Shown: piece after piece, positions 1-64,000 of the stretch
Layout of the letters: every line of letters begins with the position of its first letter
Position numbering within the stretch: the stretch's first letter is position 1
DNA from: a virus
Strand: one strand, 5' to 3'
IMG/VR virus record: IMGVR_UViG_3300045116_000678
Span: 18,903 to 82,902 of that record
Length of the DNA: 64,000 nt
The notes under the pieces: generated by a model
Told to the model about the DNA's origin: nothing
The model's input: only the letters and a program-made list of their open reading frames with translations
Databases searched by the model: none
Translations under genes and position numbers: made by a program

Positions 1-144
1 CCTCTGGAAGGGGTTGGCTCGATCGTACACCCGATTTAATTTTGTATGAAAAATATTCACAAAATAATTCGGTACCCCTTAGCCCCCCGGCAGCCTCGAG
101 TCTTGTAACCCTGCTACATTTCGTTGCAACAAACCGGAGCGAGC

Positions 145-759
145 ATGAGCACGTCGTTTGAGGACCTTGAACGCCGACCAGCGGCTGCAGTGCCCGCACC
201 GACCCTTCGCTTGGGCCGGCACGTGGTCGGGATGGCGTTCGCCGCCTTGGCCAACCCCATGCTGTACTTCGACAGCCGGCCGGTTTACCTGTGGGTCGCA
301 ACTTGGCTAGTCCCAGCGGTGGGCGCTGCATGCATCTTCGGGCTGCTCGCACTGTTCTTCACAGAGCGAGCGCGCCGATCCTGGCCCGGAAGCGCCATCA
401 TGTTGGCCTGGGTGCTGCTGGTCCTGCTACTTGTGGGCAACGGGATGAACTTCCGACAGATGCAGCAGGACGCAGCCGCGGCGCGCACGGCCGCGGGGCT
501 GAAACCTTTCACAGGGACCTTAGACACACCGCCAGCCCTAGCCGTGGCGCCACCTGCGCCTGCGGTCGACCCTGCCACTGCGGAGCACTACAAGCGCATC
601 TATGCCGCGCACCCGGACGCGAACGCTATTTCGGAGTCGCCGATGTTCCGTGCCTGGCTGGCTCGGAACTCCGATCGACAGAAAATATTCGATCAAGGAT
701 CCACCGAAGCGGTGATTGCCGTCTTCAGCGCCTACAAAGCCTCTGCCGGTCGCGATTAG
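145..759 (+). CDS. Membrane moron (about 3 TM) with C-terminal scaffolding-protein-like domain
   Basis: GGAG RBS then ATG 145; hydrophobic segments; Pro/Ala linker; HYKRIYAAHPDA..W..AVI..F..YKAS matches the scaffold ORF. Confidence 0.75.
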   Translation: MSTSFEDLERRPAAAVPAPTLRLGRHVVGMAFAALANPMLYFDSRPVYLWVATWLVPAVGAACIFGLLALFFTERARRSWPGSAIMLAWVLLVLLLVGNGMNFRQMQQDAAAARTAAGLKPFTGTLDTPPALAVAPPAPAVDPATAEHYKRIYAAHPDANAISESPMFRAWLARNSDRQKIFDQGSTEAVIAVFSAYKASAGRD

Positions 760-2708
760 GTCACGCCGGCGCGCTTTGCAGATCCGGGACCGAACTTGCT
801 TTCGAACTCCGCCGCCCGCTTCGGATTGCTCTTGAGCGAGGCGATGGCTTCAGCGTTTGGCACCGGCCACTGTTGCGGCGCCTGGTCCACTCGCTGCACG
901 TCCCCCGTCTGCTTGTTGTACCGGTAGACGCTGCCCTCGGTCGTGCTGCCGTCGGCGTTCTTCACCGCCGGCGTCACCTGCACGCCCCACTCCGACGGCG
1001 AGGACTTGCCCTGGATGGCCAGCAGCGCCGTCTGCGCGCGCGTGCGATCGGCCACCGAGGCCTTTGGGTCGAGCACCGTACGACGAAGCGACGCTTCATC
1101 CTGGGCCGCCGCGACCTGCGTGTCGCGCACCCGATTCTGGCCAGCGACCTCGTCGCGCCGGATCGCGTTGCTCTCGGCTGCGCGTCGATCCTCGGCGGCC
1201 ACGCGCTGCGTTTGCAACTGCGCCTGCTGCTGAGCGGCGATGGCATCGCGCTGGGCCTGCGTCCGGAAGCCCAGATCGGCCCGCTGCGTCTCAGCCGCCT
1301 GTCGCCCCGCTTCCATATCCGCTGCCGCTCGTGTCTGCACCGGCAGCGCCGCGGCGGCAATCGCGCCCTGGTCTGACGAGAAGCCGCGGCGAGGCGAGAA
1401 GGCGCCGCGCGCCGCGGCAGTGCGCATCGCGGCGCCGTCGAACATCGCCTGCGCAGCATCGGGCCCGGGGTTGCCGATCACCGACATGCCGCCAGGCTGG
1501 AACCCGAGTCCGCCGCCGGTGGCGCTGCGCGCCGCCAGCGTGTTCGCCGCGGCCATGTTCTGCGCGCTCACGGCGCCGCCCGGGCGAAAGCCTCGTGCCG
1601 CCTCCGGAGAATCGCCGTAGCTGTTGCCCGACCGAAACACACCGGGTGCTACTTCAGCAGCAGTTGCCGGTGCAGCGGCTGCCGGCGCTGCAGCGACGGC
1701 GGGCGTTGCGGCCGCACTCTGCGCCGGGGCGGCCATAGGAGCCGCAGCGCGGGGCGCAGCGGTCGCGGCAGCTGCAACGGCTGGTGCCGCAGCAGGCGCC
1801 GCGGTTTGCGCCGCGGCCGGGTCGAAGCCGAGGCCGAGGCCGGCACCAGAACGCTGCTGGTCCATGAACGGCGTCAGCGAGGTGGGGTCGGCGCCCGCAG
1901 GTACGAGCTTGGGCGCCAACGGCGCGGCATCGATGCCGGCGGCGCGCATGCCGCGCACGACGCTCTGGTCGTAGGCGTTCGCGGCGATACGCGCCGGGTA
2001 GGTGGTGGCATCCAGGATCCCTCGCCCCACCTTTTCGTTGAAACCCTTGGCGGTGTCCCATGCGGCGCCCACGGCCGCGCGATCGGCGCGCACCTGTGGA
2101 TCCGCATCCACGGGCGACGGTGCTGGGGCCGGTGCTGGCGCACCCATCGGTGCCGAGGCATACGGGCTGGGCGAGGGCTGCCGGTTGCCCGGGAAGGCGT
2201 TGTCCATGGTTGGGCCGGCGGCGACGCGCTGCGGCGCAGGCGCGGGGGATGGTGTGGCAATCTGCGTCGTGCCGGGCGTGCTGGCCGCTGCAGCGGCATC
2301 GCCGAAGGCGTTCGGGCGCTTGCGCTCGTCGTCGACCAGCCCGCCGTTGGCGAAGAACAGCTCCGGGTTGAAGCCCATTGGCCCGGCCACTGGCGTGTGC
2401 GTGGCGTCCTTGGCAGCATCCAGCGCCTGCACGCCGATGGCGTGGACCTGCTCCGGCGGGATCTCGAACTCGCCGTTGCTCAGGTGCACGTCGACCTTGC
2501 CTCCCTTCGGTCGAAACCCGCGCGCGCCGCCATTGCCAGCGCGCCGGAGGGCGTCATCGCCAATCTGCTCCGTGGAGTCAGCGGGCATGATGTAGCTGCC
2601 CTGCCGGACAGGCTTCTCGATGTCGTCCGATGTGCCACTGCCGGGACCGCGAACAGGGCCGCCATCGGCGTAGCGGTTCTTGGAGTGTTGAGGATGGAAC
2701 CCGAGCAT
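756..2708 (-). CDS. Internal virion / DNA ejection protein
   Basis: GAAGGA RBS before ATG 2708; YADGGPVRGPGSGTSDDI and LSNGEF motifs; Ala/Gln-rich; located after tail genes. Confidence 0.65.
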   Translation of the reverse strand: MLGFHPQHSKNRYADGGPVRGPGSGTSDDIEKPVRQGSYIMPADSTEQIGDDALRRAGNGGARGFRPKGGKVDVHLSNGEFEIPPEQVHAIGVQALDAAKDATHTPVAGPMGFNPELFFANGGLVDDERKRPNAFGDAAAAASTPGTTQIATPSPAPAPQRVAAGPTMDNAFPGNRQPSPSPYASAPMGAPAPAPAPSPVDADPQVRADRAAVGAAWDTAKGFNEKVGRGILDATTYPARIAANAYDQSVVRGMRAAGIDAAPLAPKLVPAGADPTSLTPFMDQQRSGAGLGLGFDPAAAQTAAPAAAPAVAAAATAAPRAAAPMAAPAQSAAATPAVAAAPAAAAPATAAEVAPGVFRSGNSYGDSPEAARGFRPGGAVSAQNMAAANTLAARSATGGGLGFQPGGMSVIGNPGPDAAQAMFDGAAMRTAAARGAFSPRRGFSSDQGAIAAAALPVQTRAAADMEAGRQAAETQRADLGFRTQAQRDAIAAQQQAQLQTQRVAAEDRRAAESNAIRRDEVAGQNRVRDTQVAAAQDEASLRRTVLDPKASVADRTRAQTALLAIQGKSSPSEWGVQVTPAVKNADGSTTEGSVYRYNKQTGDVQRVDQAPQQWPVPNAEAIASLKSNPKRAAEFESKFGPGSAKRAGVT

Positions 2709-2750
2709 GTTGTTTCCTTCGGCGGACGAAGTCCGCCCAGACTGAGCCCC

Positions 2751-2791
2751 ATCTTGGACTGTGGGCCTCAGGGGGGCGAACCCTAGAGGGG
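2751..2791 (-). promoter_or_regulatory. Late promoter copy 1
   Basis: CCCCTCTAGGG-N24-CAAGAT upstream of the ejection gene. Confidence 0.7.
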
Positions 2792-2793
2792 TG

Positions 2794-3819
2794 TCAGAGG
2801 CTGCTGCTGTCGTTACCGCTGATGGAAGCGCCGGCGCCAATGCCGTTCAGCGAGGCCGCCGCGGCGTCCGCAACCATCTTGGCGTGCGCGAGGGCCGCAT
2901 TCACGCGCTCGGTCAGCGTCTTGAGCTCGGCATCGAGGTTGGACCGCGAAGCGTCCAGCTTCAGCTGCGCATCGGTGATGGCAAGCCGCACTTTCGGCTC
3001 CAGCGCGGCCACCTCGGCTTGATACATCGCCGTGAGGCTGCGCGCGAGGTCGGTTTTCAGACCCACCAGGCCCGTCGCCAGCTGCATGGCAGTCTGTGGG
3101 CCCAGCACCAGCGTGCGGATGTAGTCGCCGGCGGCCGAGATGGCGCGCAGTCGAAGCTCGAGCACCTGCTGCACCGCGAACCGGGTGTTCTCCAGCTCGG
3201 CGCGGAAGGCGTTGATGGCGATGTCGCGGCTTTGCCCGGCCAGCTGGCGGCTGGCGTCGAGCCTGATGCCCTGCACGGCGCCTACCAGCGCACCAGGTGG
3301 AAGCGGGAAGCCGCGGTTGGCCCACGTGGCCATGGCCTCCGCCTCAGCCTGCGCGCTTTGCGCCAGGAAGCGGGCCTTGTCGCGCTCCCAGATCTGCCGC
3401 TCCACCTCGGCGTCGACGCCGGTGCCGCCGTCGATCGCGCGCTCCAGCCACGCCAGCGCCTTGTCCCAGAACGGCCCGGTGGGGAAGTTCTGCGACAGGA
3501 AGTCCTTGAAGCCCTGCTCGATCAGGTTCCCGATCTGCGCGTAGGCCTCGTCGTAGATCTCACGACCCTCTTCCGGGTCGGTGAGCGGCAGGTCGGGCTT
3601 CTCGGGCGGCAGATAGGAGGTATCCAGCACCGGCCCGGTGAGCTGCGGGGCATCCTCGGCCTCGGCCGCCGCGGCGTTGATGGCCGCGATCGCGTTGGTG
3701 AACCAGTTTTGCGCGTTCTCCCACTTGGCGTTGATGATGTAGGCGACGGTCGTTGGCGCTCCGACCCCGCCGCCTGGCTCGGGTACGGGGACGATGCCGC
3801 CAGGGGGTACGGTTGCCAT
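2794..3819 (-). CDS. Virion structural protein (helical)
   Basis: 341-aa ORF with GGAG RBS in tail operon. Confidence 0.65.
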   Translation of the reverse strand: MATVPPGGIVPVPEPGGGVGAPTTVAYIINAKWENAQNWFTNAIAAINAAAAEAEDAPQLTGPVLDTSYLPPEKPDLPLTDPEEGREIYDEAYAQIGNLIEQGFKDFLSQNFPTGPFWDKALAWLERAIDGGTGVDAEVERQIWERDKARFLAQSAQAEAEAMATWANRGFPLPPGALVGAVQGIRLDASRQLAGQSRDIAINAFRAELENTRFAVQQVLELRLRAISAAGDYIRTLVLGPQTAMQLATGLVGLKTDLARSLTAMYQAEVAALEPKVRLAITDAQLKLDASRSNLDAELKTLTERVNAALAHAKMVADAAAASLNGIGAGASISGNDSSSL

Positions 3820-3820
3820 G

Positions 3821-5296
3821 TCAAATTCTCCGGGTCAGGGCGAGCGGCAGGAAGTCGAGGCTGTCCACCTCGAATCGTGCGCCGTGTTCGTTGCTCAGTT
3901 GCAGGGTGGCGTAGTTGGGCCGCAGGCCCTTGCCGAGGGTGATGCGCTGCTGCGCCATGTGCTCGCTGTAGCTGCGCGTGCGGTAGGTGTACGCCCGGCC
4001 CTCGCAGAGGATCCGCAGCAGCATGTGACCGGAGCCGGACACGCCCAGATAGGCCTGCCCCACCGTCATCTTGTTGCCCTTGGCGAGCGCGCGCTCTCCG
4101 AGGTCGACCACTGCGCGGATCTCCGCGCCGGCGTCCGTGTCGCCGCCCAGTTCGTGCAGGCCGGCCGTCGACGCGCCGAAGTAGCGCCCGCCGATGTTCG
4201 CCATGCTGGCAAACGGGAAGCGCGCGTAGGTGGTCGAGCCGAAGCCGTCGAGGTTCACCGCCCAGGCATCGCCGCCAGCGCCATCGCCTTCACCGGCGCC
4301 CCAGTCCGGATCGTCTTCGTGACCTTCGCCCGGATCGGTGCCTACCGCTGCCCTGGGCTCGATCGTGAACTCGAGGTCCAGATCCAGCAGCATGCGTGTG
4401 AAGGTTTCCAGCTGCGGGATGAGGCTGAAGTCGAGGTCGAGGTCCAGCCGCAGGCCCGGGTCCAGCGCGAGCGTGAAGTCCAGGTCCAGGTCGAGCGTCA
4501 GCGACTCCAGCAGCATCGGGCCGCCGTCCGGGTTTTCAGGTGCCGGCGGCACGGTGTTCTGCGTGAGCACCGGGTCGAACACCTCGTCGTCGGCCGAGTA
4601 GAGCGAGGCCTCCAGCCACAGCGCGGCCGGCAGGCTCGCGATGGTGGCCGTGTGCACGGTCGCGCCGTCCATCTTCCACGTGACGACGTCGCCCGTGCGC
4701 TCGATGCGGAACACGGTCGCATCGGTGTAGGGGCCGCCCGGCGCCACATAGGAGCCGCTGCGGTAGACGCGAGCGGTACCGGCCTGGCAGAGGAATGCCA
4801 CGTCGACGTTGTTCGCCGGGTAGAGGCCCGCGCCAGCGTCCGGCGCGTTCATGCCGACCATGGCGCCGGCATTGCTCGCCCTGGCCTTGAACTCGGCCAC
4901 GAAGTCGCCCACCACCACGGCCGAAGACCGTGCGCCGGCGTTCCAGCCGAGGTTGCGACCGGGCACCGCCACCGTCTGCACGATCGTGCGTGGCGGGATG
5001 GCAGGGGTGGGCGGCACCGGAGGCACCCACACGCTGTAGGTCTCGGTGCTGCACACCCACGTGCTCGTGGCGCCGCCGCCGCCATCGGGCACCCAGACCT
5101 GCCGAGTCCTGGGGCCGAGGGGCGTTTCCTCCGTCACCGCGACATAGCGGCCGGAGGTGTTGTACCGCAGGCCGCACACCTGCTGCGTGCGTGTCTCGTA
5201 GTGGCCGGCGACGCCCGGCGAGCCCGGGACGCCCGGGTCCGCCACGGTCTGCGTGACGAGCTCGAGGACCGGTTTCTTGAAGAGGCTGTTAGTCAT
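3821..5296 (-). CDS. Tail-associated virion protein
   Basis: 491-aa beta-rich ORF coupled to neighbours. Confidence 0.6.
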   Translation of the reverse strand: MTNSLFKKPVLELVTQTVADPGVPGSPGVAGHYETRTQQVCGLRYNTSGRYVAVTEETPLGPRTRQVWVPDGGGGATSTWVCSTETYSVWVPPVPPTPAIPPRTIVQTVAVPGRNLGWNAGARSSAVVVGDFVAEFKARASNAGAMVGMNAPDAGAGLYPANNVDVAFLCQAGTARVYRSGSYVAPGGPYTDATVFRIERTGDVVTWKMDGATVHTATIASLPAALWLEASLYSADDEVFDPVLTQNTVPPAPENPDGGPMLLESLTLDLDLDFTLALDPGLRLDLDLDFSLIPQLETFTRMLLDLDLEFTIEPRAAVGTDPGEGHEDDPDWGAGEGDGAGGDAWAVNLDGFGSTTYARFPFASMANIGGRYFGASTAGLHELGGDTDAGAEIRAVVDLGERALAKGNKMTVGQAYLGVSGSGHMLLRILCEGRAYTYRTRSYSEHMAQQRITLGKGLRPNYATLQLSNEHGARFEVDSLDFLPLALTRRI

Positions 5297-7025
5297 GGGC
5301 GATCCTGCAATCGGTCAGCCAGGGCGTGGCGGGATAGGCCGACTGCAGCACGCCGTTGAGCTCTACAGCGGCCAGCTCGGCGAGGTGCGCCGGCAGGTGC
5401 CCCGGAGGCTGCTCCATCAGGTCGTCGCCTATGACGCCCCACTCCTCCCAGGTCTCGCCCTTGTCGATCGAGCGCCAGAGGGTCGCGGTGTTCTCGTCGT
5501 AGACCGTCACGGCCAGGGTGCGCGGCGAGATGGCCATGATCGGCCCGCACCGGAATTCGGGGGCCGGCAGCGTGCCGCGCAGCGTCAGCGTGGCGCCGTC
5601 GGTGGTGCTGTAGATGGTCGCCGGCGTGTTGTAGGCGTCGGTGGCGCTGCGCCGCACCAGCAGCACCTCGCCCTCCAGCGCCAGCAGCTGCTTGATGAGG
5701 ACGGCGCCGAAGTAGGTGCTGGTGCCTTCGTCCAGCGTCGACGTGGCGCTCATCACCCCGTCCGTGCCCACCGTGCCGAGCTTCACGCGCCAGCGCCAGG
5801 TCGTGGCCGACGTCGGGTACGGCACTTCGACCAGCACCACCGACAGCGCGCGCGACAGCGGCGCGGCCCACACGTTGACCGGCTGCAGCTTCGGGTCGTA
5901 GCTCAGGAACACGACGTCATCCTGGTCCAGCGCATGGTGGCTCACCGCGTAGTAGCTGTAGTCGGTGAGCGTCGACTCCAGGTCGGCCAGCTCGGCCGCC
6001 ATGATCGGTGCCCCCACCGCGGCCCAGGTCGCGCCGCCATCGGTGCTCTGCGAGACGATGGCCATGGGCTTCTTGGGCATGTCCTCCCACCCGGCCATGT
6101 CCGGGTCGATCGGCTCGTCGTCGCCGTGGTCCGTGTTGGGCACGAACTTCAGCGGGTAGAGGAACGTGTCCAGCTTCAGGATCCGCCCGGGCGCGAGCGT
6201 GCACAGCGTGGTGCCCAGCGGGTAGCTGTCCTCCACGACCACCGGCGCGCCGTCCGAGGTCTCCCACTCCGGCGGCATGCTGCCGGGCACGTAGCGGATG
6301 CAGGTGAAGGCATTGACGGCCTGGTCGCCGTCCATCTTCAGGTGCGAGACGCCCGCATACCAGCGCGGCGCGCCGCCGTCGTCCAGGTAGCCGGGCGGCA
6401 GCACGCGCACCGCGCCGCGCTTGTTGCTCACGGGCTCCTGGATGTAGTGGTCCACATACTCGGGCACGGTCGGCTCGGTGTCGTAGTGGATGAAGGACGG
6501 CCGCACGTTCTCGATGTCCAGCACCTGGTAGCCGAAGGAGCCGTTGGTGCCGTTGCGCGTCACGGCAATCGCCACCTTGTCGAGCCACCAGCGCAGCGCA
6601 TAGGCATCGGTGAAATTGATCGACAGGCCCTCGGGCGTGTAGCCCACGAAGTCGTTCACCTCGTCGCCGTAGGTCAGCGCATAGGCGATGCCACCCGTGC
6701 TGCTGGCCAGAAACTGCCGCGCGTCATCTTGCGTCGACGCTGGGCCGGCCGGGCCGACCTTGAACCATCGGCGGCCGTCCACAGAGCCAAAGACCCACTC
6801 TTCGCCGGTGGTGAGGTAGCCCAGCAGGTACAGGCGCGTCAGGCGCTCCTGCTTGCGGCGCACGTTCACGAAGAGGCCGTCGCGCGACACCTCCCACACC
6901 TGGTCCGGTGTGCGCTTCTTCTGCCAGTCGCCGCCTGGGCTGCGGTGCATGAAGGCGGCATAGCCGGCGGCCTCGCCACTGCAGAAGCCCTCGCGATAGC
7001 GCGTGGGGAAACTCGGCTCGGCCAT
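5289..7025 (-). CDS. Tail protein with BNR/Asp-box repeats (beta-propeller, possible receptor binding)
   Basis: Start MAEPSF in TGATG overlap; motifs SVDGRRW, STDGGATW, STTDGAT, SIDKGETW. Confidence 0.65.
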   Translation of the reverse strand: MAEPSFPTRYREGFCSGEAAGYAAFMHRSPGGDWQKKRTPDQVWEVSRDGLFVNVRRKQERLTRLYLLGYLTTGEEWVFGSVDGRRWFKVGPAGPASTQDDARQFLASSTGGIAYALTYGDEVNDFVGYTPEGLSINFTDAYALRWWLDKVAIAVTRNGTNGSFGYQVLDIENVRPSFIHYDTEPTVPEYVDHYIQEPVSNKRGAVRVLPPGYLDDGGAPRWYAGVSHLKMDGDQAVNAFTCIRYVPGSMPPEWETSDGAPVVVEDSYPLGTTLCTLAPGRILKLDTFLYPLKFVPNTDHGDDEPIDPDMAGWEDMPKKPMAIVSQSTDGGATWAAVGAPIMAAELADLESTLTDYSYYAVSHHALDQDDVVFLSYDPKLQPVNVWAAPLSRALSVVLVEVPYPTSATTWRWRVKLGTVGTDGVMSATSTLDEGTSTYFGAVLIKQLLALEGEVLLVRRSATDAYNTPATIYSTTDGATLTLRGTLPAPEFRCGPIMAISPRTLAVTVYDENTATLWRSIDKGETWEEWGVIGDDLMEQPPGHLPAHLAELAAVELNGVLQSAYPATPWLTDCRIAHD

Positions 7026-7603
7026 CAGACCACCTCGCGCGCGTCCCTGAACGCGGTCCAGAAGGGCTGCGGCACTGCGCCGGGCACGACGTCGAGGCTG
7101 AGCAACAGATTGCTGGTGATGGACGTGTCTACGAGGTTCTGGATGCGCAGCTCCAGCGTCACGGCCACCTCCGTGGCGCCGGTGTAGTCGGGAGCCGCGG
7201 CCGTGCCCGAAGCGATGGTCGTGCCATTCCGCTTCTTGGTGAAGGCCCCTGTGAAGAGGTCCATTTCGAAGAGAAGGTGCCCATCGGCCCCGAAACCGAA
7301 GGGGTCGATGTCGATCTGGTATTCCCATCCCGTGCTCAACACCACCTTGGCCTGGATGTAGTCCTGCGGCGAACCGCCGATGCTTGCCACATCCATTTCC
7401 AGCACGAACGCGCCCGGCGGAGACGGAACCGTCGCCGTGAAGTAGCACATCGACGGCGAGTTGAATGTGCTGTTGTAGAGGCCGCTCGCGCCGCGCTTGA
7501 GGCTGCTCGATCCTGCCCAGTTCGTGGCGGGCGCACCGGCGGACCCCAGCGCGGTGCCGGCCAGGGCCTGCCCGCTGCCGGTGAGTGCGTCGGTGAAATC
7601 CAT
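7025..7603 (-). CDS. Tail-associated protein
   Basis: 192-aa ORF in tail operon. Confidence 0.6.
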   Translation of the reverse strand: MDFTDALTGSGQALAGTALGSAGAPATNWAGSSSLKRGASGLYNSTFNSPSMCYFTATVPSPPGAFVLEMDVASIGGSPQDYIQAKVVLSTGWEYQIDIDPFGFGADGHLLFEMDLFTGAFTKKRNGTTIASGTAAAPDYTGATEVAVTLELRIQNLVDTSITSNLLLSLDVVPGAVPQPFWTAFRDAREVV

Positions 7604-7607
7604 GGGC

Positions 7608-8018
7608 TTAGGCTTCGTTCACCAGGTTGAACACCTGAGCCGCGTACAGGCCCATGCTCTCGCCGGCCTCCACAGTGCGCGGGTTCGGGAAGCGCACCGC
7701 CACCATGTTCTTGCCGCCGGTGCCGGCCTTCACGTTGCTGCTGATGAGGAACGCACCGTAGAGTGTCTTGTTGGCCGTGAACGTCCAGGTGGACAGGCCT
7801 GCAGCGTTGTCCTGGGCGCCGCCGGCGGGCGCCCCGAAGACTGCCTGCGGCCGGTTGGCCTGCGAAAAGCTCGTGCACTCGGTGGCCAGCGCGGCAATGT
7901 TGGCCGCGGTCTCGGCACCATTGGGCGTGTAGTCGCCCTCGAACAGGCCGATGTACCAGCTTTGGCCGAGGAAGACGGTCTGCAGGATGTGGTTGGCGCC
8001 TTCGATGCTGGGCTTCAT
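7608..8018 (-). CDS. Small tail/fibre-associated protein
   Basis: GGAG RBS; MKPSIEG...WYIGLF motif typical of small phage tail proteins. Confidence 0.6.
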   Translation of the reverse strand: MKPSIEGANHILQTVFLGQSWYIGLFEGDYTPNGAETAANIAALATECTSFSQANRPQAVFGAPAGGAQDNAAGLSTWTFTANKTLYGAFLISSNVKAGTGGKNMVAVRFPNPRTVEAGESMGLYAAQVFNLVNEA

Positions 8019-8020
8019 GG

Positions 8021-9238
8021 TCAGTTCTCCGTGATGAGCGGCCGGCGGCGCGCTTGGGTGGTCAAGGGCTGCACGCCCTGGCGGGTGTAGATGACGTGGG
8101 ACATGCCATCCCAGTCGCGAAAGAGGCACGCAGCGCGCGCCGCGTCGGCGAAGCGCACGGCGTCGTCTTGCACCGCCGTGGCGGTGCCGTCGCTGGCCCC
8201 GATCACCAGGCCCTTTGGCGACACCCAACAGACCTGCGTTTCGTCCGGGCTGCGCGCGCCGGATCCGGCCACGCCACCGAAGGGCAGGACGGGTACCGCC
8301 TGCGTGCCCATCAGGTCGCCCGCGAGCCAGTAGGTCTGGTCGGCGCACACGAACACGCCTCCGACGCACGGCTCCATGACGGTGATCGGGCCCGGCAGCG
8401 GGATGAAGCTCTGCGCAGGGTTGTAGAGCCCGTACCGGTACGGCTCGCTGAACAGCAGCGTGTTGCCGCGCGCCACCAGCATGCGGCCGTTGTAGTGCCG
8501 CACGATCTGGCCGGCCGGCAGCGGCTGCAGGAGCAGCGTCTCGCACCGTGGGCCCGCGCCTAGGCTGTCGACCGCGAGAGCGTTGCCGATCGGCTCCACG
8601 CGCGTGAGCACGTCGCCGTTCGGGCCGCTGGCGTAGGTCAGCGTGTCGGCCTGCAGGCCGGTGATGAAGAAGCCGCCGGCCTCGGGCAACACGACGCGCT
8701 GCACCGGTGTGGCGGCGCTTTCGGGATCCTGCGTCAGGCGCGTGAACGCGAACAGGTACTGGCCGGCTGCCATCGTGCCCTCGCCAGGGCGCGCGGAGAC
8801 GTTGGGTACCGGATTGGGCGCGGGTGCAGCCGGCATGCGGTCCTGGCCAGCGCTGATGCGACCGAGCGTCACGCCATCGGTCCAGTAGATGTCGCCCGTG
8901 GGCGCGCGCTCGAAAGACACCGGCTGGCCGCTCATGCCGTAGCGTACGACGGTGCGCTGCAGCGCCGCGCCTGATGTGCGCAGCTGCTCCAGATTGCCGT
9001 CGACCACAGCGTAGCCGTCCGGCTCGCCGTCACCCCAGACCGAGTGCGCCGGCGGCGTCAGGGGCGTGCTGTAGCCCTCCCGCAGACGAAAGAACCCGCC
9101 ATGGATGTCGATGTTCTCGCCGATGCGCAGGTAGGTGGCGCTGACGCGACCCTGCAGCGTGACGCCCAGCCGCGTCGCGTCAAGGCGATTGTTGACGCCA
9201 AGGAAGGTGCCGAGCGACAGGAGGGGTTTAGTAGCCAC
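8021..9238 (-). CDS. Tail nozzle/stabilisation-like protein
   Basis: 405-aa beta-rich; FLGVNN..ENIDI N-terminus; LLFSEP motif; follows adaptor gene. Confidence 0.6.
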   Translation of the reverse strand: MATKPLLSLGTFLGVNNRLDATRLGVTLQGRVSATYLRIGENIDIHGGFFRLREGYSTPLTPPAHSVWGDGEPDGYAVVDGNLEQLRTSGAALQRTVVRYGMSGQPVSFERAPTGDIYWTDGVTLGRISAGQDRMPAAPAPNPVPNVSARPGEGTMAAGQYLFAFTRLTQDPESAATPVQRVVLPEAGGFFITGLQADTLTYASGPNGDVLTRVEPIGNALAVDSLGAGPRCETLLLQPLPAGQIVRHYNGRMLVARGNTLLFSEPYRYGLYNPAQSFIPLPGPITVMEPCVGGVFVCADQTYWLAGDLMGTQAVPVLPFGGVAGSGARSPDETQVCWVSPKGLVIGASDGTATAVQDDAVRFADAARAACLFRDWDGMSHVIYTRQGVQPLTTQARRRPLITEN

Positions 9239-9245
9239 GGCGCCG

Positions 9246-9286
9246 AGTCTCCTGAGCGAACCGCGCGACGTCGAACCCTAGAGGGG
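9246..9286 (-). promoter_or_regulatory. Late promoter copy 2
   Basis: CCCCTCTAGGG-N24-GAGACT, 7 nt before the GTG at 9238. Confidence 0.7.
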
Positions 9287-9291
9287 TTGGA

Positions 9292-9990
9292 CTACCAGCA
9301 GCGATTCACATGCGGCTCGTCAGCCCTGCTGTCCTTGCGGAGGTCGGCGTCCGGCCGCAGGCCGAAGTACTGTTCGAACAGGCCCAGCTCCCGCGACGCC
9401 CGCGATGCATCGAGCGTGTCCGCGTCCTGCTTGCTGTACGCGCGATAGAGCGCCCAGTGAACGAGAAACCGGTGATGGACAGGCGCAACCTCGGGCTTGG
9501 CGTTCTTGTTGTCCGCGCTGAACGGCTTCAGCGGCAGCCGAAGGCCTTCGAGGTGCAGAACGTAGTCGCGGCTGATGAGCGCAGGCAGCAGGATCCGCGA
9601 ATCTTCCTGGATGAGGTGCCTGGGCGCGTCGCGCTCGGTGCGCCAGTCCGGGTCGATCTCGTTCATGCGATCGAGCGACACCACCTCCAGCACGCAGCCG
9701 CGGCGCTCGGTCGTCACGGGCACCGTCGTGAGGTCGGTCACCCGGAAGAGCTCGGCCCGCGTGATCTCGAAGAAGAGCGTGAACGGGTAGCCGGACTGGC
9801 CGGGCACCACGCGCACCGTGGTGGCGTCGGGCAGGAGGCGCTTGCGGATAGCGGCCTCCTCCTGCGCCTCGGTCAGCCAGCTAGCGACCGCGGTATCCGA
9901 CCAGAGGACGTCGTCGGAGCGCCCGGTGACGTCCCGCGCCTGGTCGTCCGAATCCTCGCGGAAGGCCGCGATCAGCTGTTCGAGCGTCAT
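9292..9990 (-). CDS. Head-tail adaptor protein
   Basis: MTLEQLI..FR..DD..LWSD..WL.EAQ.EA; LVHWALYRAYSKQD motif of podovirus adaptors. Confidence 0.7.
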   Translation of the reverse strand: MTLEQLIAAFREDSDDQARDVTGRSDDVLWSDTAVASWLTEAQEEAAIRKRLLPDATTVRVVPGQSGYPFTLFFEITRAELFRVTDLTTVPVTTERRGCVLEVVSLDRMNEIDPDWRTERDAPRHLIQEDSRILLPALISRDYVLHLEGLRLPLKPFSADNKNAKPEVAPVHHRFLVHWALYRAYSKQDADTLDASRASRELGLFEQYFGLRPDADLRKDSRADEPHVNRCW

Positions 9991-9991
9991 C

Positions 9992-10423
9992 TCAGACCGG
10001 GCCGAACTGGTCGATCAGGCCGATGACGCGCGAGCGCATGTTGTCCAGGCTGAGCGTCTTGGGCACCGTCTGGTCGTACTTCGTCTTCGCGAAGTCCTGC
10101 AGCGCGTCCTTGTCCATCAGCTGCACCTGGTCGCGCAGGTCTTGGAGCTTGGCTGCATTCGCCTCCTGCTCCTTGCGCTTCTGTTCGGCCTTGGCCAGCT
10201 TGTCCGCCGTATCGTCCTTGGTGGCGTCCGTCTTCGTCGGCTTCTTCGCGTCGGCGGGCGCCTGTTCGAAGACGTCCGTGTGACGGAGGAACTTGCGGCC
10301 GACCTCGGCGGGCACCTCTCGCACTTGGTCCGTGACGAAAGTGAGGCCAGTGCCGTAGTTGCGATCGGTGAACTCCGGCCGACGGCCGATGTACTTGACG
10401 TGGACCGTGATGGCGTCAGGCAT
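9992..10423 (-). CDS. Hypothetical head-region protein
   Basis: GAGGAG RBS; 143 aa. Confidence 0.65.
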   Translation of the reverse strand: MPDAITVHVKYIGRRPEFTDRNYGTGLTFVTDQVREVPAEVGRKFLRHTDVFEQAPADAKKPTKTDATKDDTADKLAKAEQKRKEQEANAAKLQDLRDQVQLMDKDALQDFAKTKYDQTVPKTLSLDNMRSRVIGLIDQFGPV

Positions 10424-10448
10424 GTGGAACTCCTCGAGATGGGGGAAA

Positions 10449-10472
10449 GGAAAGGGGCCGAAGCCCCTTCCC
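10449..10472 (-). terminator. Probable intrinsic terminator after head genes
   Basis: GGGAAGGGGC-TTCG-GCCCCTTTCC followed by TTT. Confidence 0.5.
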
Positions 10473-10486
10473 TACTGGCGTCGCGC

Positions 10487-10960
10487 TCAGCGCGGGCCGG
10501 TGAGCTCGCCGTACACCAGCACCTTGATGTCGCTGGCCTTGGCGTTGGCGGCACCGGCGATGGTGAGGATCAGGCGGGCGGGCTTCGGCAGCGTCACCAG
10601 CTTCGAGCCGGCGGCGCGCACGCGGCCGGCGGCGTTGAGTGCGAGGCCGGCGCCGAAGTAGGCAGCGTCCTGGGGCACGCCTGCGTCATCCACGCCGTCC
10701 TCGTACTTGAAGCCGAGCGAGCCGGTGACGGCGGCGGTCATCGCAGTGGTGATGAGCGCCTGGGCGTCCTCCAGGCGCATGCCCTCGGGCAGGCCGCCCA
10801 GATCCACGACGTCGCCGATGGCGAGCGCAGCTGCGGAATCCGAGTTGTCGGCAGAGCCGCTGGCCAGCGTCTTCAGGCCGAAGGCGAGCGTCGACAGGTT
10901 GCCGTAGGGGTTCGGGCCGAACTGACGGCCGCGGAAGTGCTTGAGCTTGATGGTTGCCAT
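10487..10960 (-). CDS. Capsid decoration/cement-like protein
   Basis: 157-aa beta-rich ORF directly after MCP; GGAGG RBS. Confidence 0.6.
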   Translation of the reverse strand: MATIKLKHFRGRQFGPNPYGNLSTLAFGLKTLASGSADNSDSAAALAIGDVVDLGGLPEGMRLEDAQALITTAMTAAVTGSLGFKYEDGVDDAGVPQDAAYFGAGLALNAAGRVRAAGSKLVTLPKPARLILTIAGAANAKASDIKVLVYGELTGPR

Positions 10961-11023
10961 GTTGGCCTCCAGGGAAGTGGGGGAGTCAGTGGGGCGGGCC
11001 GGCCGAAGCCAGCCCGCGGGCCA

Positions 11024-12319
11024 TCACTTGCGGGCGCCGATGATCGGGACCGCCGTGTCGATGACCGTCACGCCGTAGTCGGTGATTTCCTTGCCTTCGC
11101 CGGTGTCCACCTCGAAACGGATCTTCGAGACGCCGCGGATGGCGCCCAGCAGCAGTTCCACCTTGTCGCCGTGGTCCAGCTCCTTCTCGCTCCAGAAGAA
11201 CGGGATGCCGCCACGGTCTTCGCCAGCGCTGGCCATCGCTTCCGCGACCGCCTGGCCGCCGAGCAGGATGGCCCGGTCGATGGCGAAGTTGGTGCCGAAG
11301 CCGGCGGGCACGACGCACGTGCTTTCGGCCTCGCTGTCGAACGCTGCGCAGTAGCGGATCGTGTCGCCAGCGTAGAACCGGATGGGGCGGTTCTGCTTGA
11401 CGATCAGGATGCCGTTCCACAGACCCACGTCGCCGGTGAACAGCGGGTGGTTCTGCATGCGCGAGGCGCGGGCGAGCGCCGAGGCCTGGAACTGACGGAA
11501 GCTCGGGTCGGTGGCGAAGCCGCTGTACTGGGCGGGCGACACCAGCAGCACCCGCAGCGGGCTGTCGTCAGCGGCCGGATCGCCCTCGAACTTCACGACG
11601 GGCGGCGGCAGCGCGATCTGCTCCATGTAGGTGCGGACGGCGTCGACCGTGTCCATCTTGAACAGGTCGGTGGTCTGCAGGTCCACCTCGCCGGCGTTCA
11701 CCGTGAAGGGCTTGATGGCGCCGGCGTCGGCGATGAAGTGCCGGTTCTTGGTCGGCGCCTTCACGGGGTTCACCATGATCTCGGCGAAATCCGAATCGGC
11801 CTCGGTGGGCACGACCCACTCGATGTTGTTCTGGAAGCCACGGGCGCCGGCGGCATGGGCCAGCAGCGACTGGTCCACGTACTTGTCCATCAGGCCCTGC
11901 GCGACCGGGCGGCCGAGCGCGCGGAAGTCCGCCGGGCTGCGGATCTGCGTCATGACGTCGCCGAGGTCGACGGGGAAGCGCGCCTGGTTGACGCGCAGCT
12001 TGTCCTCGGACAGTTTCATGCCGACGCCACGGCCCTCGGCGACCTTGCTGCCCATGATCGGCTTGGCGCCGACCGGGTTCAGCAGGTGGAAGGTGACTTC
12101 GTCTCCGCGGTTCTTGCCGAGATCCTGGCAGCGCACGACGGGCATGTGCTGGGACGTCTGCTTGCGGATGGTGGCGACAGCGCCGGCCGTGCCCTTCGGC
12201 ATGGCACCCGTAAGGCGGTTCCAGGTGGAGTTCCGCTGGTTGTGGGTGGCGAACAGGCCGACCGCCTGTTGCACCAAGGCCTTCGGATCGCCGTAGGCCA
12301 TGTGGGTCTTCGTGGTCAC
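11024..12319 (-). CDS. Major capsid protein, N4-gp56/DUF4043 family
   Basis: DLGKNRGDEVTF, AEGRG, NHPLFTGDVGLWNGILI, RAILLGGQA, DYGV motifs. Confidence 0.9.
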   Translation of the reverse strand: MTTKTHMAYGDPKALVQQAVGLFATHNQRNSTWNRLTGAMPKGTAGAVATIRKQTSQHMPVVRCQDLGKNRGDEVTFHLLNPVGAKPIMGSKVAEGRGVGMKLSEDKLRVNQARFPVDLGDVMTQIRSPADFRALGRPVAQGLMDKYVDQSLLAHAAGARGFQNNIEWVVPTEADSDFAEIMVNPVKAPTKNRHFIADAGAIKPFTVNAGEVDLQTTDLFKMDTVDAVRTYMEQIALPPPVVKFEGDPAADDSPLRVLLVSPAQYSGFATDPSFRQFQASALARASRMQNHPLFTGDVGLWNGILIVKQNRPIRFYAGDTIRYCAAFDSEAESTCVVPAGFGTNFAIDRAILLGGQAVAEAMASAGEDRGGIPFFWSEKELDHGDKVELLLGAIRGVSKIRFEVDTGEGKEITDYGVTVIDTAVPIIGARK

Positions 12320-12372
12320 TGTGGACCTCCTTCAGTGGGACAGGCGCCACCTCCCGGTGGTGCCGTTGGCAA

Positions 12373-13455
12373 TCAGAGTTGCCGGTTCAGGAAAGCCTCG
12401 ATCTGCGCGGGCGTCATGGATGCCATCCGCTCCGACATATCGGGGCCGCTCAATCCAGCGAGCTGCTCGTCCGCACTGAGCCCGGAGGGTCGGCCGCCCG
12501 GAAGGTCCGAGAGGCTGACCGGCACCGGCGTCGGTGCGGCTTGAGCCGCCGCCTTGGCCTGGGCCTTCACGTCGCCAGCGGGCGCCGTGTCGGCCTGGGC
12601 CGGAGCTCGTCCAGAGGACGCTTTGAAGGTGTCGAAGAGCTCGATGACCGCACCGGTGTCACCACCGGTCAGTACGTCGCGGTAGCCCGGCTGCGCGAAC
12701 TTGGGTTGCTTGGCAATCCAGTCCTGCAGCTCCTTGCTCTCGAAGATGGAATCGGCATCCGGGTGCGCCTTGTAGATCGCTTGGTAGTGCGCCTGGGTGT
12801 CGTTGGCGGCCTGCGACTGCTGGAAGGGCTTGAGCGCCTCCCCGACCTTCGCGTTCACCACCTCTGCCACCCGTGCCGCGACCTGCGCGTCCACCAGTTG
12901 CTGGATGCCTCTGGCCATCGCCTCCTCGGAGAAGTCCCCGAAAATCGCCGGGTCGACACCCTTGTCGATGGCCGCTTGCGCAGCCGCGACTTGGTTGTCC
13001 ACCGCGGTCGGCGCTTGTCCCGCGTCGACGCGCTGCTGGGCTTGGGCCCTGAGGCCTTCCAACTCCTTCAGCGCGGCGGCGTGGGCGCTTTCGGCCTGTT
13101 CGGCCTTCGCCTTCCATTGCTTCTCGCCGTCCCGCGCGGCCACCAGCTTCTCGTACGGGATGGTGTGGACACCATCCTTCGCCTGGATCACCGTCTTCGA
13201 CGGATCCTTCGGCTCGTCCAAGTCACCATCGGCGGCTGCCGCGGGCTTGCTCTCTTCCTTCGTCTGGTCCTTGACGCCGTCGGGGTTGGCTTCGCCTGCA
13301 GCAGGGGTCGCGTCGGGCTTCGCGTCCAGTTCCGGCTTGGTGCCGGTATCGCCCTGTTCGGCCAGTTCGAGGAGCTGGGCCGCCTGTTGCGGGGTGAGCG
13401 TGCCGTGCTCGGCGTGCTGCTGAATGAACTCGTCTTGTGCTGCTGTGATCGTCAT
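12373..13455 (-). CDS. Scaffolding protein
   Basis: Between portal and MCP; acidic/helical; KDGVHTIPYEKL; C-terminal SLSDLPGG...M. Confidence 0.8.
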   Translation of the reverse strand: MTITAAQDEFIQQHAEHGTLTPQQAAQLLELAEQGDTGTKPELDAKPDATPAAGEANPDGVKDQTKEESKPAAAADGDLDEPKDPSKTVIQAKDGVHTIPYEKLVAARDGEKQWKAKAEQAESAHAAALKELEGLRAQAQQRVDAGQAPTAVDNQVAAAQAAIDKGVDPAIFGDFSEEAMARGIQQLVDAQVAARVAEVVNAKVGEALKPFQQSQAANDTQAHYQAIYKAHPDADSIFESKELQDWIAKQPKFAQPGYRDVLTGGDTGAVIELFDTFKASSGRAPAQADTAPAGDVKAQAKAAAQAAPTPVPVSLSDLPGGRPSGLSADEQLAGLSGPDMSERMASMTPAQIEAFLNRQL

Positions 13456-13499
13456 GCCTGTCCCGCCACATGTCGCCGTGGCCGCAAGGGGCAGCATTT

Positions 13500-13626
13500 G
13501 GGTGGCAGGCACGGGCCGAAGCCCGCGCCCACAGCCCTCCAGCTATGGGAACCTCCTCTCGGAGGCTTTGCCGCACCATCACGGTGGGGCGCTTCGCCTT
13601 CGGCTTTCGCGTCTGGCTTGGGCTGC
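13500..13626 (-). ncRNA. Structured 5' leader RNA of the scaffold-capsid operon
   Basis: GCAGCCC/GGGCTGT closing stem enclosing three hairpins, then a 10-bp TTCG hairpin. Confidence 0.5.
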
Positions 13627-13667
13627 ACTTTGCCGGCACGCGGCGTGATCTGGAAACCCTACAGGGG
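13627..13667 (-). promoter_or_regulatory. Late promoter copy 3
   Basis: CCCCTGTAGGG-N24-CAAAGT. Confidence 0.7.
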
Positions 13668-13797
13668 GGCAGCTTTGACTGTGAGTCGCGCAAGCCATCA
13701 CGAACGCGCCAGCGGCCCGGCGGTTTAGCCTTTAGCACTTTCGCTTGACTCAGGAGACCAAAAAGAGGATTCTCACCGCGAGGACAAGGAGTAGAGT

Positions 13798-14904
13798 ATG
13801 AGAAGAACTTGGGTGCTTTTCTTACTGGCGTTTTCTAGCGTCTGGCTAGCCAGTTGCGGGTCGGACTATAAAAGGCCGCAACCTCCGCCCTTGGTCAAAT
13901 GCACTTCTGCAAAGGACTGCACTGACATACTTCCCATTGAGCAGAGTGTTTGCGGATGGAGCGCTGAATCCACGGTAGACACTGGCAAGTGGGGACGTGT
14001 TGGGGGGAGTCCGTCTTTGAACCAATGGCGACTCTACAACTTTGACGCACAGCGCGATGTTTCGGCGGTGGTCAAGGTTCACATCGAAACTCAATTGCCA
14101 GAAGCCCCCACCGAAAAATACATTCCGTATTTCCTCAAGGCGCGTCCCAAAGACGGCACTATCAAGGGGGGGCGTCCAGACTCAATCGACACAGCTGGAC
14201 CATACGCCTACCTCGGATGCGAGTGGGTTCGAAGAGTCGATAACACAATCATTCGGTACACGTACCAGGTAGTCAGCGCATGCTACGTGAACGACCCCAA
14301 CTGCCCGGCACAACCGCCCTATGAAAAGCCCGAGCAACGGCCTCCGGTTGAGGATGAGCTGGCTAGATGCGAGGTCGCATGCTCCAGCGGAGATCCGAGA
14401 AAATGCCTCGCCTACGATTTAAGCGCTCCTATCGCGTCAACACCAGCACGGCGGATGAATCAGATTGCCGTCCAGTTGCGTGACAACCCGATTCCATTCG
14501 GCGTAGACATGTCTCCGCTACTGGATGCAATTGACAACGCTACCGGGGCAAGCTGCAGAGGTCGGCAACTTACGATAGGTGAACAGGGGGAGGCGGTTGC
14601 GTTTGGGCAAGCCTGCAGGTTTCAGTTAGCCACTCCTGCAAAGACGCCCCCGGATCTTCAGCTCCTCATGCTGGACGTTCCAAACGTCGTGTCTGGTCAA
14701 TTCACGCGCGGAGCAACTGCGCCAGTGCTGCCCAAGATCCAGTGGAGCTCAGAGAATTCTCCGACCATTGACTACTATGCAAACGGATCCACTGGAGGCA
14801 AGACCGGCACCGAGTCGATAGCCGCAATCTACGTGGGAACATCAAGAATGCTGATCGCCGGAAAAGAGAAGTTCTGCGCCCGCGTCAACTACACCGGGGG
14901 CTGA
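13798..14904 (+). CDS. Cys-rich lipoprotein moron
   Basis: AAGGAG RBS; signal peptide with lipobox LASC; opposite strand; visibly lower GC. Confidence 0.75.
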   Translation: MRRTWVLFLLAFSSVWLASCGSDYKRPQPPPLVKCTSAKDCTDILPIEQSVCGWSAESTVDTGKWGRVGGSPSLNQWRLYNFDAQRDVSAVVKVHIETQLPEAPTEKYIPYFLKARPKDGTIKGGRPDSIDTAGPYAYLGCEWVRRVDNTIIRYTYQVVSACYVNDPNCPAQPPYEKPEQRPPVEDELARCEVACSSGDPRKCLAYDLSAPIASTPARRMNQIAVQLRDNPIPFGVDMSPLLDAIDNATGASCRGRQLTIGEQGEAVAFGQACRFQLATPAKTPPDLQLLMLDVPNVVSGQFTRGATAPVLPKIQWSSENSPTIDYYANGSTGGKTGTESIAAIYVGTSRMLIAGKEKFCARVNYTGG

Positions 14905-15322
14905 CCCTAGCGCGGCCCGCGCGCTCGAGGATCTGCCTACACAGCAGCAACGCCGCGGCGGCGGGCCATGACGGGTTCGTGGGTGCGATGGGAAACGGGT
15001 TGTGCTCCCGGATGGACGCCTCGATGGCGATCGCCAGCCAGTACGGCATGGGCATCGGTTGCGGCGCGGGGCCCCGCATGGCCTCGGCAGGTCCGCCCAC
15101 CTCCAGCGGCTTGAAGACCTGCACGTCACCCCACCTGCCGAGTTCGCAGGCGATGAGCAGCGCGCCCTGCGGCGTGGCCGGCAACTTGTCCACCACCTCG
15201 CAGTAGTCGGGCAGAGCACCACCCTCGGATTCAAGGTGTGCGGCCAGCCAGGGCGGCACCATGATCTTGATCGGTTCGACTTCGTTCATGCGCGCAAAGC
15301 ACCAAGCCCTGTGGTCTGACAT
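14885..15322 (-). CDS. Hypothetical late protein (start uncertain)
   Basis: Only plausible ORF downstream of late promoter copy 4. Confidence 0.5.
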   Translation of the reverse strand: MSDHRAWCFARMNEVEPIKIMVPPWLAAHLESEGGALPDYCEVVDKLPATPQGALLIACELGRWGDVQVFKPLEVGGPAEAMRGPAPQPMPMPYWLAIAIEASIREHNPFPIAPTNPSWPAAAALLLCRQILERAGRARVSPRCS

Positions 15323-15413
15323 CCCCGGTAGCGGCCGGTCCCCTTGCGGGGTGGGATGCCAGAGCACAGGGCTCTGTGGTTGATCGTCTTGGCCGCTACC
15401 CGTCGATAGGCCA

Positions 15414-15454
15414 ATGGTCTTCCGGGGCGGCTGTGAAACCGAACCCTACAGGGG
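15414..15454 (-). promoter_or_regulatory. Late promoter copy 4
   Basis: CCCCTGTAGGG-N24-GACCAT. Confidence 0.7.
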
Positions 15455-15472
15455 TGCTGTCAGAATCCTCCG

Positions 15473-16285
15473 ATGCCCAAGAGAAACGCGAAGTTCTCCG
15501 TTCTACAGCCCGACCGCCTAAAGGAACTGGTGGAGGCAAATCAACGAGCGTTGAACAATCTCGCGGACGCACTTGAGAGGTTTTCTCCGGAACAACTGCC
15601 TTTCCTTGAGCCGGTGCGAGCCTCAGCAAATAGGGTTGCTCAGACGGCGCGTGAAGTCTCCGAGGCGTGGGATCAACTACCCAATGAGTACCGAGCCGCC
15701 TTGCTTGTTCTCGCGCACGAAGGGTGGTATTTCGACCTGGAAGCGATGGAGTTCGGAACGCCTCTTGAAATCGCAAACAGCTTTCAGTCCGGCGATAGAG
15801 AGACAGCCGAGACTCATCTTTGTGACCACTATCGCGATCGTCTAAATGAGATCGAACAGCAACTGACGAAGTGGTTTCCCTCGCGTTTGGCCATATTCAG
15901 AGATGCGTTTCGCGCCCATCGGCAGGGGCTCTATTTCGCGTCAATCCCTCTGTTGCTGTCGCAGATCGACGGCGTGTGCCATGACCTCTCAGACTATTAC
16001 TTCTTCACGAAGCCACGCGGTGAAAGACGGACTGGCGTGTCGCCATTCATCGAGCAGAAAGGTCTAAGCGAAATCAACTTGGCGTTGCTTGCGCCGTTGA
16101 TGGCTGAGCACAGCATCCTCCTAGGTGAAAACCGACGCCCAGCAAATTTCTCCCAGTTGAATAGACATCAGGTATTGCATGGGGAGTCGCTGGACTATGG
16201 AAGCGAGCTCAACAGCTTGCGCTCCATCTCGCTCCTTCACTATCTGGCGTCCTGCTTGCACTACTTCGTCCTTCGCAAGAATTAG
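15473..16285 (+). CDS. Moron with HEPN-like RxxxxH motif
   Basis: SIPLLLSQIDG...LNRHQVLHG; lower GC; opposite strand. Confidence 0.65.
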   Translation: MPKRNAKFSVLQPDRLKELVEANQRALNNLADALERFSPEQLPFLEPVRASANRVAQTAREVSEAWDQLPNEYRAALLVLAHEGWYFDLEAMEFGTPLEIANSFQSGDRETAETHLCDHYRDRLNEIEQQLTKWFPSRLAIFRDAFRAHRQGLYFASIPLLLSQIDGVCHDLSDYYFFTKPRGERRTGVSPFIEQKGLSEINLALLAPLMAEHSILLGENRRPANFSQLNRHQVLHGESLDYGSELNSLRSISLLHYLASCLHYFVLRKN

Positions 16286-16300
16286 GCTTGCACGTTCCGA

Positions 16301-18619
16301 TCAGGCGGCTTCCAGGTTGTCCGAGGTCCGCGCCGTCTCGATGCCCTGCCCTCCGTCGCCTGGCTCAGCTGCGCGCGGTGGGAATGTCGGACTGGTGTTC
16401 TCGCGCACGGGCGGCGCCGCAGCTGCCTCTTCCTGGGCGCCGGGCGCCGGCAGCATGGCCGGGCCCTGGCCCTGGATGTAGGGCGACTTGATGTTCATCG
16501 CCGCGGTCTGGGCAGGCACCGGGAAGTTCGGATCGTCGCCGCCGGGGTTGGGCCGCTGGTAGCCGGCGCCCTGCATGATGGCGTCGGCGATCGGCGCGAT
16601 CATGGGCATCTGGGCAACCTGAGCGCCGCCCTGCATCGCGGCGAAGGCCGCCTGCACGCCCACCTGCACCGCATCGGCCATCAGCTTGCGGATCTCGGCG
16701 TCGGTCTTCCGCTCCTTCATGTCGAGCTCGCGGGCCTTCAGGTCGTTGCCGGCCTTCACGAGTGCCTGCTGCACGGCTTCCTGGATGCGTCGCTCCACCT
16801 GCTCCGGCGTCTCTTGCGACCCGGCTGCCCGGATGGCCTCCACAACCTCGCGCTTGAACGGCACGTCCATGAGGCTGACCATGAACGGCATGACGGCGGC
16901 CTGGTACTGCTGCGGCAGGGACTTGACCGCCTCCGACATCGCGTTGAGCTGCTGGCCGCGGTAGCTGTTGGTGCTGGGCACGTCCTCGAGGGCCACCTTC
17001 AGGCGCGTGCGCTGGAGGTCGTTCGACAGGTAGGTCTGCCCGGTGACAGGATCCTGCTCGGGGCGGTTGATGACAACGGTGCGATCCTTGCGCACCGCGT
17101 CGCCCTCGATCACGACCACGGTCTGCTGGCTGCCGAGGTCTTCGACGATCATCGAGAGGAGCATTTCGCCAACCAGCGTACGGCCGGCGCGGAAGTTGTC
17201 CATGATGCGGCCGAGCGACTGGTTCGATTGCTCGACCTGGGTCTGCTCCTGGAGTCCAGATCGCGCGGTGCCCTTCTGCCCCATGAAGCCGGCCGTGACC
17301 GTGCTGACGCGCTGGATCGCGCCGCGGCTGTCCTCCAGCATCTTGTAGTGCTGCTCGGTCAGGGTGTAGTCGCGCTTCACTTCGAACCGCGCGCCTGGCT
17401 GCGCCATGTGCTGGGCATTGAGCACGACGTCGGCGTCGACGCGCGCGACCATGCGGCGGAACTGTGCGTCGGTCATATCCACCGCGCCCTTGGTGCGCTC
17501 GGTGCGCACTGCGGCCATACCCCAGCGCAGCTTGGCGATGCCGCTGTTCAGGCTGTCCTGCGGGAAGATCATGTCCCGCACGTAGCCGTACGGCACACGG
17601 GTCTCGTCCTCAGCGAAGCCGAAGAATGGGGCGTAGGGGAAGAAGCGATGGGTGTATGGGCTCGGCCCGTCGTGCAGGCAGTGAGGGCCAAGCCAGTAGC
17701 TGCGCCGCACGCGAGCCACAATCGCCCTTTGAGCCCGCACCAGCCCGCGCGCCAGGCTGATGTTGTGGGCAGGGTTGTCCTCGTCGTACTCCACGACACG
17801 GCCGTCCGGGGCGAAGAGGACGACGGCGTCCACCCAGCGGCGGTACCACAGCTCCGCCAGGCAGATCTCTCGGCTGGTCGGGTTGTACCAGCGGTCCTCG
17901 CTGATCGTCCATGCACGTGCCTGATCCCAAGCGTTGCGCAGCCCGGTCGATGCGCCGCCATCGAGAAAGCCTTGGGAGTAGAGGCTCCACCAGCCGCTGC
18001 CGTCCTTGCCCACTACGTCGATGAGTTCCGCATGCTCGGGGAATGAGCGCTTGAGGCGATCCGGCTGGAGCCACCGGGCCCGGCGGAGCCAGCGCCATTC
18101 CTCGGGGTCATCCGACTTCATGTCCCAGTGGATCTCGTTGCGGTGCACGGCGCGGCACCGATACGGATACTTGAACGGGTCGCTCTGCCGCGACACCTCC
18201 ACCCAGCCGATGCCCACGCCGATCTGGGGGCGGAAGGCGTCGCTGCAGGCGCGATCGGCCTTGGATTCGCGCTCGGCCTGGTTCAGCTTGTAGTTCAGCG
18301 CGTCAGCGACCTCTTGGCCGCCGGGCTCTCCGTTCGGGGTGACGCGCCAGTCGGTGCGGATCGTGGCCTCGTAGCCCTGGATGCTGAGCAGCGCCGGGCC
18401 CACCAGGTTCTCGACTGCCGGCGGGATGCCCAGCTGCTGCTGGCGGCGCAGCAGCTCGCTGTCCAGCTGGTTGCCGTCGGCGTAGTCCATCTCCTTGTCG
18501 GCGGTACCGCGCCACGGCGGCTGCATCTCGACCTCGTGCATGAACTCGGTGTATTCCGTCAGCGTCAGCGCCAACGGATCGGCGCCGGGCGCCGCAGGAG
18601 GGGTGGTGTGTTGCAGCAT
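16301..18619 (-). CDS. Portal protein
   Basis: After TerL; DYADGNQ, IGVGIGWVEV, PYGYVRDM..PQD..N motifs; GAGGA RBS. Confidence 0.88.
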   Translation of the reverse strand: MLQHTTPPAAPGADPLALTLTEYTEFMHEVEMQPPWRGTADKEMDYADGNQLDSELLRRQQQLGIPPAVENLVGPALLSIQGYEATIRTDWRVTPNGEPGGQEVADALNYKLNQAERESKADRACSDAFRPQIGVGIGWVEVSRQSDPFKYPYRCRAVHRNEIHWDMKSDDPEEWRWLRRARWLQPDRLKRSFPEHAELIDVVGKDGSGWWSLYSQGFLDGGASTGLRNAWDQARAWTISEDRWYNPTSREICLAELWYRRWVDAVVLFAPDGRVVEYDEDNPAHNISLARGLVRAQRAIVARVRRSYWLGPHCLHDGPSPYTHRFFPYAPFFGFAEDETRVPYGYVRDMIFPQDSLNSGIAKLRWGMAAVRTERTKGAVDMTDAQFRRMVARVDADVVLNAQHMAQPGARFEVKRDYTLTEQHYKMLEDSRGAIQRVSTVTAGFMGQKGTARSGLQEQTQVEQSNQSLGRIMDNFRAGRTLVGEMLLSMIVEDLGSQQTVVVIEGDAVRKDRTVVINRPEQDPVTGQTYLSNDLQRTRLKVALEDVPSTNSYRGQQLNAMSEAVKSLPQQYQAAVMPFMVSLMDVPFKREVVEAIRAAGSQETPEQVERRIQEAVQQALVKAGNDLKARELDMKERKTDAEIRKLMADAVQVGVQAAFAAMQGGAQVAQMPMIAPIADAIMQGAGYQRPNPGGDDPNFPVPAQTAAMNIKSPYIQGQGPAMLPAPGAQEEAAAAPPVRENTSPTFPPRAAEPGDGGQGIETARTSDNLEAA

Positions 18620-18627
18620 GTTCGTCC

Positions 18628-20214
18628 TCAAAGACGCCAATCAGGCGCCATTCCTTCTTCTTCGTCGGCCGTGGCGGTGGCCGAATCGAGCATCCCGAGT
18701 TCCTTGGCCTGAGCCCACTGTCGGAAGGCGTCCGCGCCCTCGCTGCAGAGGTTCCCCTTCTCGGGCTGGTCCACGAACCGGCTCTGCGCGCGATTGAACT
18801 TCTTGCGGTAGCCATCCAGGCGCTGGATGCCCAGGGCGCAGGCCTTGCGGTCCAGGAAGGCGCCCTTCATGTGCTTGCGCGTCTGGTGGATGCCGGTCAT
18901 CAGCTCTGTGATGCGCGGCACGATCTCGAAGCGCTGGCCGGGCATCAGGTCGGCCAGCATTTCTTTCGTGCTGCGGTTGTAGTCGCCCAGGCGCTTGTGG
19001 TCAGCGTCGTGCGGCAGGAAGTGACGGCCGAAGACATAGCCGCGCTTCTGCAGCTCGGTGACGTAGTGCCGCAGGTCCTCGCCGCGGGCTTCGTAGTAGC
19101 CGATGAAGCGATCCTGGCCGCGCAGGTCCTGGTGGAACCACACCGCGCACCCGTCGCTGTTGCCGATGTCCCAGAAGGTGTTCACCGGCAGGTCCAGCAC
19201 CGGCACATCCGTGATGCCGCCGCGCTTGCGCAGCGCGGTCATGTCCTTGGCGTAGTAGTTCCCCTCGGTGCTGATCTGGAAGGCCTCGACCGGCGTCGAC
19301 GGGTACTCCTGCCACATCCGCTCCTCGCGCCCGGAGAAGTCGGCCTCCATCGTGGCGACATACCAAGCGCGCTGGTCGATGTCGATGGTGCAGTCCATCT
19401 CGACCTCGACCCGATCGAAGTAGTCGTGCTGCTCCGTGGTGATCGCCACGGACCGCGAGTCCATGCGGTACTTCGGCTCCTGCCACCAAGCGTAGAAGTG
19501 GAACCGGTAGTCGCGCGGCGTGAGGGGCAGCTTGCCAGCGTGCGCAGCCTCGGCGCGCTGCACCATCTCGAAGAACTCGCCTTCCCTGCCCTCGGCCGTG
19601 CTCTCGATGACCAGGATGCCGTTGAGCGGCACGGCGGGGATGGAGCCGGTGACGACCTCGGCCGCCTTGTCGGGGAACTTGGCGCAGATCTTCCCGAACT
19701 CGCTGACGTGCAGGCGGTGGATCGTGCCCGACCGCATGGACGTGGCGACGCGCACGCTGCTGTTGTTGTGCGCGAAAAGCAGTTCTGTCGCGCTGTCGCG
19801 TGCGAGAGGGAACCGCTCACGGATCTCGACTGGCAGGCTGTCGTAGGCGAACTTGACCTTGTCCCGGAAGATGACTTCGGCAGCCTCGCGGTCCTGGGCG
19901 ATGATCCCGCAGCGCTGGTCGGAATTGAACAGGGCGTGGTCCAGCCAAAGGATCGCGATCAGGGTGGTGAAGCCCAGCTGCCGCGCCTTCAGGATCAGGT
20001 TCCGGTGCCACAGACGACGCACGAACCGCCGCTGAGCGCGGTTGGGCCGGAAGGGCATGACCATGGCGTCGTCGCCGTCGTCGTCGCCCTTCACCATGAT
20101 CTTGTAGAGGCAGCCGCTGAAGACGCGCCACTCCGGGTCCGCCAGGCAGCGCGCCAGCTCCGCGGCGTTGGTCGGCAGCGGAAGGAGCGGCTCGTCGTGC
20201 GTGATGGTGGTCAC
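18628..20214 (-). CDS. terL: Terminase large subunit
   Basis: Walker A LKARQLGFTT, Walker B LHVSE, IESTAEG, nuclease WDIG..D, LPHD, GADAFR. Confidence 0.95.
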   Translation of the reverse strand: MTTITHDEPLLPLPTNAAELARCLADPEWRVFSGCLYKIMVKGDDDGDDAMVMPFRPNRAQRRFVRRLWHRNLILKARQLGFTTLIAILWLDHALFNSDQRCGIIAQDREAAEVIFRDKVKFAYDSLPVEIRERFPLARDSATELLFAHNNSSVRVATSMRSGTIHRLHVSEFGKICAKFPDKAAEVVTGSIPAVPLNGILVIESTAEGREGEFFEMVQRAEAAHAGKLPLTPRDYRFHFYAWWQEPKYRMDSRSVAITTEQHDYFDRVEVEMDCTIDIDQRAWYVATMEADFSGREERMWQEYPSTPVEAFQISTEGNYYAKDMTALRKRGGITDVPVLDLPVNTFWDIGNSDGCAVWFHQDLRGQDRFIGYYEARGEDLRHYVTELQKRGYVFGRHFLPHDADHKRLGDYNRSTKEMLADLMPGQRFEIVPRITELMTGIHQTRKHMKGAFLDRKACALGIQRLDGYRKKFNRAQSRFVDQPEKGNLCSEGADAFRQWAQAKELGMLDSATATADEEEGMAPDWRL

Positions 20215-21149
20215 GGCGGATCCTTGCGACCCGTGTCGTGTTCGGGATCCTGGGCGACCGGCTTGAAGCCGTTCGATGTGCCGCCGGCGATTGCGTGCAG
20301 CAGGCTGGCCAGCGGGTCGACGCGCTGCTGGTTGTCCTTCTCGTACAGCCCGAGGTGCTTCGCCAGCTTCTCGATGGCGTCCAGCTTGGAGTGCATCTTG
20401 ACCTCAATGCCCTCCTTGGTCTGCTTGACGCCGGCGTACAGAGCCAGCGCGGCCGGAGACAGGCGGCGGGTGTCGCACACGAAGGTCTGCCCGAAGCCCT
20501 TGCCGAAGCAATGCGGGCATCCGGGGTGCGGAGCGCGATGCGGGTTGAAGCCGATGCCGCCTTTCGGGTCGAATTCCTCAGGCCCCTTGTTCTCCTTCAT
20601 CAGGCGCATCTGGTCGGCAGCGAACTCTTCTGCGGTGCGCTGGTAGCCGAAGCCCTCGCCGTGGCAGTGCCGGCAACAGCCCACCACGTATTCCACCAGC
20701 TCGCGAGCGTCAGCCGTGGCGATCAGCGCCAGCTCTCGGACCACGCGGTCCGCAGTGATGTGCGTGCGCTCCTGCTGCTGCTGCCGGGCCTCAGCGATGG
20801 CAGCCTGGATGTACGGTTTTGACAGGTTCTCCGACGCCATCTGGCGGGCCGACTCTGTGCTGTATCCGGCCCGCTCGGCCGCCTTGGTGGCATTCAGGTC
20901 CACCAGGTACTCGTCCACAAACCGCTGCTGTTTGGGCGTGAGGGCCACAGGCGCCGTTGGCTGCGTGCTATCGATTTCGGAGCGCTTCGCGACCTTCTTC
21001 GCTGCTGGCTTCGCCTTCGCCTCGACCACCGCTGCCGGATTCGGCTTCTTGCGCGCGAGCACGACCGCTGCCTTCTTGGGGGCGGCGGTGGGCTTGGTGG
21101 TCTTCTTGGGAGGAGGCGCCGGCTTCTTGGCCGGCTTGCGGGTTGCCAT
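20211..21149 (-). CDS. terS: Terminase small subunit with Lys/Ala-rich N-terminus and Zn-ribbon insert
   Basis: LTPKQQRFVDEYLVDLNATKAAERAGYS; CCRHCHG...CPHCFG; KLAKHLG. Confidence 0.9.
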   Translation of the reverse strand: MATRKPAKKPAPPPKKTTKPTAAPKKAAVVLARKKPNPAAVVEAKAKPAAKKVAKRSEIDSTQPTAPVALTPKQQRFVDEYLVDLNATKAAERAGYSTESARQMASENLSKPYIQAAIAEARQQQQERTHITADRVVRELALIATADARELVEYVVGCCRHCHGEGFGYQRTAEEFAADQMRLMKENKGPEEFDPKGGIGFNPHRAPHPGCPHCFGKGFGQTFVCDTRRLSPAALALYAGVKQTKEGIEVKMHSKLDAIEKLAKHLGLYEKDNQQRVDPLASLLHAIAGGTSNGFKPVAQDPEHDTGRKDPP

Positions 21150-21157
21150 GGCGCGCG

Positions 21158-21198
21158 AGTGTTCCTGCACCTTCACCCACGGTCGAACCCTATAGGGG
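21158..21198 (-). promoter_or_regulatory. Late promoter copy 5
   Basis: CCCCTATAGGG-N24-AACACT, 8 nt before terS ATG. Confidence 0.7.
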
Positions 21199-21226
21199 GC
21201 GGCAGGCTGTCCGGCAAAATCGACCC

Positions 21227-21814
21227 ATGAAAGTGCTGCAGTCGTTTCTCATGGCGGTCGCCGTTGCTTCGTACGTCCCTGCCTATGCAGCCGAAGACGC
21301 TGAAGCCCTGAAAGCGCTGGTCGACCGGCAGAACAGCATCTGCAGAGGTGGCGCCGGCGGCGACCAGACCAAGATGGAGGCAGCCTGCGATGAGCGCGGC
21401 CGCAACATGGCGCGGCTCGAGCGCATGGGGTGGTGCTGGGGCCCGGCTGACCAGCCCGGCTACCTGCAGAAGTGGATACGCTGCCCCGGGCAAGCGGGTG
21501 CTCAAGCGCGGCAGCAGGGCGAGAGCCAGTCCTCCGACGACGCGCGGCTCGTCAGCTGCGCGAAGCAAGCGACGCTGCTACAAGACATCGCGAGGTGGCG
21601 AGATGCTGGCGTGCCGGCTGATAGCGGCCGCGCGTTCCAGCGTGCGATGGCCAGGGCCGCCTATTTGGAACTGCCCAAGGCATTCACGGACAGGCTGGGC
21701 GGGCTGTACGGTGACATCCACCACGGCCGCATGCTCGGGATGACCCCGAACGAGATTCTGGCGGATTGGACCGTGAAGTGCCGCAGCGCGGCTTCACTGC
21801 GGAAGCCTGCATAG
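21227..21814 (+). CDS. Secreted Cys-containing moron protein
   Basis: Signal peptide MKVLQSFLMAVAVASYVPAYA; CRGG..ACDER..GWCWG. Confidence 0.7.
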   Translation: MKVLQSFLMAVAVASYVPAYAAEDAEALKALVDRQNSICRGGAGGDQTKMEAACDERGRNMARLERMGWCWGPADQPGYLQKWIRCPGQAGAQARQQGESQSSDDARLVSCAKQATLLQDIARWRDAGVPADSGRAFQRAMARAAYLELPKAFTDRLGGLYGDIHHGRMLGMTPNEILADWTVKCRSAASLRKPA

Positions 21815-21833
21815 TAGTAGCAACTGCCGAGAC

Positions 21834-21866
21834 AAAGAAAGCCCGCCAGGCGCAGGCCCGGCGGGC
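21834..21866 (-). terminator. Intrinsic terminator
   Basis: GCCCGCCGGGC-CTGC-GCCTGGCGGGC-TTTCTTT. Confidence 0.7.
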
Positions 21867-22082
21867 GAATCACGCGAGACAGGATCGCGCGAGGAGACAT
21901 CTGGCCGGCGCAGGCGCCGGGGTACGGCCAATCCGACTACGTGCGCAGTGCACGCTTGGCCGTGCGGTTCTCATCCCGCCCTGCATCCCCCGGGATGAGC
22001 GAGGGGTAATGATGGAGTGGCTTGCCCCCCACTCCCGCGCCAGGGCTGGCACTCAACTCGGGGACCGTCGTTGCCGACCGAG
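21834..22082 (-). ncRNA. Putative ~250-nt multi-hairpin late ncRNA
   Basis: Bounded by late promoter copy 6 and terminator; consecutive hairpins; no convincing ORF. Confidence 0.55.
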
Positions 22083-22430
22083 CCCTGATAGTCGCCGCGC
22101 TGGGTGTTGAGCCGAACCCCTACAGGGGGCCGACAAGGTGGCTGGGGATGTCCGGCCGAAGCGCGCAGCCACGATGGCGCGGCCCACGGCCATGCGCATG
22201 GTCTGGCCCTCGATCCACGGCCCGGCTGGGATGCTGGCGCCAGGCCGGCCGACGACCACTGCGCACCAGATCCAGTCTTTCCCGGGCATGGGTGCCGCCT
22301 GGATGGCTAGGCGTTCCATCACCATGTCGATGTCGGGCCAGCGGGTGAGGTACTGGGTGCCGGCCGGCGCGTCCAAGGCCTGGGCGATCAGGGCTTCGAG
22401 GGTCTTGCTGGGGAGCTCGGAGACTTGCAC
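22053..22430 (-). CDS. NinX/DUF2591-like protein
   Basis: GGGAGAGA RBS; G.T...AVGRAIVAARFG motif. Confidence 0.55.
   Translation of the reverse strand: MQVSELPSKTLEALIAQALDAPAGTQYLTRWPDIDMVMERLAIQAAPMPGKDWIWCAVVVGRPGASIPAGPWIEGQTMRMAVGRAIVAARFGRTSPATLSAPCRGSAQHPARRLSGLGRQRRSPS
22088..22128 (-). promoter_or_regulatory. Late promoter copy 6
   Basis: CCCCTGTAGGG-N24-GACTAT. Confidence 0.7.
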
Positions 22431-22453
22431 CTGCCGATTCTCTCCCGCGTGCC

Positions 22454-22531
22454 TGGTGCCGCCACCACGGATTCGAACCTGGGGCCCTTCCCTTACAGGG
22501 GGAACGCTCTACCGGACTGAGCTATGACGGC
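22454..22531 (-). tRNA. tRNA-Thr(TGT), variant
   Basis: GCCGTCA/TGGCGGC acceptor, GCTC/GAGC D-stem, TTCCC-CCTGTAA-GGGAA anticodon arm, TTCGAAT T-loop, ACCA. Confidence 0.8.
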
Positions 22532-22538
22532 TGTGGAG

Positions 22539-22653
22539 TGATGGTGGCCGGTGCTGATCCCCGGCGCGGCTTCTGCAGGTCGGAGCGAATCACGCCTTGC
22601 GATCCATGCCGCCCCTCTCCGCATCGGGGCGCCCAGCATGCGCGTTCACCATC
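22539..22653 (-). ncRNA. tRNA-like RNA with complementary D- and T-like loops
   Basis: GATGGTG/CACCATC stem; GCGC-ATGCTGG-GCGC; GCCGG-GGATCAGCA-CCGGC. Confidence 0.55.
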
Positions 22654-22927
22654 GTGTCGAGGCACTGTGCGCTCCCCCAGGAACCCCCGGCGGCAATGCC
22701 TCGGCATGATGGCGCCCCGTCTTCCCGGGGCGCCAGCGCTGTTTTGCATCACGCCCGGGCAACTGGCCCAGTCTCAACGCTCTGCATGGGCCTCACCCCA
22801 ACCGGGGCATTTGCCGCGCCTTCCCTCGCAATGGGTGCCGGTTGCCGCCCGGCGCCGTCGCAGGTGTCCACGTTGGGGTCTGCGGCAGCGGCTTACCCCT
22901 TGCGAGGGCGCTCTCTCTACGGTTGTC

Positions 22928-23004
22928 TGGTTGCGGGAACCGGACTTGAACCGGCGGCCTCCGGGGTATGAGCCCGGCGCTCTAACCAACTGAGCTAGCC
23001 CGCG
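22928..23004 (-). tRNA. tRNA-Met(CAT), initiator-like
   Basis: 77 nt; C1:A72 mismatch; GGG/CCC anticodon stem; CAT; TTCAAGT; ACCA. Confidence 0.88.
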
Positions 23005-23527
23005 GCGCGAAGTCTCCAGCGTTGGCGGCCGCCTTCACAGCCCTACAGGGGGTGCCGAACAGCTGCCCCTGCTCCGGGTCGACCTTCTCGGCAAGGGCCT
23101 GCACCTGGCGGCGCAGTCGGAGGATCTCCTGCGCTTGCTCCGCGGCGATGGTGGCCATGTTGCGGCCCGTCTCGATCGCGGCAGCCTGCGCGGCGGCGCC
23201 GGCCTGCAGGTTGGCCAGCATGCGGTCCTCCCGCGGCGTCAGGTTCAGCACCTCGTCGCCGATTTCGAGCTTCACCATGCCATCCGGCATGACGGTCTTG
23301 CTCATCGGCCGCGCCGGCGGGTGCCGCGGTGCCGGCACGTAGACGCCGCGCTGCACCCGCAGGATGGCTCCATCGTCGGCCAGGGTGCCGAGGCGGTCAT
23401 CGATCACCGTGAGCTTGAGTCCAGTGAGCCCGGCGAGCGTCTCCCGGGTCACGATCTGTTCCTGGGCGTGCAGATCCTGCACGGCCTCCATAACCAGGGC
23501 GGTGGTCGATTTGCGGGTGTCAGCCAT
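22982..23527 (-). CDS. Winged-helix DNA-binding protein; candidate late activator
   Basis: GAGGAG RBS; VTRETLAGLTGLKLTVIDDRLGTLADDGAILRVQRGVY; last gene of early operon. Confidence 0.65.
   Translation of the reverse strand: MADTRKSTTALVMEAVQDLHAQEQIVTRETLAGLTGLKLTVIDDRLGTLADDGAILRVQRGVYVPAPRHPPARPMSKTVMPDGMVKLEIGDEVLNLTPREDRMLANLQAGAAAQAAAIETGRNMATIAAEQAQEILRLRRQVQALAEKVDPEQGQLFGTPCRAVKAAANAGDFAPRASSVG
23011..23051 (-). promoter_or_regulatory. Late promoter copy 7
   Basis: CCCCTGTAGGG-N24-GAGACT, 6 nt before tRNA-Met nucleotide 1. Confidence 0.72.
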
Positions 23528-24065
23528 CGTTCTCTCCTCGTTGAATCCTGTCCAGTGCCCACTGGGCGGCGTTCCGGTCCCGAGCGGGGCGCTCGGGGTC
23601 GTTCGCGATCTTGTGCCACACGCCCCGCTGGCGCGCGTGTGCCTCCTCGAAGGCCTGCGCCTTCTGCTCGAGCGTTGCGTTGTAGCTGCTGTCCAGCCAG
23701 GTGTGGCAACGCGCGCAGGCCCACACGCTGTACTGGTCGTCAGCCTTCCGGGCGCCTGCCTTGCCGTGAACCTGCAGGTTCGAGTGCGCGGCAACAGTGG
23801 TCTGACGGTCGTCGTTGCACACCCCAGGAACGCGCAGCAGGCAAGGCGCGTCGCGCGCAAGGTGGAGCAGCGCGCGGTTTCGCTGGGCCTCCGTCTTGGG
23901 CAGCGCACCTGCGAAGTCGCCGTCGTTGATCGCCACCATGCGCACGATGCGGCCGGGCACGGCGGCAATAGCTATCATTTTCATAGCTGACCGATCAGGC
24001 CGGGCGGGCGCCGCGGGCTGATTCCGCTTCCACTCCGACCGCCGCAGCGGAGCACTGCGCTTCAT
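23520..24065 (-). CDS. DUF1364/YbcO-like nuclease-domain protein
   Basis: PCLLRVPGVC..TTVAAH..KADD..ACARCH..LD. Confidence 0.75.
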   Translation of the reverse strand: MKRSAPLRRSEWKRNQPAAPARPDRSAMKMIAIAAVPGRIVRMVAINDGDFAGALPKTEAQRNRALLHLARDAPCLLRVPGVCNDDRQTTVAAHSNLQVHGKAGARKADDQYSVWACARCHTWLDSSYNATLEQKAQAFEEAHARQRGVWHKIANDPERPARDRNAAQWALDRIQRGENDG

Positions 24066-25840
24066 GCTGGCAGTGCCTCCAGGCCTTCCGGTGCGATGTC
24101 GGCCACCTGCTCTTCGGCGGGCGGCGCCACGCCGCGCTTGACCAGGAACTCGCGAGCAAGGCGGCGCAGGTGCCCTTCCCCGGTCTCGATGCGCTCAGCG
24201 AGCGCCGTGTCCGGGTTCCGCACGTTCTCGATCTGCTCCCGCTTCACGCCGAGCACCTCGGCCATGATCGGGTCGGCGCCGCTGTCCGACAGCAGGAAGT
24301 ACGCGGCGCAGTGGTCTTCCTGCCCGTCGCGGTGCAGCCGGCCCATGCACTGCTCGTGCACCCCCGGACTCCAGTCGAGCTCGCCGAAGACGGCGATGCG
24401 CGCGTAGCCCTGCAACCCGTCGACGCCGGCGCCGGAGCGCAGCGACATCATCAGGACGCGCGACTCGCCGGACAGGAACTGCCGCACCGCCTCATCCTTC
24501 TGGGCGGCCGACTCGCTGCCTGTGTACAGCACTGGCTCGTACTCGGCCAGCGCTTCGGCCCAGATGTCATAGACGGCGCGGTGCCAGCCGAACAGGACGA
24601 CGGGCTCGCCGCTCTCCAGCAGCAGCTTCACGAACTCGGCCACGTACGGCGCCTTCGCGATGCCGGTGGCCTGGCGCATCAGGGCATCGAACTCGCCCGC
24701 GGCCTGCATCTTCTGGCCGCGGTGCGACTCGCCGGCCTGCAGCACGATGCGCGCGAGCGCCACAGCGTCGCTCTTCAGGGCCTCCAGCGCCTTCTCGTCG
24801 GCGTCGATCTCGTGGATGATCTTCTCCAGCGGCGGGAGCTCGCGGCCGACGTCGGCGCGCGTGCGGCGCAGCATCAGGCCCTCGCGCCGCAGGTAGGCGC
24901 CGAATTCCTTGGCGTCGTCCAGGCGCGAGTTTCCGCCGGGCGCCGGCGCGCACCATTCGCGGATGAACTCGTCGTGCTCGCCAAGTGCGCCCGGGCACAC
25001 CACGTCCAGCACGTTGAAGAACTCGCTGCCGTAGTTGTAGATGGGGGTGGCGCTCAGGACGATGCGCTTCTTCGCCCGCTCGGCCACGTATTTGCACGCG
25101 ATGTAGATGGCGCTGCCGCTGCTGCGAAGCTGCTGCCCCTCATCGAACACCACGAACTGCACCTTGCCGGCCAGCTCGTCCGCCCAGCCACGCAGCTTGT
25201 GGTAGCTGGTGACGATCACGTCGGGGAGCATCGGCGGCAGCAGTTCTTGCTGCGCGGCGGGTTGCTTGCCTCGACCCTTGGGCGTCAGGTCGTAGGGCGT
25301 GCCCTTCTTCAGGATGTGCACGTTGAGGTGCGGCGCGAAGCGCTGCAGCATCTTCTTCCACTGGCGCGGCAGGTGCGCCGGGCATACGACCAGCGCAGGA
25401 AGGCGCCCCGGCTGGACAATCGCGGCGATCGCCGACACGGTCTTGCCCAAGCCGACGTCGTCGGCCAGGATGTAGCCGTCACGGACGTCGAGCATCTGCG
25501 CCGCCAGGACCTGGTATTCCCGTGCGGGCTCGGCCAGCGGCAGCGCCGGCGCGGCGACATAGCCAGCGAGCAGCTCGGCCAGGGCCTTCTCCGCCGCCTT
25601 GTGACGCTCGGTCAGGCCCGCGAGGATGTCTGGCCGGTCGACCTCCATCGGGAACCGGTCCAGAAACCACGCCAGCTCCCGCGTGTTCTCCGCGGATGCC
25701 GACAGGTGGATGTGCTCGCCGGCCACCTGGGGCGCGCGCGGGAATACGCGCTTCAGGCGCGTGCGCACGTGCGGCTCGCAGGTGATGCGCCACCGCTCAA
25801 GGGCGGGGACGTAGGTCACGGTGCCATAGGTCTTGCTCAA
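24062..25840 (-). CDS. SNF2-family helicase
   Basis: ADDVGLGKT, DEGQ, LSATP, QCMGRLHRDGQ; TTG start in TTGA overlap. Confidence 0.88.
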   Translation of the reverse strand: MSKTYGTVTYVPALERWRITCEPHVRTRLKRVFPRAPQVAGEHIHLSASAENTRELAWFLDRFPMEVDRPDILAGLTERHKAAEKALAELLAGYVAAPALPLAEPAREYQVLAAQMLDVRDGYILADDVGLGKTVSAIAAIVQPGRLPALVVCPAHLPRQWKKMLQRFAPHLNVHILKKGTPYDLTPKGRGKQPAAQQELLPPMLPDVIVTSYHKLRGWADELAGKVQFVVFDEGQQLRSSGSAIYIACKYVAERAKKRIVLSATPIYNYGSEFFNVLDVVCPGALGEHDEFIREWCAPAPGGNSRLDDAKEFGAYLRREGLMLRRTRADVGRELPPLEKIIHEIDADEKALEALKSDAVALARIVLQAGESHRGQKMQAAGEFDALMRQATGIAKAPYVAEFVKLLLESGEPVVLFGWHRAVYDIWAEALAEYEPVLYTGSESAAQKDEAVRQFLSGESRVLMMSLRSGAGVDGLQGYARIAVFGELDWSPGVHEQCMGRLHRDGQEDHCAAYFLLSDSGADPIMAEVLGVKREQIENVRNPDTALAERIETGEGHLRRLAREFLVKRGVAPPAEEQVADIAPEGLEALPA

Positions 25841-26226
25841 AATGCTGCCCCTCTGAGGTGGAGTACCTGAATCTGCTTGTCGTTCTCTTTCGAGACGTAC
25901 CGAGGAGCCGTACGGCCCCAGTGGCGCGCGGCGACCAGCACCACGGCCGAGACGTCGTCGCGCTTGAGGTACCTCGCGCACTGGCCGAGCGCCTGGCTCA
26001 ATGACCCCTTGGTCTTGGCCTCGATGACGATGCCGGTCGGCAACAGGAAGTCGAAGCGGTCGTCAGGGCCTGCCACGAACTCGTGTTGGAACTCCAGGCC
26101 GGCTTCGGTGAGCACCTTGCTGATGCCGCTGTGGAGATCGACCTCGTCCGCAAAGCGGTAGGCGAAGCGCGGCAGTTCTTGCGTCACGCGGCGCAGCACG
26201 AGAGGATTGGGCTTCAAGGCGGTCAC
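25837..26226 (-). CDS. PD-(D/E)xK nuclease-like protein
   Basis: E..RFDFL..GIVIEAK..Q..RY. Confidence 0.65.
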   Translation of the reverse strand: MTALKPNPLVLRRVTQELPRFAYRFADEVDLHSGISKVLTEAGLEFQHEFVAGPDDRFDFLLPTGIVIEAKTKGSLSQALGQCARYLKRDDVSAVVLVAARHWGRTAPRYVSKENDKQIQVLHLRGAAF

Positions 26227-26717
26227 GCGAACACCCCCAGGATCTCGCCTGTCTCAGGGTCCACCTGCACGCGCTCCCAGTCCTCGTAGGTCATGAAGGT
26301 GACGCCGAGCTCCGTGGCGGCGAATGCCGTGACGCGCTCGATCAGGTCGCTGTAGCCCTTCACGCCCAGGTCCTCGGTGCTCACGCGCAGGCGCCGACGC
26401 ACCTTCTTGCCCGTCAACGGGTTCCGGGTCGTGAGGGTCTTGAAGCCCAGGTAGGTGGCGCGGAAGTGCTCCTTCCAGACCTCCATGGAGAACTGCTGGC
26501 CATGCGGCCGCGCCTGGGCGGCGATCGTGCGCAGCACCAGCCCGTGGTAGTACTTCCGCTGGCGATCGGTCTTGGCATCCTCGTGCAGCCGCACCTCGAG
26601 TTCCAGCGCGTGGCCGGCCTCCCACTGCTTCTTGCAGAATGGGGCCAGGGACTGGTTGAGGCTCTGCCGAGCCTGCTCGGCGTCGCGCCAGACCAGATGA
26701 AGCGCACTGCCGGCCAT
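26223..26717 (-). CDS. ninB: NinB-like protein
   Basis: KTDRQRKYYH..WKEHF..STEDL..YSDLIE..FA. Confidence 0.7.
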   Translation of the reverse strand: MAGSALHLVWRDAEQARQSLNQSLAPFCKKQWEAGHALELEVRLHEDAKTDRQRKYYHGLVLRTIAAQARPHGQQFSMEVWKEHFRATYLGFKTLTTRNPLTGKKVRRRLRVSTEDLGVKGYSDLIERVTAFAATELGVTFMTYEDWERVQVDPETGEILGVFA

Positions 26718-27094
26718 CAGCCCTCCCCTCCAGCGTCCACCTGCACCTCGACCGCCCACTGTCCGGCGCGGCCCTGCCGCTGGGCGTACTGCCATTCGAT
26801 GGAAGGATCCGCGTCATCGCGGCCCAGCCAGTGCGCCACGGCGTCCACGGGTGCCTTCAGTGCGCCGCGCAGGTTGTCGTGCTCATCGAGCGGCTGCCAG
26901 GTGCCCGTGGCGCCGGGCGGCGATACGCGCGTCATCAGGACGCGCACGGGCCCCGCTGGCGGGGTGCGCGTCGCCAGCGCCCAGGCGATCGCCGCGCGCT
27001 CTGCCTTGACGCGGCGGTGCCGCACCATGTGATGCTCGCGGGCGTTCTGCCCGTTGGTCGTGCGCAGGGGCACCCTGATGGAGATCGGCGTCAT
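26717..27094 (-). CDS. RusA-like resolvase
   Basis: LDEHDNL..LKAPVDAV...GRDD. Confidence 0.6.
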   Translation of the reverse strand: MTPISIRVPLRTTNGQNAREHHMVRHRRVKAERAAIAWALATRTPPAGPVRVLMTRVSPPGATGTWQPLDEHDNLRGALKAPVDAVAHWLGRDDADPSIEWQYAQRQGRAGQWAVEVQVDAGGEG

Positions 27095-27381
27095 GCGTCG
27101 GCTGAAAAATGGCGCGGCCTGCGTGCACGGCGGCCGCTGGCCAGCGCGGGCACCTTGCTTGCCGGCTCGGTGAAGGGTTCCGGAACGGCGATGCCGCAGT
27201 CGGCGAGTGCCGCATCCAGGTCCTGCAGCAGCCCACCGAAGTACTCCGGGCACTCGGTCTGCAGCTGGTCGGCTCGCCAGCGGGCGTAGCCGGCGTCCAG
27301 CTCAGCGAACCAGGTGAGGTGCTGCAACTGCGCCGCGCGGGCCGCGGCGGGGTCGATCACTTCAGCTCGCGACACGGTCAT
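27091..27381 (-). CDS. Hypothetical phage protein
   Basis: ATGA-coupled ORF in early operon. Confidence 0.55.
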   Translation of the reverse strand: MTVSRAEVIDPAAARAAQLQHLTWFAELDAGYARWRADQLQTECPEYFGGLLQDLDAALADCGIAVPEPFTEPASKVPALASGRRARRPRHFSADA

Positions 27382-27830
27382 GCTGCGACGGCCTCCAGCA
27401 ACCCTTCGAAGTCGTGCCAGCGGACGTCGCCGCGGCGCAACTTCAGGTCGAGCTCGCAAGCCGCGTCGATCACGCTGCGGCGCTGCAACGCGGGCAGCAG
27501 CCGCTCGCAGGCGTCAAGGCCGGCGGCGATCGATGCGCGCCGCTCGGGCGTGATGGTGGCCACCTCGGCCTGCTCGTAGAGGGCGTTCGCCGCGCCGCGA
27601 AGGATCCGCAGCTCGGGCTGCTCGTGATCGACGCCATCCCGCACGGCCGCGCCGAGGATCACCCAGAAGATGCGTCCGGCGGCGTTCACGAAGGCGTGGC
27701 CGTCGTCGCCCATGATCGCGTGGATCTGCGCGCGCACGCCGTCGTCGCGCCAGTTCTTCTCGATGAGCGCGCGGGCGATGAGGCCGACGCCGGCCGGCGC
27801 ACGCCCGAAGGTTCGAGCCTGGCGCTTCAT
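27378..27830 (-). CDS. Hypothetical phage protein
   Basis: ATGA-coupled ORF, GGAG RBS. Confidence 0.6.
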   Translation of the reverse strand: MKRQARTFGRAPAGVGLIARALIEKNWRDDGVRAQIHAIMGDDGHAFVNAAGRIFWVILGAAVRDGVDHEQPELRILRGAANALYEQAEVATITPERRASIAAGLDACERLLPALQRRSVIDAACELDLKLRRGDVRWHDFEGLLEAVAA

Positions 27831-28000
27831 ATGCGGGCTCCCCGCCGGGGCAGGCCTGCAAAGGTCGTGGCGCGTTTGCGCGGCCGCACTGCGTGCGTCA
27901 GGTCGCCCGTGGTCTGCAGCGCGGTGATGATGGCGTGCTCCGGCACGTAGCGCCCGCGGCGCACGGCGTTCAGCAGCTGGTTGGCCTGTTGGCGGGTCAT
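27827..28000 (-). CDS. Small hypothetical phage protein
   Basis: MTRQQANQLL..ALQTTGD; ATGA-coupled. Confidence 0.55.
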   Translation of the reverse strand: MTRQQANQLLNAVRRGRYVPEHAIITALQTTGDLTHAVRPRKRATTFAGLPRRGARI

Positions 28001-28215
28001 GCTGTCTCGGGTTCGGGGTGGAAGGCGGTGTCGTTGGCGGCGGCCGCTGCGGCGAAGTGCTCGGCACACACGGCCAGCCGGGCGCGGTGCATGTCGGCGT
28101 AGCGCGCGAGGTGGGCGCGGCCCTCTGCGGGCAGCACCGCGCGAGCGACGTTGTTGGCCGTCATCAGTTCGCGCTGGGCATCCACGGCCATGGCCGCCAC
28201 GTCGGTGAGCTTCAT
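27997..28215 (-). CDS. Small hypothetical phage protein
   Basis: AAGGAG RBS; ATGA-coupled. Confidence 0.55.
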   Translation of the reverse strand: MKLTDVAAMAVDAQRELMTANNVARAVLPAEGRAHLARYADMHRARLAVCAEHFAAAAAANDTAFHPEPETA

Positions 28216-29153
28216 GCGGGTACTCCTTGGCGTTGTTCCACCGCCTGCCGCACACGGGCCGTGTACTGGGCGAAGGTCTCGCGGTTGGCGCTGAGGTCGT
28301 GCTCGTTCCAGCGACCCAGGCCGAGCTCGTCACCCTTGGCCTCGATGCTGGTGCGCGTGTCGTCCCAGGGCTTCTGCGGCATGCCGGCGCCGGCGGCGAT
28401 GGCTGTGGCCTCGCCCAACTGCCGCTTCACGATGCCCAGCAGGTAGGCCATGCCCTTCGGCGGCGTGGCCTTCACGCACGTCTCGGCGGCGGCCTCGAAC
28501 ACCTCCACCGGCACGCCCTTGTCGATGAGGGCCTGCAGCTCGGGATGGCTCGGGTTCACGCCGGTGACGCCCTTGGCCTTGATCGCCCGGCAGATCTCTC
28601 CGGCTTTCGTCGGCGTAGCCGAAACACCCCCACCCAGCGGCGGTAGATCTTTGTGGGGGGTATCTACTTGGGTATTGGTTCCGGTTCCGGTTCCGGTTCC
28701 GGTGTCGGGCACCCCGGGTGACTCCGGCTGGTGTCCTGTCGTTGTCCCGCGGGACACGGGCGGGACGGCGGCAGGCTTCCCACGGTTTCGGCTGCGGCGT
28801 TCCGACTCCTTCCGGCGGTACGCCAGCATCTCGTGCACGCGCTCCGCGAGGGTGTCGTGATAGAGGCGGCCGTCCTCCGCCAGCCACCAGCCGCGCATCA
28901 TCACCTCGCGCATGGTGTTCCACGCCCTGACAGGGATGCGGCACTTCGCGCGGATGACGGCCTCGTCGTTCGGCAGCGAGCCGCACGGCACCTGCGTCCA
29001 GGCGACCATCCACATCATGAGCAGCGCGTGCTGCGCCATAGGGACTTCTGCCGCCAGATCCCAGGTGTCGGACTGCTCCACTCGCTCGTAGTCGAGTTCG
29101 AAGCGCCAGCCCTTCGCGCGGGTGTCAGCGGGATATGGAACGGGGCGCGTCAC
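28212..29153 (-). CDS. Replication initiator (O-like, DUF1376-type N-terminus)
   Basis: W.QVPCGSLPNDE..DGRLYH..L; GTGTGTGT linker. Confidence 0.7.
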   Translation of the reverse strand: MTRPVPYPADTRAKGWRFELDYERVEQSDTWDLAAEVPMAQHALLMMWMVAWTQVPCGSLPNDEAVIRAKCRIPVRAWNTMREVMMRGWWLAEDGRLYHDTLAERVHEMLAYRRKESERRSRNRGKPAAVPPVSRGTTTGHQPESPGVPDTGTGTGTGTNTQVDTPHKDLPPLGGGVSATPTKAGEICRAIKAKGVTGVNPSHPELQALIDKGVPVEVFEAAAETCVKATPPKGMAYLLGIVKRQLGEATAIAAGAGMPQKPWDDTRTSIEAKGDELGLGRWNEHDLSANRETFAQYTARVRQAVEQRQGVPA

Positions 29154-29154
29154 A

Positions 29155-30033
29155 TCAGTCCCCACAGAAGCACGGCAGGGCTTCCTGCTCTGGATCGAAC
29201 ATATCCACTTGCTCGGTGGCGAAGCGCGCAAGTTCGGCGTAGCTCGGGCCGTCCTTCGTGAATCTGGCTGCCCGGCTCGACTTCGGCTCCTTGCTCTTAG
29301 TCTCGGCCTCCATACGGGCCCACCAGACGACCCGACCAGGTCGCTCGGCAATGAGGCTCAGTCGCTGCGCCGGAGGCTTGAGGAAGCAGAGGTCGCAGTT
29401 CCCGGCCAGCGTCCGCCCGTTTAGCGAAATCAGCTCAAGGTTGAAGGGCTGGGCCGCCCAGAACTCGCCTACGTCGCCAACGGCGATGCCGGCATCGGCC
29501 AGCGGGATGCACATCGTTTCCCTGGAGTTTTCGGTCGACGCTCCACGGTTTCTGATCTTGGCGACTCGGCGCTGCTCATCGGCGCGGATCCCGATGAACT
29601 GGTCCCAGCCGTCTGCCAGGTCCCACCAACCGAGGGACTTCAGGTAGCGGTGCATCGTGCGGATCTTGAGTTCGACGGTGCAGAAGCGGGTGACCGGGTT
29701 GGGCAGGAAACTGCGTGCGCGGATGAGCGCCTCGAATGGCTCGCCATCACGGCTTGCGGTGTCGAAGTCCACCACCTCGAAGCGGTGCTCTCCCTCTGCG
29801 TGGCGGTACTCGAGCCAGACGATGGTGATGCCCCATCGCCGCCCGCATTCGCGGACGAATCGCAAGGTGGCCTCGTCCTCCCGGCCGGTGTTGGCGAAAC
29901 ACACGATCAGCCACCGTTCGATGTCCTCGCGCGTGTTCGCCTGCAGCACCCGCCACAACATGTAGGCACTGGTGCGCCCGCCGCTAAAACTAAGGCAGGT
30001 GGGGCCGGTCAGCTTGAATGGGTCGAGACTCAA
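29155..30033 (-). CDS. PAPS-reductase-like PP-loop protein
   Basis: SFSGGRTS, FANTGRE, RFCT.ELK, IGIRADE, GNCDLCFLK, PCFCGD. Confidence 0.85.
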   Translation of the reverse strand: MSLDPFKLTGPTCLSFSGGRTSAYMLWRVLQANTREDIERWLIVCFANTGREDEATLRFVRECGRRWGITIVWLEYRHAEGEHRFEVVDFDTASRDGEPFEALIRARSFLPNPVTRFCTVELKIRTMHRYLKSLGWWDLADGWDQFIGIRADEQRRVAKIRNRGASTENSRETMCIPLADAGIAVGDVGEFWAAQPFNLELISLNGRTLAGNCDLCFLKPPAQRLSLIAERPGRVVWWARMEAETKSKEPKSSRAARFTKDGPSYAELARFATEQVDMFDPEQEALPCFCGD

Positions 30034-30548
30034 GAAGGCTCCCCCAGATACTCGCGCCACGGCACAACAGTGCCGTCAACCTTGAACCCCCAGCCGCGCG
30101 AAGGGCCCCAGGTGAAAAAGAGCGTGTAGACGCCCTGTGGCGGCACGTAGTCGATCCGGTGGAACGTGTCGATGGACAGGGCCACGGTGTCGCCGGCCTT
30201 CCGGAGGCGCACACCGTCGAACTCCTCCCGGCGCTGCTCGCCATAGAAGTGCATCAGGATGCACGAGCGGGACGGCCACGGGTGGCCGTGCTCGTGTTCA
30301 TCGTCGTCGGCGCGCAGGATCTTGTGGATGCGCATGCTTGGCAACTTGGGCCAGCGGGCTGGGGTCTGATCGCCGTTTTTGTCCTTGCCGTAGCCGTTGA
30401 AAAGCCAGTACCGCTCCATGTAGGTGCTGGAACCGTCGCGCGATGTGATGTGCGTATACGGCGTGCGCTGGGCGCGGCGGATCAAGTAGGCGGCCACCGG
30501 CCGGCGGGAGACGATGAAGGCGGCGCACCGCCAGAGAAGGGTTTTCAT
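30030..30548 (-). CDS. Cupin-like protein
   Basis: YMERYW..H.ILRAD..HGHPW..FHRI..WGF. Confidence 0.65.
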   Translation of the reverse strand: MKTLLWRCAAFIVSRRPVAAYLIRRAQRTPYTHITSRDGSSTYMERYWLFNGYGKDKNGDQTPARWPKLPSMRIHKILRADDDEHEHGHPWPSRSCILMHFYGEQRREEFDGVRLRKAGDTVALSIDTFHRIDYVPPQGVYTLFFTWGPSRGWGFKVDGTVVPWREYLGEPS

Positions 30549-32176
30549 TGCTTGGTGAGCTTCATAAGGACCACGTCCACAGCGGTGCCGTCGAACTGGT
30601 TGGCGAGCACGGGGGACCACTCCATGGCGCCCGCAAGGAACCTCTTTCCGCGGGCCGACGCGGGCAGGACGGCCACCAGCACGCCACCAGGTGCCAGCAG
30701 CGATGCCGCGAGCTCCGTGTGCAACTTCCAGCGGCCTTCGGAGAACGGCGGGTTCATCACGATGCGGTCATAGCGCGGGCCGCAGGGCCAGTGGTGGTCG
30801 GCCCACAGCAGAAAGTCCGCCTCGATGACGTTGAAGCCCTTGGCGCGCAGGATCTGGCAATGCAGCGGCGCGATCTCCACGCAGGTGAGACGATCCTTGG
30901 GCAACAGGTCGGCGAGCCCGCCCTGCCCTGCGCTGGGCTCAAGGACGGTGTGATCCGGCGCGATCTGGGCCAGCTCGACAGCCGCCTGCGCCACGGCAGT
31001 GGGCGTGGGGTAGTACTGGTGCGCCTGCTGATCGGGAATGCACCCCGTGGCGACGATGGAGGCGATTGACTCGCCGGCGTTGTATGGAAACTGCCAGTAA
31101 TGCGACACCGGGGCACCGCCGATGGCGCGAAGCACCTCTTCGGCCTGCTTGCGCGCGGCCTTCTCGCCCTCGCCATAGTGGAATTGAAGCGCCATTGGCA
31201 CGTCGCGGTACCGCTCCGGCCACGCGCCAGGCAGACGCTCGCGGACCTGGCGCATGCCCGACAGCAGTTCAAGGACCGCGAACGGCAGAGGCCGGCCCAT
31301 CATCACCCAAGCCTTTGGCTTGCTCTTCGGCTTTGTGCGGAACTCCGCTGGAATAGCCAGCGGGTAAAGGTGCGCCAGGACCTGGTTGAGCCGGTAGGCC
31401 ATGTCCGGGTGCACCTCGAGGTGCGCGGTGCCGACCTTGTAGACCCGGATGCGTAGCGCTCCGGCGTCCAGGTTCAGCCATTTGCCATGCTCCCGCCGCG
31501 CCCGGTCCACCACGACTGAGGTGCTGTTCCAGCGCGGGGCATCGCGGCCCATGAACTTCGCGATGACGGCCCGCAAATCGTTGATGATGCCCGCGCGGCT
31601 GTGGTCCACCGAGCCGTAGCTGCTGACCACATAGGACAGGATCATTCGGCGGTTGAATCCCTCCGGCGCATTGGTGACGTGCGTGTGAGACAGAGCGCGA
31701 AAGATCCCGTCGACCCGCTCGGCGAAGAACTGGGCTCGCATATTCAGCAAGTCGCCGATCGTGGCGCGTACGGTGGCCGCCTCGAACTCGGGCGTCTCCC
31801 GCTTCATGATCTGCTCGTTCCACTCGTCACGGCGCTTCTGCGGCATTGCGTCCAGCACGTCGGTCAAAGCGAGAGCCTTGGACCAGTAGGCCGCGTTCAA
31901 AGCCGAGATGGCCCCCTCGGGGTCGAACAGCTGCCGGGCCGACGATTCGAGCGAGATGCGGCCGCGGTCGTCGGTGCGGTTGCCTTCCAGGAAGTAGTGC
32001 AGCACGCTGTTGTGCGCCTCACCCTTCATGAACGCTGACACCTCGCTGATGCGCGCGCGGTGGTGCTGGTAGGCGCCAAGCAATGGCTCCAGCGCATCGG
32101 TGGTCGTCGGTGCGAAGAACGTACTGTCCGACACGAACTCACCGGTTTCGGCTTCGACTGTTGCAACGGCAGTCAT
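30545..32176 (-). CDS. DUF4942-type protein fused to DNA methyltransferase
   Basis: YYPTP, LEPSAGQG, MNPPF. Confidence 0.8.
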   Translation of the reverse strand: MTAVATVEAETGEFVSDSTFFAPTTTDALEPLLGAYQHHRARISEVSAFMKGEAHNSVLHYFLEGNRTDDRGRISLESSARQLFDPEGAISALNAAYWSKALALTDVLDAMPQKRRDEWNEQIMKRETPEFEAATVRATIGDLLNMRAQFFAERVDGIFRALSHTHVTNAPEGFNRRMILSYVVSSYGSVDHSRAGIINDLRAVIAKFMGRDAPRWNSTSVVVDRARREHGKWLNLDAGALRIRVYKVGTAHLEVHPDMAYRLNQVLAHLYPLAIPAEFRTKPKSKPKAWVMMGRPLPFAVLELLSGMRQVRERLPGAWPERYRDVPMALQFHYGEGEKAARKQAEEVLRAIGGAPVSHYWQFPYNAGESIASIVATGCIPDQQAHQYYPTPTAVAQAAVELAQIAPDHTVLEPSAGQGGLADLLPKDRLTCVEIAPLHCQILRAKGFNVIEADFLLWADHHWPCGPRYDRIVMNPPFSEGRWKLHTELAASLLAPGGVLVAVLPASARGKRFLAGAMEWSPVLANQFDGTAVDVVLMKLTKQ

Positions 32177-32937
32177 GCGGCCTCCAGGAGCAGCGACGGC
32201 TGCCGCAGGCGCTCGGCCTGCATGCGTTTGCAGTCTGGGTTGAGCTCGCACGCCGCCCACTGCATGCCCAGCATCTCGGCGGCAATGCCCGTGGACAGGG
32301 AGCCGGCGAACGGGTCGATCACGACGCCGCCCGGCGGCACGCTGTACCGCAGCAGCGGCGCCAGGATGCCGAGCGGCTTCTGGGTCGGGTGGACCGCGCT
32401 GCCGTGCTCGTTCGGCACGAACAAGACGCTGGTGGCCAGCTTCGGGCCGCCGTTCTCGCTGACATAGCTGCTCGCGTCGCCGCACGCGATCGCGCGCGTG
32501 TGCGTGGGCTTGGTCTTGCGGCGCACCGTCTTGGCCACGGCGTCAAGCGTGAACTGCGGCTGGTGGTACACCTCGGCCCAGGCGCCGCGGTAGAACATGA
32601 CAGCGTGCTCGTGGACGCGGCGGAAGCGGTCGGCGTGAAAGCCTGTGCCGTTCTGCTTCTCCCACACTACATCCTGGCTGTAGCGAAAGCCGTGTGCCTC
32701 CATCTCTGCGAAGACGGTGGCGAGGTAGCGCATGGAGCCGAAGACCCAGACCGACGCCGCCGGCTTCAGGACGCGCGCAACGTGCGCCATCCAGCCATCG
32801 CAGCGGCGATCCCACTCCAACGACGTGTCGCCGTAGGGCGGGTCGGTGACGCAGGCGTCGGCCGAGGCGTCTGGCCATGAAGCCATGAGCTCGCGGCAGT
32901 CGCCCCATTGGCAGCGGTTGAGCCATTGCTCCATCAC
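32173..32937 (-). CDS. N6A/N4C DNA methyltransferase (beta class)
   Basis: TDPPY, HPTQKP, DPFAGS. Confidence 0.9.
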   Translation of the reverse strand: MMEQWLNRCQWGDCRELMASWPDASADACVTDPPYGDTSLEWDRRCDGWMAHVARVLKPAASVWVFGSMRYLATVFAEMEAHGFRYSQDVVWEKQNGTGFHADRFRRVHEHAVMFYRGAWAEVYHQPQFTLDAVAKTVRRKTKPTHTRAIACGDASSYVSENGGPKLATSVLFVPNEHGSAVHPTQKPLGILAPLLRYSVPPGGVVIDPFAGSLSTGIAAEMLGMQWAACELNPDCKRMQAERLRQPSLLLEAA

Positions 32938-33296
32938 GCAGCCTCCCGACGACGGCGCACGGCCTTGGTCTCGCGGAACTCGAACAGCGCAGCGTGGTCA
33001 GGATGGGCGAGCGCGAACAGGCGTGCCAGGTACGGCGTGTGCCAGTCGTTCAGCTTCCACGGCCCGGAGGCCTCCGCCAGCGCCGAGTTGTGGCGCAGCA
33101 CCTCGATGATGGTGCGCGCGCTGTAGTGCTGGAAGCCGCGGGCGACGACGCGCAGCGCCTCGCGCTCGAAGGCCACCCACACATGGCGATTGGGCGGCAG
33201 GTAGGCCAGGAACTCGGGGGTGAACATCTCGGCGTTGCGGTGCGCCAGCACCACGGCGTCGACGCGGCCGAAGTCGGAACTGTTTGCAGCGCTCAC
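32934..33296 (-). CDS. Conserved-looking phage protein
   Basis: YSARTIIEVLR..KLND..PYLARLF. Confidence 0.6.
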   Translation of the reverse strand: MSAANSSDFGRVDAVVLAHRNAEMFTPEFLAYLPPNRHVWVAFEREALRVVARGFQHYSARTIIEVLRHNSALAEASGPWKLNDWHTPYLARLFALAHPDHAALFEFRETKAVRRRREAA

Positions 33297-33601
33297 GCCC
33301 CCGCCCTTTCCGATTCGGGGCCCTGAAAAGGCCCTGTCAGCGAGCGGAGAGCTTCGATACGCTTCTCCTCATGCATCAACTTCTCAGCGGCCATCGCGCG
33401 CCACGTCTTGCCGTAGCAGGTGAGGTAGACGAAGTCGCGCAGCAGCGTGGACGGGTCGGTACCGCTCATGGAGCAGTGCTGCCGGAATACCTGGTCAGTC
33501 GACTCGTCGACCTTGGTCTTCAGGTCTTCGGTCAGCTTCCCGAGCGGCCCGGCGATGCCTCGGGCGAAGGCCGGTTCATCGTTCTGGTCGATGGTGGACA
33601 T
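33293..33601 (-). CDS. CII-position regulator (RHH-like)
   Basis: Downstream of cro; KLTEDLKTKV..STLLRDFV. Confidence 0.55.
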   Translation of the reverse strand: MSTIDQNDEPAFARGIAGPLGKLTEDLKTKVDESTDQVFRQHCSMSGTDPSTLLRDFVYLTCYGKTWRAMAAEKLMHEEKRIEALRSLTGPFQGPESERAGA

Positions 33602-33628
33602 TTCGAGCTCGTGGTGGGTATGAAGTGG

Positions 33629-33808
33629 TCAGCAGACCGGCTGCAGCTCGGCGGCGCGCTCGCGGAAGGCGTCGACGAAGACGGCATGGCGCCAGCAGTC
33701 GGGCGCAAACGGGTTGGCGTGCTCCACGGTTTCACCGCGATCGGCGGCACTGGCCGCCAGTTCGGCGACCTGAGCGTGACTGAGGGTTGTGAGGGGCTGG
33801 ACGTGCAT
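33629..33808 (-). CDS. Small hypothetical protein
   Basis: A..AADRG..ANPF motif. Confidence 0.45.
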   Translation of the reverse strand: MHVQPLTTLSHAQVAELAASAADRGETVEHANPFAPDCWRHAVFVDAFRERAAELQPVC

Positions 33809-33904
33809 CAGCTGAACTTCGGTTGGCGGTGACGGTGGGGAGCCCGCGCCCTCGCGGGGTAGATTCCGGTCACCACAACACGGACCCCGCGAGGGGCGGA
33901 CGAA

Positions 33905-34150
33905 ATGAATGCCAAGCCCGACCTGGCGGCGATGGAGCGGACCGTGGAATTCCTGATGGCGCAGTCGCTCGCGATGAGCGCAGTGATCCGCGTGCTCACG
34001 GCGAACCACCCGAATCCGCCCGCACTCCAGCAGGCCGCACCGCGGGCGCTGGAATACCTGCGCACGCAGCTCCTGCAGTCACCGTTTTCGGACGCGACGA
34101 ATCAGCGTGCGGAGGAAACGCTGCAAGCCCTGCTTGGAATGCCGCGCTGA
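33905..34150 (+). CDS. Small helical hypothetical protein
   Basis: 81-aa ORF with RBS, opposite strand. Confidence 0.5.
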   Translation: MNAKPDLAAMERTVEFLMAQSLAMSAVIRVLTANHPNPPALQQAAPRALEYLRTQLLQSPFSDATNQRAEETLQALLGMPR

Positions 34151-34278
34151 CGCCGAGCAGCGCGCGCGTAACGGCGGCGCTTCGCTCGATCCGCTGGGCA
34201 GCCTTGCCTACCGCCGTCTTGCTCGCAATGCGCGGGCGCAGCTGCCTCGCCAAGTGCCAAGACACGTGGTGGTTCATG

Positions 34279-34569
34279 TCAGGCTGCCTCCTTCGCGGCG
34301 GCAGCGAAGTCCAGCACCGGCCTGCCCTTCGGGTTGGGCCAGTTCTTGTCGGGGATGCGGCGCCAAGGTTCACTTGGGCGCAACTCCTCGCACGTCACCG
34401 CGCCGAAGGTGGCTTGCTCGATAGCAACGCTGTATTCAGGGCTAGGCAGCCGGTCCGCATAGCCGTGTTGCCACTGCCTGACTTGCGCGTCGCTTTTGGC
34501 GCCGATTGCCTGGCGCAGGTCGGCGACTGTCCGCGCGCCGTCGCTTTTGAGGGATTCGTCGAGTCGCAT
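34279..34569 (-). CDS. cro: Cro/YdaS-like repressor
   Basis: HTH; AIEQATFGAVTCEELRP; divergent from cI. Confidence 0.8.
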   Translation of the reverse strand: MRLDESLKSDGARTVADLRQAIGAKSDAQVRQWQHGYADRLPSPEYSVAIEQATFGAVTCEELRPSEPWRRIPDKNWPNPKGRPVLDFAAAAKEAA

Positions 34570-34578
34570 AATGACCCG

Positions 34579-34638
34579 AAGATATAGCATTTGCTACATG
34601 GAAGCAATAGCTATCGCTAGTGTAGCAACTGCTACTGT
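34579..34638. promoter_or_regulatory. OR region: three operators plus pR and pRM
   Basis: TAGCATTTGCTA 34585, TAGCTATCGCTA 34608, TAGCAACTGCTA 34623; minus TTGCTT-17-TATCTT; plus TACTGT before cI. Confidence 0.8.
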
Positions 34639-34644
34639 TGCTCC

Positions 34645-35337
34645 ATGAACGACGACCTCATGGATTGGCGAAGAGAGCGCTTGCAGGCCGCGTCAGATAA
34701 GGCTGGCGGCGATGCAGAGTTGGGGCGAATGCTTGGCCACAAATCTGGGGCCCAGATCGGCCACATGCTTTTGGGACGCCGCCCGGTGACCGAGAAGACC
34801 ATTCAAAAGGTTGAAGGCTTACGGGGTTTCGCCGGCTGGTTCGGATCGACTCAACTTGTTCAGACGGCCAAACAAGCTGCATCTGTCAACACCCCGTTCC
34901 TACCGGGTTTTGAGCCACTGAGCATTCCCCTCTTGGCCAACTCAGGCAGCATGGGGCCTGGCAGCGATCAGCTGCACGATGAGGTGGTCATCGGGCGCCT
35001 CACGGTGTCGCCGGACTGGGCACTCCGCGTCGTGAAGCCGACGAAGCTGGAGCATTTGCGCTTCATCCACGGGTATGGCGATTCGATGGAGCCCACCTTC
35101 ACGGATGGTGATGTACTCCTCGTGGACCTAGGCGTGCGCGACCCAAAGATCGACGGCGTCTATGTGCTCGAAGCCAATGACCGCATCTACATCAAGCGGG
35201 TGCGAGAACGCCTGGACGGCACACTCGAAATCAGCAGCGACAACCCGACGGTGAAAACTGTCGATGTGCTCGACGGGTCGACACAGGTAACTGTCCATGG
35301 TCGCGTGGTCTGGCGCTGGAACGGAAAGAAGATGTGA
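34645..35337 (+). CDS. cI: CI-like repressor with S24 peptidase domain
   Basis: N-terminal HTH; GDSMEPT; YIKRV. Confidence 0.9.
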   Translation: MNDDLMDWRRERLQAASDKAGGDAELGRMLGHKSGAQIGHMLLGRRPVTEKTIQKVEGLRGFAGWFGSTQLVQTAKQAASVNTPFLPGFEPLSIPLLANSGSMGPGSDQLHDEVVIGRLTVSPDWALRVVKPTKLEHLRFIHGYGDSMEPTFTDGDVLLVDLGVRDPKIDGVYVLEANDRIYIKRVRERLDGTLEISSDNPTVKTVDVLDGSTQVTVHGRVVWRWNGKKM

Positions 35338-35415
35338 TGCGAGCACTTCGCTGTACGGTCGGGGTTTGGTGATCGCAGAGCACCCGCCGGACTCCTTCCC
35401 CCTCCTAATCGTCTG

Positions 35416-35438
35416 AGCCCGCCCGCGCGGGCTTTTTT
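35416..35438 (+). terminator. Intrinsic terminator after cI
   Basis: AGCCCGC-CCGC-GCGGGCT-TTTTT. Confidence 0.7.
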
Positions 35439-35476
35439 GCGTCCATCACCGGCTCTGGCCGACATGGAGAAAACAA

Positions 35477-35517
35477 TAGCTTTTGCTATTGACTCCGAAT
35501 ATAGCGTTTGCTACATT
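35477..35517 (+). promoter_or_regulatory. pL with two operators
   Basis: TTGACT-17-TACATT with TAGCTTTTGCTA and TAGCGTTTGCTA. Confidence 0.82.
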
Positions 35518-35650
35518 TGCTCCATCGAACACGCAATACCACCCAGCCCCAGCGATCCGGGGGCAAACCAAACCGATGCGGGCGGGGGTTCTAGGGGCAG
35601 TGCTCCGCAGCGTGGCGCGATTCCCTTCACAGGCGAAACGAGGAGCGCAA

Positions 35651-35857
35651 ATGCACAACACCCCTGGGCAGCACGCCCACATTCACACAACCTTCCGGCC
35701 GGCGCTGACATCGATCGCCGACCGCGCCGCAATCGTCCCCTTCCCACTCGTCGCAGCGAACGACGAACTGCCGGTCGGCCCTGCGCCCACGGCTGAAGCC
35801 CTGGAGCGCGCGCGCAACCAAGGCATCCTCCGCGAGCAACTTCGGGGCGGCGTGTGA
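35651..35857 (+). CDS. Small early protein
   Basis: GAGGAG RBS; first ORF after pL. Confidence 0.55.
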   Translation: MHNTPGQHAHIHTTFRPALTSIADRAAIVPFPLVAANDELPVGPAPTAEALERARNQGILREQLRGGV

Positions 35858-36297
35858 GCAGGTCGCCAAACGAGGCGCCTCCAGTCCAGGGCGCGTTGCC
35901 CAAAGGCCTGGTCGAGTGGCTATCCAGCGGCGAGCGTGGCGTCAGCAGCAACACCATCGTCCAACACCTGACAGGCATACCTGCGTGCGGCTCCGACAAC
36001 CACGTCGGAGCGCCGCAGGATCCTGCCGACCTAGACCGCTGCCTGGCGCTGCTTGAAGCGGTGCCATTGCTTCGCGCATTCTTTGCGCACATGCGGACCT
36101 GCTCTCCCGAGTGGGCCGCGCTTGTCCCAATCTGGGATCGGCTTGAAGCCAGCCATCTGGCGGAGGCGGGGCTTGGCTGGAAAAAGGCGCGCAGCGCTCC
36201 GAAGACCTATGCGCTCATGCGGTCGGTCTTGGATCCAATCGCCCGAGAGTCGGAACTCAGGTATTGGGCATCTCGCTCAGGGCCGGGAGCCGCCTGA
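35854..36297 (+). CDS. Conserved-looking phage protein
   Basis: GERGVSS..PQDPADLDRC..LL. Confidence 0.6.
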   Translation: MSRSPNEAPPVQGALPKGLVEWLSSGERGVSSNTIVQHLTGIPACGSDNHVGAPQDPADLDRCLALLEAVPLLRAFFAHMRTCSPEWAALVPIWDRLEASHLAEAGLGWKKARSAPKTYALMRSVLDPIARESELRYWASRSGPGAA

Positions 36298-36717
36298 TGC
36301 ACGCCCACAACCTGGACTTCCAACACGGCGTCGAGTGCACCGAGCGGGAGATGTCGGAGGAGGAAGCGCTGATCTTCTGCACCGCGCCTCCCAAGAACGA
36401 CGTGCCCCACGTGCGCGGCGAGAAGGTCGTGAAGCTGACCGCGCCGCCGCCCTCGGAATGGAGGGTTCTGCAGTGATCGCCACTCGCCTGACCGCAACAC
36501 CTGTGTTCGTCGGCACGGTTGACGCCACGCGCGACAGCCGCCGGCCCACACCGCGCAGCCTGGAGCAGGGCTAGGGCATGCAGCGCAGCAGCACGGCACG
36601 CATCGAGCCCATCGGTGCCGCCCAGCCCATGTCCATCGCCGAGAAGGCCGTGCTCGTCGCTTCGGCTCTCGGCGGCCTCTTCGTCCTCTTCCTGATCGCC
36701 CTTGAAAGGTTAGCCCA

Positions 36718-37014
36718 ATGACCGTTCGCCTCGCCTCCAGCAACTCGCGGCCCGTGCGTCGCGTCCGCGCCGGCACCGTGCCCGAAGACACCGCCTACCA
36801 CGAGCCTCCGGACCTCGGTGCCAGCGCCAGCACGCGCCGCGCCCTTGGCGGCTTCACCTTCGCCCCGGCCGCCAAAGATGAAGACACGGGGCACGGCGCC
36901 AGCCTGCTCGAGGACATCGCCATGACGGGCGGCGTGCTGGTCGTGATCGTCCTCGCGTCCATCGTCGTCTACGTCGCTCCCGACCTCATCGCATTCTTGG
37001 GAAATCTCAAGTGA
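36718..37014 (+). CDS. Small membrane protein
   Basis: C-terminal hydrophobic helix. Confidence 0.5.
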   Translation: MTVRLASSNSRPVRRVRAGTVPEDTAYHEPPDLGASASTRRALGGFTFAPAAKDEDTGHGASLLEDIAMTGGVLVVIVLASIVVYVAPDLIAFLGNLK

Positions 37015-37829
37015 CCGCAGCGCTCGCCAAAGCCGAGCCGGCCGTCCTTGCCGCGGAAGCGCCGGTCGTATTGCCGCCGCGCAATGAGATTGCGACGGTC
37101 CTCTACGCCATCACGGCGGCGGCCAACGACCCGAATGTCGACATCGACAAGATGGAGCGCCTGCTCGGCATGCACGAGCGCATGCATGCGCGTGCCAATG
37201 AGCAGAAGTTCAACGCGGCGATGACCAAGGCACAGGCCGCGATGGCTCCAATCTCGGCCGACGCGGTCAATCCGCAGACCCGCAGCACCTATGCCAGCTA
37301 CGCGCAACTGGACCGCGCGCTGCGCCCCATCTACACAAAGAACGGCTTCGCGCTGAGCTTCGACACCGAAGACAGCCCGAAAGAGAACCACATCCGTGTG
37401 CTGTGCTATGTGTCGCACGCCGCCGGCCACGTGCGCACCTACAAGTGCGACATGCCGGCCGACGGCAAGGGCGCCAAGGGCGGCGACGTCATGACGAAGA
37501 CCCACGCCCAGGGCTCCGCGATGACCTACTCCCAACGCTACCTGTTGAAGCTGATCTTCAACGTGGCGATCGGCGAGCAGGACGACGACGGCAACGGTGC
37601 CAGCCCACCGCCCGGCGCCGATGGCATTCGGGAGGTGAGCGATGCCGACCGGCTCGCCGACTCCCTGTTCCAACGTCTGCAGGCGGCGAAGACCGACGGC
37701 GAAGCCGCTGCACTCTGGGCCGAAGGTGCAAAGGCGCTGGCAGCAACAAAGCGCCGAGATCTCTACGACGAGTTCAAAGGGAATGTCGTTGCCCACCGTC
37801 GGAAGCTGAAGGCAGGAGTTCGTCCGTGA
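37011..37829 (+). CDS. erf: ERF-family ssDNA annealing protein
   Basis: GSAMTYSQRYLL..IFN..DDDG. Confidence 0.85.
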   Translation: MTAALAKAEPAVLAAEAPVVLPPRNEIATVLYAITAAANDPNVDIDKMERLLGMHERMHARANEQKFNAAMTKAQAAMAPISADAVNPQTRSTYASYAQLDRALRPIYTKNGFALSFDTEDSPKENHIRVLCYVSHAAGHVRTYKCDMPADGKGAKGGDVMTKTHAQGSAMTYSQRYLLKLIFNVAIGEQDDDGNGASPPPGADGIREVSDADRLADSLFQRLQAAKTDGEAAALWAEGAKALAATKRRDLYDEFKGNVVAHRRKLKAGVRP

Positions 37830-38758
37830 TCGTGCTGAACCACCCCCAAGGCAGCGAAGACTGGCTGCGTGCACGCTGCGGCGTGGCGACAGCTTCGCGG
37901 TTTTCCGACGCGCGCGAGCGTGTGGGCGGGCTCACCGACCAGCAGCGCATCTACGTTGAGGCATTGCAGCGCGGTGTGGACGAGCCTGACGCGCGCGCCA
38001 AGGCGGGCTACAAGTTGAAGCCGACGGCGGGGGCGATCACGCTGGCCCTCAACGGCGAACCGACCTCGGAGCCAGGTGCGGCCGCAATCAAGTACGCCTG
38101 GCTGATCGCGTTCGAGACCATCAGCCGCGAGCCGCTGGACGACACCTTCGTCACCTACGCCATGCGCCGCGGCCGGGACCTGGAGCCGCGCGCGCGGCAG
38201 GTCTACGAGACCCGCACTGGCGCCCTGGTCGAAGAAGTCAGCTTGATCCTGACCGACGACGAGCGCTTCGGCTACTCGTCGGACGGCTTCATTGACGACG
38301 ACGGAATGGTCGAAATCAAGTGCCCCCTGTCCTGCGAGAAGCTTGGGCAGGTCTGGGCCAGCCCAGAGACGGCGCACCTCGAGTACCTCGACCAGATCAA
38401 CGGCGGCCTGTGGATCACCGGCCGGAAGTGGTGCGACCTGGTCGTCTATTGCCCGTGGCTTGAGCCCGTCGGCAAAGACCTTTTCGTGAAGCGCATCTAC
38501 CGCAACGAGGAGGCGATCGAGGCCCTCGAGACGGACCTGGTCGGCTTCCTCAAGCTGGTCGACAGCTACCTCGCGATCCTGCGCACGCCCGCCAAGATGT
38601 CCGGCGCCCCGAGGGATGCCGCGCCCACTCAGCATGCGACCGCCGCCGAGCCCGCACCCTGGGAAGACAGCGGCACGCCCGCGCGCGCACTCCCACTGTT
38701 CGCCGATGCCGCGCCCGCTGCGCGGTCCGGCAATGCCGTTATCGACAACCCGTTCTGA
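37826..38758 (+). CDS. YqaJ/lambda-exonuclease family
   Basis: QGSEDWLRARCG.ATAS; SSDG; EIKCP; Y..Q. Confidence 0.88.
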   Translation: MIVLNHPQGSEDWLRARCGVATASRFSDARERVGGLTDQQRIYVEALQRGVDEPDARAKAGYKLKPTAGAITLALNGEPTSEPGAAAIKYAWLIAFETISREPLDDTFVTYAMRRGRDLEPRARQVYETRTGALVEEVSLILTDDERFGYSSDGFIDDDGMVEIKCPLSCEKLGQVWASPETAHLEYLDQINGGLWITGRKWCDLVVYCPWLEPVGKDLFVKRIYRNEEAIEALETDLVGFLKLVDSYLAILRTPAKMSGAPRDAAPTQHATAAEPAPWEDSGTPARALPLFADAAPAARSGNAVIDNPF

Positions 38759-38766
38759 GAGGTCCC

Positions 38767-39870
38767 ATGTCCGAACTGTCCACCACCACCATCGGCGGCG
38801 AAGTAGCCGCCAAGCAGACCACTATCGCCGCCGCGGCCCTTGCGCTGTTCGCTCCACTGGAGACGGAGGTCAAGACGCTGGCGGAGCGCTACCGCAATGT
38901 CGCATTCGACATGAGCACTCCCAAGGGCTTCAAGGCCGCCAAGGACGCGCGGCTGGAACTGCGCGAGTCGGGCCGCTTCGCGCTGCAGCGCCTGCGCGAC
39001 AAGACCAAGGACCAGCTGAACGACTGCAAGAAGGTCGTCGACAGCGAGGCCGCGCGGCTGATCGAGATCGTGAAGCCGGTGGAGACCGCCATCGATGCCC
39101 AGATATCAGCGCACGAGACCAAGCTGGCCGCTGAGAAGGCGGAGCGCAATCGGGTTGAGGCCGAGCGCCGACAGAAGCACCTCGATGCCATCGCCAAGAT
39201 CGAAAGCTACGTCGCGAAGGCCGAAGGTCTGCCGATCGAGCGCATCGAAGCCGGACTGGGCTACGTGCGCGACATCGACGTGAGCGCGGCCGTCTTCGAG
39301 GACTTCGCAACGCGCGCCGCGGCGCAGAAGGATGCCACCATTCGCGCGCTGGAGAAGATGATCGTAGACGCGAGAGATCGCGCTGCCGCCGAGGCCCAGC
39401 GGATCGAAAACGAGCGCCTGCGAGCCCAGATCGCCGAACTGCAGAGCAAGCAAGCGCCGCAGCCTTCTCCCGCACCTGCCCCTGCTGCCCTGCAGCAAGA
39501 ACTGGCTCCCGCACCGCAGGCAGCGGCAGCGCCCCCCGCTCCCAGCCCCGTCGGCTACTCCACCGGCCGAGTGACGCGCGAAGCCGACACAGAACCGGCG
39601 CCCGCTCCGGTCCGTCAGTTCGAGGCCGGCGCAACCGCAGCAAACGAACCGGTGGTGTCCGGCAACCCGACGCTGCGGATCGGAGACATCGCCGCGCGGC
39701 TCGGCTGGACCATGACCGCGGAGCAGCTGCGCAGCCTGGGCGTGGAGCCCGCGACCCGCGAGCGCGGCGCCACGCTGTACCACGAGCAACAGTTCGCCGA
39801 CATCTGCGACGCCGTGGCGCGCCGCGCACAACAAGCGAAGGCCGAGCACGCGCAGCGCCTGGCCGCCTGA
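38767..39870 (+). CDS. Coiled-coil hypothetical protein
   Basis: GAGG RBS; 367 aa helical. Confidence 0.65.
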   Translation: MSELSTTTIGGEVAAKQTTIAAAALALFAPLETEVKTLAERYRNVAFDMSTPKGFKAAKDARLELRESGRFALQRLRDKTKDQLNDCKKVVDSEAARLIEIVKPVETAIDAQISAHETKLAAEKAERNRVEAERRQKHLDAIAKIESYVAKAEGLPIERIEAGLGYVRDIDVSAAVFEDFATRAAAQKDATIRALEKMIVDARDRAAAEAQRIENERLRAQIAELQSKQAPQPSPAPAPAALQQELAPAPQAAAAPPAPSPVGYSTGRVTREADTEPAPAPVRQFEAGATAANEPVVSGNPTLRIGDIAARLGWTMTAEQLRSLGVEPATRERGATLYHEQQFADICDAVARRAQQAKAEHAQRLAA

Positions 39871-39891
39871 CCGTCACCCACAGGAGCCGCC

Positions 39892-40179
39892 ATGCCCCAA
39901 ACACGCACCGCACCGGCCGCCGTCAACGGTCCGAAGGAATTCAAGGTCATCCCGCTGGTCGACGTGCAGTCGAGCCAGGTAAAGGCGATCGGCTACGACG
40001 CCGGAACCAAGACCCTGGCCCTCACCTTTGCGCACGGCCCCGGGACCGTCTACCACTACCCGAACGTCGAAGCCGACCTGCACGCCGCCTTCGTCGCGGC
40101 CGAGTCGATCGGCACGTTCTTCGGCAAGCACATCAAGCCGCTGCCGTTCAAGAAGTTCGCGCCGCCCGCGGCCGACTGA
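39892..40179 (+). CDS. KTSC-domain protein
   Basis: VQSSQVKAIGYD..LTF..YHY.NV..AESIGTFF. Confidence 0.85.
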   Translation: MPQTRTAPAAVNGPKEFKVIPLVDVQSSQVKAIGYDAGTKTLALTFAHGPGTVYHYPNVEADLHAAFVAAESIGTFFGKHIKPLPFKKFAPPAAD

Positions 40180-40290
40180 CCAGTTTCGGGCGACTCGTCG
40201 GCGGGCACCTCCTCCTCCCTTCCTCCTCGCATTTCCCGCCGACCCGCGCGAGCGGCGCCCTCTTTCTTCAACTCATCGCAGCCATTCACC

Positions 40291-41196
40291 ATGCGCTTCA
40301 AGAACGCCATCAACTTCCGAATCGAGCCGACTTGGCAGGCCGACCATGGGTGCGCACTGGAAGGCCTCGCCCCAGCGGCCTTCGTGCCCTGCGGCCCCTC
40401 GCAGGAAAGTGCCGCCGGCTGGGTGCCGCCGCGCGGGCAGGAACACGGCTCCCTGCTTGAATCCGTCGACGGCCAGTGGCTGCTCGTCTACATGGTCGAG
40501 AGCAAGGCGCTGCCCGCCTCCGTCGTCCGCCGCAAGGTGGACGAGCGCGCCGCGCAGATCGAGGCCACCACCGGCCGCGCGCCAGGCAAGAAGGAGAAGA
40601 AGCAGCTCAAGGAGGACATCACGCACGAGCTGCTGCCGCTGGCCTTCACGCGCCATGCGCGCACGGCGGTGTGGATCGACCCCGACCAGCGCCGCCTGAC
40701 GCTCGACACCTCGAACATGGCGCGCGCCGATTCGGTGGTCACGGCCCTGGTGCAGGCGATCCCCGGCTTTGCCGTGGGTGCGGTGCATACCCAGGTGGAG
40801 CCGGCCAGCGCCATGGCCGGCTGGCTGGCCACACAGGATCCGCCCTCTGGCTTCACCATCGACAGGGAGTGCGAACTCAAGGCCACCGACGACTCCAAGG
40901 CCGTGGTGCGCTACGGCAAGCACCCGCTGGACATCGAAGAGGTCCGCCAGCACATCGCCAGCGGGAAGCGGCCCACGCGCTTGGCCATGACCTGGGAGGA
41001 CCGCGTGTCCTTCGAACTGACCGAAGGCGGGCAACTGCGCAAGCTGGCCTTCCTCGAAGGCGTATTCGACGGCGGCGAATCGAAGGGCGGCAAGGGCAGC
41101 GACGAGAACTTCGACACCGACGCCGCCATCGTCACCGGCGAGCTGGGACAGCTGCTGCCCGCCCTGATCGACGCCCTCGGTGGGGAGACGTCGTGA
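40291..41196 (+). CDS. rdgC: Recombination-associated protein RdgC
   Basis: FKNAINFR..GWVPP..LLPLAF..SFELT..ALGG. Confidence 0.92.
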   Translation: MRFKNAINFRIEPTWQADHGCALEGLAPAAFVPCGPSQESAAGWVPPRGQEHGSLLESVDGQWLLVYMVESKALPASVVRRKVDERAAQIEATTGRAPGKKEKKQLKEDITHELLPLAFTRHARTAVWIDPDQRRLTLDTSNMARADSVVTALVQAIPGFAVGAVHTQVEPASAMAGWLATQDPPSGFTIDRECELKATDDSKAVVRYGKHPLDIEEVRQHIASGKRPTRLAMTWEDRVSFELTEGGQLRKLAFLEGVFDGGESKGGKGSDENFDTDAAIVTGELGQLLPALIDALGGETS

Positions 41197-41837
41197 TGTG
41201 GGAAACAAAACTCTCGATGCTCAAGCGCGGCATCGACCTGATGGAGCGCTTCTGCGCGGCCAATGACCTCCAGGTGCCGCCCGTCGTGGCAACCGATCGG
41301 CGGGCCTGGAACTTCGACGCCTGCGCCTACTACCGGCCGATCGAGATCCACATCTGTCCCTATAGGTGCGCGGCGATCGGCTACGCCGGCATGCAGTGGT
41401 CGTTTCCAGGCCATTCCGTCGACCGCACACCCTATGGCGTGATCGCCCACGAGCTCGGCCACCATGCCGATTGGGTCAGGAGCGACCAGAAGGGCCGCTA
41501 CTTCGGCGATTTCAGCATTGCCATGCGCAAGCGCTGTGCGGAAGCGCCGCTGACGTCCTACTGCCCAAACGACGCAGAGTGGTTCGCGGAGATGTTCCGG
41601 CTGTTCGTCACGAACCCGGATCTGCTGTCGCATCTGCGGCCGCGCACCCACGCAGATCTGTTGGAACACTTCAAGCCAGTCTTCGAAGACGCCTGGAGCC
41701 AGCGACTGCACGGCGCACCTGATCGGACCATCCTGGCCATCCGCCGCAAGCTGGATCCGAAGCGGCCAGTGCGCAAGGCTCACGAGCCGTCAGACCGCAA
41801 CTACCGCGACAGCGGATTGGAAAGAGCGGCAGCGTGA
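41196..41837 (+). CDS. HExxH zinc metallopeptidase-like protein
   Basis: AHELGHH ... SY..NDAEWFAEMF. Confidence 0.7.
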   Translation: MWETKLSMLKRGIDLMERFCAANDLQVPPVVATDRRAWNFDACAYYRPIEIHICPYRCAAIGYAGMQWSFPGHSVDRTPYGVIAHELGHHADWVRSDQKGRYFGDFSIAMRKRCAEAPLTSYCPNDAEWFAEMFRLFVTNPDLLSHLRPRTHADLLEHFKPVFEDAWSQRLHGAPDRTILAIRRKLDPKRPVRKAHEPSDRNYRDSGLERAAA

Positions 41838-41839
41838 CG

Positions 41840-42196
41840 CTACTTTTTCCAGACCAGCGGCACGATCACGGCTGCGGCAGCTGCGAGTGCGCTGACAGCG
41901 GCGGCGATGGCCGCAACCATTCCCCAGCGGGCAGACCGCTCAGCGGCTGCCGTCGAGCGTTGCTGCGCAGTGCGGGCGATCTCCGCGGCCGCCTCGGATT
42001 GAGCATGGTCATGGCGAGCCAGCCACAGCTCGGCAGCCGTCCCAGCTTCCCCGACGAAATGGCCGTCGTTGAGGGCCGTGCGGATTTCGAACGCATCATG
42101 CTCAGCCGCGAAGGCGTCGAAGTCAGCGGCGGTGTAAGCGCTGAATCCCCCGGGGACCACGTGCATGTGGCCATTTCTGTCGCGATAGGTCGCCAT
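41840..42196 (-). CDS. C-terminal TM protein (paralogue A)
   Basis: AAAERSARW followed by hydrophobic helix. Confidence 0.6.
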   Translation of the reverse strand: MATYRDRNGHMHVVPGGFSAYTAADFDAFAAEHDAFEIRTALNDGHFVGEAGTAAELWLARHDHAQSEAAAEIARTAQQRSTAAAERSARWGMVAAIAAAVSALAAAAAVIVPLVWKK

Positions 42197-42199
42197 CTT

Positions 42200-42445
42200 T
42201 CAATCCGTATCGAGGTCGAATTCCATCTGGGTCTGCCGGATGACGCGCGCCACGTCGAGCCGGTAATGCGCGCGCTGTGCACCCACAGGCACATACCAGT
42301 TCGGCTCGCCCGGGCCAGCGTCGGCCCAGCGCACGCCGTTGGTGTGGACGTCCGTGACTTGGCCAGCCATGCCGTGCAGCGCCTCGATGCGCTCGATCAG
42401 GATCTCGCGCAGTTGACGCGCGGTGCGGGTGGGCTTGAAGGGCAT
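42200..42445 (-). CDS. Small hypothetical protein
   Basis: KPTRTARQL..PNW; between two paralogues. Confidence 0.55.
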   Translation of the reverse strand: MPFKPTRTARQLREILIERIEALHGMAGQVTDVHTNGVRWADAGPGEPNWYVPVGAQRAHYRLDVARVIRQTQMEFDLDTD

Positions 42446-42448
42446 GCG

Positions 42449-42829
42449 TCAGCCCACCCACTCTTTGATAAACGGCCAGCCTGCTACCAGCAGTGCAGCC
42501 ATCGATACCGCGATCGCCCACCCTGCCCAGCGGGCAGACCTGTCGGCGGCGTCGGCTGCCCGCTCTGCCGCGGCAGTCGCGCGCTCCTCCCTGTCAACCC
42601 TCGCGCCTTCAGAAAAACGGTAAGCCGCCGCCCTGGCGCGCTCGACGTAGATCTCGACAGAGGTCCTTTTTTTTCCAACGAAGTACCCGCGGGCAAGGCG
42701 CTCTTCGAGTTCGTCAACCGGGTCGTCTTCGCCAGCGAAGGCAAGGTCTTTGTTGGCAGCGTGCTCCCGGTGCAGGGAGGCCCAGCGGTCGATGTCTCTG
42801 TGGTCGAGCCAGTTCGCTTCGTCAGCCAT
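42449..42829 (-). CDS. C-terminal TM protein (paralogue B)
   Basis: GAGGAG RBS; AADRSARW followed by hydrophobic helix. Confidence 0.6.
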   Translation of the reverse strand: MADEANWLDHRDIDRWASLHREHAANKDLAFAGEDDPVDELEERLARGYFVGKKRTSVEIYVERARAAAYRFSEGARVDREERATAAAERAADAADRSARWAGWAIAVSMAALLVAGWPFIKEWVG

Positions 42830-42855
42830 CTTCGTCTCCTCGTAGCTGTTCCAGC

Positions 42856-43629
42856 ATGATGCCACCACTCGAAATCAGCACAAACCCGTGCCCCGTGCAT
42901 GAGGTATCGCCTGCCGGTGATGAAGTGCAGCCATCGCCCAAGGGCGATGCGCGCGAGCGCCCGATACTCTTCTCCGCGCCCATGGTGCGCGCCCTGCTGG
43001 CCGGCACGAAGACGCAGACGCGGCGGGTTGTCAAGCTCCCTCACAACAACCGTCTGGGCCAGTGGGAGGTGTTGCCATGGGGCGGGCCGAATGGTGGCCG
43101 AACGCGCGGCGGCGAAATGGTGCCCTTCCAAAACGTGATCGGGCACAGCCGCACCGGCGACATTGTCGGCTGCCCCTACGGCCAGCCCGGCGACCGGCTG
43201 TGGGTACGCGAGACGTTCTTTGCGTGGGGCCGCTGGGAATCCCGCTTCAGCTCAAAGAAGAACCGCGACGAGTGGCACTTCGTGGACGAGACCCTCGTCA
43301 GCGGGCACGCCTACCGCTACGCCGCCGACGGCCTCTGGCCAATAGCCGCCCGGCCTCGCCTGGCCGGAGCGAAGCCAAGCTGGTGGCAGCGCCCGGCGAT
43401 CTACATGCCGCGGGTGGCCAGCCGGATCGCGCTGGAGGTCAGCGGCGTGCGCGTCGAGCGGCTGCAGGACATCAGCGAGAAGGACGCGCTGGCTGAGGGC
43501 ATCGAGCATTTCGTGCCTGATGACCCCCGCAAAGAGTATCGGCTGCTCTGGGAAGACATCAATGGCGCCGGCAGCTGGGGCGCCAATCCCTGCGTGTGGG
43601 TAGTCGAGTTCCGGAGGATCGCACCGTGA
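42856..43629 (+). CDS. ASCH/PUA-like phage protein (start uncertain)
   Basis: RPILFSAPMVRALLAGTKTQTRR; GDRLWVRETF; ERLQDISE; NP.VWV.EF. Confidence 0.75.
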   Translation: MMPPLEISTNPCPVHEVSPAGDEVQPSPKGDARERPILFSAPMVRALLAGTKTQTRRVVKLPHNNRLGQWEVLPWGGPNGGRTRGGEMVPFQNVIGHSRTGDIVGCPYGQPGDRLWVRETFFAWGRWESRFSSKKNRDEWHFVDETLVSGHAYRYAADGLWPIAARPRLAGAKPSWWQRPAIYMPRVASRIALEVSGVRVERLQDISEKDALAEGIEHFVPDDPRKEYRLLWEDINGAGSWGANPCVWVVEFRRIAP

Positions 43630-43898
43630 GCGGCCTGTTCCTCACCGATGAAGAGGTCGACGACATGTGCGCCGGCCTGAGCACCAACGCTGTGAAGGTG
43701 CGCCGCCTGCGCGCCCTTGGCCTGGTGGTCAACGTGAAACCCAACGGGCGGCCCCTGATCGTGCGTTCGCACGCCGAGGCTGTCATGAGCGGCCGGCCCA
43801 AGATGGAAGCCGCCGCCCAGCCGCAGGAGGCCGAGCCGGCACCGGCCGCCAACACCGCCGGCATCGTGGCCCTCTTTGGCCGCAGGAAGGCTGCCTAA
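43626..43898 (+). CDS. Excisionase-like (DUF4224) protein
   Basis: FLTDEEV..L..G..NGRPLI; directly before integrase. Confidence 0.7.
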   Translation: MSGLFLTDEEVDDMCAGLSTNAVKVRRLRALGLVVNVKPNGRPLIVRSHAEAVMSGRPKMEAAAQPQEAEPAPAANTAGIVALFGRRKAA

Positions 43899-43899
43899 G

Positions 43900-45015
43900 A
43901 TGTGCTCCATGGGGCGACGCCGAAAGTTCGATGACGGACTCGAGCCGCGGGTCTACCTGAACCACGGCGCCTACTACTACGTCCACCAGAACGGCAAGTG
44001 GGAGCGGCTGGGCACCGACAAGGACGAGGCCAACCGCAAGGCCCGGATCCACAACGACCCGGGCAGCCTGTACGGCACGATGGTCTACTGGCTCGACCAG
44101 TTCCTGCTGCACTGCGAGGAGCGCGTGCGGCGCAAGACCATGAGCCAGCGCACGCTGGACGATTACCGGGACGCCATCCTGCCGCCGACCGAGACGCGGG
44201 CCAGGGGCGCCCTGCGGGTCTACTTCCCGCCGCCGCTGGCGCCGCAGCAGGTCACCCCCGCCATGGTGCAGAACTTCCTGGCCACCATGGCCGAGCTGGG
44301 CCGCCCCACCCCTGCCAACCGCGAGCGCGCCTGCCTTTCCGCGTGCTTCGGCTGGCTGCTGCGCACGGGCAAAGTGCCAGGGCTGGCCAGCAATCCGTGC
44401 CTGCGCTCGGCGGGCGTGCAGCGCAACGCCGAGAAGCGGCGCGCGCGCTACGTCACGCACGACGAGTTCCGCGAGGTATACGCCGTCGCCGGCGCCAGCG
44501 AGCGCCTGATGATGGAGCTGACGTACCGCACTCTGCAGCGCCCGGAAAGCGACATCGTTCTGTGGACATCGGCCAACCTGGTGATGGAGGCTGGCCGGCG
44601 CGTGCTGGTGCACGTCCAGAACAAGACCGGCACCGAGATCCGCATCGCCCTGCCCGACAGCGTCAACGCGCTGCTGGACCGCGCCCTGGGCACCGAGGCC
44701 AACGTCGTGCGGCTGCGGCAGCCGCTGGTGCAGCGCCTGGACGGCGAGAACTACACGTACGACGGCCTCAGCTCGATGCTGCGCCGGTCGATCGCCGTGG
44801 CCAACGAGCGGCGCCTGGCGCGCAAGCTCCCGCCCATGGCGTCCTTCGGCTTCCGCGACCTGAAGGGCAAGGGGGCCACCGACATGTGGCTGGCGGGCGT
44901 GCCGATCGAGCGCATCCAGCTGCTCTGCGGCCACAAGTCGAAGACCACCACCGAGGTCTACATCAAGCAGCGCTGGCGCGAGACGGCCCAGCCCAACATG
45001 GTCGAAGTCGGGTAG
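43900..45015 (+). CDS. int: Tyrosine integrase
   Basis: QRPESD, QNKTG, FRDLKGK, LCGH..TTEVY; adjacent to att. Confidence 0.9.
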   Translation: MCSMGRRRKFDDGLEPRVYLNHGAYYYVHQNGKWERLGTDKDEANRKARIHNDPGSLYGTMVYWLDQFLLHCEERVRRKTMSQRTLDDYRDAILPPTETRARGALRVYFPPPLAPQQVTPAMVQNFLATMAELGRPTPANRERACLSACFGWLLRTGKVPGLASNPCLRSAGVQRNAEKRRARYVTHDEFREVYAVAGASERLMMELTYRTLQRPESDIVLWTSANLVMEAGRRVLVHVQNKTGTEIRIALPDSVNALLDRALGTEANVVRLRQPLVQRLDGENYTYDGLSSMLRRSIAVANERRLARKLPPMASFGFRDLKGKGATDMWLAGVPIERIQLLCGHKSKTTTEVYIKQRWRETAQPNMVEVG

Positions 45016-45159
45016 CCTGCGCTGCCAAATATCCAGTGGTTTCGCACCCGGAATTGCACAAAAAATGTGCAGAAATGGGCCTCCGATCTGCTTCCAGTAT
45101 TTGGCAGTGACCGGCCCGATCTCCAGCATCCATGCGGGCTGCGGGCCCGAAACAACCGG

Positions 45160-45207
45160 GGACTGTTAATCCGTAGGTCCCTGGTTCGAGCCCAGGTCGG
45201 GGAGCCA
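45160..45207 (+). repeat. att site: 3' half of tRNA-Asn(GTT)
   Basis: GGACTGTTAATCCGTAGGTCCCTGGTTCGAGCCCAGGTCGGGGAGCCA with no 5' half upstream. Confidence 0.85.
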
Positions 45208-45229
45208 AATGAAAGGCCGCATGGCCATT

Positions 45230-45273
45230 AGCCCCGCTGCTACAGTTTCTGTAGCGCGGGGCTTCTTCTTTTC
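45230..45273 (+). terminator. Terminator downstream of tRNA 3' end
   Basis: AGCCCCGC-TGCTACAG-TTT-CTGTAGC-GCGGGGCT-TCTTCTTTT. Confidence 0.6.
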
Positions 45274-45696
45274 TGCGACGATTTCGCCGATGTAATGGCG
45301 GATGTAAGGCGATTTTTGGGTCGGGGCAGAACTGAGGACGGGGAGAAAGCGCAGGTGCCATCCTTCAGCCAGGTCAACGCCTGCTCGTCGACTAGCCTTT
45401 ACCGGGCCCGGTGCGACGGCGGGGACGTGGAGCGAATCAGGAGTCTTTGCAGCGGCTGACCCGACGTGCGCGAGAACGTGCAGTGGACTCCCAAGCACGA
45501 CTACAAGCTGAAGTCGTCACTCGACGCGAAGGAGTGCCGGAGGCGCGCGAAAGCGACTTCGCCTCCCACAATGTGGACTGATGACTGGCAAAGCATCCAG
45601 CATTTCCAACCAATCCCGCACACAACTGAACTTTCTTGCAACGTTAGTGCACTTACTGCTAGCAAGGAAAACTTGCAAGCTGCAGAATCCGCGCCT

Positions 45697-45936
45697 ATGG
45701 ATACCTCCATGCGCCTTTGTTTCTCGATGGGTCCTTTCGACCTCGTGAACGAAGAGCCTGTACTCTTTCGCCAAATCGACCACCCGACTCCTTCCAAGAC
45801 TGGACTGAAGCCGGGGGAGTTTGATCGTGAGCGCATGTCAAAGGCCCTAGCTGGCCCAAGCATCACCATCCCGCAGGGTCTGTCTGCCGACGAAATCGGG
45901 GCTTTCATCCTCGACGCTGCCGCGCGGATGAAATGA
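45697..45936 (+). CDS. Small antitoxin-like protein (start uncertain)
   Basis: FDRERMSKAL..IPQGLS; ATGA overlap with next gene. Confidence 0.5.
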   Translation: MDTSMRLCFSMGPFDLVNEEPVLFRQIDHPTPSKTGLKPGEFDRERMSKALAGPSITIPQGLSADEIGAFILDAAARMK

Positions 45937-46385
45937 CCTTCACCGTCGGGTTTAAGCGGAAGTTTGCATTCGAGTACGAGCAGCGCCTGGGCAAGGCGGA
46001 TCGGACTGCGATCAACGTCTTCATCGCTACCTTCGTTCAGCATGGTCTAGCCGACCAAACAAGATACGTGGGGCGCGTCTCCCCGTCTTGGATGAACATC
46101 CCGACCGATCATCCCAACTACAAGTACGCCCAGGAAAACCACCTTTGGCATTACCACATCGGTATTCCGAAGTACCAAGGCGCTCAGGCGTGGGGGAAGA
46201 CTTCCGATTGGATCTTGCATTTCCAGTGGCAGGATCGCGGTGATCGCGTGGAGCTGGTCGACCTGTACGCTCACCATGACCAGGATGGAAAGTTTCGGCT
46301 TCCCACCGCGGACTACCTGGAAGACGACCCAGCGGCGGCTGCACCTGAGCCGATTGCCCAACCACCAGATCCTCCATCGGTCTGA
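45933..46385 (+). CDS. Toxin-like protein with LWHYHIG motif
   Basis: 150 aa; RelE/YafQ-like size and layout; followed by terminator. Confidence 0.55.
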   Translation: MTFTVGFKRKFAFEYEQRLGKADRTAINVFIATFVQHGLADQTRYVGRVSPSWMNIPTDHPNYKYAQENHLWHYHIGIPKYQGAQAWGKTSDWILHFQWQDRGDRVELVDLYAHHDQDGKFRLPTADYLEDDPAAAAPEPIAQPPDPPSV

Positions 46386-46396
46386 GCCATCGAACA

Positions 46397-46419
46397 GCCC
46401 GCCCCGCGCGGGCTTTTTC
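46397..46419 (+). terminator. Intrinsic terminator
   Basis: GCCCGC-CCCGC-GCGGGC-TTTTTT. Confidence 0.65.
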
Positions 46420-46618
46420 TCGCCCGCAGCCAACTATTTCACGCGCGCTATGGAGGAATCTGACGGAAACTGAGCGTCCTCCCTGGCCGACCTCCAAGCG
46501 GCCTTCGGCCCACCCTAATCGGTGGGCTTTTTCTTGCATGGTGAGGGTTACCGGTTGCTGTCGGCTGTCTCCGCCGTCGTAGCCCCGCAGCGGGGCAACT
46601 GTCGATCCCGCACACCTG

Positions 46619-47497
46619 CTACGCATCAATCGATGTCAGCTCCACCAGCTTGGCAAACTCTTCCAAGATTTCGGGGTAGTGCCTCTGCATGTAATGCATC
46701 ACACGTTCGTTATCGATCATCTTCACGACATACCCCCTCGCCAACATCAGGTTCAACATGTCTTCCCCGTGAGACTGCTCGGCTATCTTGTACTGCGCGA
46801 GCAAATTAGACATCTCGGTTTCCATGCGCAGTAGCTGCTCCTGAGATAGGGCGCGACGACCTAACGGCCGCTTTCCGGCGACCAAAAGCTCTGGCGAAGT
46901 CGCCGCGAGCAGTGCCCTGGCATATGAGGCACTGACGCTGTTTGCGGACACCATCAATTCCGCGCATTCAATCTGTCGGGTGGGCTTCATTCTTCGCAGC
47001 GCGACCGGGACTTCGGGAGAGAAGTTGACGTCCTTCAGTATGGCTACGACCTCGTCGCAAATTCCGTCAAGCAGGGTACTTTTCTTCTGCAGCAGCGAAA
47101 CGTCGATCGATAGACCCTTGGCAAGTTTGGCCGGAGGAATGCCGCGATCTACCGCGCGACGGATCATCAGATGCTCTTGAATCGTCGACAAACGGCTAAT
47201 GCGGTTGTTGTACGTGAAAGTTTCGTCGTCAGTGGCGATGAGGCATGGCACCTCGAGAATTGAAAGCTCCTTAATGACCTCCAATCGCAAGTGACCATCC
47301 AGAACAAGGTGATGCCCAGTTTTCTTATCCACACCAGACACCGATAGAGGTTCGATCAGTCCGATCTCTTGGATTGACTCGCGAATCTGTCGATACTTGG
47401 GAATCAGCTTGTTCTTCGGATCGAGCTTTACCGATGGGAGTAGCGCGCTCACCGCAATCATGATTGGCTTGGGAAGAAAGGCCAACAGGGTGCTCAT
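46619..47497 (-). CDS. ParB/RepB-like partition protein
   Basis: SIQEIGLIEPL..LDGHLRL. Confidence 0.85.
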   Translation of the reverse strand: MSTLLAFLPKPIMIAVSALLPSVKLDPKNKLIPKYRQIRESIQEIGLIEPLSVSGVDKKTGHHLVLDGHLRLEVIKELSILEVPCLIATDDETFTYNNRISRLSTIQEHLMIRRAVDRGIPPAKLAKGLSIDVSLLQKKSTLLDGICDEVVAILKDVNFSPEVPVALRRMKPTRQIECAELMVSANSVSASYARALLAATSPELLVAGKRPLGRRALSQEQLLRMETEMSNLLAQYKIAEQSHGEDMLNLMLARGYVVKMIDNERVMHYMQRHYPEILEEFAKLVELTSIDA

Positions 47498-48396
47498 ATC
47501 GGGCCTCCCATACGGACCACTCGCTCGGCGAGGTAAGCAGGGAGCGTGTCTAGTCCTTCCAGCCGCAAGACGTTTACCAAGTTCTCATCGGTGAACATCT
47601 TGCGCAACGCGCCGAGAATGAAGAACAGGCGCTGCTGGGCCAGTGATGATTTCCGGACCATCATGCGCTGTCTCTCAACTTCCTTTTTGTAGGCGCGGAC
47701 TAGACTTGAACTACTGACATCCGCTCGGCGACGTGGCGGTGCTCTTGCAATGCTCCTGCCCAGGAATTGGCGCCGCTCAATCAATTTCTTGGCGTACATC
47801 AACTGTGGCCCGCGCAGTTGCCCCGATTCATACGAGTCTTGCATCGCCAACTGCACAGCCTTGTCGTCGTCACCTGCCCCGACGATCAGCAGTGCGACAG
47901 TAATTGGGATCTGCCCCCGGCCTACTGCAACGAGCAGCCGTTCTTCCCCCTTGTCTGCAAGCTCCAAGATTTGGCGGACATAGCCTTCGTGCATGTCGAT
48001 CTTCTGGGCGATCTCCCGTGGAGAACAGCCCTTGTCGCGAAGAAGCACGATGCCGTTCAAAAGCTCCATGGGTTTGTGTCGGCGCCGAGCGATGTTCTCC
48101 GCCAAGCTCATCACGAAAGCATCCTCGTCGGAGACTGTCACCACAAGCGCCGGTATGCTGGACTCTCCCAATCTCTGGAATGCCTTCATGCGGCCCTCGC
48201 CGCAGATCAAGACGTAGCGTTCTGCGCCATCCGGGCCGGGCCCAGGCGTCACGGTGACGGGCTTCTTCAGCCCCACCACACCAATATTCTTCACGATGAC
48301 GTCGAACTTCTGTTGATCCCGCTCACGAGGGTTCAGAACTTCGATTCGATTCAGCGGAATCATCCGCAGTTCAGGCAGAGAGAGGTTGGCGGTCAT
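47494..48396 (-). CDS. ParB/RepB-like partition protein
   Basis: NPRER..VGLKKPV..ICGEGR..SLAENIARR. Confidence 0.85.
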   Translation of the reverse strand: MTANLSLPELRMIPLNRIEVLNPRERDQQKFDVIVKNIGVVGLKKPVTVTPGPGPDGAERYVLICGEGRMKAFQRLGESSIPALVVTVSDEDAFVMSLAENIARRRHKPMELLNGIVLLRDKGCSPREIAQKIDMHEGYVRQILELADKGEERLLVAVGRGQIPITVALLIVGAGDDDKAVQLAMQDSYESGQLRGPQLMYAKKLIERRQFLGRSIARAPPRRRADVSSSSLVRAYKKEVERQRMMVRKSSLAQQRLFFILGALRKMFTDENLVNVLRLEGLDTLPAYLAERVVRMGGPI

Positions 48397-49955
48397 GCAG
48401 CCCTCTTGAGTCGCGTGCGCGCTGCCATCTTGTAGAAGTAATCCAAGCTGTCGAAGCGGTAGCTTTCAAGCTCGATCGGATTCCGCTCGCCTAGCCTGAT
48501 GCGCGGACAATTGATGTCCAGCCTCGGTAGTAAGTAGTAGTCGAACGCAGACCGGTTGTCCTGGTTCAAACGTATGGCAACTGTGAGGTCAGGATTCAGC
48601 CCGGTGTCGAATCTGATCTTCCAGAAAAGGCTTCCGCTCTCGACCTTGTGGCACCGCGCCAGCACAACAGAGACATCAAACTCGTCGTTCACCCGCAGCA
48701 TGTCGGTGTCGGTATCTCGCTTCACTTTCCCCCCGATGGCCTCGATCCGCGATTCCGCGTCGCTCACAACAGCAGGGTGCAACTGCCGAAGAATGCGATT
48801 GATCTCGATGTACTGAAAGTCTCGAGCAGGCGTATATCCAACCAAGTGATACGCGCGAATGAGGCTGCCAAAGCGAGACGCATAAACCGAGGATGAGGGC
48901 ATTCCTTCGGTTGAGTTGATGATCAAACCTGACAGGGCCTGGCGCTCTTCGTAGAGCACGCGAAGCCGTGTGATCAGTTCTTCATCGGTCAGCCGCCGGG
49001 AGCGCGCCCGAATGATTCCCTGTGCCGTGTAGAAGACCTCTTTTGCGACGATCGGGGCAAAGGCGTCTTCACGGCGGATCCACATATCGGACGGATTGAC
49101 TACACGCAGCTTGCGAAGCTTGAACGAAACGCGGTTGTAGACATTGCTTCCGATGTACTTTTCGTTGATCAGCACCCCATGAACCGTCGCCCTCGACCAG
49201 GATCGCCCAAGATCAGTAAGGATCTGCATCGAGTTGAGTCTGCCGGCTATTTGATTCTCCTGCAGTCCGTCCCTGACAAACCACGCATAGATCTGGCGAA
49301 CCGTTTCAACCTCGTTGTCTGGGCCAGGGACCAAGATCACCCGGTCGGTCTGAAGGCTCTTTTGCTCACCTCGATCGAGCAGGCCCTTTTGCTGGCCGAG
49401 TTGATCGATCAGCAACCGTCGAAGTCCGAATCCCGCAGGGCCACCCTGGCGAAAGCCCTCCTCGACGAGCCTGCACTGGCCAGCAAACACCTTTGCGGAC
49501 AGTTCACGGCTGTATTCGCCGGCCATCGCACGTTTGACGCCTTTGACGATGGTCGAGACCGGCGAGCCATCGTTCTCGAACTGCTCAGCGCAATAGATGA
49601 CCTGAATGCCCGCCCGTTTGCAGATGTACTCGTAGTACGCACTTTCGTCAGCATCTTGAAAGCGACCCCAGCGACTCACGTCATAGACGAGGATCATCGA
49701 ATAGCCCGGTCGTCCTGACTCGACGTCCTGAATGAGTTGTTGCAGTGCAAGCCTTCCCGCGATGCGAAGGCCGCTCTTCCCCTCATCCGCATATGTCTTC
49801 ACGACTTCTATGCCGCGCTGCCTGGCGTACTCCCGGATTCGGTCCGTCTGGTTCTGCGTGGAGTACTGCTGATGTTCGGTCGACATCCGCACATACTCCG
49901 CGGCGCACACTCCTGAGGAGTGGCTTTGCGGGATGTCGGCGCGCAATGCTTCCAT
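48393..49955 (-). CDS. Large serine recombinase
   Basis: YVRMSTEHQ; D.GKSG; YDVSRWGR; L.NEKYIG. Confidence 0.92.
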   Translation of the reverse strand: MEALRADIPQSHSSGVCAAEYVRMSTEHQQYSTQNQTDRIREYARQRGIEVVKTYADEGKSGLRIAGRLALQQLIQDVESGRPGYSMILVYDVSRWGRFQDADESAYYEYICKRAGIQVIYCAEQFENDGSPVSTIVKGVKRAMAGEYSRELSAKVFAGQCRLVEEGFRQGGPAGFGLRRLLIDQLGQQKGLLDRGEQKSLQTDRVILVPGPDNEVETVRQIYAWFVRDGLQENQIAGRLNSMQILTDLGRSWSRATVHGVLINEKYIGSNVYNRVSFKLRKLRVVNPSDMWIRREDAFAPIVAKEVFYTAQGIIRARSRRLTDEELITRLRVLYEERQALSGLIINSTEGMPSSSVYASRFGSLIRAYHLVGYTPARDFQYIEINRILRQLHPAVVSDAESRIEAIGGKVKRDTDTDMLRVNDEFDVSVVLARCHKVESGSLFWKIRFDTGLNPDLTVAIRLNQDNRSAFDYYLLPRLDINCPRIRLGERNPIELESYRFDSLDYFYKMAARTRLKRAA

Positions 49956-50085
49956 CGGGTAACCCCTCGAGCACAACTGGCTGGTTCAGAAAATCTGTGC
50001 GCCAAGCAAGAGGGCGCAGCGCAGGCGGCACGCTCGCACAGTAACAGGACTCTGCAGGAAACTCGATCAAGTCTTCTCTTTGCAA

Positions 50086-50520
50086 TCAGTCCGCAATGGC
50101 TGCGATCGGGATGAGTTGGACGAGCCAACTCTGCGCGGCGGTGGCCTCACCACCCCACAGCCGTGCCAAACAAAAAAGCCCGTGGGGTGGCGGCCAAGCT
50201 GAAGACACGTCAACCTTTGCAATCGAATTGAAATCGTCAGTGCGACGACGGTTTCGCTCCCGCTGCTGCTCGCGATTTGAGGCGACGTATTCAGGGTGCT
50301 CGCCGCGATACTTCCTCCAGTACTCTCTATTTTTCTCTCGCCAGACCGACTGAGCTTCGAGCTGTTCCTGGTGGTAGTCAGGATCTGTTCTGCGTTTGGT
50401 TCGTTGCCACAAAAGCTTTCTTGCCTTCTGGCAGGCAATGTCTGAACAGTACGCCTGTCTGGGTGCCCGAGGGTTGGGGTCGTATGGCCTGCCACAGGCG
50501 CTGCACCACCGCTTTTCCAT
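50086..50520 (-). CDS. Zn-ribbon basic protein
   Basis: CSACG..YCS..CQKARK..DPDY. Confidence 0.65.
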   Translation of the reverse strand: MEKRWCSACGRPYDPNPRAPRQAYCSDIACQKARKLLWQRTKRRTDPDYHQEQLEAQSVWREKNREYWRKYRGEHPEYVASNREQQRERNRRRTDDFNSIAKVDVSSAWPPPHGLFCLARLWGGEATAAQSWLVQLIPIAAIAD

Positions 50521-50763
50521 GGCTGCTCCTTGCGCCCTTCAGGGCCAACACAAGAGAGAGCCCAAATTGTCGAAGCTGCCGCGCCGGGCTCTGGGGCGCC
50601 AGCAGCTGATGGAAAACCGCCTCACCGCGGCTTGGGCTGATCTAGGACTTGGAGCGCCCGGTCGGCCCACGGACCTACTGTCCTCGCTCGACTTGAAAGG
50701 GGCGCGGACTCCTAGTTGTCCGCAGTGAGAACAATCCCACCAGGAATTGCGAACGGGATGTGG

Positions 50764-51498
50764 CTAGAAGAGGCCGACGGCTTCAAGTTGCGCAGCTGGT
50801 GGACCCGCAGGCGCCGCGTCGAACACCTCGTGCGGCGTGAGCTTGATGAGCGCCCTCGCCTCCTCGACCGTGCCTTGCAGCCACCGGTCTACTTCGCCTC
50901 GTTCAAGCAGCACTAAGCTGCGCTTGTCCTGTTTGTCGGGGCCGAGACGCGGATCAGGTTTGTGCATGCGCTTCATCAGCGGGTGCGCGTCGGCGTTGAC
51001 GGTCACCATGGAATAGCTGGGCACCACCTCGCCCGTCGCTGGGTCAGTCCACTCGCTCCATAGGCCCGCCACGCTCCACGGCTGACCATCAGCGCGGAGG
51101 AACCGCCACCAGACATTCGCGCCAGTTTCCCAGTTTGGCTCGAAGAAAAGCCGGGCAGGAACTATGCAGCGTTGGCCCTTCTTCCATGCCTCGCGGTAAG
51201 TCGGCCGGCTGGCGATCGTCTCCTGACGAGCGTTCACGGTGCTGATTCGCTTGGGCTTCTCGCCCGGGCCGCGTGGCCGGCTCATCGGGATGCGAGTCTC
51301 GCTGTCCGGAGGAATCATCCCCCACTGAGCCAGTTGCGCCCTGCGCTCGCCCTCGCCATCCAGGCGCACGATCGGCCCGGTCGAGAGCGGGAACAGTTCG
51401 CGCGCCCTGAAGAGGCCCGACGGCATGCGCTTGCCGGCGCCGATCTGCCAGAAGTCCTCCAACTCGCGCATCTCTGGTGGGATGTAGCGGGTGCACAT
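50764..51498 (-). CDS. SRAP (YedK/HMCES) family protein
   Basis: MCTRY N-terminus; WG; NARQET; RCIVPA..FFE; MH. Confidence 0.9.
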   Translation of the reverse strand: MCTRYIPPEMRELEDFWQIGAGKRMPSGLFRARELFPLSTGPIVRLDGEGERRAQLAQWGMIPPDSETRIPMSRPRGPGEKPKRISTVNARQETIASRPTYREAWKKGQRCIVPARLFFEPNWETGANVWWRFLRADGQPWSVAGLWSEWTDPATGEVVPSYSMVTVNADAHPLMKRMHKPDPRLGPDKQDKRSLVLLERGEVDRWLQGTVEEARALIKLTPHEVFDAAPAGPPAAQLEAVGLF

Positions 51499-52133
51499 AT
51501 CAGCAGCATACGCTGATCAGTCCGAGCATCTCAGAGCTGGTCATATAATGCCTTAGTTCTCATTGTTGAGCACTATTCCTACGTCGCGCCGATTTCTCTG
51601 CTGGACTCTCACCGGTCAGAGGAGTCTCTGAATGAAACCCGACCATCCACTTGGCGAAGAATTTTCCGACTGGGCCGAGCTAACCGATCAGTATCGCGCT
51701 CGGCTGGAGCAGGCGTCGCCTCAGAAGATTCCACACCGGAGCCAGTTGGCCCGCATGGTGAAGCGTTTGCGGGCCCTTGCGACCGCAGCCACCGAGGCGG
51801 TCGCGCGACAGACTCCACCACCCCGCTGACCGCTCAGGGCTGAAGGCGCGCTAGAAACTCGGCCCAGAGAGCGTCGAAGAGCATGCCAAGAAGGCTGGCA
51901 TTGGTCCAGCGTTGCAGAAAACGCCCAAGTTATCGCGCTGACGGCTCAGAGAGGGTTTGGATTGTCGATTCGATCGCGTTGCGCATGGCTGCGTGCCCGG
52001 GCGGCTCCCTCAGCCACACCAAGACCAGCCACAACACGCCGACAGCAAGCACGACGCAGCTCGCGAGCGCGTAGATCAACAGCATTTCCATCCCCTCGAA
52101 GAGTTGAGCCAGGAAACGATTGGCTCGCGTGAT

Positions 52134-52352
52134 TTATGAAGACCGGCTCGACCCGGCTGTACCAGGCTGTACGTTCCGGATTGTCCCGCCGGGCTCCAGC
52201 CAAGCAAGCGCCGCCTCGTCAGGGGTGAGACCAAGCAGATCCGGATTGTTCGCGATCTCGCGCGCCACTTCGTCCAGTTCGGCCGGATCAATGGTCCTCC
52301 AGCGCCGTTGTAGGCGATGTGCGCAGAGAGCGATCCAGATTTCGCGATCCAT
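52134..52352 (-). CDS. Small hypothetical protein
   Basis: WI..CA.RL..RW..P.EAA..W; next to LexA box. Confidence 0.55.
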   Translation of the reverse strand: MDREIWIALCAHRLQRRWRTIDPAELDEVAREIANNPDLLGLTPDEAALAWLEPGGTIRNVQPGTAGSSRSS

Positions 52353-52359
52353 GGTGATA

Positions 52360-52375
52360 CTGTATGAAAATACAG
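52360..52375. promoter_or_regulatory. LexA (SOS) box
   Basis: CTGT-ATGAAAAT-ACAG between divergent starts. Confidence 0.8.
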
Positions 52376-52377
52376 GT

Positions 52378-52770
52378 GTGTTCGCAATCGTTTATCGCTG
52401 TCGATTCCATGGTGCGCGGCTCGATGCCGACGCCATCCGCGCCAACCCCCTACAGGGAGACCTCATCGTGCACCGCCGGGGAATGGGCCGAATCGCCAAG
52501 TTGGTGGCCGCAGACGGGGAAACCTACCTGACCCCGCTCATGGACAAAGTTCGCCTGCTCGACCTGAACGAGCGCGGGCTCCTGATTGCCGGGCGGGAGA
52601 GGTATCCGGGCAGAAGCGACAAGCGAGATGGGCCGACCTATCCACAGGCTTGGTGGTGCATCCCGGCTCCACGGCCAGTGCTGAGGCCCGATACGCGCCC
52701 ACAGCAGCTCAGGGAAGCAGCCGAGATAGGCCGCACGATGGTCAACCACTACTCGCGACGCAGAGGCTGA
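52378..52770 (+). CDS. SOS-box-linked hypothetical protein
   Basis: GTG right after LexA box; G.E..YPQAWWC. Confidence 0.6.
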   Translation: MFAIVYRCRFHGARLDADAIRANPLQGDLIVHRRGMGRIAKLVAADGETYLTPLMDKVRLLDLNERGLLIAGRERYPGRSDKRDGPTYPQAWWCIPAPRPVLRPDTRPQQLREAAEIGRTMVNHYSRRRG

Positions 52771-52837
52771 GGCTCAACAGCCGTTCCTGATCCTCGATAC
52801 TCCCACGACCTAGCTCACCTTTTAGCCGCGCTCCGGC

Positions 52838-53824
52838 ATGACACACAACAACAACTTCGACGCGATCCGCCTCATCGCTGCTTTAACAGTACTAGTCAGC
52901 CACCAGTTCCCCCTTACAGGCCGGACCGAACCGATGGCCCTGGATCCCTACCGATTCGGGACGATAGGAGTGGTGGCGTTCTTCTCGATCAGCGGCTACT
53001 TGGTGATGACCAGTTGGTCGCGAGATCCACGCATAGTCGCATTTGCGGTCAAGCGGCTATTGAGACTGTGGCCCGGCCTGGCTTTGGTCACAGTGGTCCT
53101 CACGGTGCTTGCGATCTGCTTCCAGCCCAATCGCTGGCCCGAGGCAATCGAGTTTCTGCGCATGAACTTAGTCTTCGTGCAACGTGGCGGAAACTACTTC
53201 CAGTCAAACCCGATCGCGATCCTCAACGGCCCGACCTGGACGATCCCAATTGAGGCGTTCTGCTACTTCGCATTGGTGATCGCGGCGCTGATTTTCCGCA
53301 GGTCGCTGCCCCTCGCACTTATTGCCTTTGTCGTGGTCGTGGGGAACTACACGCGCAGGCTCACGGATGCATCTCTGATCGAGAAGGCTCAAGCCATGGG
53401 CCATCCAACATTTGCGCCGTGGCTCGTTGCAATCTTCATGTTCGGAGCGTTATTCAGCCTTTGGCCGCGTCTCCAACGCTTATGGCTCGTATTCGTAGCC
53501 ATCGGCCTCGCAGCGCTTTGGGCCGGACATAGCTCGCTCGCGCTGTTGCTTGCCGCGCCCCCATTGCTTGTTTGGGCGGGACAGAAGTCGTGGCCTTTCT
53601 TCCGGCACGCCGGGCGCTTCGGGGATTTTTCCTATGGCATATACCTCTGGGCGTGGCCTGTGCAGCAGTCGGTAGTCGTTCTGCTTGGAAAGGATGCGTC
53701 GATATTCGCGCATCTGTTCTTGTCAATGTCTGTCACCACCGCGCTTGCAGCATGCTCGTGGCATTTTGTCGAAGAGAAAGCGCTCAAGCAGAAAGACCAG
53801 GTTAGACCAGCCGAGCCCAGGTAG
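52838..53824 (+). CDS. Acyltransferase-3 (OafA-like O-acetyltransferase)
   Basis: FDAIRLIAA..SH; FFSISGYL; R.LRLWP; GDFSYGIYL; about 10 TM. Confidence 0.9.
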   Translation: MTHNNNFDAIRLIAALTVLVSHQFPLTGRTEPMALDPYRFGTIGVVAFFSISGYLVMTSWSRDPRIVAFAVKRLLRLWPGLALVTVVLTVLAICFQPNRWPEAIEFLRMNLVFVQRGGNYFQSNPIAILNGPTWTIPIEAFCYFALVIAALIFRRSLPLALIAFVVVVGNYTRRLTDASLIEKAQAMGHPTFAPWLVAIFMFGALFSLWPRLQRLWLVFVAIGLAALWAGHSSLALLLAAPPLLVWAGQKSWPFFRHAGRFGDFSYGIYLWAWPVQQSVVVLLGKDASIFAHLFLSMSVTTALAACSWHFVEEKALKQKDQVRPAEPR

Positions 53825-53876
53825 TAGTTGAACGACCACAACAAGCGCCGCCCAACCGTCCTAGACCTCCAACTCC

Positions 53877-54410
53877 CTAACTTCCAACGCCTCTCGCCGG
53901 CCGTCTACCTTTCCGCTTTGCAGGGACGATGAGCTTTCGAAAGGTCTGGTACGCCTTGTCCTTCTCAGCTTCCAGGCATGCGAAGAACTGCGCCTGATAT
54001 TCCGCCGTCTTGCGGTACAGCATCTCGGCGTGCGCCTGCTCGGCCTCGTAGATCCTGGCCTCCCTCAAGCCGGTCCCTTGATGTTTGACGAGGGATCGGC
54101 GCAGCGCCCAGCTATCTAGCTCGATCCATGAGGACTGCGGCCCCTTGTGTCCCTTCGGCCGAGTACGCAATAGCCAAAACTCGAATGCGCCGCAGGTCCA
54201 CCGGAAGTGGGCCTTGCCGCGCGGCCATTCGAACCCATCGGGGATGAGCCCTTCAGCCTGCAATTGGGCAGCGGTCCCAGTCCACCAGTCCCAAGCCCGA
54301 GCGAAGATCTCGATCTGCAAATCTTCGACGGCTGGCGTCGCGCACCCGTTCGCAGATCCTAGATCGAGCGCAGCCACGCTCCCAGATTTGTGAGGTAGCC
54401 GCTCAGTCAT
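53877..54410 (-). CDS. Hypothetical protein
   Basis: GTAAQLQAEGLIP motif; coupled operon. Confidence 0.6.
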   Translation of the reverse strand: MTERLPHKSGSVAALDLGSANGCATPAVEDLQIEIFARAWDWWTGTAAQLQAEGLIPDGFEWPRGKAHFRWTCGAFEFWLLRTRPKGHKGPQSSWIELDSWALRRSLVKHQGTGLREARIYEAEQAHAEMLYRKTAEYQAQFFACLEAEKDKAYQTFRKLIVPAKRKGRRPARGVGS

Positions 54411-54693
54411 GGGCCGCCCCCTTGAGACACTGGTCGTGCAAGAAGCGTTGAAAGGCTTTGTCACTGGAGGCAGCGGCGATCCGTCCGTCAGTCGGAACGA
54501 TCTCCGCCTTGTCGAACAGCTCCCACAGGTGATAGAGGTGATAGTCGAGCTTCTCCACAGCAGCCGGAGCTAGTTGCAGAGGATGGGCGCCACCTGGTGT
54601 GGTGCAGTACTTGGCAGCAGCAAGACGGCCGAGCATCTGCAGGTTGAGCTTGCACGCTTGTCGGAAGCCTTCGGGGCTGGCGTAACTAGCCAT
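54403..54693 (-). CDS. Hypothetical protein
   Basis: GGAGG RBS; coupled. Confidence 0.55.
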   Translation of the reverse strand: MASYASPEGFRQACKLNLQMLGRLAAAKYCTTPGGAHPLQLAPAAVEKLDYHLYHLWELFDKAEIVPTDGRIAAASSDKAFQRFLHDQCLKGAAHD

Positions 54694-55021
54694 GGCGCAC
54701 CTCCGACAGGAAGCGCTGCAACTGAACGTCGTTTCGCGCCTGCTCAACCGAACGGAGATCCACCATCGGGGCCGTCTTCAGCATCTCGTACACCTGGCTC
54801 AAAAGACCCAGCAGCTCATCCGCGTGACTGTCCGCGATCTTGTAGTGCAGCCAGTTGTGCGGCTTCATGGTGAAGGCGTCGCGATGAATCATCACGATCT
54901 TATCCATGCAGCTTCGGCGGAAGTCGGCCTCCGACAGGGTCGGGCCGTCGTATGTCGCAGAACCTGGAGTCCGCGCCTGAACCTCTGCGCTCTTGGGGTC
55001 ACGACGTGTTGGCCTAGGCAT
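54686..55021 (-). CDS. Hypothetical protein
   Basis: GGAGG RBS; coupled. Confidence 0.55.
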   Translation of the reverse strand: MPRPTRRDPKSAEVQARTPGSATYDGPTLSEADFRRSCMDKIVMIHRDAFTMKPHNWLHYKIADSHADELLGLLSQVYEMLKTAPMVDLRSVEQARNDVQLQRFLSEVRHG

Positions 55022-55271
55022 GGTCCGCCTCCGCGCTGAACACAACGTCGACGAGCTTGGCAAGCTCATCTGCCATATCGCCGCAGGCCCACATGAAGCT
55101 GTCTTGAATATCTTCGCTGTGGTTGCGGAACGACGCCCCTCCCTCTCCAAACGTCATATGAAGAAGGGCACTCAGTTGCTTCGACACTGCAGATAGCCTG
55201 TCGAAGTCGTCCATGTGTGAATTTCGAGCGAGCGGGGATGCCCATTCCGGGGCGACAATTGAGGTAGCCAT
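55014..55271 (-). CDS. Hypothetical protein
   Basis: AAGGA RBS; QLSALL..G..F..QD.FMWAC. Confidence 0.6.
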   Translation of the reverse strand: MATSIVAPEWASPLARNSHMDDFDRLSAVSKQLSALLHMTFGEGGASFRNHSEDIQDSFMWACGDMADELAKLVDVVFSAEADHA

Positions 55272-55408
55272 GGTGCACGTTCCTTTCAGGGTGAGTGCGT
55301 TGTGGTTAGAACGGCTGCAGGGCTCCTACCCCCTGTGGCCGTTCGCCTTTGTGCCTCGGATTTAGCTGGTTTTTGATGCAAACCAGATCCCGCCCCGAGG
55401 CTCAGCGG

Positions 55409-55594
55409 TCATTCGTTCTTCGGCTCCTTCGCCTTGTCGATCTTGTCGCGCACCCATGGCGCACCGCCGAGCCGCTGCAGTTTTTCCTTCTGCGCTTCGG
55501 AGAGCTTGATCGTGATCGGGGATGTGGCCGGGGCGCCCGCAACCTGAGGCTTAGGGCCTCGACGCGGGGGCTGTGCCGGTTTCTTCTCGTCCAT
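55409..55594 (-). CDS. Small RHH-like DNA-binding protein
   Basis: RGPKP..ITIKLS..LGGAPWVR..ID. Confidence 0.6.
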   Translation of the reverse strand: MDEKKPAQPPRRGPKPQVAGAPATSPITIKLSEAQKEKLQRLGGAPWVRDKIDKAKEPKNE

Positions 55595-55603
55595 GCGTTA
55601 AAT

Positions 55604-55634
55604 GGTACACCTATTTCCAATATATAGGTGTACC
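55604..55634. promoter_or_regulatory. Perfect 11-bp inverted repeat (operator-like)
   Basis: GGTACACCTAT-N9-ATAGGTGTACC just upstream of the RHH gene. Confidence 0.6.
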
Positions 55635-55661
55635 TGTTTGCACTCGTAAACCCGGACCATG

Positions 55662-56027
55662 CTACTCGCGCCGCTTCTTGAACGGCCGCTTCCAAAAGTG
55701 GTCAGGACCTGGCCCCTTGGCCAGCAGCCGCGCTGTCAGTTCCATTGGGCTGAGCGGCTCGGCGTCCTCAGTTTCCGGCGCAGGCAATGAGTGCCGGTCA
55801 GGATTCTTCCGCTCCTGGGTCTGGCTTTCGATGAAAGGAAGTTCGAATGCCGCGTCCATGACAGCCGCAAACTGCACCTCCAGGCGCGTAGCATCGATGA
55901 TTCGGTCTGCTATTGCGCACTTCGCTGTAATGCGAGCCTTGTCGTTATCACTTAATAGCGCTCCTGGTGGGAGCGATTCCAGCTCGGCGAACAGGGCGTC
56001 TCGCAGCGTCTTGATGTTCGGCATCAT
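55662..56027 (-). CDS. Hypothetical phage-type protein
   Basis: LRDALFAELE.L..A..II...LE.QF. Confidence 0.55.
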   Translation of the reverse strand: MMPNIKTLRDALFAELESLPPGALLSDNDKARITAKCAIADRIIDATRLEVQFAAVMDAAFELPFIESQTQERKNPDRHSLPAPETEDAEPLSPMELTARLLAKGPGPDHFWKRPFKKRRE

Positions 56028-56715
56028 GAAGAATCCTTCTAAGTTTGTTGCGCAGCGCTATGGCCTCTCGCGCCTCCTGCGGCAGAAGGTGATGGAAGTG
56101 ACCAATGGACGCCAAGTACGTTCGGTCCTTGCGCAGGCCGAGTCGGTGAGCAAGTCTTGCAATCGAAGTAATCCTTCGACCCAACATCCGCGAGATGAAG
56201 GTGTTGGAATTGATCGGCCACAATCGAACAACGATCTCAATCTCTTCGTTGCTCCACCACGACCGCTCGGGAGCGCGGTAACCCAAGTCGTACAGGAAGC
56301 GCTCGACACTCTTTCGACTGCGACCGATCAGCATGCCAATCTCGTCCGGCGCGAGGTCAACCCGCAGTCGCTCCACCAACCTGCGTTCTTCATCTGACCA
56401 TTGGCTCACTAGTCGAGGGGCAACACCCTCGGCCATTTGGCTTTTGATCAAGCTCTTGACCGACGTTGTGGTACGACCAAGAAAGCGCGCAATTTCTGTG
56501 TGCGTAAACTCATGCCGAAGTCGTAGCAATAGCGCCTTTTCCTCTTCTGTCCAAGACAGGTGAATTTGCCGCTGAAGGTGCTGGACGCGCACTTGATACT
56601 TGACGGAGCCCAGAGAACGCCCGAGCAAGGCACTGATCTCGTTATCGGTGCAATATGGACGCCACTCTGCAAGCAATGCAAGTTCGTCTCGACTCCAAGG
56701 AGCGATCCTTTTCAT
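55948..56715 (-). CDS. Protein with four Myb/SANT-like repeats
   Basis: WSRDE, WTEEE, WSDEE, WSNEE each followed by (L/I)GR..S(V/I). Confidence 0.7.
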   Translation of the reverse strand: MKRIAPWSRDELALLAEWRPYCTDNEISALLGRSLGSVKYQVRVQHLQRQIHLSWTEEEKALLLRLRHEFTHTEIARFLGRTTTSVKSLIKSQMAEGVAPRLVSQWSDEERRLVERLRVDLAPDEIGMLIGRSRKSVERFLYDLGYRAPERSWWSNEEIEIVVRLWPINSNTFISRMLGRRITSIARLAHRLGLRKDRTYLASIGHFHHLLPQEAREAIALRNKLRRILHDAEHQDAARRPVRRAGIAPTRSAIK

Positions 56716-56873
56716 TTATGCGCCGGTTCCTAGCCCACTCGGACGGCGGACTATGCGCGCCGGCTGCGCTTGAGCCACCTAGGGCAATGCCTCTACCTTT
56801 GCAACCCTCTTGGTGATGAGGCTCGTAATCGCGCGCTGCGACATCCTGCACTCACCACCGGAGGGCTCCATTA

Positions 56874-57089
56874 GTGACCAAAATCTATCTTCTCAGTGCA
56901 CTACTCGCACTTTGCGGCTGCGATTCAACAAACTGGGAATCCGCGGGCCGACAGGACGGGTATGCAGTCACGGTCAACACGACGTGTAAGTTCCGGTCCA
57001 CCATGGTGCATGGGAAGTTCGAAAACGCGGACTACGCCAGGGGATACAGCCGCGGCGCCCAAGATGGAGCCGCCGCGGTAGCGACGTAA
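56874..57089 (+). CDS. Small lipoprotein, possibly truncated
   Basis: GGAGGG RBS; lipobox LCGC. Confidence 0.5.
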   Translation: MTKIYLLSALLALCGCDSTNWESAGRQDGYAVTVNTTCKFRSTMVHGKFENADYARGYSRGAQDGAAAVAT

Positions 57090-57178
57090 GGATGCGAGCG
57101 TTTGAGGTAGCCCAGGCCGGCGGCACATTTCCTCGTGACCGGTCGAGCAGTGCTCGACAAGTTCTACCCGGGCATATT

Positions 57179-57580
57179 TCAGTGCGGCAAGTCGAGAGGA
57201 GATAAGGCATGAGCGCCGACCCGGCGCTCCTCCAACGCCTTTACCTTCTCCTCAAGCTCTTCGCGCTTGGCATTGCGTGCGACGAGCGCCTTTTCAGTCT
57301 GCTCAAGGAACAGGAAGACAAATCCTGCGCACAGGTTGAAGAAGTGCAGGAGCAACAGCAGGACTGCGCCCCGTGTAACGGGCCCACTGCCCAGCCAGAA
57401 CGTGAGGATCCCGAGCGGCGAGTTGACGAAAAGCACAACGTAAAAGGCGCGATTCAGCCACCGTGTCCACAGCTGCCGCAGCCACTCACGCTTCTCCGGC
57501 TCCATGTTGGCCAGCGTCATCGTGACCGTGAAGACGGCAATGAAGACGCCCAAGATCGACACAACGGTTGTCACCTCCAT
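57179..57580 (-). CDS. Membrane protein, 3 TM plus coiled coil
   Basis: GAGGAGG RBS; hydrophobic segments. Confidence 0.65.
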   Translation of the reverse strand: MEVTTVVSILGVFIAVFTVTMTLANMEPEKREWLRQLWTRWLNRAFYVVLFVNSPLGILTFWLGSGPVTRGAVLLLLLHFFNLCAGFVFLFLEQTEKALVARNAKREELEEKVKALEERRVGAHALSPLDLPH

Positions 57581-57678
57581 GCCATCCCTCCTCGGTGGTA
57601 TGTGCGCATTAGTTCACTTGACCCGAACAGCGACCGGGCAGATCATGTAACTATACGCAACACAACGAGGAGAACGAC

Positions 57679-58026
57679 ATGAGGATTGCTATCGGGTTGA
57701 TCTTGGCTGCCGCTTCCTTCGGCGCGAGTGCCTATTGCACTGGGTCCGGAGCCTTCCGCCAGTGCTCGGACGGTAGCGGCAACAGCTACAGCGTCCAGCA
57801 GTTCGGCAACACGACCTATGTGCAGGGTCACAACGCACAGACTGGCTCAAGCTGGAATCAGACCAGCCAGAACATCGGTAGTACAACCTACCATCACGGG
57901 ACGGCCGCCAACGGGAACAACTGGAACGGCACGACCCAGCACATCGGCAACACCACCTATCACAACGGCATCAACAGCCAGGGCCAGCCATACGCGAGGA
58001 CTTGCAATCAGTTCGGCTGCAACTGA
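57679..58026 (+). CDS. Secreted beta-repeat protein
   Basis: Signal peptide; QQFGNTTY, QNIGSTTY, QHIGNTTY repeats. Confidence 0.75.
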   Translation: MRIAIGLILAAASFGASAYCTGSGAFRQCSDGSGNSYSVQQFGNTTYVQGHNAQTGSSWNQTSQNIGSTTYHHGTAANGNNWNGTTQHIGNTTYHNGINSQGQPYARTCNQFGCN

Positions 58027-58058
58027 CTTCGGGCTCTACTAACCCTGTTGAGGTTGCG

Positions 58059-58268
58059 TTGTTCCTACTTGTCGCCCTGCTACACGCAGTGCCCGTTCTC
58101 TTGACCGCGGCGATTACGCGCCGCGCGAAGCCTGTGTGGATTGCGGGCGGAATCATGGCTATCTTGGCTATCGCAACCGGAGCTGCCAAATTTGCCGGCG
58201 TGGACTTGTTGGCAATCGGCGGTGGCATCTGGCTGGGGTTGGAAATGTGCGAAAAGCCAGATCGGTGA
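58059..58268 (+). CDS. Small membrane protein
   Basis: Hydrophobic ORF, GAGG before TTG. Confidence 0.45.
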   Translation: MFLLVALLHAVPVLLTAAITRRAKPVWIAGGIMAILAIATGAAKFAGVDLLAIGGGIWLGLEMCEKPDR

Positions 58269-58318
58269 AGGAGTACGCTGGAAGCCAAGGACACCGAAGT
58301 GATTCAGTGGGCAACTGG

Positions 58319-58552
58319 TCAGGTCTCCACTCCCTCAACCATTCCCCGGTGCTCTCTCAGCAGCCGGTTCAACTCCTTCATGAGCCGCTGATCCTCCCGC
58401 CACTTCCCGCCCTTGTACGGGTTACGCGCGACCTTCGCCTTTCCCTCGACCGTCTTGGGCCCGGTGGACTTCTCCCACGGCCTCCATCGCTGGATCGCCT
58501 CTCTCTGCTTTGCTCGTCGCTCTGGCGTCCAGCCAGCCGCAGGGTTGCCCAT
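58319..58552 (-). CDS. STG-motif (HGGxSTG-related) small protein
   Basis: WRPWEKSTGPKTVEGKAKVARN. Confidence 0.7.
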   Translation of the reverse strand: MGNPAAGWTPERRAKQREAIQRWRPWEKSTGPKTVEGKAKVARNPYKGGKWREDQRLMKELNRLLREHRGMVEGVET

Positions 58553-59105
58553 GGCTATGCTCCAAAAGTGTGCTTTCTGCTACATCAGTGTTGATCACGC
58601 CCGCGCCCGTGCGCGTACTTGTCGCAGAACCGGCGTTGTTGACCTGCTGCTGGCCGCCGTTGTTCACGTTGGCCTGCCTCGCGATCACAGTCGTTCTCGG
58701 GTACTTCAGGTCGACCAGCGCTGAGATCGTTGCTCTGCTCCCCGCCTGGGCCTTGAACGCCAGCCCCATGAACGCCTCTAGGTGTCTTTGGTAGTTCTGG
58801 TCCTGTGCTCGGCGGGCGAGGTTGACGAACATGGTTTGCAGAGCGGTAGCCTGAGCTACCAACATGCCCTCCAAGTCCGAGAGGTCCCCCGCTCTCACCC
58901 GGCCGACGGTCTCCTCCAAGGATCGGACCGTGGACATGATGTCCACCTCGTCCTTTGACCCGATATAGCCCTGATACGGCTGGATGACCGAGGCGGCGTT
59001 GATGGCCGGATCCGTGATCATGCGGCCCAGAGTCTGCGAGCCCGTCTCGTCAGGCCGGCTGGTCACCTCGAAAGCCCCGGGCTTGGGGCGGCTCTTGGCG
59101 GTCAA
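58422..59105 (-). CDS. Satellite helical protein (partner of STG protein)
   Basis: LEGMLVAQA..LQ..KAQ..RAT..AL..ANVNNGGQQQVNN. Confidence 0.65.
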   Translation of the reverse strand: MTAKSRPKPGAFEVTSRPDETGSQTLGRMITDPAINAASVIQPYQGYIGSKDEVDIMSTVRSLEETVGRVRAGDLSDLEGMLVAQATALQTMFVNLARRAQDQNYQRHLEAFMGLAFKAQAGSRATISALVDLKYPRTTVIARQANVNNGGQQQVNNAGSATSTRTGAGVINTDVAESTLLEHSHGQPCGWLDARATSKAERGDPAMEAVGEVHRAQDGRGKGEGRA

Positions 59106-59623
59106 TGCAGGTGCTCCGGCGTCGACTGCCCGCGGATGATGGAGGTCGCATACATCCGGATTTGCTTGCGGGTGTTGTCGACCAGAGGGAGCCATTCGCT
59201 CGGGACGAAGCTCTTGGCCTGTTCCAGCTCAACGGCGTGCTTGGGGTCCTCTTCGGCATGCAGCCGAAGCGTCCGGGCCAGCTTCTTGCCGAATTGACGC
59301 TCGATCGCTTCGACAAACTCCAGCGAGATGGGCTGATCTTCAAGAGCCTGCATGTATCCCAACAGCGCCACAGGGTGGACGTGCAGGATGAGGTAATAGG
59401 CCATTCCAGCCATCGCTGCGACACCGTAGTGCAGATTGCCGGTGTACCCGTCCAGATCCTCCAGGAGCCACTTGGCGTGGTCCTTCTCGTCGGCCAGGTG
59501 CTTGACGAAGAACGCCTTCAACTCGGCCTCCCATCCGTCATCACGAAGTGTTCCGATTGCCTGGGCCAGGAGAGGTTCGCTCGCGACGATGAGCTGATAG
59601 CAGTTGGCTAGATGTTCACGCAT
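59102..59623 (-). CDS. Heme-oxygenase-like iron-containing redox enzyme
   Basis: HLADEKDH..LLEDL; LLGYMQALE; LHAEEDPKH. Confidence 0.75.
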   Translation of the reverse strand: MREHLANCYQLIVASEPLLAQAIGTLRDDGWEAELKAFFVKHLADEKDHAKWLLEDLDGYTGNLHYGVAAMAGMAYYLILHVHPVALLGYMQALEDQPISLEFVEAIERQFGKKLARTLRLHAEEDPKHAVELEQAKSFVPSEWLPLVDNTRKQIRMYATSIIRGQSTPEHLH

Positions 59624-59625
59624 GA

Positions 59626-60732
59626 TCAGAAGAAGAAGCTGGCGCCAGCACCGGCAGCGGCACTGCTGGCGGCGGACGAACCATAGGCGTACAGGGCAGA
59701 AGCAGCCAGGCCAGCAGCAGCCTGGGTATTGGCAGCCTCCTGGGCGTTCTGTGCATTCACTTGTCCAAGCTGCGAGTTGTATTGGCCCTGGGTGGCTCCC
59801 AGGAGGTCTGGCCCGCTGGTCTGCCCTTGCTGGCCTGGCGTGTTGAACGTGGGGTTTGTGACCTGGGACCCGTTTCTCAGGGCGCTCAGCTCTTGAAGAG
59901 GCAGGTTGCGTAGATACGCGCGCTGCTGAAGCGTTGCGGCGTTCCCAGCAAGGGCTTGCTGGAACATCTGGTTTTGCAGCTGCGAGCCAGCCAGCTCTGC
60001 GGCAATGTCGGCGTCGTTGCGTTGCTTGCCGAACTGGCTTTGCTGCGTGGCCCAGCCTTCGGAACCCACTGTCAGGCCCATGTTTGCAAGTTTGGTGTCG
60101 AGGGCGGCCTGCTGCTGGTCGAGACTTTCTCGATTGCGCTGTTTGATCAGGTTCGCGGCACGGTCCCAGCCATCCATGCCGGTCATGCTGTTGATGTCGA
60201 TAAGCCCTGACGTATCAAACGGCTGTGCCATGGAGTCGCGTACCCGATCCATGGCACTTCCCTGCAGGTCGGCCATCCCCAGGCTGGTGCGGTTGTACGC
60301 ATCGAGGAGTTGCCGCCCGGTGTCGGACAACTGGATCTCAGACGACCACTTGTCCGGGTTGATCATGTAGTCGTTACGATCAGGCGCCTTCAGTATCGCC
60401 CCGGTCGCTTCCATGTACTTGCGTACCTGTGGATTGAGCTGGAGCCCGCGCTCCTGATCCTGATAGCGTTTCAGCGCTGCGTCATACCCGGCTTGGTCGA
60501 ATCCATCGCCCTGGTGGTAGACCAACGAACCATAAGGGGTGACTTGGTCGATGCGGTTGGCCTGAGTTTGCGCGCGGGCGGCATTGAGGTTGCCGGCAGC
60601 TTGGGCGTTCGCTTGGCCGACGTAGTCAGGTGCGGCGGGCGCTTCGGACTTGCCACCGTACAGGCGCATGCGGCCGGCCGAAGGCTGAAAGGCCCGAGGA
60701 TCGTGCTCGGGGATGTCGAGGAGGTGCTTCAT
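59626..60732 (-). CDS. Virion DNA-ejection/pilot-like protein
   Basis: GGKS.APAAPDY..ANRIDQVTPYGSL; LANMGL..GSE.W; Gln/Asn/Ala-rich. Confidence 0.6.
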   Translation of the reverse strand: MKHLLDIPEHDPRAFQPSAGRMRLYGGKSEAPAAPDYVGQANAQAAGNLNAARAQTQANRIDQVTPYGSLVYHQGDGFDQAGYDAALKRYQDQERGLQLNPQVRKYMEATGAILKAPDRNDYMINPDKWSSEIQLSDTGRQLLDAYNRTSLGMADLQGSAMDRVRDSMAQPFDTSGLIDINSMTGMDGWDRAANLIKQRNRESLDQQQAALDTKLANMGLTVGSEGWATQQSQFGKQRNDADIAAELAGSQLQNQMFQQALAGNAATLQQRAYLRNLPLQELSALRNGSQVTNPTFNTPGQQGQTSGPDLLGATQGQYNSQLGQVNAQNAQEAANTQAAAGLAASALYAYGSSAASSAAAGAGASFFF

Positions 60733-61034
60733 TGGGCTTGGCGGCGTTCCATGGCTGCGCGAAGCAGAGCGTTGATTTCGTGCTCCACCCAGCCCTTTGC
60801 GTGTTCGCCCAGGGAGATGGGCTTGGGAAACGTTCCACGCCGGATGCGGCTGTAGATCGTCGAGCGGGACAGTCCAACCCGGCTCATCACCACGGGTAAC
60901 CGCAGGATGCGAATGGGCGGGTCCTCATCGGCATGGCCGGCCGCGGGTAGCCGCGACCGTCCGTGACTGGCCGTGAGGGAATGCGTGTGGACGTCTTTGG
61001 ACATGGATGGATGGTCGACCCAAGTGCTCGCCAC
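60729..61034 (-). CDS. alpA: AlpA-family regulator (start uncertain)
   Basis: ILRLPVVMSRVGLSRSTIY..GTFPKPISLG..GW. Confidence 0.9.
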   Translation of the reverse strand: MASTWVDHPSMSKDVHTHSLTASHGRSRLPAAGHADEDPPIRILRLPVVMSRVGLSRSTIYSRIRRGTFPKPISLGEHAKGWVEHEINALLRAAMERRQAQ

Positions 61035-61061
61035 ATCTACGCCGAAGCTGACCGTTGCTCG

Positions 61062-61337
61062 TCAGCGCCCGGCGTCCCTCGCCATTTCTATCCACGAAGC
61101 CAGGTCCGATATCCGATAGCTGACCCTGCCGCCGTTCATTCCGAGCGCATAGAAGGTCGGGCCGTTGCCCGACTGCCGCATCGCCTTGAGACTCGCCGCC
61201 GAGTACCCCAGCAGTTGGGCGGCATCCTTCTCGTTCACGCGTCCATCTCCAGAGACACACATCCGCTCTCGGGCAGCGAATGCCCCGAGGAGGTCCGCAG
61301 TCGCCTGGATCGACTGAGCAATCGAACCCTGAGTCAC
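61062..61337 (-). CDS. HTH excisionase-like protein
   Basis: EKDAAQLLG..L..R..G.GP.F..VSY..DL..WI. Confidence 0.75.
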   Translation of the reverse strand: MTQGSIAQSIQATADLLGAFAARERMCVSGDGRVNEKDAAQLLGYSAASLKAMRQSGNGPTFYALGMNGGRVSYRISDLASWIEMARDAGR

Positions 61338-61723
61338 AGCCGGCCCCCATTTCCCTCGCGCGCGCGTACTGGACGTTTTTCAGCGTCGCGGTACACGACC
61401 TGGAAGTACTTCAACAGTTCGGGCTTCAGCTCGTCCGGGGTGTTGATGCAGTCCTGCCGCATCTCCTCCCGACGCTCAGGACTGTCTCCCCAGCAATCGC
61501 AGGCCCGCATGGCAGCGCGGATCAGCTCGTCCTGAAGGCGTTTGGCCTGGGCCTGGCACTGCTCCAGGTATCGGACGACCTCCTGCTTGTTGGCCCTGAG
61601 GATCTGCCGCTGGCTGTCGTGCAAGGTGCTGGCCGGGCTCACAAGGAGTCGACCACCCTCCCCCAGCTCAACGGTGAAGCCCTGCGCCCAGAGGTCGCTC
61701 AGGATGGAATGTGGCGAGGTCAT
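61334..61723 (-). CDS. Small primase-region protein
   Basis: L..L.AQG..V..GRL.V.P..L..L..K.E. Confidence 0.6.
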   Translation of the reverse strand: MTSPHSILSDLWAQGFTVELGEGGRLLVSPASTLHDSQRQILRANKQEVVRYLEQCQAQAKRLQDELIRAAMRACDCWGDSPERREEMRQDCINTPDELKPELLKYFQVVYRDAEKRPVRAREGNGGRL

Positions 61724-63003
61724 CAGATCGCCTCCACGTCCGTCGAAGATTCCGAAGGTTTCGAAGATTCCAAGATTCCGGAGACGGAACCTTCGGAACC
61801 TTCGACGTTTGGCGTCGAGCCAGTCCGTGAAGATTCCGAAGATTCCACGTCCGAAAAACTGGAGCCTTCGGAATCTTCGGAATCTTCGGAACCTTCGGTG
61901 GTGGGGCTGGAATCTTCGGGGAAAGTCACTTCGTGGCCTGGTAGACGCCAGTACCAGCCGCCCTGCATGCCGCCCTTCTTGCGCACGACGCTCAGCTTCT
62001 TGGATGCCGCCCAGATCTGTTTCTTGGTGAACCCAGCAGCCTTGAGAGGCTTGCTCGCGGTATCAGCCTCGGTCCACGTCGCAGCGGAAAGCTCCTCGCG
62101 CAGCATCGAGCTGGCATCGGAGGTGTCCTCCCCGTCGTCGTCGCTGGGGTCCGTCAAGAGATCGCGAGCGGTCCCCTCGACAGCCTTGCCCCAAGCAATC
62201 CGGCTGGCTTCGATGCCGCCCATTACCTCGATCTGCTCAAGGTGGTATTCGAAGCCGCCGTCGTCCGGACCGATGTTGGACTTGGCACGGGCGAGAATCC
62301 GCGCGTCCTGGCCATCCTCGCCCTTAACCTTGGCAGCGACCATAACCACCCGAGCGACCGCGGAGAAGGCCACGCTGCCGACCACGCGCTGCGCCGGGTC
62401 TTGACCCTGCCCGCCCTTGGCGAAGTGGGTGATGCCAACGATGGCGCACCCGCATGTCGCGGCAAGGTCCACCAAGGGCTGGAGCGATCGGCGCACCTCG
62501 GTGTTCTTGTGACTGTCACCGTTGACCGCTGAAACGACCGGATCGACCAGCACCATGCGCACATCGCCGATGTGCTCTATGGCCTGCGTCAATTGGGACA
62601 GGTCTCGGGCCGGGTCGAACGGCACCAGCTCGCCGTCAATCCTGGTCCCCTGCACGAAGAACACCCGCGCTGGATCGCCGCCGGCCGCGACAATGCGGGG
62701 CAGCAGCGTGTCGGCTGCATCATCCTCGCTGGAGAAGATCACTGCGTTGCCCTTAGCGCAGCGTGCGCCATCGGGCCACACACCGCCAATGGTCACCGTT
62801 GCGACCATCGTGAGGCCCAGGGTAGTCTTCCCCTGCCCAGGCGCACCAGCGAGCAAATGGAACTTCCCATTCGCCAGCCAGTGCCGCCACAGCCAGTCAA
62901 TGGGCTGGGGGTTGAGCTGGCTGCCACAGACGATGGCGACGGCGTTGTTCGGGTCCATGGTCGCTGCCCTGGCAGCCTCGATGTTCTTGAGCACGGCGTT
63001 CAT
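61723..63003 (-). CDS. RepA/AAA_25 replicative helicase
   Basis: GAPGQGKTT; VLVDP; THFAK; GSVAF; KSNIG. Confidence 0.88.
   Translation of the reverse strand: MNAVLKNIEAARAATMDPNNAVAIVCGSQLNPQPIDWLWRHWLANGKFHLLAGAPGQGKTTLGLTMVATVTIGGVWPDGARCAKGNAVIFSSEDDAADTLLPRIVAAGGDPARVFFVQGTRIDGELVPFDPARDLSQLTQAIEHIGDVRMVLVDPVVSAVNGDSHKNTEVRRSLQPLVDLAATCGCAIVGITHFAKGGQGQDPAQRVVGSVAFSAVARVVMVAAKVKGEDGQDARILARAKSNIGPDDGGFEYHLEQIEVMGGIEASRIAWGKAVEGTARDLLTDPSDDDGEDTSDASSMLREELSAATWTEADTASKPLKAAGFTKKQIWAASKKLSVVRKKGGMQGGWYWRLPGHEVTFPEDSSPTTEGSEDSEDSEGSSFSDVESSESSRTGSTPNVEGSEGSVSGILESSKPSESSTDVEAI
61745..61920. repeat. GAAGATTCC/GGAATCTTC repeat array (candidate iterons)
   Basis: More than ten direct and inverted 9-bp units in the helicase 3' end. 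Confidence 0.6.
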
Positions 63004-63830
63004 GCCTGCACCTCCACTTTTCCGGCGAGCCGGTGCAGATCGTTGTGGTCTGAGTCGTTCGGGCCACGCGGCAGGCCCGTGAAGTCAGGTACGGCCAGCA
63101 AGCCACCGACGGCGCGCGCAGCTTCCGTTGCTGCCGTCAGGCCCGGATTTCCAAGAGTCGTGTGGTCGTCGTCGGCCGCGATTACGAGCGTGATGCAGGG
63201 AAACTTGGCGCGCAGCGCTCTCGCCACGGGCAATAGGTTGCCCGCGTTAAACGCCACCGCCACGGCATGGCTGGTGTCCTCGTGGATCGTGGCGCCCGTT
63301 GCGTACCCCTCGCAGATCACCAGGCGGCCGGATGGCTTTCCGATCGAGCAATAGCAGCCCTTCACCCGTCCTCCCGGCATGAACCGCTTCTCGCCGTCCG
63401 GGGCGATACTCTGCAGGCTCCACAGACGTCCTTCTGCATCACGCATCGGGATCAGAAGCGTATGTCCGCCTTCGATCCGGATGCCGTGTGGCTGGACGCC
63501 CTTGTTGGTCAGGTAGGTATGTTCCGTGACTGGCTCCGCAGCGGCCCACCGCAGCGCAGCAGCCTCGGCCGTCTCAGCCTGGCGCTGTCGCTGCTCCGCG
63601 TCGTGCTGGCGGCGCAGGACATCCATGCGGCGCCGGAAGGCTTCACGCTCAGCAGGCGTCAGCTCCCGGTCATTCCTGCGCGTCTCGACATGCCCGCACC
63701 GGAAGCAGTGGGCCACGCCGTGACCCTCCCCGGCGCATGTGATGCCCATGGTCTTATCCTTGGCCGAGCGTCCGCAAGCGGGGCAGGAGACGCGGTAGTC
63801 ACCTGGGGCATATTCGTTCCAGTCGATCAT
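63000..63830 (-). CDS. Zn-finger Toprim primase
   Basis: CPACG..CFRCG; ICEGYAT; AFNAGNL; AADDD. Confidence 0.88.
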   Translation of the reverse strand: MIDWNEYAPGDYRVSCPACGRSAKDKTMGITCAGEGHGVAHCFRCGHVETRRNDRELTPAEREAFRRRMDVLRRQHDAEQRQRQAETAEAAALRWAAAEPVTEHTYLTNKGVQPHGIRIEGGHTLLIPMRDAEGRLWSLQSIAPDGEKRFMPGGRVKGCYCSIGKPSGRLVICEGYATGATIHEDTSHAVAVAFNAGNLLPVARALRAKFPCITLVIAADDDHTTLGNPGLTAATEAARAVGGLLAVPDFTGLPRGPNDSDHNDLHRLAGKVEVQA

Positions 63831-64000
63831 GCTGCACCTCCGATCAGGCGCAGGAGCGCGCCCAGTGCAGCGAGATCCGGGCATCGCCGAGCAGCGCCCA
63901 CCCGAGTGACCACGTATCCTCCGTCGGCCATCTCAAACACCTCATGGCCGAGGAGCGCGAGACGGGCACGCAGTGTGTCGAGGAGTTTGGTCTCAGACAT
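63827..64000 (-). CDS. Small satellite protein
   Basis: MSETKLLDTLRARLALLGH..DL..L..IGG; ATGA overlap with primase. Confidence 0.55.
   Translation of the reverse strand: MSETKLLDTLRARLALLGHEVFEMADGGYVVTRVGAARRCPDLAALGALLRLIGGAA

Follow-up and report, generated by a model that had tools for sequence, protein, structure and literature searches.

Sequence comparison points to a conserved phage noncoding RNA gene with a folded 5' domain and a 3' tail resembling ribosome-binding-site-blocking small RNAs

The locus and its candidate late promoter

The window, meaning the whole 64,000-nucleotide stretch of DNA that was analyzed, is part of an IMG/VR provirus record of 82.9 kb from a lake-water metagenome, and DNA of the locus is contained in 7 sequencing runs of lake-water, root, and soil metagenome DNA. 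Pfam and PHROG searches identified phage genes for TerS, TerL, and a P22-type portal. The portal was 70% identical to those of Pseudomonas F116-like phages, and a portal search of 151 sampled genomes gave a single match, only 40% identical. The element under study, a region of 69% G+C, lies on the minus strand, as do all features below for which no strand is given. Its predicted primary transcript (21834..22082; ~245 to 250 nt) would start at ~22081 to 22085 and end within a U-tract. Model R1 matched the provirus record at 21833-22127 with 252 bits, and the element was single-copy in the 82.9-kb record. On its 5' side, a 125-amino-acid open reading frame (ORF) (22053..22430; phrog_4389) reaches 30 nt into the element. 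The last ~25 codons of this ORF are a read-through tail across the promoter and the RNA start: its PHROG match stops at residue 94, GC3 drops past ~22115, and the homologous ORF in three relatives (L001, L002, and L005) ends with TGA shortly 5' of the promoter box described below. On the 3' side, the next gene is convergent (21227-21814, plus strand), and a separate promoter copy, at 21197, serves terS.

The earlier note had placed the RNA between one of several promoter copies and a terminator, and both were found. The promoter unit upstream of the RNA (copy "6") consists of a near-palindromic box, CCCTGTAGGG (22118..22127), that belongs to a repeated pattern; an adjoining -35-like hexamer, TTCGGC (22111..22116); and a -10-like hexamer, GACTAT (22088..22093), located exactly 24 nt past the box. 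TTCGGC is taken as a putative -35 element because ~17 nt separate it from the -10-like hexamer; in 6 of the 7 copies in the window, and in the homologues too, the letters after the box are TTCG. The -10-like position reads GAACAT, GAAGAT, or GACCAT in homologues and GAGACT, AACACT, GACCAT, CAAAGT, or CAAGAT in the other window copies, with A2 and T6 kept in all copies from both sources. The window contains 7 copies of the pattern CCCTNTAGGG-N24-nAnnnT, placed ahead of late units and 7/7 on the minus strand, where 0 copies were expected (100 shuffles). The geometry of the unit (box CCCTNTAGGG, then TTCGnn, then nAnnnT 24 nt past the box) is kept in relatives, most related loci contain it 2 to 5 times, and it precedes the RNA in all long-form homologues with a visible 5' end except two tRNA-fused forms. 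Judged by this pattern, the repeated unit is a candidate promoter whose geometry fits that of an activator-dependent, sigma-70-type late promoter. At the other end, a terminator scan identified an intrinsic terminator (21834..21866) with an 11-bp G+C-rich stem (21866-21841) and UUUCUUU (TTTCTTT in the DNA); the stem was 97% paired in homologues, with 2 to 3 pairs changed on both sides.

Homologues and conserved helices

Searches with nhmmer and model R1 across IMG/VR and JGI metagenomes recovered 17 distinct long-form homologues (210 to 325 bits), and all homologues found sit on viral or metagenome contigs, among the latter the 549-kb contig Ga0209758_1000027. From the form of the IMG/VR record names, related prophages (those of L002, L019, L021, L055, and L072) appear to be present in sequenced isolates. 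A third IMG/VR pattern (GGATKGRYCG...TGTCTCCTC) gave zero additional long forms, and a distant-mode blastn search of 50,697 phage records, with the element and flanking sequence as query, gave zero matches. Model R1 and BLAST with the L006 copy found none in 151 and 401 sampled genomes (order of G151), a result that, with few candidates scored, does not imply absence. The 41 stretches returned by a contig pattern scan, mostly from Streptomyces and other high-G+C genomes, were set aside as chance matches, none of them fitting the family HMM.

The genomic setting of the module varies. It adjoins the 125-amino-acid gene in the window and in L001, L002, and L005, lies >1 kb away from it in L006 to L009, and stands directly 3' of a tRNA-Met gene in L072 and L142. 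One homologue (L055) carries an internal deletion of ~35 nt, by which P5 loses its 5' half and the central Py region disappears (helices defined below). In addition, short forms (L078, L050, L080, L094, and L092) were found in which the box is followed by 40 to 55 nt and then by the same seed and double hairpin as in the long forms; these lack the whole 5' domain, with promoter and 3' module retained. The flanking protein of the relatives is only 49 to 75% identical, while the sequence and structure of the element are conserved.

All six hairpins listed in the earlier note were present on the minus strand upon sequence checking (22082-22057, 22035-22014, 21999-21970, 21962-21925, 21920-21905, and 21891-21871). 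As a run of consecutive hairpins, the element is conserved by comparison, but its hairpin content alone lies within chance: the whole 249 nt folded with z = -1.2, 28 of 200 shuffles folding equally well, and z was -0.42 for the 5' 183 nt. The 3' 72 nt (21905-21834) gave z = -4.6, with both the minimum free energy (MFE) and the centroid structure consisting of exactly two hairpins. Since hairpins by themselves are unremarkable in DNA of 69% G+C, the case for structure rests on comparison. Across the 17 homologues, 91 to 96% of helix cells were paired, versus 33 to 44% in slid controls, and 12 to 18 pairs showed compensatory change. In the unfitted MAFFT alignment, 91 to 93% of cells were paired (33 to 42% when slid), and 12 to 13 pairs, or 35 to 36 cells, were changed on both sides, values matched by 0 to 4 of 500 shuffles; in the model-fitted alignment, the figures were 96%, 18 pairs, and 50 cells, and the pair types exceeded all 500 shuffles. 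Covariation among homologues, to which the earlier note had pointed as a check, thus ran far above both kinds of control. Many cells are G.U pairs (e.g., UG:12, GU:13, and UG:11) that would be A.C mismatches on the opposite strand, which identifies the minus strand as the RNA strand.

Individual helices differ in how they are conserved. P1, the 5' hairpin (CTCGG/CCGAG around GTCG-GCAA-CGAC; 22057..22082), was seen in the window and is the least conserved part; homologues have other small hairpins in this region (CCG-AUCA-CGG and CGG-GCAA-CCG), and in L072 and L142 the tRNA-Met takes its place. P2 (GUGCCA-GCCC-UGGCGC; 22037..22052) has 99% of cells paired, an invariant GCCC loop, and one pair changed on both sides in addition to G.U/G-C exchanges. 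P3 (GGAGUGG/CCACUCC with a G-rich loop; 22014..22035) is 97.5 to 100% paired and, being nearly invariant, says little about structure either way. The central domain (21964..22005) comprises Px (CCCUCG/CGGGGG; 22005-21987), which was 100% paired in the 17 sequences and showed changes on both sides in 2 pairs, and Py (GCGG/CCGC; 21979-21964), also 100% paired. Their loops, CUCAUC and GAUGAG, are complementary, and the loop-loop helix was 89% paired, with one pair exchanging A-U (10) for G-C (6). The alternative to this pairing is a nested helix, P4 (CTCATCCCG/CGGGATGAG; 21999-21970), which taken alone was 88% paired, and the sequences thus suggest a possible kissing loop between Px and Py or a switch with P4. 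P5, a long hairpin (outer CGGCCAA/UUGGCCG, inner GCGUGC/GCACGU; 21925..21962), is 95 to 97% paired, with 5 (MAFFT) to 8 (model-fitted) pairs changed on both sides and a conserved internal loop containing GGAU. P6 (CCGGCG-CCUG-CGCCGG; 21905..21920) was 86% (MAFFT) or 93.5% (model-fitted) paired, with zero pairs changed on both sides. P2, Px, Py, and the resemblance described in the next section were absent from the earlier list of hairpins.

The 3' module and its resemblance to RF02278

The last 66 nt (21834..21899) form a double hairpin made up of a seed, hairpin P7, GAUUCG, and the terminator. The single-stranded linker CCAGAUGUCUCCUC (21891..21904) contains the invariant CU-rich seed UGUCUCCUC (21899-21891), identical in 17/17 long forms and in the inspected short forms (L078, L050/L080/L094, and L092). 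The adjacent hairpin P7 (CGCGCGA/TCGCGTG; 21891-21871), with 4 pairs changed on both sides, changes by compensation while the seed stays constant. The seed is unpaired in MFE folds. Its sequestration by the 5' domain was considered and rejected, as no conserved complement was seen by eye and the folds leave it single stranded.

At gathering thresholds, an Rfam search, likewise listed as a check in the earlier note, returned only two tRNAs in the window. Below the cut-off, the 3' module matched the full-length model of RF02278, the Betaproteobacteria toxic small RNA family that includes the Burkholderia cenocepacia double-hairpin RNAs ncS03/05/27/62 (alias bdhR1/NcS27) and Bordetella S17S. The score was 32.9 bits versus a gathering cut-off of 50 bits, with E values of 5e-5 (361 nt), 1e-4 (761 nt), and 2.8e-6 (provirus record). 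Seed, GAUUC, and terminator were aligned, the seed equaling positions 1 to 9 of the family consensus, and the stem differences were compensatory. The syntenic L002 copy scored 32.2 bits; other phage copies mostly scored far lower (L078, 20.8 bits) or were unlisted at E <= 10. Among the 151 sampled genomes, 31 gave 33 matches between them at E <= 1e-4 (2 genomes with two each), and these chromosomal matches spanned 33 to 54 bits, just one exceeding 50 and the remainder falling between 33 and 49. The 5' end of that one (L151), the sole sampled-genome match above the cut-off, is the window seed. The loop of the first hairpin in the window, AUCCUGUCU, keeps UCCU, a partial version of the second CU-rich site that is typical of the family; elsewhere this loop has ACCUU (L002-type copies) or consists just of CUCG (L006-type copies), and the second CU-rich site appears not to be conserved among the phage copies. 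On these sequence comparisons, the resemblance lies mainly in the 9-nt seed and the architecture and could be convergent.

Duplexes predicted between the seed and the phage's own sequence were most stable at 41167-41200 on the plus strand (-24.5 kcal/mol) and at 34300 on the minus strand (-22.8 kcal/mol), against a window mean of -9.7 (standard deviation, 3.2), and both sites are ribosome-binding-site-like. The top non-self seed matches in the window are ordinary Shine-Dalgarno regions, which are suggestive only and were given no evidential weight.

Interpretation and comparison with known systems

Judged by comparison with its relatives, the element is a conserved, real noncoding RNA gene of ~245 bases that joins a folded domain to a 3' tail resembling an sRNA that blocks ribosome-binding sites. 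The earlier note's proposal of a stand-alone, unannotated phage noncoding RNA is borne out by the 17 homologues, the compensatory changes, the minus-strand G.U pairs, and the lack of a conserved frame. Our preferred reading, with a probability of roughly 0.6, is that this stand-alone phage gene encodes a composite noncoding RNA, namely, an anti-ribosome-binding-site sRNA that acts in trans, is expressed late, and arises from a long precursor; the phage would probably use it to shut off particular mRNAs at a late stage of infection. Transcription would begin near 22081-22085 late in the lytic cycle, and the long RNA would be a precursor, cut at the exposed linker (CCAG|AUGUCUCC) to release a stable sRNA of ~66 nt. 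A putative RNase E site would lie just 5' of the seed, by analogy with the conversion of S17L to S17S described below; the linker between P6 and P7 (CCAG(A/U)UGUCUCC) is exposed in the folds, a layout compatible with RNase E release. Together with Hfq, the sRNA would use its CU-rich seed to base-pair with Shine-Dalgarno regions (complement GAGGAGACA), lowering translation of a group of host mRNAs and possibly also of early phage messages. The 5' domain of ~180 nt, found in only some of the phages, would be accessory, most likely controlling sRNA stability, processing, or timing. It appears dispensable for sRNA function because short forms do without it; the strong purifying selection on its helices and loops nevertheless suggests a function of its own, beyond the sRNA model.

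Whether the element encodes a small protein bears directly on this reading. The 60-amino-acid ORF (21870..22052), which the earlier note had called the only one, is in fact one of several overlapping frames of at least 30 amino acids on both strands of the element, besides the 125-amino-acid ORF that enters it, but its judgment that this ORF is noncoding agrees with all that was found. The GTG start is GCG or GCA in homologues, the frame is interrupted in most of them by stops or shifts within 15 to 40 codons, indels of 1 to 2 nt occur among the copies, and substitutions keep base pairs, not codons. GC3 is not elevated in the frame, Pfam and PHROG gave no match, and the conserved peptide-coding signature that the earlier note had set against an RNA gene was looked for in the homologues and none was found; across GC3, Pfam, PHROG, and homologue comparison, no coding signal emerged from any of the element's frames. 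A 79-amino-acid frame from the ATG of CCAGATGTCTCC was rejected as well, given that it passes through the terminator, lies antisense to the gene on the plus strand, lacks a Shine-Dalgarno sequence, and continues into sequence that differs in homologues. Open frames of 39 to 79 amino acids do exist, and the Bordetella S17 locus has a putative 32-amino-acid ORF (PMC11722255), but a small protein from the 60-amino-acid or another short frame is very improbable. Least credible of all is a functionless run of chance hairpins in a G+C-rich spacer: the single-sequence folds of the whole element and the 5' domain are indeed no better than those of shuffles, yet the comparative data already contradict this idea, given conservation beside a diverging flanking protein and compensatory changes far above the controls.

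Two further alternatives concern which part of the element matters and how. The element might act in cis, as a 3' untranslated region or terminator of the 125-amino-acid gene or as a polymerase- or termination-modifying leader before the packaging genes. It does immediately follow an ORF, with the terS-terL-portal block a short way downstream, it directly adjoins the terS promoter in L001, and L002 and L007/L009 have a same-strand ORF between the terminator and the next promoter copy. However, all homologues have a complete promoter unit between the upstream ORF and the element, the module is also found at a distance from this ORF and downstream of tRNAs, terS has a promoter copy of its own, and the convergent downstream gene means that read-through would be antisense, so that we consider a role in cis quite unlikely. 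Somewhat less improbable, though still doubtful, is that the 5' domain is the functional part and the 3' double hairpin mainly a terminator and stabilizer, the domain binding or sensing a host or phage factor, whether as a decoy for a protein, a sensor of a ligand or partner RNA, or an RNA whose complementary loops drive multimerization. Nine pairs with compensatory changes in its helices (unfitted alignment), invariant unpaired elements (GCCC in P2, the G-rich loops of P3 and Px, and GGAU in the P5 internal loop), the covariation-supported CUCAUC/GAUGAG complementarity, and zero Rfam families matched by the domain favor it. Against it stand the related phages that drop the whole domain and keep the promoter and 3' module, the L055 deletion into the Py region and P5, the lack of a conserved repeated protein-binding motif, and the fact that no single-stranded stretch varies less across the copies than the seed in the 3' module. 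A speculative combination, to which we likewise give little weight, is that the 5' domain is a new phage RNA class whose Px/Py kissing complex or switch binds or senses a host factor and in this way gates the release or activity of the attached anti-ribosome-binding-site sRNA; if so, it would be a phage-built "sensor plus sRNA" fusion without a described counterpart.

For the specific roles offered in the earlier note, no support emerged. For an antitoxin, 21700-22500 contained no tandem repeats, and the neighboring genes had no PADLOC, Pfam, or toxin-like PHROG match; for an assembly RNA, there was no pRNA-type Rfam match, and TerS, TerL, and the P22-type portal are ordinary; for a protein sponge, no repeated binding motif was conserved. 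Specifically, a CsrA/RsmA sponge based on GGA motifs was dropped, as the GGA of the Px loop is lost in L021, L038, and L072.

If the preferred reading, a late anti-ribosome-binding-site sRNA, is correct, a temperate phage clade with P22-type portals uses a host-type regulatory RNA, and its firing from a late promoter would be an economical means of remodeling host translation while virions are being made; the 180-nt 5' domain would in any case be a candidate new structured RNA. To our knowledge, a role is established for few of the base-pairing sRNAs that phages encode, and our literature search found no description of a copy of the RF02278/S17 family in a phage. Chromosomal RF02278-type RNAs repress transporter, catabolic, and sigma-54 regulator mRNAs, and ncS27, like S17, has a processed form.

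Among known systems, similarly short structured RNAs made from an early or late phage promoter, with a terminator just upstream of late genes, include the 6S leader of lambda PR' and the put RNA of HK022. These differ in that terS here has its own promoter copy and in that the short forms consist of the sRNA-like module only; no sequence or Rfam similarity and no antiterminator link to lambda 6S or HK022 put were found for the element. The pRNA of phi29 is comparable in size, has complementary loops, and is encoded near packaging genes, yet this phage has TerS/TerL and a P22-type portal, and zero pRNA matches were obtained from Rfam at E <= 10. Closer is the RF02278 family, whose CU-rich unpaired sites cover ribosome-binding sites and whose overexpression slows growth (PMC5688073). 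The window module shares with it a length of ~60 to 67 nt, an unpaired CU-rich site at the 5' end, a first hairpin, GAUUC, and an intrinsic terminator; in contrast to the chromosomal genes of Betaproteobacteria, it is phage-borne, is fused behind a folded domain of ~180 nt, has a phage late-type promoter, and has an apparently weak second CU-rich site. The nearest counterpart in layout is S17 of Bordetella pertussis, a transcript that starts at a promoter of its own, ends at an intrinsic terminator, and contains the active RNA as its 3' ~67 nt: S17L (190 nt) is cut by RNase E to yield Hfq-bound S17S (67 nt), which starts at a CU-rich single strand between stem-loops, acts on ribosome-binding-site regions, and represses BP2158 (PMC11722255). 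The window element similarly has ~180 nt, then a linker and seed, and then a double hairpin. The 27-nt core described as 100% conserved in S17S homologues (PMC11722255), and that appears as ACUCCUCCAUCCUCCUUUGGUGG in 29 sampled genomes, is absent here, with only CUCCUC shared; and whereas the S17L leader has not been reported as a conserved structure, the 5' domain of the phage RNA is conserved.

Structure conservation and coding potential of the element

The hairpins described in the earlier note were all found on the minus strand (~21834-22082), and an intrinsic terminator (minus strand; 11-bp stem at 21866-21841, then TTTCTTT) lies 3' of them. Hairpins alone mean little in DNA this G+C-rich; the 249-nt element folded at -122.6 kcal/mol and its dinucleotide-shuffled versions at -116.1 +/- 5.4 (z = -1.2), its 5' 183 nt gave z = -0.42, and the last 72 nt (z = -4.6) were the sole part clearly above chance. 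A search with the 125-aa protein encoded beside the element returned ten IMG/VR loci, three of which (L001, L002, and L005) carried a clearly homologous element directly after the gene. Scans of IMG/VR and JGI metagenomes for DNA patterns, verified by nhmmer, raised the total to 17 distinct long-form homologues, having both the ~180-nt 5' domain and the 66-nt 3' module. When a hand-drawn eight-helix structure was laid on an unfitted MAFFT alignment, 91.2% of cells were paired versus 33-42% with partners slid, both sides had changed at 12 pairs (35 cells), and 0-4 of 500 shuffles matched the observed pairing and double-change values. The alignment then served to build a covariance model, which found all members at 210-325 bits; in the model-fitted alignment, 96% of cells were paired, double changes occurred at 18 pairs (50 cells), and the pair-type number was above every shuffle. 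As a fitted alignment is biased to its own model, the unfitted figures were weighted more. Compensatory changes among the 17 relatives are well beyond the slid and shuffled controls, and numerous G.U cells establish minus as the strand of the RNA. The provirus holds one copy of the element.

The 60-aa open reading frame (ORF), which had looked non-coding, is judged so here too: its GTG start is replaced by GCG or GCA in relatives, the L006 group has stops in this frame by codon 15, other homologues have it shifted, and one- and two-base indels are common. No GC3 signal was seen in any frame of the element, and its reading frames had no family matches in Pfam or PHROG. With structure kept in 17 long forms and no reading frame kept, the proposal of an unannotated phage ncRNA was borne out; by these comparisons the element is a genuine and conserved non-coding RNA gene of the phage.

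Within the 5' domain, helices P2, P5a, and P5b had good support from double changes. For the centre there are two competing descriptions. The nested helix of the earlier reading (CUCAUCCCG/CGGGAUGAG) was 88% paired; two small hairpins, Px and Py, were each 100% paired in all sequences with letters there (17 and 16, respectively), with two double changes in Px. The loops of Px (CUCAUC) and Py (GAUGAG) are mutually complementary, one pair being split between A-U (10) and G-C (6). This complementarity suggests that the central domain either folds through kissing loops or switches from one conformer to another. The invariance of several 5'-domain loops points to specific recognition.

Promoter-like unit and genome setting

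The “promoter copy” noted upstream of the RNA is real as a sequence feature: the near-palindromic box CCCTNTAGGG, with a -10-like hexamer nAnnnT exactly 24 nt after it, occurs in 7 copies in the window, all on the minus strand, where 0 are expected (starts 2790, 9285, 13666, 15453, 21197, 22127, and 23050; span 2751-23050). Every box copy in the window stands ahead of a late unit, a tRNA, or the element RNA; TTCGnn usually adjoins the box, at -35 distance from the hexamer, and related IMG/VR phages keep the unit with identical geometry. The unit is a putative promoter; the near-palindromic form of its box points to binding by a dimeric activator, and the geometry of box, TTCGnn, and hexamer would place the RNA start near 22081-22085. 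For copy 7 (23004-23050, minus), the predicted start would roughly coincide with position 23004, where tRNA-Met begins.

The window comes from an IMG/VR provirus record of 82.9 kb (G+C 65%) whose minus strand encodes a P22-type portal, TerL, and TerS, the portal having 70% identity to those of Pseudomonas F116-like phages. The runs found to contain this DNA were metagenomes from lake water, root, and soil, with no RNA run among them; a betaproteobacterial host might be guessed from the sRNA resemblance described below. On one side, the element is flanked by the 125-aa ORF (phrog_4389; 22430-22053, minus), with two tRNA genes closely upstream, and on the other by a convergent plus-strand ORF (21227-21814), which occupies the space separating the RNA terminator from the terS promoter, with terS beyond. 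This convergent ORF encodes a protein of ~195 aa whose N-terminus looks by eye like a signal peptide and which had weak PHROG matches only. It is missing from the corresponding place in L001, where the module adjoins the terS promoter directly, and is therefore a moron-like insertion; its transcripts, if unterminated, would cross the sRNA in antisense. The stretch of ~400 nt that separates tRNA-Thr from tRNA-Met (22532-22927, minus) is probably non-coding, since no frame-specific GC3 signal was seen in it.

Several arrangements indicate that the element is more than a 3' untranslated region, the module of box, RNA, and terminator being separable from the 125-aa gene. In L001, L002, and L005, the homologue of that gene closes with TGA just ahead of the box. 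The window ORF lacks this TGA (CTGATC in L002 versus CTTGTC here) and reads ~25 extra codons across the promoter into the RNA (22053-22130, minus), for which reason the tail is probably meaningless; GC3 falls past ~22115 and the PHROG match stops at residue 94, both in keeping with a read-through tail. In L006-L009, the module lies >1 kb from the 125-aa gene, behind an opposite-strand gene. In L072 and L142, a tRNA-Met with the box ahead of it replaces the first ~50 nt of the RNA and runs straight into the structured part, so that a tRNA-sRNA co-transcript would be made. In L003 and L004, which share one sequence, what comes after the 125-aa gene (L003 4349-4490) is another structured spacer, richer in A+T, with a strong terminator at its end (CCGCCCGGCC...GGCCGCGGCGG-TATTTTTTT); it had no similarity to the element family and may be an unrelated RNA in the same slot.

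The 3' module and its resemblance to RF02278

The Rfam search separated the two parts of the element: the 5' domain matched no family, and the 3' module resembled RF02278 (“Betaproteobacteria toxic small RNA”), the one notable match in E-value mode, aligning to the full model over 21899-21834 at 32.9 bits, below the cut-off of 50. Identity was found at UGUCUCCUC and GAUUC, the first stem differed by compensatory changes, and the terminator then followed. The syntenic copy in L002 scored 32.2 bits independently. For calibration, 151 genomes were sampled from the GTDB class of an unrelated genome; 31 had matches at E <= 1e-4 (two matches in 2 of them) at 33-54 bits. Most of these chromosomal matches contain the core ACUCCUCCAUCCUCCUUUGGUGG, and the only one above the cut-off starts with UGUCUCCUC, like the window copy. 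Since only that one passed, the curated threshold leaves out most chromosomal relatives, and the window copy sits at the bottom of their range. Among other phage copies, L078 scored 20.8 bits and the remainder had no listing at E <= 10; as the resemblance is weak across copies, we claim a below-cut-off likeness for the phage family, not membership.

Independently of Rfam, every copy keeps the single-stranded CAG(U/A)UGUCUCCUCG unchanged beside a hairpin that varies by compensation, a pattern expected of a pairing seed. Short forms (L078, L050/L080/L094, L092, and also L081 and L067) have the 3' module only, 40-55 nt past the same box and hexamer. Because related phages carry it alone behind the same promoter unit, the sRNA-like module is the common core, and the ~180-nt 5' domain an addition in one subgroup.

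A separate candidate CU-rich double-hairpin sRNA was noted at 46470-46540 (plus), with unpaired GUCCUCCCU, a hairpin GGCCG-ACCUCCAAG-CGGCC with CCUCC in the loop, and a terminator CCCACC...GGUGGG-UUUUUCUU. It scored 20.8 bits against RF02278 (E 0.003 for the record) and had no homologue among the related loci compared.

Proposed action and comparison with known small RNAs

The specific roles earlier proposed for the RNA found no support. A protein sponge might be marked by a conserved repeated motif, and none was found in the 5' domain; for an antitoxin, there was neither a tandem repeat nor a toxin or defence family among the neighbours; for an assembly RNA, there was no Rfam match, in a provirus with TerS, TerL, and a P22-type portal. 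We propose instead that the box promoter drives late transcription of the element, that the linker is cut before UGUCUCC to leave a stable sRNA of ~66 nt, and that the CU-rich seed (21899-21891) would pair, assisted by Hfq, with GAGGAGACA-like Shine-Dalgarno regions and so repress a set of host mRNAs, possibly early phage mRNAs too. In the window, the best non-self duplexes predicted for the seed fall on ribosome-binding-site (RBS) regions of two genes, one on the plus strand with its start at 41196 (-24.5 kcal/mol) and one on the minus strand near 34300 (-22.8); set against a background of -9.7 +/- 3.2, these are leads only. The best complement (41167-41200, plus) is the GGGGAGAC Shine-Dalgarno region of the gene with its ATG at 41196. 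This gene encodes a protein with an HExxH motif, and its start overlaps the stop codon of a 301-aa ORF (40291-41196), which may be RdgC-like to judge by eye.

Known RNAs of this type include the Burkholderia double-hairpin RNAs ncS03/05/27/62 (RF02278), whose CU-rich unpaired stretches complement ribosome-binding sites; a short form of ncS27 arises by processing, and cells overexpressing ncS27 grow more slowly (PMC5688073; review PMC10987360). Bordetella S17, linked to RF02278 by its authors, has a promoter of its own, and transcription up to an intrinsic terminator yields 190 nt; cleavage by RNase E then leaves a stable RNA of 67 nt, bound by Hfq and with its 5' end at a C/U-rich single strand, which represses a sigma-54 activator mRNA at the RBS, and without S17 many transporter genes are derepressed (PMC11722255). 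The window element shares this layout logic: ~180 nt, an exposed seed linker, and a double hairpin. By this analogy, it would be an RF02278/S17-like anti-RBS sRNA, and what sets it apart from the known ones is that it is phage-borne, stands behind a late-type promoter, and is fused to a structured domain matching no Rfam family.
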